Below the pieces are notes generated by a model. The model was given only the letters and a program-made list of their open reading frames with translations. It was not told the origin of the DNA and made no database searches. The translations under genes and the position numbers were made by a program. From NCBI GenBank assembly GCA_937625935.1, contig OW569347.1:558001-622000 (forward strand): 64,000 nucleotides of DNA, read 5' to 3'. The stretch's first letter is position 1, and each line of letters starts with the position of its first letter. Positions 1-64,000 of this stretch are shown piece after piece. This DNA is from Tetramitus jugosus (lineage: Eukaryota; Protista; Heterolobosea).

Positions 1-1943
1 AGGTCATTTGTTGCTGCTATGAATTGACCTAAATTGGCCAATACAACAGCTCTCATCATCAGTGCCTCAATATTCTCATAAGATTTGGAATTATTAGTAG
101 CTTCAACATACGTGTTCGCGACCTTAAGAGCAAGTTGGAAATCCTTGCCCCAGTCAGTCAAAATACGCAACTCAAGATCATACACAGAAACAAGCAGATC
201 GGATGATCCAGATTTCATATGTGGTTCAGCATTCTTTCTATAATAGTCTAGCGCACCTTCATAATCACCATTCCATCGCTTACAACTACTGATTAATAAG
301 TGTCGTAGCAACTGGAGATCATTCTTTTCTTGTTGAGAGATCTTCATTCTTCTCAAAAGGCTCGGCATTCGATTACAGAATTCTTCCAACTCATCATATC
401 GAGCTAGATACAGCAGACAGTTGATATGCTCCTTTATTACATCGGGCATGTGCTCTGGTGATAACGATTCGACCATCTTGATATCTTCTAGCGCTTTTTC
501 AAAATTTCGAACTTGGTAATAGCACGTGCTTCTCATTAAATAAACACCAGGAGTTGCCATTTCATTCTCGGTGCACTTATTGAATGCTTCCAAAGCTTCT
601 TCATATCTCTCTTCCTTACTCAAGCAAATCGCGTAAATGAGTTGCGCTTTCTCTCTCACCTCACCTTCGACATCCATCGACAATAACTGCTCTGCATCCT
701 TCATTGCATTCGCTATTTTTCCTCTCTCCATATAAATAAGAGCTCTCAACTCTAATGAAGGATGATTTCCATCTCTCAGGATTTCATTCAAATCCTTTAG
801 TGCCATCTCCTTCCGATTCTTCAAATAATGAATGTTGGCTCTTGTGGCCAACTCGGATCTCAATTGCTCATTCACGGTGTCTAATAGTTTTTCTCTCTCT
901 GACTCGTAAATTGACTCATCCATTCGAATTTCTTCCAACTTGTTTCGCAATCGCTCATCAATTAAAAAATTAATGTATAACAGAGCCTTGTCCAATCGAT
1001 TCAAGCTCATCAATGCTTCTACTCGCAAGCTACAAACATCATTCAAATCAAAGAAGATATCATCCTGGTCAATATACCTTTCCAACACTGGTTCCATCGC
1101 CAACACCCTATCACTATAACTCAAAACTTTGGAGTACTCTGTCAATCGATACAAAACAGTTGTGTACTGCTTACCAACAAACAGTTTCCATCCGAGAACA
1201 AATTGATGATCTTTCAACTCTTCTTCACTCAATTCCTCAGCATCCTTCATACTCAATGACTCTTCTCTCTCTGACAATACTTGGGTCCACTGATCCAAGA
1301 CTTGTTTTGCTTCCAATAATGAGTTCTCATCTCCCGTATCAATCAAATCGATAAGTGTCTTGGTATGAGACTCCAAATCAAACTCTGCTTCTTCTGCTCC
1401 TTCTTCTTCCTCTCCTGTTCTAAAGGGCAAAAATTCTCCACTCTGAAGAAAAGCATTCATCTCATCATAGTCATTATCTCCCAAAATGGGATAACCATTC
1501 GTGTCTTGTGTTCTGGCTTTGGCCTTCGTTGTACCTGAGGTCTTTGTGGCCTTCTTTGTGGTCTTTGTAGTAGTAGTTGGAGTCACTAGATCCTCTTCAT
1601 TTTCAACTTGAATATCAATAATGTTTTGATTGGCATATCTCTGTTCTTGTTGCTGCTGTTGTTGATGTAGCTTTTGAAGCTTTTGTTGTTGTTTGAGTAG
1701 CCAACCATCGAGAGTGGCAACTGAAAGCTTTTTCTTCTTGATTGTTGTTGTTGTTGTCGTCTTTTTCTTCTTTATTGGATGCAAAATGGGAGAGCATGTG
1801 GTGGAGAAGCACAACAGAGCTTGTTGTCGTTGAGTTATTGTTGTTTCATGTTGGCAGATCAGGAGGGGGACATTGGATCGATGGGTAGCGATCTTGAATT
1901 GTGGTTGTTGGTGCGAGAGTTGCTTGAGGATAAATGGGATCAT
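1..1943 (-). CDS. TPR-repeat protein, probably mitochondrial; 3' end runs off the window
   Basis: Manually translated frame from ATG 1943 (MIPFILKQLSHQQPQFKIATHRSN...), apparently open to the window edge, which would explain its absence from the ORF track. Helical repeats such as RALIYMERGKIANAMKDAEQLL are TPR-like; the N-terminus is basic and presequence-like. Confidence 0.7.
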   Translation of the reverse strand, partial: MIPFILKQLSHQQPQFKIATHRSNVPLLICQHETTITQRQQALLCFSTTCSPILHPIKKKKTTTTTTIKKKKLSVATLDGWLLKQQQKLQKLHQQQQQQEQRYANQNIIDIQVENEEDLVTPTTTTKTTKKATKTSGTTKAKARTQDTNGYPILGDNDYDEMNAFLQSGEFLPFRTGEEEEGAEEAEFDLESHTKTLIDLIDTGDENSLLEAKQVLDQWTQVLSEREESLSMKDAEELSEEELKDHQFVLGWKLFVGKQYTTVLYRLTEYSKVLSYSDRVLAMEPVLERYIDQDDIFFDLNDVCSLRVEALMSLNRLDKALLYINFLIDERLRNKLEEIRMDESIYESEREKLLDTVNEQLRSELATRANIHYLKNRKEMALKDLNEILRDGNHPSLELRALIYMERGKIANAMKDAEQLLSMDVEGEVREKAQLIYAICLSKEERYEEALEAFNKCTENEMATPGVYLMRSTCYYQVRNFEKALEDIKMVESLSPEHMPDVIKEHINCLLYLARYDELEEFCNRMPSLLRRMKISQQEKNDLQLLRHLLISSCKRWNGDYEGALDYYRKNAEPHMKSGSSDLLVSVYDLELRILTDWGKDFQLALKVANTYVEATNNSKSYENIEALMMRAVVLANLGQFIAATND

Positions 1944-2094
1944 TGCTTGTGGTTGGTTTTTGAGTGTGAAAAAAATAGAAATTTGAAGTTGTTGATTGTT
2001 TGTTATTACTTTATGTTGTTGTGTGTACAGGGAGTTGTTGTTGTTGCTTGTTGAATTTCAAGCAAGCAATGGAGCAGTAATGGAATGAACATTC

Positions 2095-3762
2095 TTAATG
2101 CCAGATGTGCAACAATGACACAACGCTACCTACAAAGAGAGCAGTGTAGAGTGCTGCCTTGTAGTAGAAAGAGCTACTGTCATTGTGGGAATGAGAACCA
2201 GTGCTCTCTCTTGGAAGGATGCTGCTCTCTTGAGTTCCTGGCGTACTTTTAGACTTGCTTGGTGTTGGTTCTGGCTTCACTATGGATTCACTTGGAGATG
2301 GTTTTGGGACTGGAGAAGAACTGTAAGATGGAGAAGGAGGATAACTTGGCGATGGTAGAGGAGAAAGGGAGACCTCGGGCGTTACACCGTCCTCACCACT
2401 GCCTGGGAAGTTGTGACCAAATGGTCTTGGCGTAATTTGAGTCAAATCAAGACCAGTTTGCTTCACTCCAACCAAATCGTACTCGCTGTTCTTAAAGTTC
2501 CACTCTTTGTATGACGAGTCAGCCAATCCCTGAGCTATTGCTTCAAACACAACATCCTTCTTGTAAGCTCTGTCAGGAACAAAGACTCCAACCATTGTGC
2601 TGTCCTCTCCCTGTTTTTCAGAGTTAGGGGCGAATCTGACAAGACCCATTTGTTGTTGATTAGGAGGCTTCAAGGTTTCTTCGTTGAACTCAAAGAACAA
2701 ACCACCAATAGATCCCTTGGTCATATATTGAACCATTGGGCGGTATTGTTGATTGATCCAATCTGGTCGGCCTGCAGTCTGTGAGTCTTGGTCATGCATG
2801 CCGAACTCACCAACGAGAACGGGCAATCCAAATTCCTTACTCTTGGCTTCCCAACCAACAAAGTTATTGTTCGTGTCAGGTTCCCACAAGGTGTTTATAA
2901 AGACATCTCTGTACCCAGCATTTGTCATGAAAATGTCAACATCAATCTCGTCAGTCAACATGTTGTAACTCTGAGGCAAATCGACTTCACAAGTTGTGAC
3001 AGGAATGATTCTGTTCCATCTTTCAAGAGTGTACTCACGAACCTTGATAATCATCTTGTTCACGAGAGCTCTCAAATCTGGCTTGCTGTAGAGACCAAGC
3101 TCGTTACCAACAACCCACATGAGCAATGCGCTGTGGTTACCGATTTCATCGACTCGAGCCTCGACAAAACGATTCAAGTCATCTTCACTATAGAGAGTTA
3201 AAATGGATTCCTCAGAAACAATTGGCACAATGACTTTCAAGCCATATTCTGCTGCAGTGTCCATAAAGGTTCTGTGCTCTGGTGCATACTGTTTGTATGG
3301 AACGTACTTGGAATAGATGGTGGGATACTTCTCAATGAGTTCCTTTGTGAAGGGGGACATGTGATACACTCTCATAGCATTGGCTCCCATGTCTCTCATG
3401 AGAGGGAAGTCTCGTCTCCAAACTTCTCTCCACCATGGACCAGAAGGATGAGGAGATCCACCATTGTCACTATTCACTCCATCAAAGTAATCTTCAAAGA
3501 TGCAGGCATCGTAGTACACACCCTCATGATTAATCTTCTTAGAGCACAATCCAGCTTCATTGGCTCTTCCTAAGGGTTGAGGTGAATAGTTGACTCCCTT
3601 GATGAAGAATTGTCTGGAGCCTGTGAACAATTTCAAGTTTCTGACAAAGACATCATTCTCATCATATTTTTCTTTCATTTGTACTGCAGCAATGGTGGCC
3701 ACGAGTAACAGAAGTGCTAACGCTCCTGTTATCAGGTTATACTTGTTTCTCGGTATGTTCAT
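2095..3762 (-). CDS. Secreted, probably GPI-anchored clan GH-A glycoside hydrolase (GH2/GH72-like TIM barrel)
   Basis: Hydrophobic signal (ALALLLLVATIAA), FFIKGVNYSP, MGANAMRVY, acid/base VGNE, nucleophile VGEFG, Ser/Pro linker and C-terminal hydrophobic tail. First ATG at 3762. Confidence 0.75.
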   Translation of the reverse strand: MNIPRNKYNLITGALALLLLVATIAAVQMKEKYDENDVFVRNLKLFTGSRQFFIKGVNYSPQPLGRANEAGLCSKKINHEGVYYDACIFEDYFDGVNSDNGGSPHPSGPWWREVWRRDFPLMRDMGANAMRVYHMSPFTKELIEKYPTIYSKYVPYKQYAPEHRTFMDTAAEYGLKVIVPIVSEESILTLYSEDDLNRFVEARVDEIGNHSALLMWVVGNELGLYSKPDLRALVNKMIIKVREYTLERWNRIIPVTTCEVDLPQSYNMLTDEIDVDIFMTNAGYRDVFINTLWEPDTNNNFVGWEAKSKEFGLPVLVGEFGMHDQDSQTAGRPDWINQQYRPMVQYMTKGSIGGLFFEFNEETLKPPNQQQMGLVRFAPNSEKQGEDSTMVGVFVPDRAYKKDVVFEAIAQGLADSSYKEWNFKNSEYDLVGVKQTGLDLTQITPRPFGHNFPGSGEDGVTPEVSLSPLPSPSYPPSPSYSSSPVPKPSPSESIVKPEPTPSKSKSTPGTQESSILPRESTGSHSHNDSSSFYYKAALYTALFVGSVVSLLHIWH

Positions 3763-4176
3763 CTGGACAACAGTATCTGCACTTTCGTTACGATATATAC
3801 AGGTGGGATAAGCAATTGAGTTAAGATTGTGGGTTTGAGTTGGTTGTGACAAAGTACCTGGATATCTGAAAATCTTTTTAAATCGGACAGGGCCTTTGGA
3901 CCAAACACAAATAGGCGCCAGTCAGAAACTTCTACCTGTAGGCGGGTACTCAAAAAAAGTTGTCGCACACTAGCAGGTCCTATTGGACAGAATAGGATGT
4001 CAACTTCCTCGTAATCGGATCCATCTAACTACTACCCGTTGAGGGTCATAGTTCAAATGATGACCTTGTCAGATGACATGAATCAAACATCCGGATAAGC
4101 TGGATATATTATTCCGCATTGTAAACATCAGATCATGATTCTATTTTTGAAAACGACAAAGAACAATCCCAACCCA

Positions 4177-6372
4177 ATGTCATCAGCAAGATTGTTTCTC
4201 GGCGCACAAAAGCACAAGCTTTGCACAACAAGCCATCATCCATTTTTTGTAAGACGATCACTCTCGCAGTCGCTCATCCATCAAATTAGAAACACCATGT
4301 CATCATCCACCAATCAAACAGTTGCTCTCGTTCTCAAAGACGAAAAGCTAAAGCACTATGTCTGTCCTGAGAAAGTGCCAGTGTGTAAGCTTGAGGTCCA
4401 AACTGCATTCGATCTGCTCACCAAGGAAGAAAAATTGTATGCTCACTATTTTGCAAGAGCTTGTTGGGCAGGTGCACCCATTGTTCTGCAACAAGTGTCA
4501 AAGGAATCTCCCAAAATTTTCAATTTCTTGGTTGCCTTCTTTAGTGATGCTTCTGTTGTTAAGGCCTCTTCAGACAGCACAAACGAACAAGTTCTCCAAC
4601 AATTCAAGATTTATGCTTCTCTGTTCTTTGGTAACATGGGTAATTATACGTCTTTTGGTGACTCAAAGTTCATCCCAAGGTGTGAATCATCAGACTTGGA
4701 ATCAATTGTTCTCCAGACAAAGAATGACAAGTTGATTCAATTGTGGAATGGAGTCAAGCACGACTTGTATTCATTGACCAAGAGAGAATTGGACTTTGGA
4801 AATTCTACGTACTATAATGATGAGGTCACTCAGGCCGACGCAGAGAAGGTTCAAGAGTTTTTGAATGCAAACAACATCTCTGCTTACAATACTAGATTGT
4901 TCAAGACTGGTGACAATTCATTTGAGTTGCGATTGGCTTCTGGTGAGCAGTCGGAGCCTGTTGAACATCAATTCAAGGGAGTGACCATTAGAATTGTTCA
5001 AGGAGATTATGCAAAGTATATGCACCAGATTGTGTCCAACTTGAAGAAGGCTCTTCCTTACGCAAATGAAGTTCAAACAAAGATGATTGAAAAGTATATT
5101 GAACACTTTAGTGGAGGAAATGTCGAAGATCACAAGGAATCACAAAAGTGGTGGATCAAGGACAGGAGTCCAGCCGTTGAGACTAACATCGGTTTCATTG
5201 AGAGCTACAGAGATCCATTGAGAGTGAGAGGTGAGTTTGAGGGATTTGTAGCTGTGGTCAACAAGGAGATGAGCAAGAAGTTCAATGAGCTTGTCGATAG
5301 CGCACAGGAATTGCTCAAGGAGCTCCCTTGGAACAAGCGTTTTTCCGATGGTACTCAACCATTTGAGATTGAGAACTTTAGCAAGCCAGATTTTACTGCA
5401 TTGGAGATTTTAGCCTTCGCTTCCAGCGGTCTGCCAGCCGGTATCAACATTCCAAATTATGAAGACATTAGAGAGCACATTGGATTCAAGAATGTCAGCT
5501 TGAGCAACGTGTTGTCTGCTACTTCACCAATGGAAGAGATCACCATGCTCAAGAAGGAAGATATCCCATTGTTCAAGCAGATGAAGGGCAAGGCATTCGA
5601 AGTCCAAGTAGGAATTCACGAGTTATTGGGACATGGCAGTGGAAAGGCTGTTGTAGCAGATAAGAATGGAGAATTGCCATTGGATCTATCCAAGGTGATT
5701 AATCCATTGACCGGAAAGGCCGATATTTCCACTTATTACAAACATGGTGAAACATTCAATGCAATGTTTGGAGAGATTAGTAACTCGTATGAGGAATGCA
5801 GAGCAGAGTCCGTTGGCATTTATCTGTCTACCTATGATCATATATTGAAGATATTCGGACATGAGGGTAACGAGGCTCGCGAAATTGTGTACATTAACTG
5901 GTTATTGATGGTGAGAGCTGGCCTATTGGGACTTGAATTTTATAATCCTGATTCCAAGAAATGGTTGCAGGCTCACATGAGAGCTAGATATTGCATCTTG
6001 AATGTTTTGCTTGAAGCTGGAGAAGATTTTGTGCAAATTGTTGAAGAGGATGGCAACTGCTATGTAACATTGGATAAGAGCAAGATCCAAACTGTTGGTA
6101 TGAAAGCGATGGAAACTTTCTTGCTCAAGCTCGGTATTTACAAGAGTACATGTAATCTTGCCGATGGTGTTTCAATGTATCACAAGTACACTGAGGTTGA
6201 TGATCGATTCTTGCGTTTGAGAAAGATTGTTTTGGAAAAGAAACAGCCAAGAAGAGTATTTGTTCAACCACTCACAATTGAGGACGGAGAAAACGTCAAA
6301 TTGCAAGAGTTTGAACCTTCATATGAAGGAATGATTGAGTGCTTCTCAAAAATTACAACAACTCTTGATTAA
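4177..6372 (+). CDS. DPP3: Dipeptidyl peptidase III (M49)
   Basis: HELLGH zinc motif, EECRAE, ETNIGFIESYRDP, GLPAGINIPNY. Candidate ATGs at 4135, 4177 and 4297. Confidence 0.95.
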   Translation: MSSARLFLGAQKHKLCTTSHHPFFVRRSLSQSLIHQIRNTMSSSTNQTVALVLKDEKLKHYVCPEKVPVCKLEVQTAFDLLTKEEKLYAHYFARACWAGAPIVLQQVSKESPKIFNFLVAFFSDASVVKASSDSTNEQVLQQFKIYASLFFGNMGNYTSFGDSKFIPRCESSDLESIVLQTKNDKLIQLWNGVKHDLYSLTKRELDFGNSTYYNDEVTQADAEKVQEFLNANNISAYNTRLFKTGDNSFELRLASGEQSEPVEHQFKGVTIRIVQGDYAKYMHQIVSNLKKALPYANEVQTKMIEKYIEHFSGGNVEDHKESQKWWIKDRSPAVETNIGFIESYRDPLRVRGEFEGFVAVVNKEMSKKFNELVDSAQELLKELPWNKRFSDGTQPFEIENFSKPDFTALEILAFASSGLPAGINIPNYEDIREHIGFKNVSLSNVLSATSPMEEITMLKKEDIPLFKQMKGKAFEVQVGIHELLGHGSGKAVVADKNGELPLDLSKVINPLTGKADISTYYKHGETFNAMFGEISNSYEECRAESVGIYLSTYDHILKIFGHEGNEAREIVYINWLLMVRAGLLGLEFYNPDSKKWLQAHMRARYCILNVLLEAGEDFVQIVEEDGNCYVTLDKSKIQTVGMKAMETFLLKLGIYKSTCNLADGVSMYHKYTEVDDRFLRLRKIVLEKKQPRRVFVQPLTIEDGENVKLQEFEPSYEGMIECFSKITTTLD

Positions 6373-6417
6373 ATCTTGCAATAAATAGCTATTTATTCCA
6401 CACAAGTGTGAATATTG

Positions 6418-9400
6418 TTACTTGAGAAGAAGAGCTGGATTCTTCTGTACTGCGATATACGCTAGTTTTGCTGCGTGTTTCTTGCACTCCTTCTTGTTCA
6501 TGGCTCGGGCAGACGAGATCTCTCTGCCCAAGATTTTAACTGTAACCTCCTGACCAGGTTGCACTTCTCGGAAATCGTATTGGGGAGGTAAGAGACCCTT
6601 CTTTTGGCAAAGGATTTGCAAATCACTCACAAAGTTTTTGTTATCATCAAGTTGCTCAGCATCAATCTCGGGGGCAGATCCATAACTCGATGGTGGCTGT
6701 GATAAGCTCATCAAGTATTGCACGAACGCCTCTAGACCTTCACGAGCAGCTTCCAAGTCAAAATTTGAATCAACTAAAATTGCACCTGCTAAAGCTTCGA
6801 CAACATCAGCAAGAATTTTGGGTGCGGTCCTCGTATACCACTCAGCCTTGGATGTAATCTTCCAAGTTACATACTGATTAATATCTTTGACCATTTGAGT
6901 ATCGTCGAGTATAAGACACTTAAACAACTTTGCTTGGGTAGCAACAACTGCCAAGGCATTGTTGTTCACCAAGTTCTTTCTCATTTGTGTTAATTCACCA
7001 GGAATGATGTCGGGATGATCAGTCATTATCTTCTCACTCAAAATTAAGTCAAGAACAGCATCACCCAGAAATTCTAACCTCTGATAACTAGGCGAATCAG
7101 AAATAGAAGCATGAGTGCACGCTTGACCCAACAACATGATATCAGAGAACTGATATGGAAGAATGCTTTGTAACAAGCTGGCCTTTAAGACAATACTTTC
7201 TTCTCTACTTGGAGATAGTTCTCTCCTAGGAACAGCTGGGTACTCGTCTTGATGAATAGTGAGTCCGAAAGTACAGCAAAACTTGAGCGCTTCTGAAACC
7301 TTTCCATGAGTAAAACAAGCTCCAATTAGTGCTTCGACGACATCAGATATTGTTTTCATAGGAATTTTCATTGAGTTGCCAGAATTTCGCCACAACTTCT
7401 TTTGGAACGGATCCTTGCATATAAAACCTGCAATATTGTTCGACACAGCCAAGTTGTACAAGTTAAGATTGCTGACCTCGATGTGTTTAGAGATTGATAG
7501 ATTACCCTCTCCTTCATCTGGCTTCAGTCTGTAGTTGTGCAAACAAGATAGATACTTGAGAACAGAATCCCCAATAAATTCTAGCCTTTCATAGTTGTCT
7601 GTTGTGCTAGCGAATGGGGCTGTTATTGCTGTCTGAATCATGTCGAGAGGGCAAGCGAGATTGAATTTCGCTTTGATTTCTGCAATTTAGGTTGGAGAGG
7701 TTAGTAGATGAGACTAGTCAGGGAACTCATGAAAATGATGAACGTACCTTGTGCGTGTATGTGTTTTTCGAGTAAGTACAGTATGGATGGGATCAGGTAA
7801 AGAGTGTTGTAGGCTCGAGTAGAAAGTGTAGTCTTTTCCAAGAGCTCTGGAAACAAATAGGTATGAGATTGTGATTCCTTCTGCTTCTTCTCTTTGAAGT
7901 AAGTAAAGTTTGAAGCAGATTGATAACTCACTTGGACCATTCTTTGCTGGAGATCTTTGATTTGGATACCATACTTTCTTCTGTAGTAATCATAATAAGT
8001 GGAGGATCCCATGAAGCAATCGCTGGCGTAGACAGGAGTTGATGTTTCTACTATCGAGTAGTATGTCTCAGAGGATTCATACTTCTTCTTGTAGATGGTT
8101 GTATGCTCAACTTCATCGGCCCACAGATAAATCGATAAACGGTGGTCTACATGAACTGTTCCTTGGGGATTAATTTGCTTCATTAACCGCTCGCTTTTCA
8201 TCCTCAATTCTTCTTCCCGGTCCTCTGTCAGAATTTCTTGCTTCTTGAGCTGTAAGGTGATATATGAAGGAGTGTTCGATCGAACATAGAGTTTGATTGG
8301 ATCTTGTGATACATCGACAGCATCAAACAATCCTATTTGAAGCCCAGTATCCTCTCCATTCTCCATAATTCTATACATGTAGATTGCGTTTGACTTGACA
8401 AAACAACTCGACACATGTTTTTCATATTCTTTGATTCCTGCGTTTTCCAAAGGAGATGCAGGAGAAAGTGTGGTAATTACCTTCTCTTTTGGTAGCAATT
8501 GATCTGTGAGTTCTCCATGCTTATGCAACGCTTGAATTACTTTCAAAGTAGCTAATCGCTTTGCTTCCACCTTTTTGGAAGCAGGTGGACCCAAGAAGTG
8601 GCGATCTGGTAGGGGACATGTGTCTGGCATAACAATGTGACATCTAAATGAAGGAATACAACCGGGTATAGGTTCATAAAGGTCCTTAAATGGGTTGGTA
8701 GTTCCACCAACCTTGTTACAGTAATGATTAAGTAAGCTAATACTATTTGCAGCTGTCACCTTGGCTCCAGTAGACGCTACCATGTACTCATCACCTGGTC
8801 TGTCTACAACTACTTGATTAGAACCCAATCTCACATAGGATGGTAGCTGAAGGGACATTTCTTCGCTCCTCTTGATCTTCTCTTGCCGATTCAGCTGTTC
8901 TACGTTTGCTCTTTCTCTCATGACATAGTAGTTCGCTGCTTGTACTCTTGCCCGACCTCTTGACTGAACATGAGATATCAAATCTCTGGGCATGTTGAAT
9001 CGGACTACCAAATCACATAATTGAATATCTAAACCTTCTTCTGCGACACTAGTGGCGATGATAAGATTGATTTTTCCCTCTCTAAACTCCTTTGTGATTC
9101 TGATTTGTTCAGATCGAGACAAGCTGTCATCTCCCCCACTGCCTACTAAGACTTCGCACTTAATGAATGATGGCCCATGTTCCTTGAACAAAATTTTAAG
9201 TAACTGGGCAACTGCTCTCCTCTCGACAAAAACGATAGACCTAAAATTCTGTTCATTGTCACGGCGCAACTCGGCCAACAGTTCAAATGTTTTTATCACC
9301 TTATCGCTCACTGTTTTTTCAAAAGTGAAGATTGATTCAAGTACCTTCAACTCATTAGAACCAGGAGCTTGTAATTCTAGATATTTGTAAATAGCATAGA

Positions 9401-10190
9401 GCCCTAATTCCTCAGATATTGTTCTCATTGAGTCTTCATTCATCTTAGTCAAGCCGAGCCAGACTGGTAATTGAAAATACAGGCTTTCATCTAGTATATT
9501 CTGGTACTCCTTGACGTGTTCCTTTGCTTCCGTTACATAAGTACTCAGTTCTTGCTTCATTTTTTCGTCAAGAGTTACTACAATACTATCCATATTTGCC
9601 TCTAGTGTGTCCCTTTTCTCAACCATTAGTTGAAAAGTTCTTTGGCTGTTGACTGGAGAAGCAGTCATACCAAATACTTTTGGCTTCCTGGTTGACGGAT
9701 GATAGTAATCTCTCATGATCATCTTGTATGGATGATTTTCCATACAGTGATGACATTCATCCATGATTAACAACTCCACATCCTCCATTCTCATCCATGG
9801 AGAATGACCCAACAAGTGAAGGAATATCTGTGGTGTCATCACCAAAATCCTCTTTTGTCTCATTAGCTGAGACTTGTTGCTATTGATACTCAGAACTCCA
9901 CTCTCTCCCAGATAGATTCCCACATCTGTCTCCTTCAAATCCAGTTCATGTTTTATGACACTTGCTTGTTGTTCTGCCAAAATCTTGTTGGGAGTAAGCA
10001 TGATGATCTTCCTGTTACTGGTGGTAGTGTCTTGTTGAAGTTCTTGCGCTTGAACTGCCATCATGTGTTCAATCAGCATGACGGCTATCAAAGTTTTGCC
10101 AGTGCCCGTTTCATTGACAGCAATGACATTTTCTTCACGTGCTCTTTCGAAGATATAGGTTTGGTACCCTCTTGGGGAGGTCTTTGTCAT
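6418..10190 (-). CDS. DCR: Dicer (DExH helicase, DUF283, PAZ, RNase IIIa, RNase IIIb, dsRBD), about 1234 aa, one intron 7680-7747
   Basis: ETGTGKT, DECHH, GMTAS, TSVAEEGLD, QSRGRAR; PAZ YYDYYRRKYG...LFPEL; ERLEFIGD/SDVVEAL and QRLEFLGD/ADVVEAL; C-terminal dsRBD. Intron GTACGT...TACTAAC...TGCAG joins the two track ORFs in frame (HAQ-E-IKAKF). Confidence 0.95.
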
Positions 10191-10541
10191 TATTGCTATG
10201 GTGTTTGTTTTGTTCTGGACTCTCGAAGACTTTTTCAACACCTGATAGCGGAGAAATAATCGAAGGAGGGTCCTTCAAATCGGACCTTCGACCTTCCAAA
10301 GCTGTTCACCTGTTCTATCCACAATTTAGAAGGTTATTGATAACAAGGGCGAGGCTGTTGCACTACAATATGATCAATCCAAACAAAACAGAGAATCGTA
10401 AATTGCTATGTTTTTGCCGTTGCTCTTTTTATAGCTTTTCGTTTACATTGGCCAAAGCTCGCAGAGCCTTACATTATGTCCCAATGAGGCTCGTAGAGAC
10501 GTCTCTTTGATTGACGTGACCAGTTGATATCATCTTGGCGG

Positions 10542-10960
10542 CTATGACTTCTTCATCCCGTTAAGCACCAGTCCCTCTGTTACCTGTTCGATGGCATCTA
10601 CCTCGATGCTCAACATTCCTTGAGGGTATTCTTTGCTGGTTTTCTTGATCGGTCTTCGCGACAATTTGCCTTCCCTCAGTCGCAACTGACATCTGATGTC
10701 AATGCAACTATCTCGTGCCACTCCTAGCGTCACTAACTCGTCTCCTACCTTCATGGCAAGGAATCTTCTACTTTGAACTTCAGTTAAAAGCTCTGGGGCA
10801 GCACACAGCGTGAAAACCATAGATTGATTTGCTGATATGATGGATACCAGCTTGTCAAGGTATTTCCCTACCGCACACATCTTGCGAGGACTTCATCTTT
10901 GCATTACATACAGCTTGTTGTCTCTCTTGTGTGAAGAGTTCCACTTCGCACTTTAGCACT
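10542..10960 (-). pseudogene. Degenerate ORF fragment, possibly a tyrosine-recombinase (Crypton/DUF3504-like) relic
   Basis: The spacing of CAVGKYLDKL...AMKVG...KLSRRPIKKTS...IEQVTEGL...MKKS mirrors CPV..Y...vG...TNHSxRxT...I...TGH...Y, but the catalytic residues are absent and there are upstream stops. Confidence 0.25.
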
Positions 10961-11071
10961 CAATATTTATGTTTATCTTGTGGGAATACTTCAGAAAGCG
11001 GAAGTCTGCACCACGTGACGATCGTGAAAAAATGAAATCGGCCAAAAACGAAGTGTTTTGACATCATCGGA

Positions 11072-11142
11072 TCTCCTATGGTCTAGTGGTATGATAGCGG
11101 ACTTTGAATCCGTTGACGGTGGTTCGATTCCACCTAGGAGAA
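11072..11142 (+). tRNA. trnQ-UUG: tRNA-Gln (TTG)
   Basis: Acceptor TCTCCTA/TAGGAGA, D-loop AGTGGT, anticodon arm GCGGA-CTTTGAA-TCCGT, T-arm GGTGG-TTCGATT-CCACC, TTTT a few nt downstream. Confidence 0.9.
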
Positions 11143-11244
11143 CATATTTTGTTCGTTGCCATCGTAATTTTACCGTAAAGAAGCTTGCTGATATTTTCAC
11201 TGCATTGCCACAAAAAAGCAAACAATTTCGCATTATTTAGTAGT

Positions 11245-12846
11245 ATGACAGACGTAAGTGTAATAATAATGATAATCGTCTCACTTAGCTCTAAAACTAA
11301 CTCTCTTTTAGTTCGTAGACCAACCAGATTATTGTGGATACTTGAAAAAGAGAGGAGGAACCGTCAGGGGTTATCGAAGTAAGCGTTTCTTCGTCTTTTC
11401 CTTTCTTTTTGTAACATGGTACAAATCATTATTTTAACCTTCTTTATGAATAGAGAGATGGTTCGAACTCAGAGGGAAGCACTTGTACTATTTTAAAACT
11501 CAGAACCAGATTCAGTCTCCACAGGTTAGTTTGCTCATTTTTATCTTCAGGTGATTGTTTGAAAATTTAACGATGTTGTTGTTTAGAAACCTACTGGAGT
11601 GATATCTCTCATTGACACATCCATTGAGGAGAATCCAAAGGACAAGTACGGATTCCGAATCAAGGGAATTAATTTGGCCAGAGTTTACGAACTTCAAGCT
11701 GAAAACGAGCCTGAATACGGTTCTTGGCTACAAGAGATTGAGAAGGCAATCAACTATTCCCCTGAGAATGACGTTGATGGTCTCAACGAAATCAAGAACG
11801 AAATCTTGTCCAGCAAGGGAGAAAGTCAACAGATTTGGGCTGATGATTCCAAGAGGAGTTCAGTATCAATCGACGACTTTGAGTTGTTGTGTGTGATTGG
11901 ACGTGGTAGCTTTGGAAAGGTGATGAAGGTTATGCATAAGAAGGAAAAGCAAATCTATGCAATGAAGATATTGAAGAAAGATGTAATTGTTAAGGAGTCT
12001 ATGGTCGCACATACTTTGTCTGAAAAGAAGATCTTACAAGAAATGAACCATCCATTCATTGTCTCCTTAAAGTGTGCTTTCCAAACGGAATCAAAGTTGT
12101 ATCTCGTGTTGGACTTTTTGGCTGGAGGTGAACTCTTCTATCACTTGAAGGAAGACACAAAGTTCACGGTCGAAAGAGCCAAGTTCTACATTGCCAGTAT
12201 TGTTCTCGCTTTGGAGCATTTGCACAAGCACAATATCATCTATAGAGACCTGAAACCTGAGAATGTTGTGTTGAACAATGAAGGATACGCAGTCCTGACT
12301 GACTTTGGCTTGGCAAAGTCATCTGTAAATAGTACAAACCCAACGTATACCTTCTGTGGTACTCCAGAATACTTGGCACCCGAAATTCTCAAGGGCAATG
12401 GCCATGCTAAGGCTGTCGATTGGTGGAGCTTGGGAATTCTCCTGTATGAAATGTTGGTTGGTCTCCCGCCTTTCTATTCTGAGAATATCAAGGAGATGTA
12501 TGAGTTGATTCTCGCAGCACCACTCAAGTTCCCAAACTCTGTTCCAATGGACGCTCAGAATCTATTGAGAGGTTTGCTTGAGCGAGATGAGAAGAAAAGA
12601 CTCGGTGGTGGTGTTGCTGATGGTGCAGAGATTAGAGCTCACCCATTCTTCAGTGATATCAACTGGGAGAAGATGATCGACAAAGAACTTGAACCTCCAT
12701 TTGTTCCAAACATTAAGGATATGAAGACCTCAACAAAATACTTTGATGAAGAGTTTATATCAGAGCGACCTGTCGATACCTTCTGCGAGCCTATTGTTGA
12801 TCCCTCTGCAAAGACTGATTTTTCTGATTTCAACTTTTCAGCCTAA
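11245..12846 (+). CDS. PH-domain AGC kinase (Akt/PKB-like); introns 11254-11311, 11379-11453, 11525-11586
   Basis: Spliced N-terminus gives PH motifs GYLKKRGG..KRWFEL...LYYFK; kinase GRGSFGKV, YRDLKPEN, DFG, TFCGTPEYLAPE; AGC C-tail PPFVP...FDEEF. Confidence 0.9.
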
Positions 12847-12896
12847 AGGATTGGGAGGAAAAGTTTATGTCTTGGCAACGATTAAAATGTAACTAA

Positions 12897-14739
12897 CTAC
12901 TTTATCAGTCCTTGTCTCTTTAAGTCCATATAGGTCTTTTTGTTAAATACATTTCCCTCTTCATCCTCATACTCCTCCATGTCATCAGACTTCCATACAT
13001 GAGATCCCTCTTCCTTCTTTATCTTGTCCCACAATGCCCTCGCATCAGCAATCTTAGTGATCTGGTGGAAGTGCCTCGTGTTAGGAATACGCAAGCAACG
13101 CATGCCATTGGCATGTCTCCACTCTTGGAAATGCTTCTCAAATGCACGCGGTCCCCAATAGCTATAATTTCCACATATTTCACATGTAAACTCCTGATTC
13201 AGTCCATAGAACTTGTACAACCAGAATGGAATTGGTTTTCCATCCCATCCAAGTGGCAAATTGAGAGGATTCGATGATCCGATACTATCATCCTCGTCTC
13301 CCTCCTTCCTCCGTTCCATCGCTGTTTGAAGTCCTAATTTCTCTTCCATCATCTCTTCTCTGGCCAAATCATTCTGTATCTCCTCCCATGTTCTCACTTG
13401 TTTCTTTTCCAATTGAATCATTGTTGACTCAATCACATCAGATAACAGCCCTACTAACATGGAACACACAACTTCATACTTTGCAATTTGTTTCATCAGT
13501 TCAGTATTAATCTTTTTTCCTTTTCTTCTGTGTCTTGTTCTCTTCTTTTGTTCCTTTGTGTTTGTTGATCCTTGTTCCGTTGCAGTCGTAGCTCCCTTTT
13601 GCTCTTCTTTTGATGAATCTTCATGGTTCTTTTTCTTGGCGTTGTTATCATTGTTGTCGTTGACTTGTTGCTCACTTGATTGTGTCAAATTCCTCGGTTG
13701 ATTCACCGTGTTTGAGATGGTTTCATAACCCGGTACGTCACCCCTATTCCACTTGAGCTCAAAATCACTATTCGTCTTGTTCAGCATCTGATCCAAGTCT
13801 GACAATGGCTGAGTCTTTTGATAGAACTGAACCAAATAATCATACAATTGCTTCAAATAATTCAAGTATGGATCATTGCACTTTCTTCCATTTTCAATCG
13901 TACTAAAATGCGACAATTGACTCAAATAGGTTAAATAATCCATTGTCTGAGTGACACTGTCCTGACTGTGATCATCAGTCTTCATCTTCTGTTTTTCACT
14001 GTTCATCTTGAGTATCATGGGTAGATTGATATACATCTGATACAGGTGATTCAAATCCACAAATCGACCATAGTGCTCCTCACCTGTAAACTGCACCTGT
14101 GTTTCAATCTTTTGTTGAAGTTGTCTCGATGCCTGTTCCAACGCCATTTCTTCCATTGCAATCTCGTCCAACACACTTGTCGCACCACCACCACTACCAA
14201 CACTACTACCACTAGCAGTCGAAGAAGCAGTATTGTTATTTGATGATACATCGACATCATGTTCTTGATCCAATGGCCCAGTCAACATGTTCATTGCTAG
14301 CTGATCATCCATCATGGACACTGCAAATTTCGAATGATACTGAATCAATGATTGTAATTGAGTATCGAATTGACTCATTGTGTCATTAATGGAATCACCA
14401 GTAATTGATTTTAGTTCCTTGTCTCTGTATGATTCCTCATCTTCATCTTCATTCACTGGCTCATCATCAATTTCATCGTACAGTCGGAGTAATTGTTTCG
14501 AATGAGATTGAATGGAGGAGAGATGATCGTTGATTCTGTGATTTTGAAAGAGTGTTGCCTTGTGCTGTTTCGATGTGTCTTGTGTTAGCTCTGTTGTTGT
14601 TTAACCAAAAAAAAACACATGTGAGAACAATGAATGTACATACAGATTTGGCCTTGTGTTGAAACTCGTAGACGATGCCTCTGACGGATTGTTCAATATC
14701 GATATGGTGCTGTCGTGTTTGATCAAGATAGGTAGACAT
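12897..14739 (-). CDS. SF3A3: Splicing factor 3A subunit 3 (Prp9); intron 14565-14643
   Basis: FTGEEHYGRFVDL, NPLNLPLGWDGKPIPFWLYK, CEICGNYSYWG..AFEKHFQEWRH zinc finger, DLKRQGL; spliced N-terminus MSTYLDQTRQHH. Confidence 0.95.
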
Positions 14740-14858
14740 GTGTGCTTCGAGTGTGAATGGTGTTGATTTTTTGGGAGTTTTTTGTGTTTGATCGTTCAGA
14801 GTTTTGCTCGAAGTTTTTTGTTCGATCACACTTCACCGACATGATTGAACAAGGTTCT

Positions 14859-15589
14859 TTATCGTTGTTGGTTGTGGTTGTATTGGAGAGGAGATTGAAT
14901 TGGATTGTCTCTCTCATGCTCGTAGGATAGAGAGTAAATGTCCTGAACTCCTTGGGTCGTACCTTCTGACAGAGTTGTATGCGATTCATAAGCTCGTTGA
15001 TATCCATGTATCGAGTGTATAGAGGTGAACAACCGACTCCACAACTCCTTATTCCCTCCTCGATCGCCCTCAATCGCTTTTTCGTTTTTGGATTCAGCTG
15101 TGCTCAACTTTACTTGAAGACTTGGAGGGTAATCAGGAGTAGCCTTAAGGAATGACATGTTCTTTATGCAACAGCTAGTCCAATTGGGCGATGGTTGAAG
15201 GTATGAAATCTTTACTGCACTCATGAGAAAGGATTTATCTTTGACATACTGTCCAACTTCAATTGAGTGCCAATTCTGAGCATCATCTTCGTAATGTGCG
15301 TCTTTCATAAGCCTCAAACGTGAGACCAGAGTGATCCACTCTGAGCTTTCCATCTCACAATACTGTATCGTTATAAAACAGCAATAGTAGTTCCTAAAGG
15401 TGATACGCTCAATCTTTGCCCATACCATTCATTAGCAACCAGATTCGAATGAACAAAAACACATGCACAACCTGCATAACTAACCATTGAAGGAACATCA
15501 AAATACAAAATCTGTGATAATGTACAAGGTCTAATCTCTGTAGATTTTTCAACAGGTTTCAAACTGAACGGAACAGGTATCAACTTCAT
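14859..15589 (-). CDS. NICN1: Nicolin-1-like protein (tubulin polyglutamylase complex subunit); intron about 15414-15484
   Basis: ITFRNYY..FITI, W.TLV....LMKDAHYEDDAQNW and YLQPSPNW match the nicolin pattern. Confidence 0.7.
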
Positions 15590-15708
15590 GTCCTTCTTCC
15601 AATCACAGTTTCAGATTAACACGTTTCCGTAGTTTGTTCACACTGGCTCAAGAATCGGTGAAACTTTTTCCACCAACCAAAAAAAACGCAAGAAACAAAT
15701 CAGAGAAA

Positions 15709-16581
15709 ATGATGCGTCATCGTTTATTATCACCACAAATGATCTCAATTGCACGAAAACACATTTGTCTCAATGTGCGATCCTCACCCACTATGACCAT
15801 CACCACCACTCTCCACAACAATACTCAACTCGCCAACAAGCAAACCAATCACCAGCAACAACAACAACAACAAAACAACAGTGCAAATGCGACTCACACT
15901 AATAATCATATCAATAATCAGCAAACAAAGAACAACAACTCTTCAACAGCACAGCAACAACAACAACAACAATCCATTTTCAACATGACTGAAGAAGAAT
16001 TGAAACAAAACATTCCCAAATTCTCTAATCAAGACTCTGAAAAATTGGAAAAAATGTTGCAAGATATTCTCAGTGGTAAACAACAAACATCATCATCATC
16101 ACAGTCATCACAATCATCATCATCATCAGACTATCGACCCATCATGATCATCAACGTTGTCCTGTTGGCCCTATTCGTCACTAGTCTTCTCATGAGATAT
16201 AGAGACGAGTTGATGCATGATATGACAAAGGAGTTGTTGGTTGATACGAGAGATGAGTTGGGCAATGAATTGTTGAGATTGAAGCAGAGTCGATTGGATT
16301 TGATTGAATCATTGTTGAATTCGTCTGATGCTCATCCTGCACTGTGCAATGCAAAGTGTCAAAAGTTTGTGCAAGAGTGGAGAGAGAGAATGGAACAGGA
16401 GGACCAATCTGCTGTGAATCAGATTGTGGCTGATTCGTTGGCCCATTTGAACAAGAAGCCAAGCAAGATGAGCATTTTGGAATCGAGTAGGAATGCACCA
16501 ACAACAACAGCAGCAGCTACTGCTACCAGCGCTCCTACTGAAGCTCCACAAACGTCCAATAAATCTTCAAGAATGATTTAA
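15709..16581 (+). CDS. Hypothetical single-TM protein, likely mitochondrial
   Basis: Arg-rich presequence-like start, Q/N tracts, one TM (IMIINVVLLALFVTSLLM), coiled coil. Confidence 0.6.
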   Translation: MMRHRLLSPQMISIARKHICLNVRSSPTMTITTTLHNNTQLANKQTNHQQQQQQQNNSANATHTNNHINNQQTKNNNSSTAQQQQQQQSIFNMTEEELKQNIPKFSNQDSEKLEKMLQDILSGKQQTSSSSQSSQSSSSSDYRPIMIINVVLLALFVTSLLMRYRDELMHDMTKELLVDTRDELGNELLRLKQSRLDLIESLLNSSDAHPALCNAKCQKFVQEWRERMEQEDQSAVNQIVADSLAHLNKKPSKMSILESSRNAPTTTAAATATSAPTEAPQTSNKSSRMI

Positions 16582-16807
16582 ATGAACAACAACAACAAAT
16601 ACGAATTTCAATAAAACAAGAGTTCTTTTTGGTGAATTTGTAAGGACAAGGTACGAAGTGTTGTCCTTGTTGTTTTTTTTAATTTGATATTTTTGATTGG
16701 GTTGGGTGGTTGTTGGGTGAATAATAGGATAGACTATTGGGAGAGAATGGAGATGATGAAAGAAACAAACTTGGTGCTTGTTTCTGATGATTGTGTAACA
16801 GAGTATT

Positions 16808-17110
16808 TTAGTTTTGATCGGCAATTTCTCTTTCCAAGACGTTATATAACAACAGTTTCTCAATCAAGTCGACATGGGTCAGAACCATTCTTCTGCAGCA
16901 ATATCTCTTCAACTCGAGCTCGTTCAGTGCATCACTGTAGACAATGATAATTGTGATGATGTTAGAATTTTGTTATTTGGTAACACAAAAAGAATGTCAT
17001 GTGAAAGAAACATACCCAGGTGTCTTTTCAGCCTCAAGCAATTTGAGATATTGATCCCATTTGTTACCAATGACCTTGCCACAAGTGAAGCATCTAACAG
17101 GTATAATCAT
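16808..17110 (-). CDS. RPB10: RNA polymerase I/II/III subunit RPB10; intron 16935-17015
   Basis: [15 protein letters not shown] joined to [28 protein letters not shown]. Confidence 0.97.
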
Positions 17111-17485
17111 TTTTCCTCGTTTTTTGTGTTTGTGATTTTTTGCGCAAATTTCAGTGCTCAAAGAACAGTTTGAAGTGAAATATTCTGTCGTTTTACTCCG
17201 ACTACAGAGCGGACAAATCATCCAAGTCGCTGTCGGATAGAGTCTCACCAGAGGAGAGATCGGAATCAGACAAGTCCAGAAGCTCTCTTGTTCTCTTAGA
17301 GTACTTCAATGAATTCTTGGATGATTTGGGCTTTGGTTTAGAGCCTTCCTTATTGTTTCCAGAGCTCCTTGGTAGAGTATGTGTGAGGTCATGAGGTTGA
17401 GTTCAGAGTTTGTATTCAGAATGTAATCTACATAACTTGCGTCAGGGATTGAAAATATTAGATAGATTCATCAAATAATTAGTGT

Positions 17486-18205
17486 CTAAATACCTTTGAG
17501 TCCTCTTATTTGGTCTTGGAGAGAATCGATTTCCTTTGTCTTATCTTGAACATACTCTACAAACTCACTTCTCGTTGATTTTAACTTGTCATTCTCACTC
17601 TCTAGCAGGTCCTTGTATTTATCAATTTGTGAAATGTATTCTCTCTCAAGCTGTCTCAAGTATGGATTCGATCTCCCAACTAAGTCGGTCTCCAATAGAT
17701 ATGCTTGAGATCCAATGGGACCAGTATCAATTGGAGAATTTCGATCTTCAGACACAGTAGATGTTAGAATATCTTTCCTAAGAATCGAACTTCTTCGTGT
17801 TTGCTCTAGATTTGGTGCTTGGACCTCGTTCTTATCGGCTGATCCTCCTTGTGACATAGCTTGTTGTCTTTCAAGAAGTGATAATTGTTTCTTCATTATC
17901 TTCATTTCCTTTCTCTTGAGTTTTACGAACTTTTTCACCTTTGATCGAAGTATCTTCTTCTCATGCTTAAGCTCTTTGACCTGTTCTCCCAAGGTTGAGA
18001 CTTTATTGTTCAATCCCCAACGTTAAATATCAAGTATGATGTAACACTTCGAAGGAACTGACTTACTTTCTTCTTGATACTCGAGCTCTCTCCTTGCAAA
18101 TTCTCTCTTGTACACTTCAATGTACCTTCTCAAGCGTAGAATTGTCGTATCCTTGGACTTCAAGGATGATTTGAGCTCTATAATCTGATGCTCCCACTCT
18201 TCCAT
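17486..18205 (-). CDS. Hypothetical coiled-coil protein; intron 18001-18066
   Basis: Two heptad-rich ORFs joined in frame by a GTAAGT...AAG intron. Confidence 0.55.
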
Positions 18206-18403
18206 AATTTACACTTATTTTTTCTGTCCATTGAAATTCTCTTGGGCGGGAAGAAACGGTTGCACCATCTTCGGCCGATCGACATTGTAGATGACATTAT
18301 TTCTCCCGTCGAACTCCCACAAAGGGAGTTATCTCGCATCCGAGAACACAAAATTCTCTTCTTGACATCATCCACTTTTTTCTGCAAACACGCACATACA
18401 GAC

Positions 18404-18859
18404 ATGTTGAAGCTTAGCTCCGGTGCCTTCTTGGCTGCTCTTCTCTTGGCAACCACCCTCGTGTTGATTTTCTTTACTGGCGACATCTCTGCTGCTAGAT
18501 CCAGAATCATGAGAGGAAAACCAATAAAGTATCATCGTCGTCATTACTCTTTGGGAGAAGCCATTCCTGCCGCTTTCCTCAAGTCAACCTTTGAACCTGA
18601 AGGAGGAAATATTCCTTCACTGACAAAGAGATTGCAATCCTATCAAATGGTTCAAAGTGATGCGATTCACAAGAGTGGCACTCCAAAGAAGAAGCCTTCT
18701 ACTCCACCACCTACATCTGTTCCAGATTGGGATTATTGGGGTGACAATGTCATTCCTGCAAGATTTTTGACCAAGACTGCTCCACAGAACATTGCTCTTC
18801 AGAAACCAACAGGACAAGTGATTCGCTTGATGGCAAAGAAGCAGGCCATGATGGTGTAA
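18404..18859 (+). CDS. Small basic secreted or signal-anchored protein with a duplicated IPAxFL motif
   Basis: Signal MLKLSSGAFLAALLLATTLVLIFF; repeats YSLGEAIPAAFLKST and YWGDNVIPARFLTKT; AATAAA after the stop. Confidence 0.6.
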   Translation: MLKLSSGAFLAALLLATTLVLIFFTGDISAARSRIMRGKPIKYHRRHYSLGEAIPAAFLKSTFEPEGGNIPSLTKRLQSYQMVQSDAIHKSGTPKKKPSTPPPTSVPDWDYWGDNVIPARFLTKTAPQNIALQKPTGQVIRLMAKKQAMMV

Positions 18860-18988
18860 AGCTCTCCTGAAAAGTTTTTGCAATAAAGCATCTCGAAGGA
18901 TGTAAGCTTTCACGAAGTTCAGATATTTTTCTATTAGTGAACAATGTCCTCTTGTTGTCTGGTTGAAGGCAAATCACTTGACAAAAAA

Positions 18989-19954
18989 ATGAAAGTAATC
19001 ATTTTGGCTGCTGGTTATGGCACTCGGATGCAAAAGGATATTGCTGATCTGGAGAGATCGAATCCAGATGGGTATCAACAGTATAAGCACTTGCTCGGAA
19101 TTCCAAAACCCTTATTGCCACTGAGTCAATTGCCCCTGATTGACTATTGGATCCAATCGATTGATTGTTTGAATCAAAAGCTTCAAAAGACACTCATTAG
19201 CAAGGAACGTGATGTTTTTATTGTGACCAACAATGTGTTTTACCCTCAGTTCCAGGAATGGTGTCAAAAGTCTCATTTCCCTCTGGAGAATGTGTTGAAT
19301 GATGGCACAGGGTCGAACAATGATCGACTAGGAGCCATAGCCGATATCCAGTTTGCAATATCGCACTACAGACGAGAGCAACAAGAGGAAGAAGATTTGA
19401 TGATCATTGGAGGTGATACTCTATTCTCTGATTGCTTCCATAGTGACATGTTGAGTCGTATCATGACAAAGGAAGGTTTCTCGAGTCAGGAATGCAAGCG
19501 ACCAGTCTTGTTGTACTATACGTTGAGTCCTTTGGTCAACATCAGTGAAAAGGGTATCATAGAGGTAGCTCCAATGGAGGATCTGGAGAACAACGATGAG
19601 CTAACACCAATGAAAGTTGTCAAATTCCTCGAAAAACCAAAGCCACACGAAACAGAGTCCCGCTTGGCTAGTCCATGCTTTTATTTGCTTGACAAAGCAT
19701 CAGTTCCTCTCGTTCAATCATTCCTGGATCAGATCAATATCGATGCTACTACGTCATCCAACGATTCTGTTGTTACAGTTGACAACAGTTATCTGAGAGA
19801 TGCACCAGGACACTTTGTGCGATATCTGACACAAGTGCAACCAACCATTGCATGCTACCAGATTGAACAACGGTTCGATGTGGGACACTTGAATGAGTAC
19901 ATTGAAACAGATGAGTACTGGAAGAATCATCATATTGACACCTCTTCTCACTAG
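18989..19954 (+). CDS. Nucleotidyltransferase (NTP_transferase, sugar-1-phosphate nucleotidylyltransferase-like)
   Basis: ILAAGYGTR, PKPLLP, NDGT...RLGAIADI, IGGDTLF, FLEKP, RFDVG. Confidence 0.85.
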   Translation: MKVIILAAGYGTRMQKDIADLERSNPDGYQQYKHLLGIPKPLLPLSQLPLIDYWIQSIDCLNQKLQKTLISKERDVFIVTNNVFYPQFQEWCQKSHFPLENVLNDGTGSNNDRLGAIADIQFAISHYRREQQEEEDLMIIGGDTLFSDCFHSDMLSRIMTKEGFSSQECKRPVLLYYTLSPLVNISEKGIIEVAPMEDLENNDELTPMKVVKFLEKPKPHETESRLASPCFYLLDKASVPLVQSFLDQINIDATTSSNDSVVTVDNSYLRDAPGHFVRYLTQVQPTIACYQIEQRFDVGHLNEYIETDEYWKNHHIDTSSH

Positions 19955-20036
19955 TTGTATTCGTTTCCTTCCTTGATAAAAAAGCAAGCATTCACTTGAA
20001 CTTTTCTCATTTTGGATCGAAAAACACACCAAGAAA

Positions 20037-21543
20037 ATGCTCCTCAAAAACAAGCGCCAATCACAGCAATGCCTGTGGCAACACTACAGGCATCGCCCTC
20101 ATCAACACAAATCATTGTCATGGATCATCACCACAAACAAACATAATCATGGATCGCAACAGCAACTGAGAAACATGGCGCTTGCACCACCTCCCAAAAC
20201 GTATGTCTTTCCACCTACTCAGCTATAGCTTTCATTGACTTTTTTCTTTTCGTAGCTTTCCTCTTGTGTTAGCTTTAATCTTACTCTGTTTATTTTATTG
20301 TTTGTTCATTAGTGTTGTTTTTGATAAGGAGGTTCACATGATGCACAAGAACTATTCTGCTACGTTGACTCACCAGGCTCAATTCGACTATTTGAGAGAT
20401 GAGATGACTGAGAACATGTTGGAGAGAATTCCATTGATCTCTCGAAGTTTTCCCAAAGTGGCTGAAATTGGTAGTGGAAAAGGCTATTTCCTATCCAAGC
20501 TACTCAAGCAGTATCCTATAGAAAGTAGCTCTTCAAGCCAGAATAACAAGGATAATGATGAACTTGATGAGAATAGTTCATTGTTTCAATCATTGATGAA
20601 AAGATCAAACAGCAGTGGTACATTGACATCTTCAACGACACGTTATCCAATTGAAGATTTGGGAATAGAGTACTATGCCATGTGTGATGATTCTGAATTG
20701 TTGTTGCGCAAGGATGATTTTGGTTTGCAGTGGACGGATCCTGATCCAGCGATATCTTCTCGATTCATTGGTGCATCCAATACTGCATCTATTATTCAAT
20801 CAGCCAAGATTATACGAGAACAACAGCAGCAGCAGGATCAAGAATCAAAGGCAATTACAATCGATAAAATCAAGTTGAACACATTGGACACGAACGATTC
20901 GACAGCGCAAGTACTTGGCGATTTTGGAAAGTTGCCATTTGAGGAAAGGTCAATGGATTTGGTGTTGGGAGGTGTTTATATGCATTGGATTAATAATTTA
21001 CAGGGATATTTGGCTAACATCAGAAGTATTTTGAGGCCAGATGGAGCATTTATGGGCGCAATGCTCGGAGGCGATACATTGCATGAACTGAGAACGAGTT
21101 TTGTATTGGCAGAGCAGGAGAGAGAAGGAGGTGTCAGTCCACATGTCTCCCCACTTGTTTCGATCCGTGACGCAGGTAATTTGTTGGCTGGGGCTGGATT
21201 CTCGATACCTACTATTGACAGCGATGTTTTGACTGTGTATTATCCAGATGCTTTCACATTAATGAATCATTTGCAAGCCATGGGTGAGAATAATTGTTTA
21301 TTAGCTCGAAGACCAAACCTGTCTAGAGAAACCATCTATGCAGCCGCAGCCCTATACGATTCATTGTTTAGAACAGAGAAGGGTGTGCCAGCCACCTTTG
21401 AAATTATTTATATGATTGGTTGGGCACCTGATCCAAGTCAGAAAAAGGCAGCCAGACGTGGTTCTGCACAGATTCATTTAAAGGATTTGGCCAGAGAAAT
21501 GGGCACAAGCGTTCATGTGGCAGCAGAGCCAGAAGAACAATAA
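20037..21543 (+). CDS. NDUFAF5: Complex I assembly factor NDUFAF5 (SAM methyltransferase fold); intron 20201-20312
   Basis: FDYLRDE, EIGSGKG, HWINNL, GGDTLHELR...EREGGVSPHVSP, LQAMGE, PATFEIIYMIGW, ARRGSA. Confidence 0.92.
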
Positions 21544-21642
21544 AGTGTATTCCATTTTGCTCGTAGTTCAACCACAAAGAAGTGAATATCATCGCCAACA
21601 AACACCTCTCAAAAATATAGTACAATGCATTCGAACAAGTCT

Positions 21643-22932
21643 TCAACGGTTGGTTTCATCATCTCGTGCTTGAATCTCGTCCATTGCATAAAATAGCATG
21701 TAACCTGTTTCGTTAATGCCCACATGTTCTCCTGGACAACCATACAAACTTCTCACAAATGATTCATCTGTTCGAGTCACAATATCATCATCGAACATGA
21801 CCCATTTATCTCCACTCTTGACCACTGCTTTATAGTGACCAGAATTTGGTCCACTACCCACATGAATAATGACGCCAAATAAAGACATTAATTGATCTGT
21901 CGGTGTGCGCAATTGCATTGGATATGCAATTCTGTATGGTAATTTTCGATGTTGTCCAATTCGTTCATCATACTTGAATCGTTTCAAGTGTAAACAGAGT
22001 ATCTGTGGCCATTTTGTCACAGTGGATCGCTTCTGTGCTTCTTGTAAACTGCAGCAATTGTCACAAAAGAATTTGTCGTTGCCTTTGAGAAACTCTGGAC
22101 TTGAGAATCGATGCAAACAATGTGAAAGCGAGGTATTTTGTGTCACATCCAATGACAGCTCCAAAAATTGTTCTTTTCTCTCAGAGCTCGTCTCACATGT
22201 GATACATCTGGTATCTGTTGTGATCTCTCCCTCGAACAGAGCATGGAAAAACGTCTTGTTATTGTTCATGTTCGTAGTGCTCTGCGATACGAGAGAATTG
22301 AGAGCATTGTAGCTTGAGCTTGGTGATACACCCATCACTGAAGAGGAAGAGTCATTGTTGCTTGAAGATTCAACAAGCTTTTCAATCACATGACTTCCAG
22401 AGTCTATATCAGAAGACGTTGACGATGAAGCAGTGGATAGCTCTTGATATCTCTGTTGTTCTTGTAGCTGCAATTGCTGTTTTTGCAGTGTTTCAACACA
22501 CGAGTTGATCAAGTAGCTCCAAAACTCTTGTGCATCCTGGTGCATCAACGTATTGAAAAGAACAGCTTCGCGCCGTAGCTTTTGAATAAATTGTTTTGGC
22601 GCGATCGCGCTGCCTTTTTTCTTGTTCACTGTAGTGGAGCCTTCAATGGCGCCCATTTGCTGAAACAAATGACACAGTGCAATTAAAATACCGGGTTCAT
22701 CCTCCCAATTGAACCCCCTTTGTGTATTCGATTTTGTATGGTGTAGCTGCGGAATATTTTTTGCGTGCGACAGTAAATATTGTCGGAAAGGTTTACAATA
22801 AAATAGAACTTGAAGAACACTGTTGGCGTAACAAGTGTTTCCAAAGTTTTGTAGACCAAAATAACGCTCTCCATATGTTAGTGGATCATGCGGCTCAAGC
22901 TCCTTTTGTAACTTTGTCTCTGTTAGGCCCAT
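21643..22932 (-). CDS. USP12: Ubiquitin-specific protease, USP12/46 family
   Basis: GLQNFGNTCYANSVLQ Cys box, HQDAQEF, KFFCDNCCSLQEAQK, HVGSGPNSGHY His box. Confidence 0.92.
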   Translation of the reverse strand: MGLTETKLQKELEPHDPLTYGERYFGLQNFGNTCYANSVLQVLFYCKPFRQYLLSHAKNIPQLHHTKSNTQRGFNWEDEPGILIALCHLFQQMGAIEGSTTVNKKKGSAIAPKQFIQKLRREAVLFNTLMHQDAQEFWSYLINSCVETLQKQQLQLQEQQRYQELSTASSSTSSDIDSGSHVIEKLVESSSNNDSSSSVMGVSPSSSYNALNSLVSQSTTNMNNNKTFFHALFEGEITTDTRCITCETSSERKEQFLELSLDVTQNTSLSHCLHRFSSPEFLKGNDKFFCDNCCSLQEAQKRSTVTKWPQILCLHLKRFKYDERIGQHRKLPYRIAYPMQLRTPTDQLMSLFGVIIHVGSGPNSGHYKAVVKSGDKWVMFDDDIVTRTDESFVRSLYGCPGEHVGINETGYMLFYAMDEIQARDDETNR

Positions 22933-23124
22933 GATGACTGATGGTGGATTTTATGAAAATATGAAGGAATGTGAAACAGTGATGATGGTTACCAGATGTG
23001 TTGCGTTTTTGATTGATGTTTCTTGCTGATTTTTGTTCCGACTTTTTATGTTGCCCGACCAATCCGACGATTTTTTTTTGAGTTTCAGTTTTACAATATT
23101 TACAACAATATCAGAAACTTTGTA

Positions 23125-23724
23125 TTAACATGTTTGTTTCAAGACTTGAATGACCCTGTTCATGAACTGAGTCTCTCCTTGCTTGCTTGTATCAATAATG
23201 TACAAATTGTGGCTCTTGGATCCCAATCTAGAGTAAACTTGAGCATCCAAAGTTGGTTTCAGCAATGCCCACCAGTTGAAGCATGTGACATACTCTTTGA
23301 CTTCTCCCTGTTCAAATGCAACGGGGAACTTTGGAATTTCTACACTGTCTGGTACATAGTCCTCATCATCTTCATCTGCACTAGTCTTGCATGGTAAGAT
23401 GAATGCAATGATACCATCTTGCTGATTCAACAAGAGTTCCAATTTCTCTGCACTGTCACTGTTCACAATACCCAACAAGTAAGCTCTCTTCTTGACTGTC
23501 TTGTCTTCATTGAGAAGGAGTGGTGAGCTACTGGTAGTCAACATACCGAGTTGATTGACCTCGATGAGTTGAGAGATGAGAGAACTCGTCTCGGATTCCA
23601 ACTTGAGTGTGAATGGGGATGTGGTGGTAGAAGGATTGTTCAAAAATTGCTCATTCAGTTGGATGAGTTGCTTGAATTCTTGTACCTGTTGATACTGTTG
23701 ACGATCTGTGTTGTTGAGAGCCAT
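23125..23724 (-). CDS. Hypothetical protein
   Basis: Open frame from ATG 23724 (MALNNTDRQQ); no recognised motif. Confidence 0.55.
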   Translation of the reverse strand: MALNNTDRQQYQQVQEFKQLIQLNEQFLNNPSTTTSPFTLKLESETSSLISQLIEVNQLGMLTTSSSPLLLNEDKTVKKRAYLLGIVNSDSAEKLELLLNQQDGIIAFILPCKTSADEDDEDYVPDSVEIPKFPVAFEQGEVKEYVTCFNWWALLKPTLDAQVYSRLGSKSHNLYIIDTSKQGETQFMNRVIQVLKQTC

Positions 23725-23898
23725 TTTGTGTTCGTTTGTTGCTGTTGTTTTGCTGTGTGTTTGTTTTCGTGGTTTCGGGAAGATCTTGTCACTTGGTTTT
23801 TTGATCCGTTCGCGGAAAATTGTCAACTCTCGAAGGAACAACATTGGGGATAGCATCATATGTGAAGAGTTCTTCTTTTATTTGTCAATCAAAGAAGT

Positions 23899-25251
23899 TT
23901 AAGCCTTGACAGTACCAGCGTATGGTTGACTTTCAATACCACACTCGTTGACACCTCTTCTGATCCAGAAGAAACCGTTCAAGCCCCACTCTGGTCCCCA
24001 AGAGTTAGCAATAATCCAGTATGGCATGTTTTGGGACTCAGAGACACCCCAGCCAATCAACTTGACAGCGTGACCACCGAGCATTGAGCCAGAGACATGG
24101 TGATAGACACCACCGCTGTAGGACAAGAAGTCTTGGTAGACGGTGAAGGCAACTTGAATTGGACCATGGGCCATCAAGTCTGCTTGAATTTCATGGACAC
24201 CACCGGTAATGTGATAGGTTCTGTCAGCGTGGTAGAACTTTGGAGTGCTGCCATCGTTACACTTGGTGCTGCACTTTTCGACTTGACCTGCGCCAGCAGT
24301 GTATGGCATGCAGGCATCAGTTGGCAAACCGTCCTTCTTCATGAAGGCCCATGCGTTTTGCAAATATCCACCATTGCATCCATAGTCGTGCTTGTCGCAA
24401 GAGACCAAGAATTGAGGGGAAAGAACTTCATTGACGGATCCGTTGGTAGCAATGCAGAATCTGTCGGACAAGACTTCAGATCCGCTGAATGCCCAGCAGG
24501 AACCACACTTTTGTTGGTTTCTGATTGGATGAATGCACTTGCCGCCCAATGGTTGAGTTCTCCAGTCAAAGTTGGTTGGATAGTCCTTGGTCTTTTGTGC
24601 AAACATGGCTTCTCTTTCCTTGTTGATGAATTGAGGCACAATCTTGGCACCCATGTACTTGCGTTGAACTTGGCTCAAAGATTGACCTTCGAACACCTTG
24701 TTGACACCAGCCTTCCATGCAACACCTTGCTTGCTGTTAATCTCAGCAATCAACTTGTGGTCAATGGCTGGTTGTTCCTCAGAAATGGCAGATGCACCGT
24801 CCATCATAAAGTTGAATTGAATACAGGTGTAAGTGTTGTTCTTTCCGTCGGCCAATCTAGCAGTACCAGTGTATGGACCACCTGGTGGAGCAAAAGCAGG
24901 AACATCTTGCTTGATGGTTTGATCAAACTTGCCAACAGCGATTGGGCATGTCAAGAAACCAGCATCACAAACGTTTTGTGTTCCCTGATAGAGTTGAATT
25001 CCACTGTAAGCAACATCAACAGAAACAATAGCATCGCTACCAATAGCTTGCTTGAGGTCACCAGTGACGTGGAGTTGGAATGGAGCACCGCTCTTTGGAG
25101 TGGATGGGGAGAATTCGACAGTAGCAACATTGATCAACCAAGATGGATCTTGCTTGTCACCGCTACAAAAGGTCCAGATCTTGCCCTGGGCTGAGACGTT
25201 GGCAGCCATCAGGAAGCAAGCGAGAGCTGCAATTAAAATTACAAATTTCAT
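23899..25251 (-). CDS. Secreted ML (MD-2/NPC2-like) domain fused to a cathepsin B-like cysteine protease
   Basis: Signal peptide; ML domain (WTFC...FSPSTPKSG...NVCD...CPI..G...PPGGPY...TCIQF); cathepsin B propeptide (LIAEIN...WKAG.N..F); QQKCGSCWAF, GCNGG, GGHAVKLIGWG, ANSWG. Confidence 0.9.
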   Translation of the reverse strand: MKFVILIAALACFLMAANVSAQGKIWTFCSGDKQDPSWLINVATVEFSPSTPKSGAPFQLHVTGDLKQAIGSDAIVSVDVAYSGIQLYQGTQNVCDAGFLTCPIAVGKFDQTIKQDVPAFAPPGGPYTGTARLADGKNNTYTCIQFNFMMDGASAISEEQPAIDHKLIAEINSKQGVAWKAGVNKVFEGQSLSQVQRKYMGAKIVPQFINKEREAMFAQKTKDYPTNFDWRTQPLGGKCIHPIRNQQKCGSCWAFSGSEVLSDRFCIATNGSVNEVLSPQFLVSCDKHDYGCNGGYLQNAWAFMKKDGLPTDACMPYTAGAGQVEKCSTKCNDGSTPKFYHADRTYHITGGVHEIQADLMAHGPIQVAFTVYQDFLSYSGGVYHHVSGSMLGGHAVKLIGWGVSESQNMPYWIIANSWGPEWGLNGFFWIRRGVNECGIESQPYAGTVKA

Positions 25252-25608
25252 TGTTGTTCGTGTGTTCAAATAATAATAATGTTTGTTTGTTGTGGCGAAA
25301 GTTTTTTTTTTGCTTGGATGTTCACTGATGTTGTAGCAAGCGCGAACGATCCCTGCAAGGTTTGCCGAACTGGAAAGGACATTGTAAGAAGGGGTTCAAT
25401 GAATTTTGACGGGGAAAATATCGCCATTTTTGATTAAACCTGAAGCTTCGCAGGTCTGTAGAACAGATACTGGCTCAGATTTTATCCAGAAGCAATGAAG
25501 TATCAAAAGGTGGCGCAAATCATGCGTAAAAGGTGCGCTCCTCTTGAAGAGTTTTTGTTCGCGACATTGCGAATAACCCAATCAAAATCCACAAACCGAT
25601 TCAATATC

Positions 25609-26280
25609 ATGAGCTCACTGGTGAGACACCACAACCAACAACAACACTGGGAAAGTATCTTCACTTCCAAGGAACTAGAAAAAGTGAGCTGGTATCGTAC
25701 TGACGCAGGGTTATCCTATGAGCTGATTTCCAAGATTACAGGAAGTCTCAAGGCAGAGAATGTCTCTATGATTGATGTTGGAGCAGGAGCGAATCCCATT
25801 TTGATTGAGCAATGTTCAAGAGAGCTTCCACATCGTATGAGTATTACAGTGCTCGATATTTCTCAAGTTGCAATCGATACCATGAGAGAAAAGCTGGGTA
25901 ACAGGAAGGATGAAGTGAATTTTCTCGTTGGCAATGCATGTGATAGCTCGGTGCTTACAGGACTGGATGGAAAAGTTGATATCGTCCATGATCGTGCCGT
26001 GTTTCACTTTTTGACTGATCCTATTGATAGGGAGTTGTATCTTCAGAACATGCACAGGCTGTTGAAGGAAGGAGGTCACTTGATTCTTGGTACATTTGCT
26101 CTTCCTGATGGACCTCTTCAATGCTCAGGCATTCCCATAGTGAGATATGACGATAAGTCATTGAAAAACGAATTGGTTAAGTACTTTGAGTTGGTTGAGA
26201 CAAAGCATGAAATGCATGAAACTCCTTCACAGTCCAAGCAACACTTTGTGTTTGGTCACTTTACTAAGAGAAGTCTTTAG
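25609..26280 (+). CDS. Class I SAM-dependent methyltransferase, bacterial-type family
   Basis: HWESIF...VSWY, IDVGAG, LDIS, HDRAVFHFL, TF..DGPLQCSG, H.TP....Q.F; intronless. Confidence 0.85.
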   Translation: MSSLVRHHNQQQHWESIFTSKELEKVSWYRTDAGLSYELISKITGSLKAENVSMIDVGAGANPILIEQCSRELPHRMSITVLDISQVAIDTMREKLGNRKDEVNFLVGNACDSSVLTGLDGKVDIVHDRAVFHFLTDPIDRELYLQNMHRLLKEGGHLILGTFALPDGPLQCSGIPIVRYDDKSLKNELVKYFELVETKHEMHETPSQSKQHFVFGHFTKRSL

Positions 26281-26465
26281 GTTTAGGACAGGAATCCTAT
26301 AAAGACTTTATGTCAAGCCAAAATATCACTTCTCCCGTTGTCACTTCTATTTGAACAGGCTTGAGGTTAAGGTGGCGCAACTGCCACAAGAATCCAACCT
26401 AAATTCAAGACCTATAAAAGGTGCTCGGTTTCAGAACAAGGTGTCGAACTATGTATAATAAATCT

Positions 26466-28271
26466 TTATTGTGCATCTTGTGCCAACAATTCCTCTTTAG
26501 TTTCCAACTTGATGGTAACATGCTGCTTGTTGCGCAGCAGGATAGCCCAAATTGTCCACATGAGTGCCACGATACACATCAATATCATCATAACAATAAC
26601 TAGTGTGGTAATCGATCCGGTTCTATCATAAATTATACCCGAGGCAGTAATACACAGTATGACTGCAGAACTATGGAAGAAACCAAAATCAACACTCATC
26701 ACTCTTCCCATGTACTTTCCAGGACAAACGAGGTAGATTGAAGATGTTGATAACACCCATACTGTCCCTCCTCCAATGCCTATCATGACATGAGCTAGCA
26801 AGAATGGTATGACGTGCTTCTTAGCAGACACTAACACAAGAGCAAACCCGGACACGACTGATAAATAACTCAAAACAAGTATCGCTCTTGTCAACCTTGG
26901 ATCCCAAAGTATGTAATCCATATTCTCGTCATCGGGCGTAACTTCTTCTCCATTCGCTCTTTTTTCTTCAAGTCTTCTTCTCTTTCTTCTTCTCAATATC
27001 AGATTTACTGTTCTTTCGACAAGCACTGGTGTTAGGCCTGAAGAAAGACCACTGAGAGCCTTTGTAATACCAAGCATAGCAGACGCATCATTTCCAATTC
27101 TAAAGTATGAGTCAGAGTATTTGAGTGATATGATATCAAAGGAAGCCCAGCACAACGCACCGGATGACTTGAGCAGACAAAGTGACAAAAGATAGGGATG
27201 CTTGATCAGAAACAGGAAACCTTGCATCATTTCGAAGAAATAGTTCTTGAGAGATGCAGCAATGTATCGTATCTTTGATACTTTCTTCAATGTTTCAATC
27301 TTTTGTTGCTCTTCATCTATCGTGTCGTCATTCAGTGCTACTTCATCTCCATTTTCCTCTATAGGAGACATCTGTCTGAGTTCAATCTCAGATGCAGGAC
27401 TATCAGGAACTAGTTCCTCTTCGACTTGTGGTTTCTCTTCGGTTGAAAAGAAATCTGGAAACTTGCACAACCGGTACACACAGAATGAAGATGCTAGAAA
27501 CGTAATCGCATCGACAATAAAGTTTGCAGATGGACCAGCGACCGATGTAATCAACCCTCCCAAACTACTACCCACAAAACTACAAAACATCCATGTCAAG
27601 CTATCCAACGACTTTGCGACCAGAATATCGGATTTATCTTTCACTACCACGGGCACTAAACTATCCTTGCACGGGTCAAAGAAGGCATTCACTGCCCAAA
27701 TGGCAGCCAAAACACCATACAAGATAAAATAGGAGAGATTGAACCATGAGACCAACAAAAACAGTGGAACCAACAATGCTCTCAACAAATCAGACGCCAA
27801 CATGATATATCTCTGATCAAACAAATCAGCAGTGACTCCAGAGAAGGGAACGAGCAGCACTGGAGGAATAAAGATGCACCATGAGATGGCACTCACCGAT
27901 AATCCACTCATTGCTTGCTTTGAAGTTCTCTCTTCAATGATACTATAAATGGCAATCTGAGACAGGAAATTTCCAGTGACTGAGATGATACCGGACAAGA
28001 AGAGCCACATGTACTTTCTGTTGTGAAGCAACAGATTTACATATTGTCCAATCGATCTCTTCAGATCCAATAAAATGGAAGGAGATTTTTCTTCTTTTCG
28101 CTGTTCTTGATGCTCTGGTTCTTGTTCTTCTTGTTCGTTCAAATGAGGTGGTGTCGTTGTCTCTTCGCGTTCATCGTCATCTGCATAGATGACTGTTGTG
28201 GCAATTCCACCATTTGTATTGTCCATGTCATTGACAATTTCATCCGTGGGTACACTCTCACCTATAGTCAT
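26466..28271 (-). CDS. MFS transporter (DHA3/MFS_3-like)
   Basis: About 12 TM segments, SGVTADLFDQRYIMLASDLLR motif A, large acidic central loop, YMGRVMS. Confidence 0.85.
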   Translation of the reverse strand: MTIGESVPTDEIVNDMDNTNGGIATTVIYADDDEREETTTPPHLNEQEEQEPEHQEQRKEEKSPSILLDLKRSIGQYVNLLLHNRKYMWLFLSGIISVTGNFLSQIAIYSIIEERTSKQAMSGLSVSAISWCIFIPPVLLVPFSGVTADLFDQRYIMLASDLLRALLVPLFLLVSWFNLSYFILYGVLAAIWAVNAFFDPCKDSLVPVVVKDKSDILVAKSLDSLTWMFCSFVGSSLGGLITSVAGPSANFIVDAITFLASSFCVYRLCKFPDFFSTEEKPQVEEELVPDSPASEIELRQMSPIEENGDEVALNDDTIDEEQQKIETLKKVSKIRYIAASLKNYFFEMMQGFLFLIKHPYLLSLCLLKSSGALCWASFDIISLKYSDSYFRIGNDASAMLGITKALSGLSSGLTPVLVERTVNLILRRRKRRRLEEKRANGEEVTPDDENMDYILWDPRLTRAILVLSYLSVVSGFALVLVSAKKHVIPFLLAHVMIGIGGGTVWVLSTSSIYLVCPGKYMGRVMSVDFGFFHSSAVILCITASGIIYDRTGSITTLVIVMMILMCIVALMWTIWAILLRNKQHVTIKLETKEELLAQDAQ

Positions 28272-28404
28272 TTCTTTGTTTGTTCGTGAACGAACGAATG
28301 AGAATGCATTGAATTTTGAGTTCACGATCCAGATTGAACTCGGATTTTCGCCGAAAAACAACCAATCAGAATCGGGAAGATCGTGTGAAATCAAACATTC
28401 GAAT

Positions 28405-29838
28405 ATGAGCGAGAACAAGGAACAAAGTGTGACAATGAATGATCTATTCTATCAGGCAGTGGTTGCTCTTGTTTCATGGAAGGATCCAACACCACCTGTT
28501 GAAAAGGCACTAGAGCTACAACCAAACCACTTTTACACACTTGTGTTTAAGCTTTTGCTAGATGTGTTGGGCACTGGTGTTGTTCTGACTAGTGAATCCA
28601 TTACGAATCAAGTCAAACAGGTCAATGAGCTCTACAAGACACTTATTGAAGAAGAACAAGGCAATAACGGTCGTGCATTCAACGATTTATTGGCAGTGTT
28701 CATGAAGGGCGTGTTACAATTTTCAAGCGGTCAAATGAAGTTGGCTACGGAGACCATGGAAGATTTCATTTCGAGATCGTTGCTCTCTGGACGTCTAAGC
28801 GATAATGTTGACGACAAGAAGTACTCTGAAGAAGATGATCAACTGGAACGGGCATTGGCATTGTTAGCGCTCAAGTTGAACCATGATTCATACTTTTATC
28901 TGGGTCAATCGAATGATATTTATCAGTCTGTTGAGCGTGTGATTGATCATTTAGAAGGTATCTATGGGAAGTCCATTTATGGCTATGCGTTAGGCATGTA
29001 TGCATTCGGATTAGAGGAGAGCTATCAGTTCAGAAAGGCTGAAGAAGTGGCGAGAAAAGCGCTAGAGATCAACTCGGATGATGCATGGGCAGTTCATGCA
29101 GCGACTCATGTCATGGAAATGGAAGGCAGACAAAGTGAAGGTATTGACTTCCTGTCGAAAACGGAAATGAATTGGAGTGTCAGTGGCCCACTTGCCTGTC
29201 ACCTCTATTGGCACTGGTGCTTGCATCTGATTGAGTTGGATCGATTCAGCGAAGCCATTCGCTTTTTTGACAAAGAGATTGAGAAGAGATGTCGATCGGG
29301 TGCAATGCTTGATCTGGTTGATGGATCTTCTCTCCTGTTCCGTATCTCCTTTGAACATAAGGAGATGGTTGATGGTAGATGGGAGGCGATGCAGCAACTA
29401 TGGCTACCACATATTCATGACCATGTTATGGCATTCAATGACGCCCATATTGCCATGTCCTTCCCGGACAAAACATCTGTCATCTCCGAGTTCTTGTCCT
29501 CACTTGAGAAGTATGCAAGTTCAGGACCTGAACAGCAAATTAATCACGAGATTGTCACAACTGTTGGTATCAATGTCGTGAAGGCTGTAATTGCATACAA
29601 TGAATCCAAGTTTGAAACAACTGTTGAGCTTCTAGCACCAGTCATACTCGAGAAAACACTCATCCATATCGGCGGCAGTCATGCACAACGAGATGTGTTC
29701 CAGTTGTTGCTCATCAATGCATGTCTACGATCTGGTAAACTGGACCTCGCAAAAGAATTGCTCGCGGAAAGAAAGGCAGCGAAACCAAACAGTGGACAAA
29801 CTGATCGTCTGCTTCTCAAACTACAACAACAATCATAA
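28405..29838 (+). CDS. TTC38: Tetratricopeptide repeat protein 38
   Basis: GMYAFGLEE, DAWAVHAATHVMEMEGR, HLYWHWCL, DLVDGSSLLFR, FNDAH, IGGSHAQRDVF. Confidence 0.92.
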   Translation: MSENKEQSVTMNDLFYQAVVALVSWKDPTPPVEKALELQPNHFYTLVFKLLLDVLGTGVVLTSESITNQVKQVNELYKTLIEEEQGNNGRAFNDLLAVFMKGVLQFSSGQMKLATETMEDFISRSLLSGRLSDNVDDKKYSEEDDQLERALALLALKLNHDSYFYLGQSNDIYQSVERVIDHLEGIYGKSIYGYALGMYAFGLEESYQFRKAEEVARKALEINSDDAWAVHAATHVMEMEGRQSEGIDFLSKTEMNWSVSGPLACHLYWHWCLHLIELDRFSEAIRFFDKEIEKRCRSGAMLDLVDGSSLLFRISFEHKEMVDGRWEAMQQLWLPHIHDHVMAFNDAHIAMSFPDKTSVISEFLSSLEKYASSGPEQQINHEIVTTVGINVVKAVIAYNESKFETTVELLAPVILEKTLIHIGGSHAQRDVFQLLLINACLRSGKLDLAKELLAERKAAKPNSGQTDRLLLKLQQQS

Positions 29839-29877
29839 TATAATAAAAAATAGATGTATTGGGGTTTTATGAAAGAT

Positions 29878-31646
29878 TTACTCGGACTTCTTGCTCTTCT
29901 TTTCTTTCTTATCCTTCTTGTCTTTCTTTTCCTTCTTCTCCTTCTTTTCTTTCTTCTCCTTCTTGACCTTCTTCTTCTCAGATTCTTCGCCGTCTGCTTC
30001 ACGCTTTCTCTTCTTGTCCTTCTTATCCTTCTTTTCGGACTTGTCCTTCTTCTCTTTCTTGTCCTTCTTTTCCTTCTTCTCCTTCTTCTCTTCTACGACC
30101 TTTGGTGCTTCGACTTCCTTCTTAGCAACACCGTTCGTTGGAGCAGGGGTCTTCTTTTCAATGGCAGTAACATCGGCAGAGCTGTCATATTCAGCAGCTT
30201 GTCCCCGGAGCTTAGCAGGATGAGCTTGACTTCTGAAAGCTTGAGCAGTTTGCTTTTGACCTCTGGCAGAACCGGAGAGAGACTTGGCAGTGAATCCTTC
30301 AAGGTTGCGCAATCTAGCCTCAACCTTCTCTAGTGAATCAATACCAATGGTGGCGTATTCCTTCTCGCCCATGGCGTCCACTCTGGATGAAATGGCGCAC
30401 TTTGCAGCCAAAACACGAGCAATCTTACCCTTGTACTTTGCAGGGGCCTGTCCAATCAATGACGCATTATACAGGAGACCATACTTTGGAGTGTTGCTGT
30501 TGGATTTCAATGCTCTGAACAATGCCTTCTCAGCACCGAGGATTTGCACAGTGGAGGCAGGGTGCTTTGCCAAACTCAACAAACTACCAGCGTGAGCAAT
30601 CAATCTAGCACCAACCAACTCACCAACCAAATGGGTCAGATTAGGTGCAATCGCCTGCATTCTATTCTTCAAATAATCAAACAATTGTCCTCTGTACTCG
30701 GTAATAGAAATGACTTCGTCACACAATTTGCAAATATGGCTAATGTCTTCCTCATTGATTTCAGTACCCATGGAAATGATGGCAGCGTCCTTTACTTCCT
30801 GTGCCAACTCCTCTGGCAAAATCTCATCAAGGTTCACAGATTGTGCAGTGTTTCTGTCCTGTAGCATTTTTGCAGTCTTTGCGTACAACATGTTGTCTGG
30901 AACAATCTTTGCAAGTTCAGGGAAATGCCATCCGTACCATTCCTTGACACGCATGGCATAAATATTTAATTCCTTGTCCATGTCGTCCAACAATCCAATT
31001 GCTTGAACAATCATTGTGTCAATTTTATCTGGTGAAAACTTGAGCTTGAATCGGGACAAGCTGTGAGAGAGACCAAGAGACATTTGATTCATTTCCTTCT
31101 CAGAGGAGACATCACTCAACAGAGAGGACAATTGACAACGGATACCTCTCATAATTTCCAAGGTGTTCTTGTCGTAGATGCATGAGACACCAACCTTGTC
31201 TTGAATGAGACCACCAAGAATTTTGTCACTGACAATCAAAGAGTCGGATTTCTATCACATCATTCACAAGTGAAATGGATGGTTAGCATGGTTGGTTCCA
31301 CATAAAAAAAAATGGCATAAAATAGAAATGCGTGGTTTGACAAAAAAAAATGCAGTGTGTTGCGCGGTGAAAATGACGCACACAAATAACATGTTCTTCA
31401 TACCTTCAATTCATTCTTCAAAAAGGATTTGAGTCCCTTTCCGAGCTTTCCTTCAACCAACTCGACAGCAGCCTTTGTGGCTTCAGCAGTGTTTGCAAAC
31501 TTTTCAAAACTCTTCAATTTAATGACGTTTTGTGCCTTCTTTGCGGACAAAAAGTTTGATTCTATCGTTTTGGCATCAGTTATTTTTCCTTGGTCAAGGA
31601 CTTTGAACAATGCAAAGCCAGCAGGTGTTTCAAATAAGACGAACAT
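29878..31646 (-). CDS. NOP58: Box C/D snoRNP protein NOP58; intron 31252-31403
   Basis: MFVLFETPAGFALFKV, LKFSPDKIDTMIVQAI, EWYGWHFPEL, ASTVQILGAEKALFRAL, KKE-repeat tail. Confidence 0.95.
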
Positions 31647-31769
31647 TTTTTGTTTCTTCGTGAGCTGTTGTTGTTGGTCAAGAGAGTTTGAGTTTTTGCG
31701 GCGAATGTGTGTGAATTGAGAAAAATTTTGTTTTCGTGACAGCAAGAAAAACTTGAACCTTCAGCAATG

Positions 31770-32830
31770 TTTGTTTTTTGCGCCCATGGCTTCACACGAC
31801 ATGACTCTTTGCATAAATCTGTTGAACGTGTGTGAATTTTCACGACTGCATGTATTGATTGAATCTTCAAAGTCAACCCATCGGCGAAATATTTTCATGT
31901 TTTGAATACAACAATCTGCACCTAGTTCTGAGCAAATTTCATTCATCTTCTTGAGTTTACTCAACTTTGAATTCTTGGTGGCCTGGTTGAACCAAGAGCG
32001 GCTTTGTTTCATTCTTCTGGATCAACTTGTAATCATGTAGCTTCATGATGAGCATTGTAATACTCAATAAGTATCTATCAATGCTTTCCGTGGCCACCTT
32101 ATTACAGATGATTCTCGAAGTACAACTTGGACAATTCTGTGTGGCTCCATTTCTTCTCCAATGGACAAGGCTGATCAAAATCTCCAATATCCAGTTTCCT
32201 TTCATCTCAACTAGGATTTTAAAATGAAACCTCTGACATCCAGGTGAACCCAGTTTTGGCTGTGCATGAAATCAAGTCCTTTTCAAGAAATGTTTTCTCT
32301 GATAGAGCCGAGAATTCATAAACAGATCCAGGATATTGTGGCATCACCCTTGCGGTAAAGGTACAACCAAAGCTTTTGTTGATTACGATGTGGTACGAAG
32401 TGGATTTGTTTGGATGCTAAATCCTTGAGGTTTATTCAACTTCACAGAGAATTTGTCACGTTTAAGATAGGTATTGTTGTGGCAACTGTGAATAACAAAA
32501 CCTATGATTGTTCTTCTCTCACAATATAACACTGATAAAGTGTAAGTTACTGCTATGTGACCTTCAACTTTTACTGAAACCACAGACAAATAAATGATTT
32601 GTCTTCAAAAAAAGGAAGAAACTTGATCTTTCCTGGATTGGCACAAATCTGAATTGGAGAATGACGAATGGCAACTCAAGACAACAGCATGAATTCCTGC
32701 TCCATCAACGGTTGCTTTGACAGATGATAGCCATCATCCATGAGCTCATTCGACATTGGAGATCATGAACACCTCGGAGTCTGACTGAACGAATGTCCTT
32801 TGCGATCTCCTTGGTGTTGTATGGAGTCAT
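31770..32830 (-). pseudogene. Fragmented coding-like region with no intact ORF
   Basis: Several short, frame-shifted ORFs fill an unusually long intergenic gap in a compact genome; no family recognised. Confidence 0.25.
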
Positions 32831-33167
32831 TGTTCGCGTTTTTCTGCGAGGACCAATTTTAGTCCGGAGTTGTGAATTAGAACGGGCTTACAAAATGGGT
32901 ATTTTCTCGGAGTCTGAGGTTCTCCGGTGATGAAAAAATCGTGCCCAACACACACGTTTGTTCACCACTCCGGTAACTGGAAGAAACCCAACAGCGCGTT
33001 TTTTGCCTCACTTGAAAAACAACAACAACAAATCACACGCACACATCACCCACAACGAGAGTGTCTGAACAACGACAACAACAAAAAAAATCAAACATCC
33101 AATATCAACAACACTATTTCTCCTCCTTCACTCTCACTAAATAAACCAAAAAAACTAATAATCAAAA

Positions 33168-34521
33168 ATGTCAAATATACATTTATCGAGAATTCAACCC
33201 ACACAAAGTGCCGAAGGATTGTTGTTCCTCGGCTTCAATCAAGACTTTAGCTGTATTGCTGCTGGAGTTCACGATGGATTCCGTATTTTCAACTGCGACC
33301 CATACAAGGAGACTTTTAAGAGAGGTAAGAAATCAATCACACGAGACAACAACAAAAAATCTTTTGTGACATATTTTTTTGTTGATCAAAAAAAAAAGAA
33401 GTGTACTCACACTTTTGTGATCATATATATAGCATTCTCTGGATCAATTGGTATTGTTGAGATGCTTTTTAGGTGTAACATTTTGGCTATTGTAGGTGGA
33501 GATCCAGAGCCAGCTTTCAGTAAAACAAAGGTGATCCTGTGGGATGACAATCAATCTAGTCCAATTGGTGAGTTGGCATTCAAGGCTGATGTCAAGGCTG
33601 TTAAGCTTCGAAGAGAAAAGTATGTGTCGTCGTCATGACAGGTTTTTTTTGTTGTATTTTTTTCTCTCTGAGATTCATTTTTTTGCTGACACGAAAAATG
33701 ATTTTTTTGTCGCTCTTGCTATTTATTTTTTTTGGTGATCATTCACACACAGAATTGTTGTCGTGTTGGAGAATTATGTTTATGTGTACAACTTTGACAA
33801 GTTGGAAAGAATTCGCAAATATGAAACTTGTCTCAACAACAAGGGACTCGTCGCACTCTCACCAGTCGACGAATGTGTTTTGGCCTTTCCACACACCACA
33901 AAGGGAGTTGTCAGAGTTGAATTGTTGGACTCTGACAAGTCTCACTTGATCAATGCACATGACAGCACCATTAATTGTATTTCATTGAATGCGAATGGAT
34001 CAAGATTGGCCACAGCCTCCGAAAAGGGTACTCTGATTCGTATCTTTGACACATTTACCGGTGCAAAGCTACAAGAGGTGAGAAGAGGAACAGAGAAGGC
34101 TGATATATACTCGATTGCCTTTAGTCCAGACTCGAGATTCTTCTGTACATCATCCGACAAGGGAACGATTCACATTTTTGCGTTGAACAATGACACACAA
34201 CAGGGCATGATCAGTGGCAGTCCACCACCTGTTTCCCACATTGCAGAACCAATGGACAATAGCAGTCTGTTGAAAAAGTTGTCATCCACGAACAGAAAAT
34301 CAAAAATTTCCTTCTTTGGTGGCTACTTTTCATCCGAGTGGAGTTTCTCGTGGTTCAAGGGACCAGAATGCCCATCCATTTGCTGCTTTGGTCAAGACAG
34401 TGCTAGTGTGATTGTTTTCACTGCTGAAGGATCGTATTACAAGCTGTCATTCGATACCGATAAGGGTGGTGAGTGCACGAGACGTGCCTTTACGAGATTC
34501 TTGAAGGCTGACAAGAATTAG
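33168..34521 (+). CDS. ATG18: PROPPIN, WIPI3/4 (WDR45B / plant ATG18a)-type; introns 33325-33432 and 33620-33752
   Basis: FNQDFSC, IVEMLFRCNILAIVGG, VILWDD, LATASEKGTLIRIF, QEVRRG, SSDKGTIHIF, YFSSEWSF. Confidence 0.92.
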
Positions 34522-35086
34522 ATGGATGGGAGATATTGTTCGAAAACACAGTATGATACCCATTGATCTAATCTCATGTACAGCCACACAACAAGAGCAC
34601 CACATGGAGCATTCAATGACCCAGCATCAGCAAACTGACAAAACACATGTCACTTGCGCATTTGACTGCTTTGTTCTTGGTGTTCTTCTCACTCTCAAGA
34701 AGAAACAAAACAATCATTCCATGAAACCAACTCCTCCAAAACAAACAACACTACTGAACCAGTCCGTTCGACTAACTAATAAAACCAAAACCCCAACTGC
34801 TTTATTTGACCCAACTTACCCCAACAAACTTTTCTGCACCATCTCATTGTCACATGCCAACAACAAAGAATCTTGTCAATGTGCACCTGTCAATCGGAGT
34901 GGAGAACTTTCCCCGAATTAGATTGTGCAATATCAGAAAAAAAACAGCGACAGAGCAAAGACAAAAAACAACATCATCACCATAAATATTGCATCAGCTA
35001 ACTAACGACTTCCTGCAAAGCATATCTATTGAACTTTCGGGAACACCACATAAACAACAACAACCTCAAATACCATATAATACGAT

Positions 35087-36719
35087 ATGAAAGAAAAAAT
35101 ATTGCATGCGAGCTTTAATCAGGACTGTTCATGCTTGTCCATTGGAACTGACTCATCATTCAAAATCTATAGTGTCGATCCATTTCGAAAATGTTTTGAT
35201 CATGGTATGTTTCTCTTGTTTTTCATTTTTCATTCTTCAACTGCCGTTGTTGTTGTTGAAAAAAGCAAATCATCATGATGATTGTTTGGATAATGACGGT
35301 GATGATGAACGCAGCATCATTATTTCTATTGTTGGTGTTAGCTTTTGCAAAGTTCTTCTGACCTCACACACTGCATTTTCATTGAATGACATGAACAACA
35401 AACAACGAACAAAAATTCTAGAGGGAGGCATGAACTGTGTACAAATGTTGTATAGTACATCCCTGTTGGGATTGGTCGGTGCTGGACAACAAGCCAGTTT
35501 TTCTCCGCGCAGACTCCAACTGTTCAACACATCGGAACAAAAAATGATTTGCGAGTTTAATTTTGTGAGCAGTATTCTCAATGTTTTGATGACAAGGAAA
35601 CGGTTGGTCGTAGTCTTGGAATGTCGCATCCATTTGTTTGATATTAGCACAATGAAAATTTTGAGAACGATTGAAACAGCGAGCAACAAGAAGGGTATTT
35701 GTGCACTGGTGGAGCACGGCAGCGAAGAGACCAATAATTATATTTCGTTTCTGGCGTATCCATATGGCACCAACATGATTTCGTCATCTTCGTCATCGTC
35801 CTCGTCGGGGTCTGCCTCATCATCCTCGTCCTCCTCAGGTGTGCTCTCATCCTCACTGCCCGCATCGTCCATGATGTCTGCTCATGTGACGTCATCGTCA
35901 TCGCCGTCCTTGTCTTCTGCATCGCCGTCTAACGCTACTCTGTCTTCCTCTGTTGGAAGTCACAGTGGAAATGGAGGGGGTATGATGGGTGGTAACAGAG
36001 GCAGTCTCAATCTCGGCGGTGGTGGTGGTGGTGGTGGCAATCTGATCAACAATAGCAGTGGCAATAGTGGAGATGATAAGAGTCAATTGTTGGGTGATAT
36101 TGTGATTATGGATGCCATATCGGGAAGACCATTGAATGCCATTCGAGCACACAAGGGCAAATTGTCGACGATACAATTCAATCGAGATGGAACACTACTT
36201 GCAACAGCTTCTGAGAAGGGAACTGTGATTCGAGTGTTTTCAGTGTTGAATGCGTCACAATTGTGCACGTTGAGACGAGGATCCTATGCTGCCACCATCT
36301 ACTCGATTGCATTCAGCAGTGATTCGTCGCTTCTCAGTGTTTCGAGTGACAAGGGCACTGTTCACGTGTTCAAACTGGCCAAAGGATACTATTCTGGATC
36401 ATTGACCTATGATTCTTCTGATTCACTTTCTTCTTCACCTTCTGCAAGTGAACTATTGTCCGAGAGTCATCCTCAAAAGAGAAAGCAAATTGGAACATTG
36501 AGTGATACGATAGGGAACTTGTGGGATAGTGTGCGTGATTTTGCACACGCCAAGGTCAAGTTTACAAACAGTATGGACTGCAGAAACATTTGTGGCATCA
36601 CTCCCAGTGGTAACACACTGATGGTGATGACCTTTGATGGTTACTTGCACAAATTTTCTCTGGATCTGGTGAATGGTGGTGAAGCAAAGCTTGAAAATTC
36701 CTATTCATTGTTTGGATAA
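35087..36719 (+). CDS. ATG18: PROPPIN, WIPI1/2 (ATG18)-type with a Ser/Gly-rich insertion; intron 35205-35421
   Basis: SFNQDCSC, MLYSTSLLGLVG, SPRRLQLFN, LATASEKGTVIRVF, TLRRG, SSDKGTVHVFKL, RDFAHAK. Confidence 0.9.
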
Positions 36720-37077
36720 CTCACAAAGCAACAACACAGAGCAATTCCAACCAAACATTATGTCAAAAACAGGCAGAAATCAAACAATCCTATCTTTCTC
36801 CTAAAATAAAGTATGATAGTATCAACTATCTTGGCAGAGTGACCTTGCTACGGAGTATTTCGGCTTTTTCTGCCTTTCCCATTGAAATGGAAGGTGGACC
36901 TCGCCCCGGTGAAAACCTCAATAATGTGTGTGAAAAATCCATCGTTCGGAACTGGGGCACCCTGACATCCCAGACACAAGCCCTTCAAAATTCCACAACA
37001 AAAAACACGGCACCACAACCTTGCTACAAACAAACAAACATCAACTTCACAAAACAAACAAGAATACCTCATTAAAG

Positions 37078-38238
37078 ATGCAAGTTACCATCTCTGATAC
37101 TTCTACACAAAAAAATGCACAGAACAATGGTTACACTGGTTACCATTTGACTGTCGGCTACAACATGAACGGTATTTCCACTAGTTGGACATTGGTGAAA
37201 CGATACAGCCAGTTCTTCCAATTGAACACTGTGCTCGTTCGTGCTTTCCCAGGTATTGCCTCTCAATTACCCCGATTCCCGCCAAAAATTTTGTTGAACA
37301 TGACACCAAAGGTCATTAGTGACAGACAGACCAATTTACAGCTGTGGTTGACAGCAGTGCTCCAAACTCCTCACTTGGTTGCCTCTCCACACATTCAAGG
37401 ATTTTTGGAAGTAGCTCAACATGCTGTGCCAGTGACTACAGTCACCACTACGACTACTACGACAAGTGGTGTTCCTTCCGTCACTCCATCATTGAACATG
37501 AATTTGGGCGGTTTGAACTTTAATTTGTCCGGCGGTGTCACCACACCTGCAGTTCAGGCAACAACCACTGTTGTATCCACAACTGGTCCTTCCACGCCTT
37601 ACTCTGCAACGGCGACTACACCTTATTACACTGATCCTTCCATGAGTGCATACCCAGCAGCCACAATCCAAACACAGTACAACACTGGTTATCCAACAAC
37701 AGATAACTACTCAATGACTGTGAGTGCCAATCCACATGATCCTTATGCTGTGAATGCTTCCATCAATCCAATGATTTCCGTCGGTGTTGCACCACTGAAC
37801 GCAAACTTGAGTTTCAACATGACGACTTCCCACTCGTCGTCATCATCCTCTTCATCATCGATGCCATATGTTCAGACAACTACTTCCACATGGGATAGCA
37901 GCAGCCAACAACAACAACCTGCTTCCATCATGTCTGCATGGAGCTCCTCTCCTGCTATTGATGCTCAAGCATTCAATGAATTGTTGCAAAGCTTCCGGGA
38001 TCAAGCCTTCTCTGATGATAAGCTCAGCTTTATCAACAACTTTTTCAAGAATCATTACTTTACCAGTGATCAAGCTGTCCAGTTGATTGAAGCATGTTCA
38101 TTCAGTGATGAAGTTGTGGCAGCTGCTATTGCTCTCCACCCAAGACTTGTCGATCAAGACAAGTTCTTCAAGGTGTTGGACAAGGTTACCTTTGACAGTG
38201 ACAAGTCCAAGATTAAGAGCTCTCTTGGTTTGCTCTAA
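37078..38238 (+). CDS. PX-domain protein with C-terminal DUF4476-like domain
   Basis: PX motifs KRYSQF..L, LPRFPPK, RQTNLQLWL, IQGFL; T/S/P-rich linker; C-terminus FSDDKL...FTSDQA..L....SF...LHPRLVD. Confidence 0.8.
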   Translation: MQVTISDTSTQKNAQNNGYTGYHLTVGYNMNGISTSWTLVKRYSQFFQLNTVLVRAFPGIASQLPRFPPKILLNMTPKVISDRQTNLQLWLTAVLQTPHLVASPHIQGFLEVAQHAVPVTTVTTTTTTTSGVPSVTPSLNMNLGGLNFNLSGGVTTPAVQATTTVVSTTGPSTPYSATATTPYYTDPSMSAYPAATIQTQYNTGYPTTDNYSMTVSANPHDPYAVNASINPMISVGVAPLNANLSFNMTTSHSSSSSSSSSMPYVQTTTSTWDSSSQQQQPASIMSAWSSSPAIDAQAFNELLQSFRDQAFSDDKLSFINNFFKNHYFTSDQAVQLIEACSFSDEVVAAAIALHPRLVDQDKFFKVLDKVTFDSDKSKIKSSLGLL

Positions 38239-38428
38239 AAAAGCACTTGTACTAACTGACCTACTGACACACAGACAAGAAAATAAAAAGAGGCATGATA
38301 TCTCGAGCTGACAGATATTTTTTGTTGAGGTGGTCAAAAACACGCGAACAAAAAAGCTTTTTAAGAACATTGCAATCAACAACAACTGTTGAATCAACCA
38401 TTCTTTGACTTATTCCATTCACGAAACA

Positions 38429-38827
38429 ATGACCATAATAACACCAACGACGAACATGAGGTTCATGTGCCTTCTCATCCTTTCACTCTGTTTTTTGCTC
38501 ATTTGCCATACCGTCTCAGTCTCCGCAAGCTTTTCACTTGATGCACAAGAATTCCTTTTGGGTGAAGAGGAACTCCTTTCGTCTGTCAATGGTACGGCAA
38601 GTAGCAGTGAAAGTGGTCCATTACCCATTTTCAAGAGCAAGGCAACGGCTGGTCTCTGGATTGGATTGATATTGGGAGCTGTGGTGAGTCTATCAGTGTC
38701 CTGTGTGTTTGTTGTCATGGCCATTTACATGATTAGGTTCAATCGGTTACAACAATATGCAAAAATGAATGAACCTTCAAAGTATCATTCACCACTGGAG
38801 GCAGCAGCAGCTAGAGAAGATGATTAA
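38429..38827 (+). CDS. Small type I membrane protein
   Basis: Signal peptide (MCLLILSLCFLLIC) plus one TM (LWIGLILGAVVSLSVSCVFVVMAIY). Confidence 0.6.
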   Translation: MTIITPTTNMRFMCLLILSLCFLLICHTVSVSASFSLDAQEFLLGEEELLSSVNGTASSSESGPLPIFKSKATAGLWIGLILGAVVSLSVSCVFVVMAIYMIRFNRLQQYAKMNEPSKYHSPLEAAAAREDD

Positions 38828-39088
38828 GATTGCTCTGGTATCAGCTCTCTCTTGTTCCACCAGATTGATAATGCATGAATTGTGTGTTCGCTGTGTCTGT
38901 GTCTCTGCTGTGTGTGCGTGAGAGAGATTCCTTGGAGAGCTCTCGATTGATGTGTAAATACGTCGTTGAAAAAGCGCGACACTCTCGCTTACTTTACAGT
39001 AAAAGAAAAACTGTTTGTTCGCTCCAATTCTGGCTCGTCGTTTGGATTCTTCTCTCTTGTTCGTGAACTGTCATGTGTAGGGATAATA

Positions 39089-40000
39089 ATGAGTATGTTT
39101 ATTAAGAAAAGAGATCACACTCTCAAGAAATCAGAGAATGAAAATGACCTGCCACTTCGAAGAGAGAATTACATGGACAAATTGAAGAGTAACACGAAGT
39201 TTATTCCAGTAGACTCTCTCTTTAATGTTACTTCAAAGCAAACAACAGCAAATAGGCATTCCTCTAGATTGATCACATCACCTCATCTTACCATACCTCG
39301 TTTACCATTGAACAAGTTGTTATTGCTGGCTGAGATTCAAGATGAGTCGCATCGACAAGTGGATCAGATTCAACAACGAGGATATATAAGTACATATAGA
39401 TCTGGTAGAAGAGTTAAGATTTCTGCACGGAGATCTGAACAAATAACGGCGACCCATCGAGCGAGAAAGGAACATATCGTTTTGGATAAGATACCTGAAT
39501 CGTTGCTGCATCATGTAATGAGTTACTTACTATGTCGGCACACCCAATTATCATTTTATCAGCTCATTATTCATGGTATAGATCCTCCATCTCATCAGAA
39601 TAGTGAATCCCATGAATTTACATTGTTTCGATTGAGAGAGATTTCAAAGTCATTCCACCGAGCGGTGATGTCTCGGTTAAACATGATTGAATGGGTGTTG
39701 TCCAGAACTTATTTGAGAGAATTCGGTAGTTTCGATGACAGTGTTTGGGTTACAGCTCCACTAGCCAAAATTGTACTCGTAAGACGAGAAAATCCTTCGT
39801 TTCAACTGGATCTAAGTAAGAAAGGAGAGTGGGTGTGGTTGCATGGAGCCAGCTTGGTCAAATTTCATCCACTCAGTCGAGACAAAGGATTTTCCTTCCA
39901 ATTTTCGCCCAAAGAAAAGTCATCTCTCCCTATCATGACCATTAAGGTGGCGGTCTACTGTCCATCAAGCCATAATAAAAACATTATGGTTTCCCGATAA
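39089..40000 (+). CDS. Hypothetical protein with an F-box-like motif; about the last 21 codons lie inside the Fanzor-derived element
   Basis: LDKIPESLLHHVMSYL...LREISKSF is F-box-like; stop TAA 39998-40000 falls within the structured element. Confidence 0.5.
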   Translation: MSMFIKKRDHTLKKSENENDLPLRRENYMDKLKSNTKFIPVDSLFNVTSKQTTANRHSSRLITSPHLTIPRLPLNKLLLLAEIQDESHRQVDQIQQRGYISTYRSGRRVKISARRSEQITATHRARKEHIVLDKIPESLLHHVMSYLLCRHTQLSFYQLIIHGIDPPSHQNSESHEFTLFRLREISKSFHRAVMSRLNMIEWVLSRTYLREFGSFDDSVWVTAPLAKIVLVRRENPSFQLDLSKKGEWVWLHGASLVKFHPLSRDKGFSFQFSPKEKSSLPIMTIKVAVYCPSSHNKNIMVSR

Positions 40001-40050
40001 GACACCTTAACGCTCCTACATAATCGGGATTTACATAGCAGCTTGATGGA
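39937..40050 (-). ncRNA. Candidate Fanzor omegaRNA scaffold
   Basis: Six complementary pairs within 114 nt: 39961-70/40041-50 (10 bp), 39970-76/39983-89 (7 bp), 39992-98/40023-29 (7 bp), 39942-49/40003-10 (8 bp), 40016-23/40031-38 (8 bp incl. 2 G-U on the minus strand only), 39937-40/39952-55 (4 bp). It overlaps the 3' end of the Fanzor ORF, as TnpB-family omegaRNAs do. Confidence 0.65.
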
Positions 40051-40250
40051 GTGAGCCTTGGAGGTGTTCCACCATTTTGATTAATTCTTTTGCGACCTTT
40101 TTCTTCCTCTTGCCTCTTGAAGGCATCGGGACGTGACTGTCCATCCATTTCTGTTCTCAGTAGATGGAGCATGTTCTTGGCCGCATTGATGTCTCTGTTG
40201 TGAGTCACTAAACATTTAGTGGTTGCACACTGTTTAACTCCTCGAACGAC
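39937..40250 (-). mobile_element. Truncated Fanzor (TnpB-like) element: C-terminal Zn-finger half and RuvC-III plus right end
   Basis: Translation VRGVKQCATTKCLVTHNRDINAAKNMLHLL...GQSRPDAFKR matches the Fanzor1/TnpB C-terminal signature C..C...RDxNAAxN...RP..F.R; RuvC-I/II and REC/WED parts are absent. Confidence 0.8.
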
Positions 40251-40294
40251 AGAGACATTCAACTTCGATGTCCACCCCAACAAGAAGCAAAAAT

Positions 40295-40367
40295 CTCCCA
40301 TACCGGGACTCGAACCCGGGTCTCATGGGTGAGAGCCATGTATCCTAACCAACTAGACTATATGGGA
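40295..40367 (-). tRNA. trnE-CUC: tRNA-Glu (CTC)
   Basis: Reverse complement TCCCATA...CATGG-CTCTCAC-CCATG...CCGGG-TTCGAGT-CCCGG-TATGGGA-G, followed by T5. Confidence 0.95.
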
Positions 40368-40604
40368 ATTATATTTATCTTATTTTACGAAAGCTCAAAA
40401 ATTCAGAAAAATCTAATTTTATGCCAACTTTTCCGTTCACCAACAACAAGCTGTTAGTTGAGTTTGACCACCATTTTCATGCTACAAACTCAATCATCTT
40501 GTGCTTCCCTCGTTTATAAACATCACCCTGTCCAAAAAGTTGCTTCAGAGCGAAATGTAAGATTGACAAGATCGAACATACTGCAGACATCTAATCATTT
40601 TACT

Positions 40605-41302
40605 ATGAGTACTGGTAATCTCGGTGGTAGACAACTCATGTATCATTTAACAGAGAGTCACAAAAAGAATCTCTCCAATCCTAAAAAGAGAATTGATAAT
40701 TCTTTGCCTTGGAGTCATCGAGAAGACCTGTCTAGCAAATTGCAGAAGCAACTCTCTCCGGTTAGAGAAAGGGGAAACAATAGGAACTCAAAGTTCTCTG
40801 GAGGTGGAAAGAACAACAGTTCAAAATCAGAGAGTAGGACTGAGTCTTCTTCTTTTTCTCAAAAGTATGTGTTTTTGGCAGTGTACACCTATCAGATTCA
40901 CCGTTGAGTAAACTTTTTATTCGTAGATTACATCCTATACATCACCTTGTTGATGGCAAACATCATGAGGCTTACAGAGGATTTGTGCAGCTTCTTAGTG
41001 AGTTGGGAACTGACGCATCATACTTCATTGCTCAAGCTGCTTGCATCGATGCAGAAGAGAATCTACTCCTACAGGACTATTGTGGAATTGATCCCTTCTT
41101 TGACGACTTGATAGTAGATGAAGTAGAATCGGAGGATATGTCAACACTAATAGATGATATGGATGATGAGGATGACGGAGAAGAGGGTTATGGATACTTG
41201 GATTACCATGAGAACTTGATTGGTCAAGATACTGCACGAGTATTACAGAATGAACGACCAGTTGACAAACAAACCCTGGAGTATTCTTCAGCTGGTATGT
41301 AG
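40605..41302 (+). CDS. Hypothetical protein, basic N-half and acidic C-half; intron 40865-40926
   Basis: Two track ORFs joined in frame by GTATGT...TCGTAG. Confidence 0.55.
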
Positions 41303-41628
41303 ATTGAATACTATATCTCTATTCTACACGTGACTGACATCTGTTCTGCTCTCTGATCATAGCAATAACTGAAATGATGTTTACAGACTCGGTCCCAAGT
41401 GCCAATCATGCCAGTAGTAACATTTGACCTCGCGTCAATGCTACAACAGTGTTGACGAGTTGTAAAGACCTGGTCTTTTGACCTGCGCAGCCCAAAGTAT
41501 CAATTCCCGCAAGAACCGAGCGAATATTCATACCCGGAAAATCTTTGGTCCAAACACTTGTGAACACTTTGTGTTGAATCTCCAAAAGACCACAAACAAC
41601 AACAAAACAACAACTTTAGAGTAGCACC

Positions 41629-43446
41629 ATGTCAATGCGCTTCTTTTTGTCTTCCAGAAGCACTGGAAAACGATTGTTGCAGTCTCCGCATGCAGCATTT
41701 CACATCCAAAATCAACATCTCACAAAAAGATTCTTTCACACTTTGCCGCCAAAACATTTCTACGATAATCACTTTTTTGGCGGCGCACAGGAGACCAAAA
41801 GCTTTCACAACTTGAATGATCGCACAACAACATCAAAAACAACCAACAATGAGGAACAACAACCAAAGAAAAGACATCCATCATATGACGAACTCGAAGG
41901 ATCTGATCAACATCGAAATCAAGTATGGCAACGTGCCTACGAACAAGTCAAATCAGCTCATAGCACTCTAGAAGAAACAATGAAGTTGTATCAATCGAAA
42001 CCAAAGAGCTATGAACTTCTTGTCTCTGTTGCCACACTATTTGGTGCCCTTGTCTTGCTTTACTATAGCTTTGGAAGGCCTTATTTACTCTCAAACAACA
42101 ATATCAATACCAATAACAACAGTAAGAGTAGTAGCAAGGGTAGTAGGAGTAGTAGTAGTGGTGATGCTAGTGCAACATCTGACAAGAATGATTTATCAAT
42201 CTATTATCACATGTTGATTGATTCTTGGTTCCAGTACATTGACAATGGCATGTTTTCAAGCAAGGAAATGGCAGCAAAGATTTGCAAAGAACTGGAGGCA
42301 CTTTCATTCACCTTATCAAGTCCATCGTCATCGTCACACAAGAGTAAACTTAGAAACGGCAGCAGTAAGAGTAGTGATGGTGGTAGTGATGGTAGTAGTG
42401 GTAGTGGTGCAGAGGACAGTGTCAGTGTCATTGAGTTCGTGAAGAATTGGTTAGAGGAGAGAAGAGAAAATCTCGTTTCATTGTTTGATCGAGATCGAGT
42501 TGTTTTGAGTGCCGTGTCAACCATGATACGACTAAAGAATGACAGCTTTTTCGAGATGCCAACTCGGAATTTGATTGAAGCAAATGTGATTGGCGTGTTG
42601 GTGAATATTATAACAAAGACTGACAGTAGCAAGAATGGCGATGCAAAGAAGCTGAAAAGAGTGTATTCAATATTGCATCGATTGACTAGTGATGCCAATC
42701 TACATGATCAAATTGTGAATCACAGAGAAACAATGAGCGCAATTTATGATGGTATTTTGAATTGTGAGGATGACCAAGTACGCGCACAATTGGAGAACAT
42801 GTGCCAGCATTTGATTCGGAGTGAGATTTGTTATCCTCGAATATGCAAGGAAAACATTTCAGATCAGATTTCAACTAGGCATTTTCTGAATCGAGAATTT
42901 GGCGATGCACAGGGAACTAATCAACAAGCCATGAAGGTGTATACGTGGCTGTCATCAAATGGAAACGAGCGAATGAAAATGTTGGCTTTGAATAGATTGG
43001 ATGTACGACAGGATGATATGAACACGGTATATGTTTCTGTGCATTTGAAGCCAGAGGTGATTTCTGAATCTGTGATGATGGCTACGTATGCCTACATACG
43101 ATGGATGGGCGAGAATCATAATCGAGTGCCTACACGCTACTTGAGGAAGTTTATTCTTCCACCACTTATGGGTCTCATGTTCTACCGTTCTATTCTTTCC
43201 CCAGTAACTAAGGATCTGTCGAAACAGGCTATGCCTTACTTTATGGAGGGAACGGGCAAGTTTGACAAGTTTGGCCGAGAACAGTTTTCTGTGTCAACAG
43301 GCAACTATTTCTTGTTCTATAATGCCTTGAATGTAGCACTGCCGACCATGGTGTATCTTTTGATTTTCAAGAGAGTCAAGTACCTCATGTTTCCATTCTT
43401 ACTCTCCATGCCCAGGTACTTGGAGGAACTAGAAGACAATGAATAG
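41629..43446 (+). CDS. Hypothetical mitochondrial membrane protein, helical or ARM-like
   Basis: Presequence-like MSMRFFLSSRSTGKRLL...KRFFH, TM at LLVSVATLFGALVLLYY, C-terminal hydrophobic segments. Confidence 0.65.
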   Translation: MSMRFFLSSRSTGKRLLQSPHAAFHIQNQHLTKRFFHTLPPKHFYDNHFFGGAQETKSFHNLNDRTTTSKTTNNEEQQPKKRHPSYDELEGSDQHRNQVWQRAYEQVKSAHSTLEETMKLYQSKPKSYELLVSVATLFGALVLLYYSFGRPYLLSNNNINTNNNSKSSSKGSRSSSSGDASATSDKNDLSIYYHMLIDSWFQYIDNGMFSSKEMAAKICKELEALSFTLSSPSSSSHKSKLRNGSSKSSDGGSDGSSGSGAEDSVSVIEFVKNWLEERRENLVSLFDRDRVVLSAVSTMIRLKNDSFFEMPTRNLIEANVIGVLVNIITKTDSSKNGDAKKLKRVYSILHRLTSDANLHDQIVNHRETMSAIYDGILNCEDDQVRAQLENMCQHLIRSEICYPRICKENISDQISTRHFLNREFGDAQGTNQQAMKVYTWLSSNGNERMKMLALNRLDVRQDDMNTVYVSVHLKPEVISESVMMATYAYIRWMGENHNRVPTRYLRKFILPPLMGLMFYRSILSPVTKDLSKQAMPYFMEGTGKFDKFGREQFSVSTGNYFLFYNALNVALPTMVYLLIFKRVKYLMFPFLLSMPRYLEELEDNE

Positions 43447-43489
43447 AAATACAATACTGATTTGTTTATTCTCATCAATATTTCGTACC

Positions 43490-46400
43490 TTACACAAACC
43501 AGAATAGTTCGAGTTTAAGAATTTGGAATCTGGTGCTGCTGCCCGCCAATGGTTCATTCTCGAATGTGACACAGGATTGACTGGATCCTTCTGATATCAT
43601 ACTATCGAATTGAAGACCTGGACCATCGCCTCCTCCTCCTATCACTAGCTTATCCTTTCTTCCCATAACAAAGTAGTCATTCTTACGACTCCACTTGTAC
43701 CTGGTTTCCACAGGATACATGGAATAGAGGAAGGTATCGGTTGTACCACAGTATCTATAGGTTGGTTCGAATGATTCGCCCAGATAGGCACCAAGCACAC
43801 AGGTATTCTTCTTCTTTACCTCCTTTGTTGGAGCTTTTGTTGGCTTCTTCTTTGTATCAGATTTGTGTTGCTTCTCCTCTTCTTCCTTCTTCAATTCCTT
43901 GCGCAGAGATCGTCCTTCTCTTGCTTGTTGCTTGATTAGTTCAATAATCTTTGCACTGTCTTCTTCATCATCCGCTGGTGTGTCAAGTGTTTCTGGTAAT
44001 ATTTCATGAGACACAGGCGACTCCACGGGAGATGAGGCTATTTGATCATTGTCAGGATCCTCCATGTCTGAAGGGACTGCAAGAATAACCATGACACATG
44101 GACCACAATCTTTGCATGCATTGAACAAGCTAGACAAGCTGTATCCATCTCTGGATGTAGTGAACAATAAGTCCAGGGTTCTAACTCTCTGTCTGTACGG
44201 TAGCCATGAATATAGCAATTCCCATTGAGACATGTCAGTGATGATTTCGGATTGAGTCTTGATTCTTGGTTTGACTAAAGTATTGACCTTGCCGACCAAC
44301 TTCAATGGATCAATATTTTCTCTATTCTTTTCATCAAATGATTTCATGTGCTTTCTTCTCAGACTCAAGCTGTAGGCACGCTTGAAGAATGGCAAGGTAT
44401 CTGTCATTTTGAGAGATAGATCCGTGATTAGCAGAGGCATATATGTTGGTGATTGGCATTCCAAAATCTTCTTCTCAAAGGTTTTCAAAATGGCAAAACC
44501 AGTTCTGTACAGAACCTTGCAACCTTCATTGACGAACCCATCAAACATGTTCATCGAGAAGTGGAAAGGCAAGAATGAAACAAACAATCGCTTGAACCAT
44601 TGATTGGCCAACTTTGACAGGTCGAACTGAATTTTCTCAAAGTGTTTTGCAACGTTTGGAATCTTCTTGGCAATAATGTCCTTGAATGTCTCAACAAACA
44701 ACACATTTTGAATCTTGTTCAGTCTGAAATACCAATTTCCCTTTCTGGAGTGTTTAACCATTTGATGAACTGTAGCATAGGCCTGTCTTTCGTTCATTAT
44801 CATCAATAAGATATGAACCATTTCAGGGATCGATGGTGCGAATTCAATATCTGGATTCTGATCTGCCAAGACACACAATATTCTCTTGGCTGCTGAGAGT
44901 CCGTTTGGATTGAGATAGAACCATTCCCGATCAATTGCAGATGGATCAACTTGTGACTCATCATCACTGTCATCATACTCATCCTCTGATTTCAAATGCT
45001 CTGTGTGAGAGTGATGTGTCTTGATTGATGTCTGAGCGTGGCTATGACCAGGCAAATTGCCACCAAATTCTGCAACCACACGAGGATTGATCGCTTCAAT
45101 CGATTGGCTTGTGCTATCTGACTGCTTGTATGATCCGTACAACTTCTCAAAGTCCTTCTCATAGAATGAAGGTTGCTGTTTCAGCAGTGTTGTCGCACCA
45201 GTAATACCCATCCAAAACACTTTTCTTCTCAGTTCAGGAATACCTCTTCGCATCAATTTCTTCACAACTGGAGTGCACTCCTTGTGTGTCTGAGGAACAA
45301 CATTCACCTTTCTCCATGCATTTTTCCTCTCATTCTCAGCACGCATATACTCGACTGCTTGTTCCTTGCTCATGGATCCACGGGGCAATTTGTTCATATC
45401 GACAAACTTTGAATACTCTCTGTATTTGCCAAGACCTGTTGGACTAACCATCTCAAATCCATCTGAATCAATGTCGTCCTTGTGTTGTTGCTCAGACTTG
45501 AAATCATCGTCACCCACCAAGTAAAACTCATCATCCATCTTCATCTTCTCACCAAAATCAAATCCATTGTCATCATCGTCCTTGGTAGTCTTCTTATCAT
45601 CTGAATCTTCATCGTCTTCAAAGTCATCTGCTTCTTCTTCATCTGAATCCTCAAAAATCTCCGCATCTTCCTCTCTCTTGCCCGTGACAGCACTAAACAA
45701 CTTTTCCTGTTGAATCACAGCTTCTGGTAAAATCTTTTCCAACAGTAGCTTGACCATGGTTTTTCCGGTGCGACCCACTGCAATCTGATCACCACGATTC
45801 AATCTCGTATAACCATGATGAAAAATGTCATAGTAACGAATCGTGAGACCCACAGTCTTGCTACTGTCCTGATTGTTCATCATTTTTTCATAGGCACCGT
45901 GCAACCAAGTCTCTGCAGCTGTAATCACCGAGAATGTCATAGTACTCTGTCCAATCAATCGTTCAACCTTGACCTTGCGCTTCACATGAAATGTAAACAC
46001 ATTTTCACTTGGTTTCGGTATCGCAAATTGCATCTCTGATGTCACTTGAATAAACTTGTTTTGATTTTGGTTGAAGAGCATGACGGCTTGAATAGGATTA
46101 TACTGCTGCAACCATTCACTCTGATCCGACTTGATGAGACTGATAATGTCCTTGCCTGTAATGTGAGTCAATTGTCTCACTTGATCATATGTGACACTAG
46201 TGTTCACTGGTGCTTGATGACCACTCGTATGATGACTACTAGTAGTAGTAGCATGTGATGATGATGACGACTTGTTGTTGTTGGTATTGGTGTGGTTAGT
46301 GATGGTAGGAGGATTCTTCATCTTGAGTCGACGCTTGAGAATGTGAGCAGCTGTTCTCGGTATGGTCTTTGCATACTTGTCAGACTCTTCAAAGTACTTG

Positions 46401-46504
46401 ATGACAATGATCTTTTGTGGTTTTCTCTGTTGTTGTTGTTGTTGTTGAGAGGGTCTTGGAGCTTGTTGTTCACCATGTTGATGATGTTGTGGTTGTGGCT
46501 CCAT
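43490..46504 (-). CDS. TBC + TLDc domain protein (TBC1D24-like)
   Basis: LMRRGIPELRRKVFW, IEFAPSIP, WFKRLF, EGCKVLYR; TLDc LLFTTSRDGYSLSSL, GTTDTFLY, IGGG, SQSCVTFENEPL. Confidence 0.88.
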   Translation of the reverse strand: MEPQPQHHQHGEQQAPRPSQQQQQQQRKPQKIIVIKYFEESDKYAKTIPRTAAHILKRRLKMKNPPTITNHTNTNNNKSSSSSHATTTSSHHTSGHQAPVNTSVTYDQVRQLTHITGKDIISLIKSDQSEWLQQYNPIQAVMLFNQNQNKFIQVTSEMQFAIPKPSENVFTFHVKRKVKVERLIGQSTMTFSVITAAETWLHGAYEKMMNNQDSSKTVGLTIRYYDIFHHGYTRLNRGDQIAVGRTGKTMVKLLLEKILPEAVIQQEKLFSAVTGKREEDAEIFEDSDEEEADDFEDDEDSDDKKTTKDDDDNGFDFGEKMKMDDEFYLVGDDDFKSEQQHKDDIDSDGFEMVSPTGLGKYREYSKFVDMNKLPRGSMSKEQAVEYMRAENERKNAWRKVNVVPQTHKECTPVVKKLMRRGIPELRRKVFWMGITGATTLLKQQPSFYEKDFEKLYGSYKQSDSTSQSIEAINPRVVAEFGGNLPGHSHAQTSIKTHHSHTEHLKSEDEYDDSDDESQVDPSAIDREWFYLNPNGLSAAKRILCVLADQNPDIEFAPSIPEMVHILLMIMNERQAYATVHQMVKHSRKGNWYFRLNKIQNVLFVETFKDIIAKKIPNVAKHFEKIQFDLSKLANQWFKRLFVSFLPFHFSMNMFDGFVNEGCKVLYRTGFAILKTFEKKILECQSPTYMPLLITDLSLKMTDTLPFFKRAYSLSLRRKHMKSFDEKNRENIDPLKLVGKVNTLVKPRIKTQSEIITDMSQWELLYSWLPYRQRVRTLDLLFTTSRDGYSLSSLFNACKDCGPCVMVILAVPSDMEDPDNDQIASSPVESPVSHEILPETLDTPADDEEDSAKIIELIKQQAREGRSLRKELKKEEEEKQHKSDTKKKPTKAPTKEVKKKNTCVLGAYLGESFEPTYRYCGTTDTFLYSMYPVETRYKWSRKNDYFVMGRKDKLVIGGGGDGPGLQFDSMISEGSSQSCVTFENEPLAGSSTRFQILKLELFWFV

Positions 46505-46702
46505 TTTGTTGTGAAATTTTGTGGGTGTTGGATGACGCTTGGCACGCACAAATCTTCTGTCGTCTCTGTTTGTTGTTTTTGTTTTTTGGCTTTTTGTGCC
46601 GCGAAATTTTCGGGGTTTCTCTTTCGGGGTGAAGATTCCCTTGTGTTATTGGAAGGAGAGATTTTGTTTTCGTGACGACACAGCGACGGATATTACAATG
46701 CT

Positions 46703-47725
46703 TTACTGTTGGTTTTGGTTGTTGATTGTTTGGGTGCTGAGGTGTTCAAAGATGGCACCCAAGTGACTCAATACATAGTGAGGCTCGTCGTCCTTGTCCT
46801 TGACGTTCAAAATTTCCTTTTCTGTGACCACGCCACTCAACACGGCAACAGTGTTCACACCTCCCAGGTTACCCATTTTAATGTCAGTTTCCAGACGATC
46901 ACCAACCATGCACACTCGTTGTCTGTCCTTGATATCAAACTTGTCACAAATGTAATCGAGCAAGAGACGGTTTGGCTTTCCACAAATTGCATCAACTGCA
47001 TATCTGGCACTGCCTGTTGAGACAGCACTCACAAAGGAACCTGTACCAGGAAACATGTGACCATTGGAGTAAGGAAGCCCATCATCCGTGTTTGTTGCAA
47101 TCAACAAACACTCTGGATTGGATCTCAACAAGAACACTGCCAACGCAAGCTTATAATTGTTAAACAAATTGTCATAGCCAACAACAACAGCAGGCACATC
47201 ATTGGCAAAGTTTGGTGACCGAGACAGCCATTCCTTTGAAAATGCTTCCTCAGAGAACGAATGATGATCGAATTCATTGACTCCAAAGTACTCAACTCCC
47301 GCCAAGGTCAACTCCTCTGCAATACCTTCTCTCCCAATCACAAACACCTTCTTTTTCTTCATTCCTTCTGTATCTGTAGTCGTCTCACTTGTTTCTGCTT
47401 CTGAAACCAATGAAAAATTGGCATGTTCCTTGTGACAGTACTGAGAGAGGTACGTGGCAGCTGCAAAGCTACTTGTTAGGATCTCATCCTTATGCACATC
47501 AATACCCATGCTACTAAACTTTTTAATATAGCCTGCACGTGACTTTGTGCTATTGTTCGTAATGAAATACACTCGTTTGTTGATGGATCGGAGATACTGA
47601 AGGGTTTCTGGTGCATTTTTGAGTGGATGGTTGCCCTCCCAGATGACACCATCACAGTCAAACATGAAAATATCAATTGAGTCTACAAAATTTTGAATGT
47701 CTGACAAGGAAGACAGGAATTTCAT
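46703..47725 (-). CDS. PGP: HAD-IIA phosphoglycolate/pyridoxal phosphatase
   Basis: FDCDGVIW, TNNSTKSR, ATNTD, PGTGS, CGKP, MVGDRLETDI, VLSGV. Confidence 0.93.
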   Translation of the reverse strand: MKFLSSLSDIQNFVDSIDIFMFDCDGVIWEGNHPLKNAPETLQYLRSINKRVYFITNNSTKSRAGYIKKFSSMGIDVHKDEILTSSFAAATYLSQYCHKEHANFSLVSEAETSETTTDTEGMKKKKVFVIGREGIAEELTLAGVEYFGVNEFDHHSFSEEAFSKEWLSRSPNFANDVPAVVVGYDNLFNNYKLALAVFLLRSNPECLLIATNTDDGLPYSNGHMFPGTGSFVSAVSTGSARYAVDAICGKPNRLLLDYICDKFDIKDRQRVCMVGDRLETDIKMGNLGGVNTVAVLSGVVTEKEILNVKDKDDEPHYVLSHLGAIFEHLSTQTINNQNQQ

Positions 47726-47851
47726 TGTTTTGCTAGTTCTTCTTGTGTTGTTTGTGTTTTTCCAATTATGAGCGGACAAAATGTCTTACCGCGAATATTT
47801 TTTCTCCGTGTGAATAATCCGCCAAGTAACACGTTTTCTCTATGAAAAAGA

Positions 47852-49246
47852 ATGTCGACAAGCCCATTCAATCCTCAAAAGGTATCATTCACCGATTTAT
47901 TGCAGCAAATCTCCCTATACAAGCAAGATGTCAATTCCCAAAGTGACAACCAAGATATCCTTCACCTCTTGTTCGAAGCTTGTACCGTTTTCCTTGCCAA
48001 ACGTCTCAAGCTAAAGAAGAAGGATGATTTGCTGAAAGCAAAGGAACTTTTGGCGGCGATCCAATTGCTTGATTGTGATCTTCCTTGTCTCTTTTCTGAC
48101 GAGCATCAGATCTTGAAGATAACAAAATTGGCGCAAAAGAACTTTGGCATTACGGTTGTTGTTCAACAAAGATCCAAGAATCCCCATGCTATCCATGATA
48201 ACAATGGCAAAGCTTCATTAGAGCTTGCAGAAGAAGAAACTACAGAAGAACAAGAGGAAGAAGAGCAGGATCAAGATTTCAAGGACTTGCACTCGTCTAG
48301 TGAACATACTTTGACTGCATCCCATCATCAAACAATGGCTCAACGTGCAGACAAGTACGTTCTCTATCAACAATCTGTGCAAGCTGCCAAGCAAGACGTG
48401 TATTTGTTTGAGAAGATTTACAAGGAACACTTCTCACATCAGCAAGCCACAGTGTTTAGAGAAGATTTTTGTGGTACTGCTTGGCTCTGTACCGAGTGGA
48501 TCAAGAGAAACAAGGTGGAGAATATCGCGGTAGGTGTTGATATTGATCAAGAGCCTGTTGGATGGGGGTTGAAGAACAATATCTCAACGTTGGGATCCGC
48601 ATCTGACTCTGTGTTCATTTACACAGAAGATGTACTAAAATTTGATTGGGATAAGAATCTGAGCAAGGAGGCCGCAAGTCATAGGCAATTGTTGGTCACC
48701 GATGACGATGATGACAACGAAGAAGAGGGAAGTGAAACGCACAATGCAACTGTCAAGAAGGCTCACATTGTTTGTGCCTACAACTATTCGACTTGTCTTC
48801 TCCATGAACGATCACAATTGCTTCAATATTTTGCCAACGTCCGAAAATCTATGAGTCCTAACAATTCCATCTTCCTTCTGGACATTCCCGGAGGCGCTAA
48901 GTTATCTAATGGGCAAGAGAGAACAAAGAAAACTCCTAATAGTCAAGTCGTCTACATGTTTGAACAAGAGAGTTATAATCCATGTACAGATGTAGTCAAA
49001 TTTAACATCCACTTCAAATTCACCTCTGACCAATCAATTATGAGGAGAGCATTTTCATTCCAATTTAGAAAATGGGGTATCAGGGAGGTGATTGAGTGCA
49101 TGAAGCAAGTTGGTTTTTCAGATGTGGCAATCTACTGGTGCACCCATACAGCAAACGATCTGGAATTTAGAAAACTTAATCTGGCAGAGCAACGAAAGCT
49201 TCAACAATCGGACCAATGGACTGCCTTGCTGTGTGCCATCTACTAG
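47852..49246 (+). CDS. SAM-dependent methyltransferase-like protein
   Basis: DKYVLYQQSVQ, REDFCGTA, GVDID, CAYNYS, LQYF, RRAFSF.FRKW.IREV. Confidence 0.8.
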   Translation: MSTSPFNPQKVSFTDLLQQISLYKQDVNSQSDNQDILHLLFEACTVFLAKRLKLKKKDDLLKAKELLAAIQLLDCDLPCLFSDEHQILKITKLAQKNFGITVVVQQRSKNPHAIHDNNGKASLELAEEETTEEQEEEEQDQDFKDLHSSSEHTLTASHHQTMAQRADKYVLYQQSVQAAKQDVYLFEKIYKEHFSHQQATVFREDFCGTAWLCTEWIKRNKVENIAVGVDIDQEPVGWGLKNNISTLGSASDSVFIYTEDVLKFDWDKNLSKEAASHRQLLVTDDDDDNEEEGSETHNATVKKAHIVCAYNYSTCLLHERSQLLQYFANVRKSMSPNNSIFLLDIPGGAKLSNGQERTKKTPNSQVVYMFEQESYNPCTDVVKFNIHFKFTSDQSIMRRAFSFQFRKWGIREVIECMKQVGFSDVAIYWCTHTANDLEFRKLNLAEQRKLQQSDQWTALLCAIY

Positions 49247-49318
49247 CAACATTGTCGTTAGAATCTAAAGTGACAAAAAACAACAACAGAAAATCCAATT
49301 GGTTTGCTCATAAATAAA

Positions 49319-52300
49319 TTATTCTTTTGTTATTCTGTTCTGTAGTTCTTGTGATAAGGTGAAGAGAGCCAGTTTCTTCTCCTGAGTGTAGGCTGTTAAC
49401 TCGTTAATAGCCAAAATGGCTTGTGCAGGGACGAGCCGTCGCGGAATCTTGACACCAACCGCCTTCTCATTGAGACATATCCGCAGAACATCGAGTAGAC
49501 TCTTAAGTCGGCGAGGATCTGCCTTTTCCAGCGATGCTACTTCTTTGGATAACCATAGTGAAATAGTCTCAATAAATTTGGGGCTAGATGCAAACGCGTC
49601 TGCAAGTTGATGCGAGACTTGTAACAGATTACACAAAGAAGGAACCATACTGTATGCCCATGGTTGTTGTTCGACATTGTTCTTCGTGAACAGCTGTATT
49701 AAAGACAGCGCACGGAATGGCTGGGCAATAATACGTTCATATTCGGTTTGTGTATCCGGGGCATTGTTGCTTAATAATTCGCAGAGAGCTTCAATCACCA
49801 TTTGAGGCCACACTGCGCGCGTATTCATCGTCTTAAGGATGCAGAACAGAGCCACAGGACCATCTTGGTTGACCATAAATTCTCTTCGTGTCTCTGCATT
49901 GGTACTAAATGAAAAGCCAAGCAAGAGATCGATGGCAATGTTTTTCATTGGCAAGTCGGCAACAACAATATCTTTCAGTAGAGCAATCGCTCCTTCCTTT
50001 GCTATTGTCTCCTTCCGTTGTATGTTATAGCAACATAACATGAACAGAGCGTTCAAAATATGCACACAAGACTTGCAAGGTATCTTGTCTGGATCTGATA
50101 CATCCTTCTGCTTCAATACCACTGACAATTCTCGAACAAGTGTCTGCAAGACACCGGAGTCAATGACTAACTCCTGTAGGTTAGGATCCGTGAGTGTTGA
50201 AACATTTTTCAAATAGTGAAGAGCATTGAGCTTATCCTGAGGACCTAGCTTTCCTAATATCTCTACCACATCTAACAGCGCACAATAGGGTTAACGAATG
50301 GTTAATAATAATGATTCATCAATAGGATAAAACGCGTATCTCATTCACATACTCTTAATGGCCACCTGGTCTACAGCCAGCATTGTCACATAAACAGAAA
50401 AAGTTAAAAGAATGTTGATAGATTTCTCCAAGTAACCTCGAACAATATCTGTTTCTGTTGGAGCTGGTTTTCGAACAACTACAGTAGCAAACCCATCTTC
50501 ATCATCGCTGGATCCCCAATCTTCATCGTCACTGTCCACGTTGTGCTGTTCGTCACCAATTATTCGCACCATTCTTTTGATGTGTTCACTCAAACACACA
50601 ACTAACTTCTTTGGATCGAACATTCGACACAAGTCTGGTCGCTGCTGTTGGTTACTGCCCGTGTACAGAATATGAGACAAGACATCAATCGTTCTTAGAA
50701 CAGTTTTTCTCACCACGGTATCACTCTCAAAATCTATGAAGAACAACAGTCAATAACAATATTTCAACCAACATGAACAGCTATTGATCAAGACAACATA
50801 CTCTTTGTGTGAAGTAACTTCAATATGATAGATAGGCCTCCAGAAGAAACAAATATTCGGGTACTTGTTGGATCGCCCTCCGTCAGATCGTGTATCAATG
50901 ATATCAGATTCTCAAAAATCTCGGGTACTTCCCAAGTATGCACTAACTCTGATAGGATTGGCAGAATACCAGTCATTAGCAACTTCTCCTTGAGTGCATC
51001 ACTCTTTTTTAAGGAGAGTAGCAGTTTCTGAACCGATAGCACAAGTGATAACGATTTCCTGCGAAGCAAAGAGAGGATAATGATAGTCGATTCGTTCAAT
51101 AAAGTTCGAAATAAAATAGGATACAGTTGACTATCCTCTGCTCTGCGCAAAAGTTCCACGATAATGTTCAGTGCTTCCGCATCGGATGTTTGATATGTAA
51201 TACCATTGACAATACTAGCGGTCTCTTCTTCTATTCGCCTCATTTCGTTCATTTCCATCTCAGATTCATCATCATTTAGGAAGAATTCTTCATCTGTTCC
51301 AATCGATAGTGTTTTCATATTGTAATTCAATCGTTTCTCTAAATCTAGTGATTCGTTGTCGCTACCATTTTCCATTGAATCATCTGAGAAGAAATCAGAG
51401 CTATCATCGTCATTCTCTGATTCCTGATATTCCTGCAATTTTTCACTATTGGACATTGGTATCTCCTTACTTTGCTCCGCCTTCTTCTTTCCTTGCTTTA
51501 TGACAGTCTCGAATGCCCCACTATTCCCGAATGAATCCCACGTATCACTCTTCCAACTATTCGAAAGAGTTGTGTTCCATACATCACTCTTTGTTGGTTT
51601 CTTTATAACTACATGTACGCCACCAGGTGAGTGATGTGATGGACGCGATGACAAAGGTAAATTATCGGCCTGTATGATCCACGGATGTTTCAATAGTTCG
51701 TTGGCCGTCTTCCTCAGCGAAGGTTCCTTTTGAAAACATTGCAATAAGAAATCCTGACACGACGGTGATATGCCTTGAGGCAATGGCGGATGAGGATCCA
51801 TTACAATCTTAAAAAACGCATTCGTTCGATCCAGATCAAAATAAGGCGGCTTTCCAGTTAACAACTCAATCACCATACAACCAACACTCCATATATCGCT
51901 CGCATAAGTCGCACCACTCAACGATATAATCTCCGGTGCCATCCAAAACGGTGTTCCACAAATCTCATTCGTCTGAACGCGCGACAATTTCGAACTGACA
52001 CCAAAATCAGCCAATTTGACATCACCGTCCTTTGTCAACAGCACATTGTCACCCTTGATATCTCGATGAATGATACCTTCACCGTGCAGAATCGATAATC
52101 CTTCCAACACTTGAGCAATATACCGACTGATTCCACTCTCATCAATCTTAAACTTTCTTGTGAGAGCACCCAACGAACCACTCTCCAAATACTCCATCAT
52201 AATATACAAGTAATCACCCGTTCGAATATCATCCTTGTACTGTACGATACGATGGTGATCCAACAGCTTGAGCAATTGAATTTCATTTTGAATTTCTTTA

Positions 52301-52722
52301 ATTTTCTTGGAATCCTTGTTCGCCAACGAAATTTGCTTCACAGCAACCGTTGTCAACGACTTTGTATTAAAAGCTTTGAACACTTTTCCAAATCCACCAC
52401 TAATGTATTGATGAGAGTTCATCAGCACACACAATCACCAATCATTCAACAACAATCATTTCATCATCAAATTTGACAAAATGAGTTGTACAACAAATGA
52501 AAAAACTTGACCACCAAGGATCCTAAAACAAACATACCTGCCTAGCTTATCTCTCATATAAATCTGATAATTTCCAACGATAATCAACTGATTGTCTCCA
52601 CCACCACCAGATGTGGGAGATGATGGAGTGGGTGGATTGGCAGTTGTTGCACCACCACCCAGCACACGCCTATTCATGGGAGAACTGGGATTGTTCCTGT
52701 GGTGCTTGTTGTTGTTATTCAT
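49319..52722 (-). CDS. Cdc7/SepA/MAP3K-epsilon-like STE kinase with C-terminal ARM repeats; introns 52400-52537, 50734-50801, 50272-50352
   Basis: Spliced LGSGGFGKV, VAVK, HRDIKGDN, DFG, GTPFWMAPE, HPPLP; helical ARM-like C-terminus; all three introns are GTATGT...AG and restore frame. Confidence 0.88.
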
Positions 52723-52881
52723 TGAACCTGCTGCTCCTTTGTTTGAACAAAAACAAAACAAGAACGTTGGAAAAAATTGTTCGGAGAAATGAAATCGAAG
52801 TTCTGGGACAAAATCGGAGAATTACAAAAGCATGTTCAATTTCGAGACTGATAATAGGCCATTATACAGTTACTATCACCA

Positions 52882-52954
52882 AGCAATTTGGCGCAGCGGT
52901 TAGCGCGACGGGCTCATAACCCGTAGGTCCCAGGATCGATACCTGGAATTGCTA
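52882..52954 (+). tRNA. trnM-CAU: Initiator tRNA-Met (CAT)
   Basis: A1:U72 acceptor AGCAATT/AATTGCT, GGG/CCC anticodon stem, loop CTCATAA, T-loop ATCGATA (A54/A60), all typical of eukaryotic initiators. Confidence 0.95.
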
Positions 52955-53290
52955 ATAGGAACACCTTTTGTGGCAGCAGTTGTAACCAAATAGATATCGA
53001 GTCCTGGACACATCTTTGAACGAAGGAAACTTCAGGTAAGGTTTATTCAGTTGTTGGCAGTGGTATGAGACGCAACGTGGTTTCATGTCCCTATCAAATA
53101 CTACACGTTTACTAAGTGCTGTCCCATGAAAGATCACCATAATTCTAGACTAACTTAGTCCTTTCGAATCCTGTGAAACAAGGGAGAAACAAACGCGCGT
53201 AATTTTTCATGATACTTCTTGAGTCCCAAACAGACAGCACAAAAAACACAACAAAAGTTTGAGCAAACAGGGAATCATTCAGGAGAACCA

Positions 53291-54310
53291 ATGGCAATCG
53301 TTGAAATTTATTCTGAACTTTGCAGGGACGCATGGTCAATCATTATCCAGTATTGTGACACCCGAGAATGGTTGCAATTGAGTTACACTTGCAAAGGAAT
53401 CAACCAATTTAAATTCAATCGACTGTTCGTGTCCAACAAGAAGAGAACTCTAAAACGTTCTTTGGGAGACGAAGATATTCATCACTGGTTTCGATTGGGA
53501 CAAGGAACACTGTTCAATATTGACGTCGCGGAGCATCCTTATGTGAGGGATGAACATTTACAATATTTTGTCGGCCAAATACACACGCTCAACATGAGCC
53601 ACTGTAACTCAATTACTAACGATGCGTTTCCGTATTTGACTGGCATTCACACACTTGACATGAGTTTTACCTATCGAATCACGGATAAGTCATTTCCTTA
53701 CTTGACTGGCATACACACACTCCATATGAGATATTGCAATAACATTACAGACAATGCATTTTGCCATTTAACTGGTGTTCACACGCTCATCATTAGTGGT
53801 TGTAAGACTATTACGGACAACGCATTTATTCACTTGACTGGAATTCGTAAACTCCTTATGAGTGGTTGTAAGCAAATTACGGATAACGCGTTTTCTTATT
53901 TGACTGGCATTCACACACTTGACATAAGTTGTTGTAGTCAAATCACAGACAATGGGTTCCCTCATTTGGCAGGTATTCACACACTCGATATGAGATATTG
54001 CAATCAAATAACAGATCAAGCCTTTTCTCATTTAGCTGGCATCCGCACACTCAATATTAGTGGTTGCAAGACAATAACGAACAACGCATTTATTCATTTA
54101 ACTGGAATTCACACACTCTATATGAATGAATGTGATCAAGAATCGATTACTGAGGAGGCACTAGCTTATTTGGATGGTATCCACACGCTTGTTTGTAAGC
54201 GAAGCAATATTGTCAAAGCAGCTGAATTATCGAACATCAACACATCTCTTCGGTCAAGTCAATTCATTGGATGGAGAGAACCCATTATTATAGATACAGA
54301 GAAGTCATGA
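53291..54310 (+). CDS. Leucine-rich repeat protein (22-aa ITDxAFxxLxGIHTLxMxxC repeats) with an F-box-like N-terminus
   Basis: About 9-10 tandem 66-bp repeats; N-terminus ELCRDAWSIIIQYC...LSYTCK. Confidence 0.85.
   Translation: MAIVEIYSELCRDAWSIIIQYCDTREWLQLSYTCKGINQFKFNRLFVSNKKRTLKRSLGDEDIHHWFRLGQGTLFNIDVAEHPYVRDEHLQYFVGQIHTLNMSHCNSITNDAFPYLTGIHTLDMSFTYRITDKSFPYLTGIHTLHMRYCNNITDNAFCHLTGVHTLIISGCKTITDNAFIHLTGIRKLLMSGCKQITDNAFSYLTGIHTLDISCCSQITDNGFPHLAGIHTLDMRYCNQITDQAFSHLAGIRTLNISGCKTITNNAFIHLTGIHTLYMNECDQESITEEALAYLDGIHTLVCKRSNIVKAAELSNINTSLRSSQFIGWREPIIIDTEKS
53580..54190 (+). repeat. Degenerate 66-bp tandem coding repeat (LRR units)
   Basis: Recurrent ...ACTGGCATTCACACACTT... at about 66-nt period. 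Confidence 0.8.
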
Positions 54311-54375
54311 ATTCGTAATTAATTATTGATTGACTCAGTAATAAATACATTGAATGATTCATTTATCAAGGAATG

Positions 54376-56748
54376 TTATTGATCCATTAGAAATCCGAAT
54401 TGGTCTTTTTCTTCTTGTAATTTCTCATAGTGATGGCGAAGAAGAGCAATGAGACGTCGCAAATGCAGCTCAATTCCCGAATCTGAGATGCTAGTATTGA
54501 ACAAAACGTCATCAGTGCAATTGTCATCACAATATCTTGCGAGGCAATGTTCAATACTTTCTTGTACCTCTTCTTTTTCGACTGTTGTCATCCCAGATTT
54601 TTCATAGGCAGACTTACAAAGTTTCTCGATAATGAAACGACATGCTGCTCCGACTGGTGCATCCTCACCACAACTCTTTTCAATATCACTGGCAAAACAG
54701 TCAACAAGTGTATCGATCCTATCCTCAAAATCAGCAACCCGTAGAGACACAACTGAGGGACAGTGAATGAGGATATTCATGAATTCGACTGCATGGAGCT
54801 CTACGCTCGACCGATTTTGATAAGAGTACCTGCTGATTGTTAAGAAGAAAAATCTCAATTGATTCATGCGATAGGGGAAAATGACAGGAGCGTAGAGGAG
54901 AGTAACACTCCTTAACTTTGGACAGTGATGGAAGATCGAATCACTTGGTAGGGTAGTGAACTCACATTTGAGTGTGTGCAAGTTTGGACAATGTTCAAGC
55001 ATCCATTCCACATAAACTCCTGCAATTGCTCCCTGATAAGTAAAATCCTCTAAATTGAAATGTCCATAAAATTTGCGGTCTGATGGACCAATTTGATAGG
55101 TGCTAACTCCTTGATGCATTGATCCTTGTATCGCAAGTTTTTTGAGGTTTTCAGGCTGAAGCTGTAGAATAGTGGGTATGAGAGTAGAAGCGCTACACTT
55201 GATTGAAAGTTCGATTAATCCATGACATGTGGTCAAAATATCGCTGGCATCTGTTGGAGTTATCTCGCTATGAATTGCCAGCTGTTGGAGGGTAGTACAT
55301 GCACCAAGAACTTGTTTGATCGAGAGACCACTCAGTTGTTTGAATGCTAACTTTTGCATCTTGCTGAACAAGTGAAGTTCATAGTCTCTCACTTCAATGT
55401 TATATTCCTCAGCAGAAAATGATCTTACACAACGATTACCACATAAATATCCAAAGCGTACGAGTGGTGTTTCATTGTAGTAATAGTAATAGTGGCTGTC
55501 GTGTGTGTATCTCATTTCTTCGATAACTAAAGGACAAGGGACGCTGTTATCCGCCGAGATAGAAACCGCCGAGATTGTTTCACCCCGCTTCGTTGTCACT
55601 TTGAGGCATTTCAATGAATCTCTCAGAATATCGATGATTCGAGGCACAAGCTGCCCCGTACTTTTAATCATGTAATGATCGAGCTCAAGAGTAGCAAGTT
55701 TTGGACAACCCCGAATCATCTCTAAAATATTCCCATTGTCAAGATCCTCGTGAGATGAATGAGCTGGTGCAATCAAGATAAAGTTCTCTAGTTGCTTACA
55801 ATGTTGTCCTAACACTGCAAACAATTCTATTTTGGCTGGGATAGATTGAATGGACAACGATCGTAAATTTGATGCAATCCTGCATAGTCTTACTATGAAT
55901 TCTAAACAGACAGGAGATTGGTGATGTTGTGTCACGCGTGCACGATGATACTCAATTGTCTCTAAACATGGATACTCAGTCATCATGTCATTATCGTGCT
56001 CTGTTTTTTCCAAAATTTGGAGTTGTTCATTAGACGTGATGTACTTGTTGCTCAAGTGCTGGTGCACAAAGAAAAACAATCTGAACTCCTTGAGTTGTTC
56101 ACATGATTGAAAAACAGCTCTCAAGCACTCCAAATCGACCATTGTACAATGGATGGACAGAGATTGAAGGTTATGGAGTATTTCGGGTTCATTCACACTC
56201 AATTTCTTTAACATGTCATGAATGAAGACCGAGTAATCCAAGGATTGCATACCAACAAACTGAATGCTTCTGAATTGACACACTTTGATCAATTCATAGA
56301 GATAATTGAATTGAACTTGACTCAAAGAATGGTAACCATCTGACGACTCGTGAGTCTCTTCCTGGAGTTCTTCCATGGTTTCCTCTTCTTCTCCAGTATA
56401 AGCTGATTGATCAGCACTGGTCTTATCACTGGTAGTTAAGTCTTGTTGCTCCTGTAATGGTTCTTGCTGCTGCATCAAAATACTTCGATTGAACATTTGC
56501 TTGTTGCGCAACACAATCTGTATCTTGTCATACTGCCAGAACTCTGAGGAATGAACTCTGTAGTACATGTGACTGTTCAGCAACGACAACAGATAAAAGT
56601 AAAAGTAGACTGCAGAGAGAGAAGATTGAGCCGGTTCAGATGAAAATGAATTGTCAAACAGAAAGGCGCCCACTTGATGGTAAATCTCCGTTGGCAGTAT
56701 ATCAAAACCAATGACACAGTTTGCCTCGTGGTCGTAATCCTCAGTCAT
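54376..56748 (-). CDS. F-box-like / RNI-type LRR protein
   Basis: FDILPTEIYHQVGAFL F-box-like; repeated CPKLATLEL, CPNLHTL, CPKLRSV units. Confidence 0.7.
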   Translation of the reverse strand: MTEDYDHEANCVIGFDILPTEIYHQVGAFLFDNSFSSEPAQSSLSAVYFYFYLLSLLNSHMYYRVHSSEFWQYDKIQIVLRNKQMFNRSILMQQQEPLQEQQDLTTSDKTSADQSAYTGEEEETMEELQEETHESSDGYHSLSQVQFNYLYELIKVCQFRSIQFVGMQSLDYSVFIHDMLKKLSVNEPEILHNLQSLSIHCTMVDLECLRAVFQSCEQLKEFRLFFFVHQHLSNKYITSNEQLQILEKTEHDNDMMTEYPCLETIEYHRARVTQHHQSPVCLEFIVRLCRIASNLRSLSIQSIPAKIELFAVLGQHCKQLENFILIAPAHSSHEDLDNGNILEMIRGCPKLATLELDHYMIKSTGQLVPRIIDILRDSLKCLKVTTKRGETISAVSISADNSVPCPLVIEEMRYTHDSHYYYYYNETPLVRFGYLCGNRCVRSFSAEEYNIEVRDYELHLFSKMQKLAFKQLSGLSIKQVLGACTTLQQLAIHSEITPTDASDILTTCHGLIELSIKCSASTLIPTILQLQPENLKKLAIQGSMHQGVSTYQIGPSDRKFYGHFNLEDFTYQGAIAGVYVEWMLEHCPNLHTLKCEFTTLPSDSIFHHCPKLRSVTLLYAPVIFPYRMNQLRFFFLTISRYSYQNRSSVELHAVEFMNILIHCPSVVSLRVADFEDRIDTLVDCFASDIEKSCGEDAPVGAACRFIIEKLCKSAYEKSGMTTVEKEEVQESIEHCLARYCDDNCTDDVLFNTSISDSGIELHLRRLIALLRHHYEKLQEEKDQFGFLMDQ

Positions 56749-56926
56749 TTATCTGCTTTTTTGGTTGTTTTTTTTTGTTCCTTTGTAAATTTGTCAAACA
56801 ACAGATTGAAGAGCCTCCTGTCGTTCGAGACTTGAACTCGTCGAACAATGGTTTATTTCCACCCTCAACTCTTGCCTTTGTGGTAGGGAATCTGTGCGAC
56901 AGAAATGTTGCACGTTGCTCTCAGCA

Positions 56927-57271
56927 CTAACGCACCCTCTTTTTGTTCGAACAGCGGGACTTTTTTGATTGTTTGCCCGCTTGAGGGCCTAGTTTATCTC
57001 TTGGAGCAGAGTCCTCTTGGAGCAACTCTTTGGCAGCCTGCTCAGCTTCTTGATGTTTAGCGATGAACGCCTCAAACTTTTGAACTCTTTCTTCATTCGA
57101 AGCTTCAAGCACTCTATACTTCTTAAAGAAGAACACCATCTCATCTACGCTCAACCTTCTACCAAGAGCATGAACAAAAGGATTTGATGCTATGTCCTTT
57201 GTGAGTCCTTGTCGATGGAGAAGTTGATAGACCTCTGCCATTTGAATTTCTATTTTAGATTGAGCTTCCAT
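56927..57271 (-). CDS. Short hypothetical protein sharing its first 13 aa with the 57786-58841 gene
   Basis: MEAQSKIEIQMAE identical in both ORFs; the remainder is unrelated. Confidence 0.45.
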   Translation of the reverse strand: MEAQSKIEIQMAEVYQLLHRQGLTKDIASNPFVHALGRRLSVDEMVFFFKKYRVLEASNEERVQKFEAFIAKHQEAEQAAKELLQEDSAPRDKLGPQAGKQSKKSRCSNKKRVR

Positions 57272-57378
57272 TGCTTTTATTACTTATGTATCTGTTGTTT
57301 TATCGGCAATCGGGTTTCCTACTAACTTTTTGGCAATCGTACTTCGTAGACGATTAGCGCAAAAATTTCTGGCGGAGC
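57233..57378. repeat. Direct repeat copy 1 (upstream region plus first 13 codons)
   Basis: Near-identical to 58803-58941 (offset about 1570); CTCTGCCATTTGAATTTCTATTTTAGATTGAGCTTCCATTGCTTTTATTACT is identical. Confidence 0.9.
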
Positions 57379-57785
57379 TGATTTTTTTATGTTTTTCCGG
57401 TTCATGTCAATTGGTTATGGGCATGTAGTGATGGCTGTTATTGGTGTTTGGGGATCTTTTTGATGGTCGTGTTTCTGAGCATGCTACTCCGTTGTTGCGT
57501 AAGCACTGAGGTAGAAAACCTCTCGCCAATCGATTTTTAGTAGATTCACTGTGGTTCTTCGACGAGCCAGTCTAATGTGAATCACATCGAATCGTTAACG
57601 AATAGCCGTCTTACTGTCACGACTCGGTCCTTGACATTTGAACTTGAAGCTGGATGATTCATACAATTCTCACAAAAACGACACTTCTAAATCAGCTGGT
57701 GAATGAACTTGCTGAGTAATCTCTCCGCTTTATTATTCAATCGATTTCTTTGTTCTTCTTAACACAATAAGAAAAAGTTGTTTCA

Positions 57786-58841
57786 CTAAGGCAGCTCTGG
57801 CAAACAACCAATGTTGATAGCATGAAAATGGTTTTCATCTAGATAGGACAAGATATTCGGAACCACGTCTTTCAGTAAGTTATCTACAATAAATTTCCTG
57901 ATGAACAAACAATCCCTTGTGGGGTTTCCAGAAAAAGATGGAGAAACGAATCCCACATAACGTGGACGTAATTTGCTGTACCCAGCAACAAATACTATTT
58001 GTCGCTCAAGTTGTAACAATTTGGCTTTAAGAGCATGAGGGTTCCTCATTAGATTGGACATTGTTCCTTCGATAACACCACAATTATCCTTATCTCGAAT
58101 CCAATAATTGAGTTGAATAGAAGGGGGTTTTGTTCCTAGTTTTCTCTCCAATCCAAGACTAGCAACATGCATTCCATAGTCCGTTTTTTTTAGTTTTTCG
58201 ATTGCTCCAAATCCTCTTCGAACATCAATATCTTCTTGGTCACGATAAAATTGAATTGGTCTCAACTTCTTGTCGACCATCCATTCATATTTTTGTGCGA
58301 GTGTCTTCTCCAAATCCTTTCTAATCAAGAGTTCGTAGTTCGAGGTCGCTTTCAATTCAAGACCTTCTATTTTCAATTCAAGACCTTCTATTTTCAATTC
58401 AAGACCTTCTATTACTTCGAGTACTTGCTGTAAGGTGTCATCCACTTTTTGCAAAGTTTCAGCTTTATGTTTTTCCAACTTTTCTTCTTGCACACTGAGT
58501 ATTACATTCATGTTCTCCTGGTGATCCGTACTCATTTTGTTCATTCTTGCTTCAAACTCCCCTTGAAGTTTTTCCATCTGTTGTTGATGTTCTCTGCTCT
58601 TATCATCCATTCGTTTTTCAAACTGCTCGTGAAACTCTTTCATCCCCTTCAGAAAAACTTGTTGGAACTTCATCATGCCTTCTAGGTTGAATTCTGAGCG
58701 ATCAGTACCTGGTTTCTTTGTTTCCTCTATCTTGAGTTCCTCACAACGTTGGGATGCTTGATTTTCTTGTGCTTTCTGAGGCACAGAGGGTTGAATGGAG
58801 ATCTCTGCCATTTGAATTTCTATTTTAGATTGAGCTTCCAT
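57786..58841 (-). CDS. Coiled-coil protein with a C-terminal PD-(D/E)xK/REase-like domain
   Basis: Long heptad region with (IEGLELK)x3, then IQLNYW...GVIEGT...KLLQLERQI...YVGFVSP. Confidence 0.55.
   Translation of the reverse strand: MEAQSKIEIQMAEISIQPSVPQKAQENQASQRCEELKIEETKKPGTDRSEFNLEGMMKFQQVFLKGMKEFHEQFEKRMDDKSREHQQQMEKLQGEFEARMNKMSTDHQENMNVILSVQEEKLEKHKAETLQKVDDTLQQVLEVIEGLELKIEGLELKIEGLELKATSNYELLIRKDLEKTLAQKYEWMVDKKLRPIQFYRDQEDIDVRRGFGAIEKLKKTDYGMHVASLGLERKLGTKPPSIQLNYWIRDKDNCGVIEGTMSNLMRNPHALKAKLLQLERQIVFVAGYSKLRPRYVGFVSPSFSGNPTRDCLFIRKFIVDNLLKDVVPNILSYLDENHFHAINIGCLPELP
58350..58412. repeat. Perfect 21-bp tandem repeat x3 (heptad IEGLELK)
   Basis: TTTCAATTCAAGACCTTCTAT occurs three times without mismatch. 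Confidence 0.95.
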
Positions 58842-58941
58842 TGCTTTTATTACTCACTTATCTGTTGTTTTATCAGCAATCGTGGGACTTACTAACTTTT
58901 TGGTAATCGTACTTCGACGACCAGCGCCAAATCTGTCGGAC
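58803..58941. repeat. Direct repeat copy 2
   Basis: Matches 57233-57378; its upstream part lies in the divergent gap shared with OTUD6B. Confidence 0.9.
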
Positions 58942-59002
58942 TTTTACTCGGAGAAAAAATTCAAGTCAAAAAACAAAACAACAAAGAACAACAACAAACA
59001 AA

Positions 59003-60061
59003 ATGGACGCAGAGGAACAAGAAGAATATCAACAACTCCTTCTCAAACACAAACAAGAATTGGAAGATTTTGAGCGTCATTTCAATGCTCAAATCGAATC
59101 AGCCAATCCCTCTCTCAAAAAAAAATTAAATCAACGTTTTCCAAAAGAAAAAAACGCACTGGAAGAACGACAATACGAAGAATTATTGCCCTATAAACTA
59201 AGTGGACTATTGACTTTTTCAGATACCACTACTACTACTACTACTCACAATAAGAGTAACAACAACAGTCATCATCATCATCATAGTAGTCACAATAATC
59301 ATAATAGTAACAATCATAGTAGTAATAGTAGTAAAGAAGAACAAGCAAAACAAAAAAAGAGAGACAAGAATAAGAAAAAGGCTGATTCAAAGAAAAAAAA
59401 ACAGGATGAAATGAGAAAACAAGTGCAAGATGAGTTTGAGAGAGAAGGTGGAGTCACGATGCGAATGAAAGAGTTGCAAGCCATTCTCAATCAACTCAAT
59501 CCACTCCATCTTTCGATACATGAGATTGAGTCTGATGGTCATTGTTTGTACAGAGCAGTGTGTCATCAACTGTTGTTGCAATCAACAGCATCAAAAATGG
59601 TGAATCATGTTGAAAATGATGGACAAAATGAGGATGGTGAGAATGATGATGAACATGTGATGATTGAAGAAAAGACGAAAACGACAACAATCAATCATTT
59701 GCAATTGAGAAAACTAGTGGCCAATTATTTGAGAGAAAACAAGAATGATTTCATTTATTTTATGGAGACAGAGGACGGTGATATCATGGACGATGCACAA
59801 TATGAGAATTATTGTAAAACGGTAGAGTCGTCTTCCGAGTGGGGAGGTCAGATTGAGCTCAGAGCCATTGCGTTCATTCTTCAAAAACCGATTCGCATCT
59901 TCCAACAGAGTCAGCAACCAATTCTCATGGGAGAGGAGTTTGTGGATCCGAGTGATCCTGAACAAGGTGTTTTGTCAGTGTCGTATCATCGCAGTTATTA
60001 CTCACTGGGAGAGCATTACAATTCCATTATTGAGACACCAAAGGAAGAAGAACCATTGTAA
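59003..60061 (+). CDS. OTUD6B: OTU deubiquitinase, OTUD6B/Otu2-like
   Basis: N-terminal KHKQE coiled coil, IESDGHCLYRAV, WGGQIEL, SYHRSYYSLGEHYNS. Confidence 0.92.
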   Translation: MDAEEQEEYQQLLLKHKQELEDFERHFNAQIESANPSLKKKLNQRFPKEKNALEERQYEELLPYKLSGLLTFSDTTTTTTTHNKSNNNSHHHHHSSHNNHNSNNHSSNSSKEEQAKQKKRDKNKKKADSKKKKQDEMRKQVQDEFEREGGVTMRMKELQAILNQLNPLHLSIHEIESDGHCLYRAVCHQLLLQSTASKMVNHVENDGQNEDGENDDEHVMIEEKTKTTTINHLQLRKLVANYLRENKNDFIYFMETEDGDIMDDAQYENYCKTVESSSEWGGQIELRAIAFILQKPIRIFQQSQQPILMGEEFVDPSDPEQGVLSVSYHRSYYSLGEHYNSIIETPKEEEPL

Positions 60062-60154
60062 AACAACTTGAAGAGCAACAAACACAAAAGATGGATTCAG
60101 AAACTGTCTGTCTTTGCTCTTGGCAATAAAAAAAGTTCGCATTAGAATTTTATT

Positions 60155-60603
60155 TTACATGAAACGGGAAGTTGTTGGTGGTGCTGCGGTGGTTGTTCCT
60201 TCTGTGGTAGAAGCATCTGTTTCTGATGCGTTCACCTCTGCAACTTCAATCTTTGGTCGCCATTGCACTGGATGTCTCTTGTACAGAGGCCAACCTGGAA
60301 TCGTTAACAGGAGTGACAGAACAAATCCACAGCTATAAATGATCAGTGCCTTGGAAAATTGTTGAGTGGAGAAACCGTACACGACACCCACAACCTGCAA
60401 GAGAACAAGTAAAACATAAAGCAAATATTTCCATATGGGGTCAAAATAATAATCAGAGTCAGTAAAAAAAGTTTTTGATCAACAAATTCAGAATGAAGCA
60501 TCAGTGACGAGTGAAAGGAATCACGTACAGCTGAACCGATCAAAATATATTGATATAGCTTTTCACAGAGCTCTTGACCTCTGAAATCAATACTTTTCAT
60601 CAT
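60155..60603 (-). CDS. SPCS1: Signal peptidase complex subunit SPC12; intron 60395-60528
   Basis: DFRGQELCEKLYQ joined to VVGVVYGF..QQFS...IPGWPLYKRHPVQW. Confidence 0.92.
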
Positions 60604-60684
60604 TTTTGTTTTTGTTTTTTGTTTTGGGAGCGGAATAATTGATTGATCTCTGGAACTCCTGTTGGAATGAATACAATGAGTGAA

Positions 60685-62291
60685 TTATCGTTTCTTTATG
60701 GTTGGACGGAGGAGGTGTTGTTTGTGGAGTGAAGTGGATTGAATTTCCCGAAGTGCATCCAAGTTGTTTGTCAACAATTGAAGCATCTTCTGTGTTTCTT
60801 CTTGTTTCATGGTCAATACTCGTATTTGTTTCTCCATGATCGTCATGAGTTCTTCAGTTTGGTCACGAACCAACATGGAATGATCACTGTCCTGTCCATC
60901 GAGAGAATCTTTGACTCCATGACCGCCACTGGAGGTCAATAGCTGCAGCTCGTACCTTGCACGTACTTCCTTGTACGATTTTGATATTGTTAAACTGGGT
61001 AGGGCAATCAACAGTACTCCCATCATCATTATCGTTGATGCAACAACTTTTCCTTGAGCTGTAATGGGTGCAAACTCCTCGGACATTCCAATTCTAACAA
61101 GACAACACAAGGGTTAAGATCTCAACAGTTCACAATAGATGACAAAGCAAGACAACATACGTTGTTAAGACACTGATAGACCACCACATGGAAGAAGGAA
61201 TAGAATTGAATGGTGAAGTGGTACCATTCGGTCGCAAATAATTCTTCTTCACAGGATCATAGTATCCTCTTTCTAAATAGTGCATCAGTGTACTAGAGAT
61301 GACCATAGCAAACACAACAAACACAATAATCGATGCCAACACGTCCATGCTCTTATGGATGGCCTGAAATATCAAATTCAACTTTTCAGAGTATCGCATC
61401 AGTCGTAGCAATCGAAACAGTCTCAACACCTTGAACACTGACAAAATCTGCACTCGTTCATCGTACAATCCTAACAAGAACAGTGTCATCTCGACATAGA
61501 ATGGACTAAATGACAACAAATCAACCAAATTCATTGGAGCTAACCACAACAATCATCGAACAACAATTTTGATTAGAAATTAACACTTTTCTCAACGGAG
61601 AAAACTAAAGGTTAAAGCTTAAGATCATACCTTTGATAAAATAAAACATCTTCTTAATGTTCCATCCCGTACCACACCACGCATACATCCTTGCTACATA
61701 CTCTGAAGAAAGCAACAATATAATCACTGACTCAATCATTGTAAACACAATGGTAAACTTTCGATCATGAAATTGAGGCAACGACTCCAAAATGACCAAC
61801 ATTGTCGAAACAACAATCGACAAAAAGATGACAATATGAATGCACTGTGAATAAATGGAGTGTTTTGGGTTTTCCAACAATTGAAATAGCTTGTACGGCA
61901 GTGATGATTGTAGCTCTAATGATGGAGGTAAATCATCAAAAGGATAACTTGATAAAGGTGGTGGATTGGCGTTACATTGTTGCTTGTTGGGATATTGGTT
62001 GTGTCGATAGTAGCTTGACTTTTTTGGTTGTGCTGAAAAGCTCTGATTTTTTTCATTGTTAATGTTGCTGTTAAGGGATGTTGTTCGTATCGTTGTGTGG
62101 TCAACTGATGTCGTAGTTGTTGTGCTCGGTGAGAGCAATGGATGCTGCGTTTGATCTTCCATTGAGTCATGGTCAATTAGCAATGGTTCTACTCTTGGAT
62201 TGGAAGGGTCATCTTCAAGATTGAAATCGTTCGTCGGATTCGGCAGTAGATGGCCACTCGGCGCGAAAATCAAGGTCTCAAAGTCAGACAT
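60685..62291 (-). CDS. Voltage-gated K+ channel family (6TM) subunit with a non-canonical filter; introns 61540-61630 and 61094-61160
   Basis: LLENPKHS S1 entry, NLVDLLSFSPFY S3, S4 KVLRLFRLLRLMRY, PFNSIPSSMWWSISVLTT pore helix, S6 GVLLIALP, C-terminal coiled coil. Confidence 0.88.
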
Positions 62292-62857
62292 CGTAATAGA
62301 AATTCGACACTGCTCTATCTACTTTTTATTTTCTTCCAAACAAGAGGGAACCAATTGCTTGGCACGCAAAGAGGAATTCTGGGAAAAGTGAGCAAGACAT
62401 GTGTCATCCACCCGGAGTGGAAGGTTCGATTTGCAAACGTGTTGTATCGGATGAGGTCGGAGTATATGGGAAATTATTGTCGGGGAGTGGGAGCACAACC
62501 ACCATCATTCAAATTCCACTCACTCTCGTTCAATTCGGATTCATTCAGAGCTGTTCTGTTACAGTATGGTACCAGACTATGAATTAGAAAAATTCAGACT
62601 CATCAGACCATACAACTTGGTTCACTTTACACCAACAATGTACACAACCAGAAAACAGTTTGTTGGAAAATCAGATAAGGTACGATCATTCAGAAGGTAT
62701 TGTGTTCTATATGTCAATGGTGTGGTTCTGCTCATCATTTGTGCCACAGTCATGTATTTTATTGCTGTTGAATGTGAATACCAATCATTGCCAGTATCTA
62801 CTGTCCTATATAAATCTGGAGTAGTACCAAGTTATAGATACTTAAAAACTATAAGTT

Positions 62858-63611
62858 TCATGATTCATCCATCCATATCTCCATAACATTATAAACTGCA
62901 CGATCTATTTCTTTCAAATCTGACAGTGAGCAGTGCTTCTCAAAGGTAGTCACACGCCGCAACAATGTGGTTGTATCGCACTCACATACGCGTTGATTGA
63001 TCTGTAGTAAACATTGCTTATACGCATCAAACGCCTTCTTTGTATCTGTAACGGCTAAAGTATGAGTTATCTTATCTGAGCTTTCCAATGTATACTTTGT
63101 TCGAGTAAATCCATGTTGCTACTGTAGAAGATCAATGGTTTCTCGACAATATTGTTTTTCACCTCTGGAATAGCTGCTGGCATATCAAGGGTGATTTCTG
63201 ATTCATCGTTGCCCTTTTCACTTTCAACTTGTTCTGTTCGGGACTAACAATCAGCTTCTTGGAGGTCCTCAATGCACAATACTTGAAGCTATCGATACCC
63301 ACATTAGTATCAATCTTCATTATACCAAGATATGTTACATCGAATAGATAATAACATGATGCATCAACAAGAGCAAAAATAAATTGTGGTCGAGAGCCTG
63401 CGAATGTCACTGATATAGCACTATATTGTTCGTGAATGGTGGACTCCATTTCCCAAAGGCGTTTTAGCCAATTATATGCCACCATGCAATCTCCAGCGTT
63501 TGGTAGTGATATGTGATTGTTATTGCATTGTACGAACGTTCTTATAACGAGTATGTAGAACTCTACCAGCTCCTTGGGCAGAAAGTCAAAATTTGCCGTG
63601 GATGGTGGCAT
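62858..63611 (-). pseudogene. Disrupted F-box-like ORF
   Basis: FDFLPKELVEFYIL F-box-like start; coding-like sequence appears to continue past the stop at 63159 in another frame with an in-frame stop. Confidence 0.3.
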
Positions 63612-64000
63612 GTGGCTGTTGTTTCGTCTCCCGTGTCGTGAAACGCTAGAAATTTCCATAAACTCCACAAGAAAAACAAGAACATGAGCCATTTAGAAAC
63701 AAGCCGTCCCTCCGACTCACCCCAGAAGACAAACCACAAGCACACAAACCATCAACAATGCTCACCACAAGCGTTGAAGAGTAGGGTGGCTGACCAACCG
63801 AATGCTCTTGGTTGGTACTTTCGCTTAAGACCGTCATCAACCTACTTCTATCATTTTTACTTTACAGACAATCCCGATACTCAGAAACTCAACTACAAAC
63901 TGCACAGTTGTGATAGATATATTGACAAGTACTATGTTGTGAAGAGAAAGGACAATGGGGACTCTTCTATTAAGGAGGACTACTGGATCAAACATAGATA

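What the first reader, a model, noticed from the sequence alone, without database searches (positions are those of the whole stretch)
39937..40250. Fanzor/TnpB remnant carrying an apparently intact, pseudoknot-capable omegaRNA
Seen: the minus-strand frame encodes VRGVKQC-ATTK-C...NRDINAAKN...RPDAFKR. Overlapping its last codons and stop (39984-86) are six complementary helices in 114 nt: a 10-bp enclosing stem (39961-70/40041-50), a 7-bp hairpin (39970-89), an 8-bp hairpin (40016-38) whose two G-U pairs form only on the minus strand, and a 4-bp terminal hairpin (39937-55). Two further pairings involve hairpin loops (UCCCGAU/AUCGGGA and UUAAGGUG/CACCUUAA) and would make pseudoknots. Known: this is the C-terminal signature of Fanzor1/TnpB RNA-guided nucleases, and their omegaRNA is encoded at the element's 3' end, often overlapping the ORF end, with the flanking DNA as guide. 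Inference: the protein is truncated but the scaffold is undamaged. This fits a non-autonomous, stand-alone omegaRNA locus used in trans by a full-length Fanzor elsewhere, i.e. a eukaryotic RNA-guided system with an unusually elaborate scaffold.
Basis: partly seen in the sequence, partly recalled or inferred. Interest (0 to 1): 0.88.

Follow-up and report, generated by a model that had tools for sequence, protein, structure and literature searches.

The report
Fanzor1 transposon stump with guide scaffold
This is the last 320 bases of a young, roughly 40-copy amoeba transposon carrying an RNA-guided DNA cutter (Fanzor1): the protein is gone, the guide-RNA scaffold is intact and seems to keep a pseudoknot that Fanzor1 RNAs are said to lack, and sister copies bear the scars expected if the cutter re-opens emptied sites.

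Summary
Confirmed as a Fanzor1 remnant. It is not shown to be a dedicated omegaRNA gene. Window 39946-40263(-) is the 3' end of a ~40-copy TIR transposon with TTAA target duplications; 19 copies keep an uninterrupted 628-649 aa Fanzor1 (SpuFz1 match E 4e-14). The remnant differs from a full copy by one SNP and a 7-nt frameshifting duplication, so its intact scaffold reflects youth, not selection.

Divergent relatives correct the fold. It is a two-stem Fanzor1 scaffold: SL1, then a stem closing on the TTAA, with an apical hairpin. One pseudoknot (SL1 loop to inner strand) shows a compensatory change (~65%); papers say Fanzor1 lacks one.

An empty allele exists in metagenomes and is a perfect TTAA+15-nt target for this guide. 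Five sister copies duplicate TTAA plus 9-20 nt of their own guide at the broken left end, the footprint expected of cut-and-copy-back homing. This copy lacks that scar. Expression was not tested. The scan had already reported the family, the scars and the pseudoknot idea on other copies; the covariation test and this empty allele are added here.

The parts
39946..40263 (-). 3' remnant (318 bp) of a Fanzor1-carrying TIR transposon; equals positions 2378-2688 of the 2.7-kb subfamily-A element plus a 7-nt duplication
   Evidence: one substitution and one 7-nt insertion against full-length copy L021
40031..40262 (-). last ~75 codons of the Fanzor1 ORF (second half of the zinc finger, NRD catalytic motif), frameshifted after RPDAFKR; parental stop at 40033-40031
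40106..40119 (-). 7-nt tandem duplication (two copies) private to this copy; causes the frameshift
   Evidence: (table 4)
40012..40042 (-). omegaRNA stem-loop 1: 40042-40031 pairs with 40023-40012 (7-8 bp upper helix, central mismatch, 3-bp lower helix); loop 40030-40024
   Evidence: 10-11 of 12 pairs kept in three divergent lineages, with double-sided changes (A-U to G-C, U-A to C-G)
39992..40029 (-). candidate pseudoknot helix: SL1 loop 40029-40024 with inner strand 39997-39992 (one unpaired loop base, 6 bp)
   Evidence: G-C to A-U double change in L052 and L060; 5-bp complement in L063 (weak)
39942..40010 (-). omegaRNA stem 2: 40010-40003 pairs with 39949-39942, closing on the TIR end and the TTAA duplication
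   Evidence: the 6 terminal pairs are invariant in all 8 sequences (no covariation, so neither for nor against on their own)
39970..39989 (-). apical hairpin (SL3): 39989-39983 with 39976-39970
   Evidence: one-sided G-U changes, pairs kept
39946..39958 (-). right terminal inverted repeat (13 bp; left TIR of full copies starts GGTGGCGGTCTAC)
39942..39945 (.). TTAA target-site duplication (right copy); predicted TAM
   Evidence: TTAA on both sides of full copies; single TTAA in the empty allele
39927..39941 (-). predicted 15-nt guide (host flank)
   Evidence: differs in every copy; matches the empty allele 15/15 directly after TTAA; no other genomic match within 1 mismatch, 2-mismatch matches at control level
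40264..40279 (.). 16-nt filler at the left junction; the left TTAA and 44 nt of host flank are missing relative to the empty allele
40295..40367 (-). host tRNA-Glu(CTC), followed by a T5 tract (40293-40289); neighbour, not part of the element
   Evidence: present in the empty allele; no tRNA near 19 other copies
39089..40000 (+). host ORF of unknown function, interrupted at the TTAA: last ~32 residues replaced by 17 read from the element end
   Evidence: intact 317-aa allele P0011, 92% identical; no Pfam hit

Best explanation
The stretch is a recently made, 5'-truncated copy of a transposase-less Fanzor1 TIR transposon with TTAA target duplications. In full copies the Fanzor1 protein binds an RNA made of the ~100-nt right-end scaffold plus ~15 nt of host flank (the guide), and cuts DNA where TTAA is followed by the guide sequence, i.e. 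the empty allele of the same locus; repair from the filled copy then restores the element (restorative homing). SHOWN: family, ends, intact catalytic motifs, scaffold fold with covariation, copy-specific guides, an empty allele that is a perfect target, scars in sister copies, strong excess of right-end-only copies. INFERRED: cutting, TAM = TTAA, expression, homing, and a transposase acting in trans (not found). This copy kept the right end and lost the left end, either because copying-in from the guide side aborted after ~320 nt and was joined to a trimmed left end with a filler (about 50%), or by deletion of a full insertion (about 50%). Its scaffold is intact because it is young; use in trans is possible but not shown. 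The scaffold is the Fanzor1 two-stem type with, probably (about 65%), an added pseudoknot from the SL1 loop to an inner strand of stem 2.
For: 42 DNA matches in the genome, sharp right end, unrelated flanks. 19 uninterrupted 628-649 aa ORFs, PF07282 E 8e-10, SpuFz1 8gkh E 4e-14, TDG, DPG, E541 and NRD motifs invariant. TIRs and TTAA TSD. Remnant equals the parent but for 1 SNP and a 7-nt duplication. Empty allele in ENA contig L069 and groundwater run X4. TTAA plus 9, 9, 11, 12 and 17-20 nt of own right flank duplicated at the left junction in 5 of 14 left-end-less copies, 0 of 20 copies with a left end; lengths stay within the published Fanzor1 cut positions (14-17 nt and up to 21 nt from the TAM, PMC10432273). 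About 16 right-end-only versus 2 left-end-only copies. Same nested fold in all lineages; pair counts beat shuffles (1/500 for percent paired, 3/500 for covariation) and all slid controls.
Against: This copy has no TAM+guide duplication, so homing is not shown for it. No RNA data (only contigs). No transposase found (uninformative). Covariation rests on 4 lineages; the pseudoknot double change may be one event, and the same inner strand can pair inside stem 2 instead. The empty allele comes from other strains, so the 44-nt difference could partly be strain polymorphism.
Confidence: 0.75

Rival explanations
1. Dedicated stand-alone (ghost) omegaRNA locus, expressed and used in trans, possibly from read-through of the upstream tRNA gene, so that the 320-bp stump homes into empty alleles with protein borrowed from full copies.
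For: Scaffold identical to that of a full copy; many intact proteins in the genome; perfect target in the population; ghost omegaRNAs work with SpuFz1 (PMC10432273); co-oriented tRNA 31 nt upstream.
Against: No sign of selection (too young); single locus, not a family with both TIRs like the Spu-1 ghosts; a T5 tract follows the tRNA and a U5 tract lies inside the scaffold, both expected to stop RNA polymerase III (sequence; general knowledge); the tRNA predates the insertion and no other copy has one.
Confidence: 0.15
2. Inert debris: an ordinary deletion or abortive-excision derivative; the Fanzor plays no part in the truncations, and the duplications in sister copies come from another process such as target-primed reverse transcription or aberrant transposition.
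For: This copy has a plain deletion-plus-filler junction; 5' truncation with 9-20 nt duplications also typifies LINE-type insertion (general knowledge).
Against: All five duplications start exactly at the TTAA; the inserts end at the TIR with no poly(A); scarred copies L032, L030 and L047 reach 0.6-2 kb upstream of the start codon (L032 begins 43 nt from the left end), which suits a DNA template. Abortive gap repair after plain excision would not duplicate flank beyond the TTAA (inference).
Confidence: 0.15
3. No pseudoknot: the inner strand 39997-39992 pairs within stem 2 (a long irregular rod as in SpuFz1) and the loop complementarity is incidental.
For: Nested MFE folds pair this strand with the 3' linker, with 9 Watson-Crick pairs in subfamily B; RNAalifold pairs three of its bases with the TIR; Fanzor1 RNAs are reported to lack a pseudoknot (PMC11832414, PMC10711439); the L063 match is at chance level (P 0.2).
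Against: Chance of the 6-bp match is 0.004-0.014 in this copy and 0.03-0.07 in two relatives (not independent); loop and strand change together G-C to A-U; the 3' linker is the least conserved part and its pairing differs in every lineage; opening the strand costs 3-6 kcal/mol against 9-13 gained before loop penalties in all but L063.
Confidence: 0.35

Closest known systems
Spizellomyces punctatus Fanzor1 (SpuFz1, Spu-1 element; PDB 8GKH; PMC10432273)
   Same: Only PDB relative (E 4e-14); ~640-aa single ORF between inverted repeats, no transposase inside; omegaRNA overlapping the ORF end, two stems then a flank-derived guide; partial copies and ORF-less loci in the same genome.
   Different: TTAA rather than TA duplication and CATA TAM; 13-bp GG..CC ends; ~100-nt scaffold with an apical hairpin and a candidate pseudoknot; this copy has one end only, whereas Spu-1 ghosts are a 134-copy family with both repeats; full copies here carry host cargo (Vps35 piece).
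Guillardia theta Fanzor1 (GtFz1; PMC10432273, PMC11423790)
   Same: TTAA TAM; 7-bp SL1; tertiary contacts within a longer scaffold.
   Different: GtFz1 contacts are SL2 to SL4, not from the SL1 loop; its loci are reported to lack inverted repeats; no PDB sequence match to it was returned.
TnpB (ISDra2, IS607) and Fanzor2 omegaRNA pseudoknot and restorative homing (PMC10711439, PMC11832414, PMC13565253)
   Same: Pseudoknot that uses the apical loop of stem-loop 1; cutting of the empty donor site followed by copy-back.
   Different: There the partner is the last ~5 nt before the guide; here those bases form stem 2 (the Fanzor1 state) and the candidate partner lies ~50 nt upstream. Homing is listed as shown for TnpB and IscB, not for Fanzors.
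Kolobok / piggyBac (TTAA-duplicating DNA transposons)
   Same: TTAA duplication (PMC13565253); GG..CC termini fit Kolobok (RR..YY) rather than piggyBac (own knowledge).
   Different: No transposase found in the elements or by PF20700 in the genome (control silent), so the carrier is not established; Kolobok is not in the review's list of Fanzor carriers.

Membership tests
Fanzor1 | TnpB-like RuvC plus zinc finger; homology to a characterised Fanzor1 | tested here: met
   full-length parent: PF07282 E 8e-10; SpuFz1 E 4e-14
Fanzor1 | DPG motif, rearranged catalytic Glu just before the zinc finger, final Asp | tested here: met
   D378-P-G, E541 (7 residues before C548), D592 invariant in alignment A1; only the last is retained in the window remnant
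Fanzor1 | TDG motif in the WED domain; length about 600-800 aa (PMC10711439) | tested here: met
   T327-D-G invariant; 628-649 aa
Fanzor1 | omegaRNA at the right end, TSD inside the scaffold as a paired stem, non-conserved flank as guide | tested here: met
   (predicted fold and conservation; not experimental)
Fanzor1 | No pseudoknot with the terminal bases before the guide | tested here: met
   terminal bases form the nested stem in all lineages; the candidate pseudoknot uses an inner strand instead
Fanzor1 | Expressed omegaRNA and RNA-guided DNA cleavage with a TAM | not testable with these tools
   only assembled contigs were available; scars are indirect evidence
Ghost (stand-alone) omegaRNA locus, Spu-1 type | Both inverted repeats kept, no ORF, multi-copy conserved family | tested here: not met
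   left end and left TTAA missing; unique junction; ORF tail still present
Ghost (stand-alone) omegaRNA locus, Spu-1 type | Scaffold intact and usable by the full-length protein | tested here: inconclusive
   last 125 nt identical to full copy L021; expression and loading not testable
Kolobok superfamily carrier | TTAA TSD with RR..YY termini | tested here: met
   termini rule from own knowledge
Kolobok superfamily carrier | Kolobok DDE transposase with the same TIRs | tested here: inconclusive
   none inside the elements; PF20700 search blank with silent control

The most novel reading that the evidence does not exclude
This Fanzor1 family uses a pseudoknotted omegaRNA (SL1 loop paired to an inner strand, a relocated form of the TnpB pseudoknot) and homes in vivo; aborted homing leaves right-end stumps such as this one, which remain active guide-only elements that borrow the protein and convert empty alleles.
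Probability: 0.2. Interest if true: 0.82.

Novelty: new variant of a known kind. Interest (0 to 1): 0.55.

Why it matters
What Fanzors do in their hosts is open: restorative homing is listed as shown for bacterial TnpB and IscB but not for Fanzors (PMC13565253). This genome gives about 40 copies with readable guides, an empty allele that is an exact target, and junction scars whose lengths fit the known cut positions, so the question can be tested directly in a culturable amoeba. A pseudoknot in a Fanzor1 omegaRNA would revise the stated rule that Fanzor1 lost it and matter for scaffold design. The window copy alone is a modest object, a young truncated copy.

Tried and rejected
tRNA-driven omegaRNA unit: rejected as a family feature, since only this copy has a tRNA, the tRNA predates the insertion and is followed by T5. 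10-bp enclosing stem and 4-bp terminal hairpin: rejected. A trans target elsewhere in the genome for this guide: none above control. Source of the 16-nt filler: unique in the genome at up to 3 mismatches over 24 nt; a 10-nt match to the right flank of copy L028 was noticed and left as probable chance. Rfam: only the tRNA. Viral contigs: no relative. Metagenome scan: 3 loci, none adding a scaffold. Closer relatives P0003, P0004 and P0159 have a different right end and could not be aligned. Transposase search by PF20700 was blank and uninformative. No paper links Fanzor and Tetramitus.

Full report
Setting. The window lies in a 26.35-Mb, 56-contig, gene-dense eukaryotic assembly. The size agrees with the heterolobosean amoeba Tetramitus jugosus (26.3 Mb, 52 chromosomes; PMC11106597). 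This identification rests on size only.

Observation. The peptide motifs are there and give a weak TnpB/Fanzor zinc-finger hit (PF07282, E 0.0014). The six complementarities are there too, in excess of chance: 4 Watson-Crick helices of 7 bp or more against 0.29 in shuffles, fold z -3.1.

What it belongs to. A 401-bp query finds 42 matches in the genome, most covering exactly 40263 to 39942. Conservation ends sharply at the TTAA at 39942 and every copy has a different flank. Nineteen copies have an uninterrupted 628-649 aa ORF. Its only PDB relative is SpuFz1 (E 4e-14), and the Fanzor1 marks named in PMC10711439 (TDG, DPG, rearranged Glu) are invariant. Full copies have terminal inverted repeats and a TTAA duplication, in two end types: A (2.7 kb and longer) and B (3.4-4 kb). 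They hold no transposase; many carry host cargo, including a Vps35 fragment. The window copy is the last 311 bp of a type-A element with one substitution and the 7-nt duplication. It is therefore very young, and an undamaged scaffold is what a neutral copy would show.

The empty allele. A metagenome contig (L069) encodes the uninterrupted 317-aa host ORF and shows a single TTAA at this site. A groundwater contig (run X4) joins 39945 to 40289 without the element. Against L069 the window allele has an exact right junction, but has lost the left TTAA and 44 nt of flank and gained a 16-nt filler. On the minus strand the empty allele reads TTAA followed by a 15/15 match to the predicted guide (39941-39927), so it is the natural target. 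The window's own allele is not a target, and no other site in the genome matches above control.

Scaffold. I compared this copy with subfamily B, an old in-genome copy (L052) and two metagenome relatives of 76% and 60% protein identity that end in the same TIR (L060, L063). All fold the same way when the flank is left out: SL1 (7-8 bp upper helix, a mismatch, a 3-bp lower helix), one linker base, then stem 2, which closes on the TIR end and the TTAA, with an apical hairpin. SL1 keeps 10-11 of 12 pairs through double-sided changes although the stop codon moves relative to it. For the whole model, 91.7% of cells pair (1/500 shuffles), the covariation score is reached by 3/500, and slid controls give 33-47%; relatedness inflates these figures. 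This matches the published Fanzor1 plan: a 7-bp SL1 (PMC11423790) and terminal bases with the TSD in a stem (PMC10711439).

Pseudoknot. The SL1 loop (40029-24) is complementary over 6 bp to 39997-92, leaving one loop base free, a usual H-type layout (own knowledge). In L052 and L060 both sides change together (G-C to A-U), possibly one event. L063 has a 5-bp A-U-rich match that is at chance level (P 0.2) and out of register. Chance for this copy is 0.004-0.014. The rival is pairing of the same strand inside stem 2, which is strongest in subfamily B. I put the pseudoknot at about 65%. Papers state that Fanzor1 RNAs lack the TnpB/Fanzor2 pseudoknot (PMC11832414, PMC10711439). That one uses the terminal bases; this one would use the same loop with another partner.

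Mechanism. Of 14 inspected copies without a left end, five (L027, L030, L032, L047, L053) have, at the broken left junction, TTAA plus 11, 9, 9, 12 and 17-20 nt (two mismatches) of their own right flank; none of 20 copies with a left end has more than 5 nt. This is what is expected if the nuclease cuts an empty allele 10-20 nt past the TAM, the right broken end copies the element in from the guide side, and copying aborts. Published Fanzor1 cuts lie 14-17 nt (non-target strand) and up to 21 nt (target strand) from the TAM (PMC10432273). Exact-TIR searches give about 16 right-end-only copies against 2 left-end-only (two-sided binomial p about 0.001 by hand; unknown left-end variants could inflate the count). 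The window copy has the same polarity but no duplication, so aborted copy-in with a trimmed left end and plain deletion of a full insertion are about equally likely for it. Cutting, TAM, expression and the transposase are inferred, not shown.

Use in trans. Ghost omegaRNA loci are known and work with SpuFz1 (PMC10432273). This copy fails the ghost definition (one end, single locus, ORF tail kept). It lacks the element's upstream region. The co-oriented tRNA-Glu ends 31 nt before it but is followed by T5, exists in the empty allele, and has no counterpart at 19 other copies. The runs available were contigs, whose depth over the element follows copy number, so expression was not tested. I give active use in trans about 15%.

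Earlier notes. Other agents of this scan had reported the family, Kolobok-like ends, empty alleles at other sites and the scars, and first readers had proposed pseudoknots at other copies. I had seen the family and the scars before opening those notes. The Kolobok reading came from them; I confirmed the ends but found no transposase.

Verdict. A real Fanzor1 remnant with a real scaffold; a new variant of a known kind. The value lies in the family (testable homing, possible pseudoknot) more than in this copy. Interest 0.55.

Noticed in passing
L030:229-426 (G000 C2) and L038/L036 cargo: The host sequence left of the L030 scar, including TTAA plus 9 nt, recurs (92% identical) as cargo inside copies L038 and L036, which have a variant left TIR. 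This suggests that a left-end-less copy gained a new left end and carried flank away, a route to cargo capture.
   Followed up: partly
L039:1401-2003; source G000:C22:83229-83909: A 200-aa Vps35 fragment (99% identical to the host gene) and other host pieces from C13 and C21 form patchwork cargo in the long elements.
   Followed up: partly
L048:733-1054 (G000 C8, ~461.4 kb): A ~320-bp internally deleted copy with an eroded left TIR and an intact scaffold; a better ghost-locus candidate than the window copy.
   Followed up: no
L061, L062, L071: Fanzor1 relatives of 62-73% identity from one metagenome end in a different terminus with a simpler two-stem scaffold; close proteins ride on different ends.
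   Followed up: partly
window 39089-40000 and L069:236-1189: In the empty allele the host ORF runs about 10 codons into the antisense strand of the tRNA-Glu gene before stopping; no Pfam match.
   Followed up: partly
window 40264-40273: Ten bases of the junction filler equal bases 2-11 of the right flank (guide) of copy L028; probably chance, unexplained.
   Followed up: partly
L035, L046, L047, L033: Several copies with intact ORFs have deletions in the omegaRNA scaffold and would need a scaffold from elsewhere or be guide-less.
   Followed up: no
window 39783-39945, run X2: A contig from a run of the same organism leaves the window sequence at 39945 with 38 further letters and shares a flank variant with the empty-allele strain; the empty allele may persist in that sample (letters not shown).
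   Followed up: no
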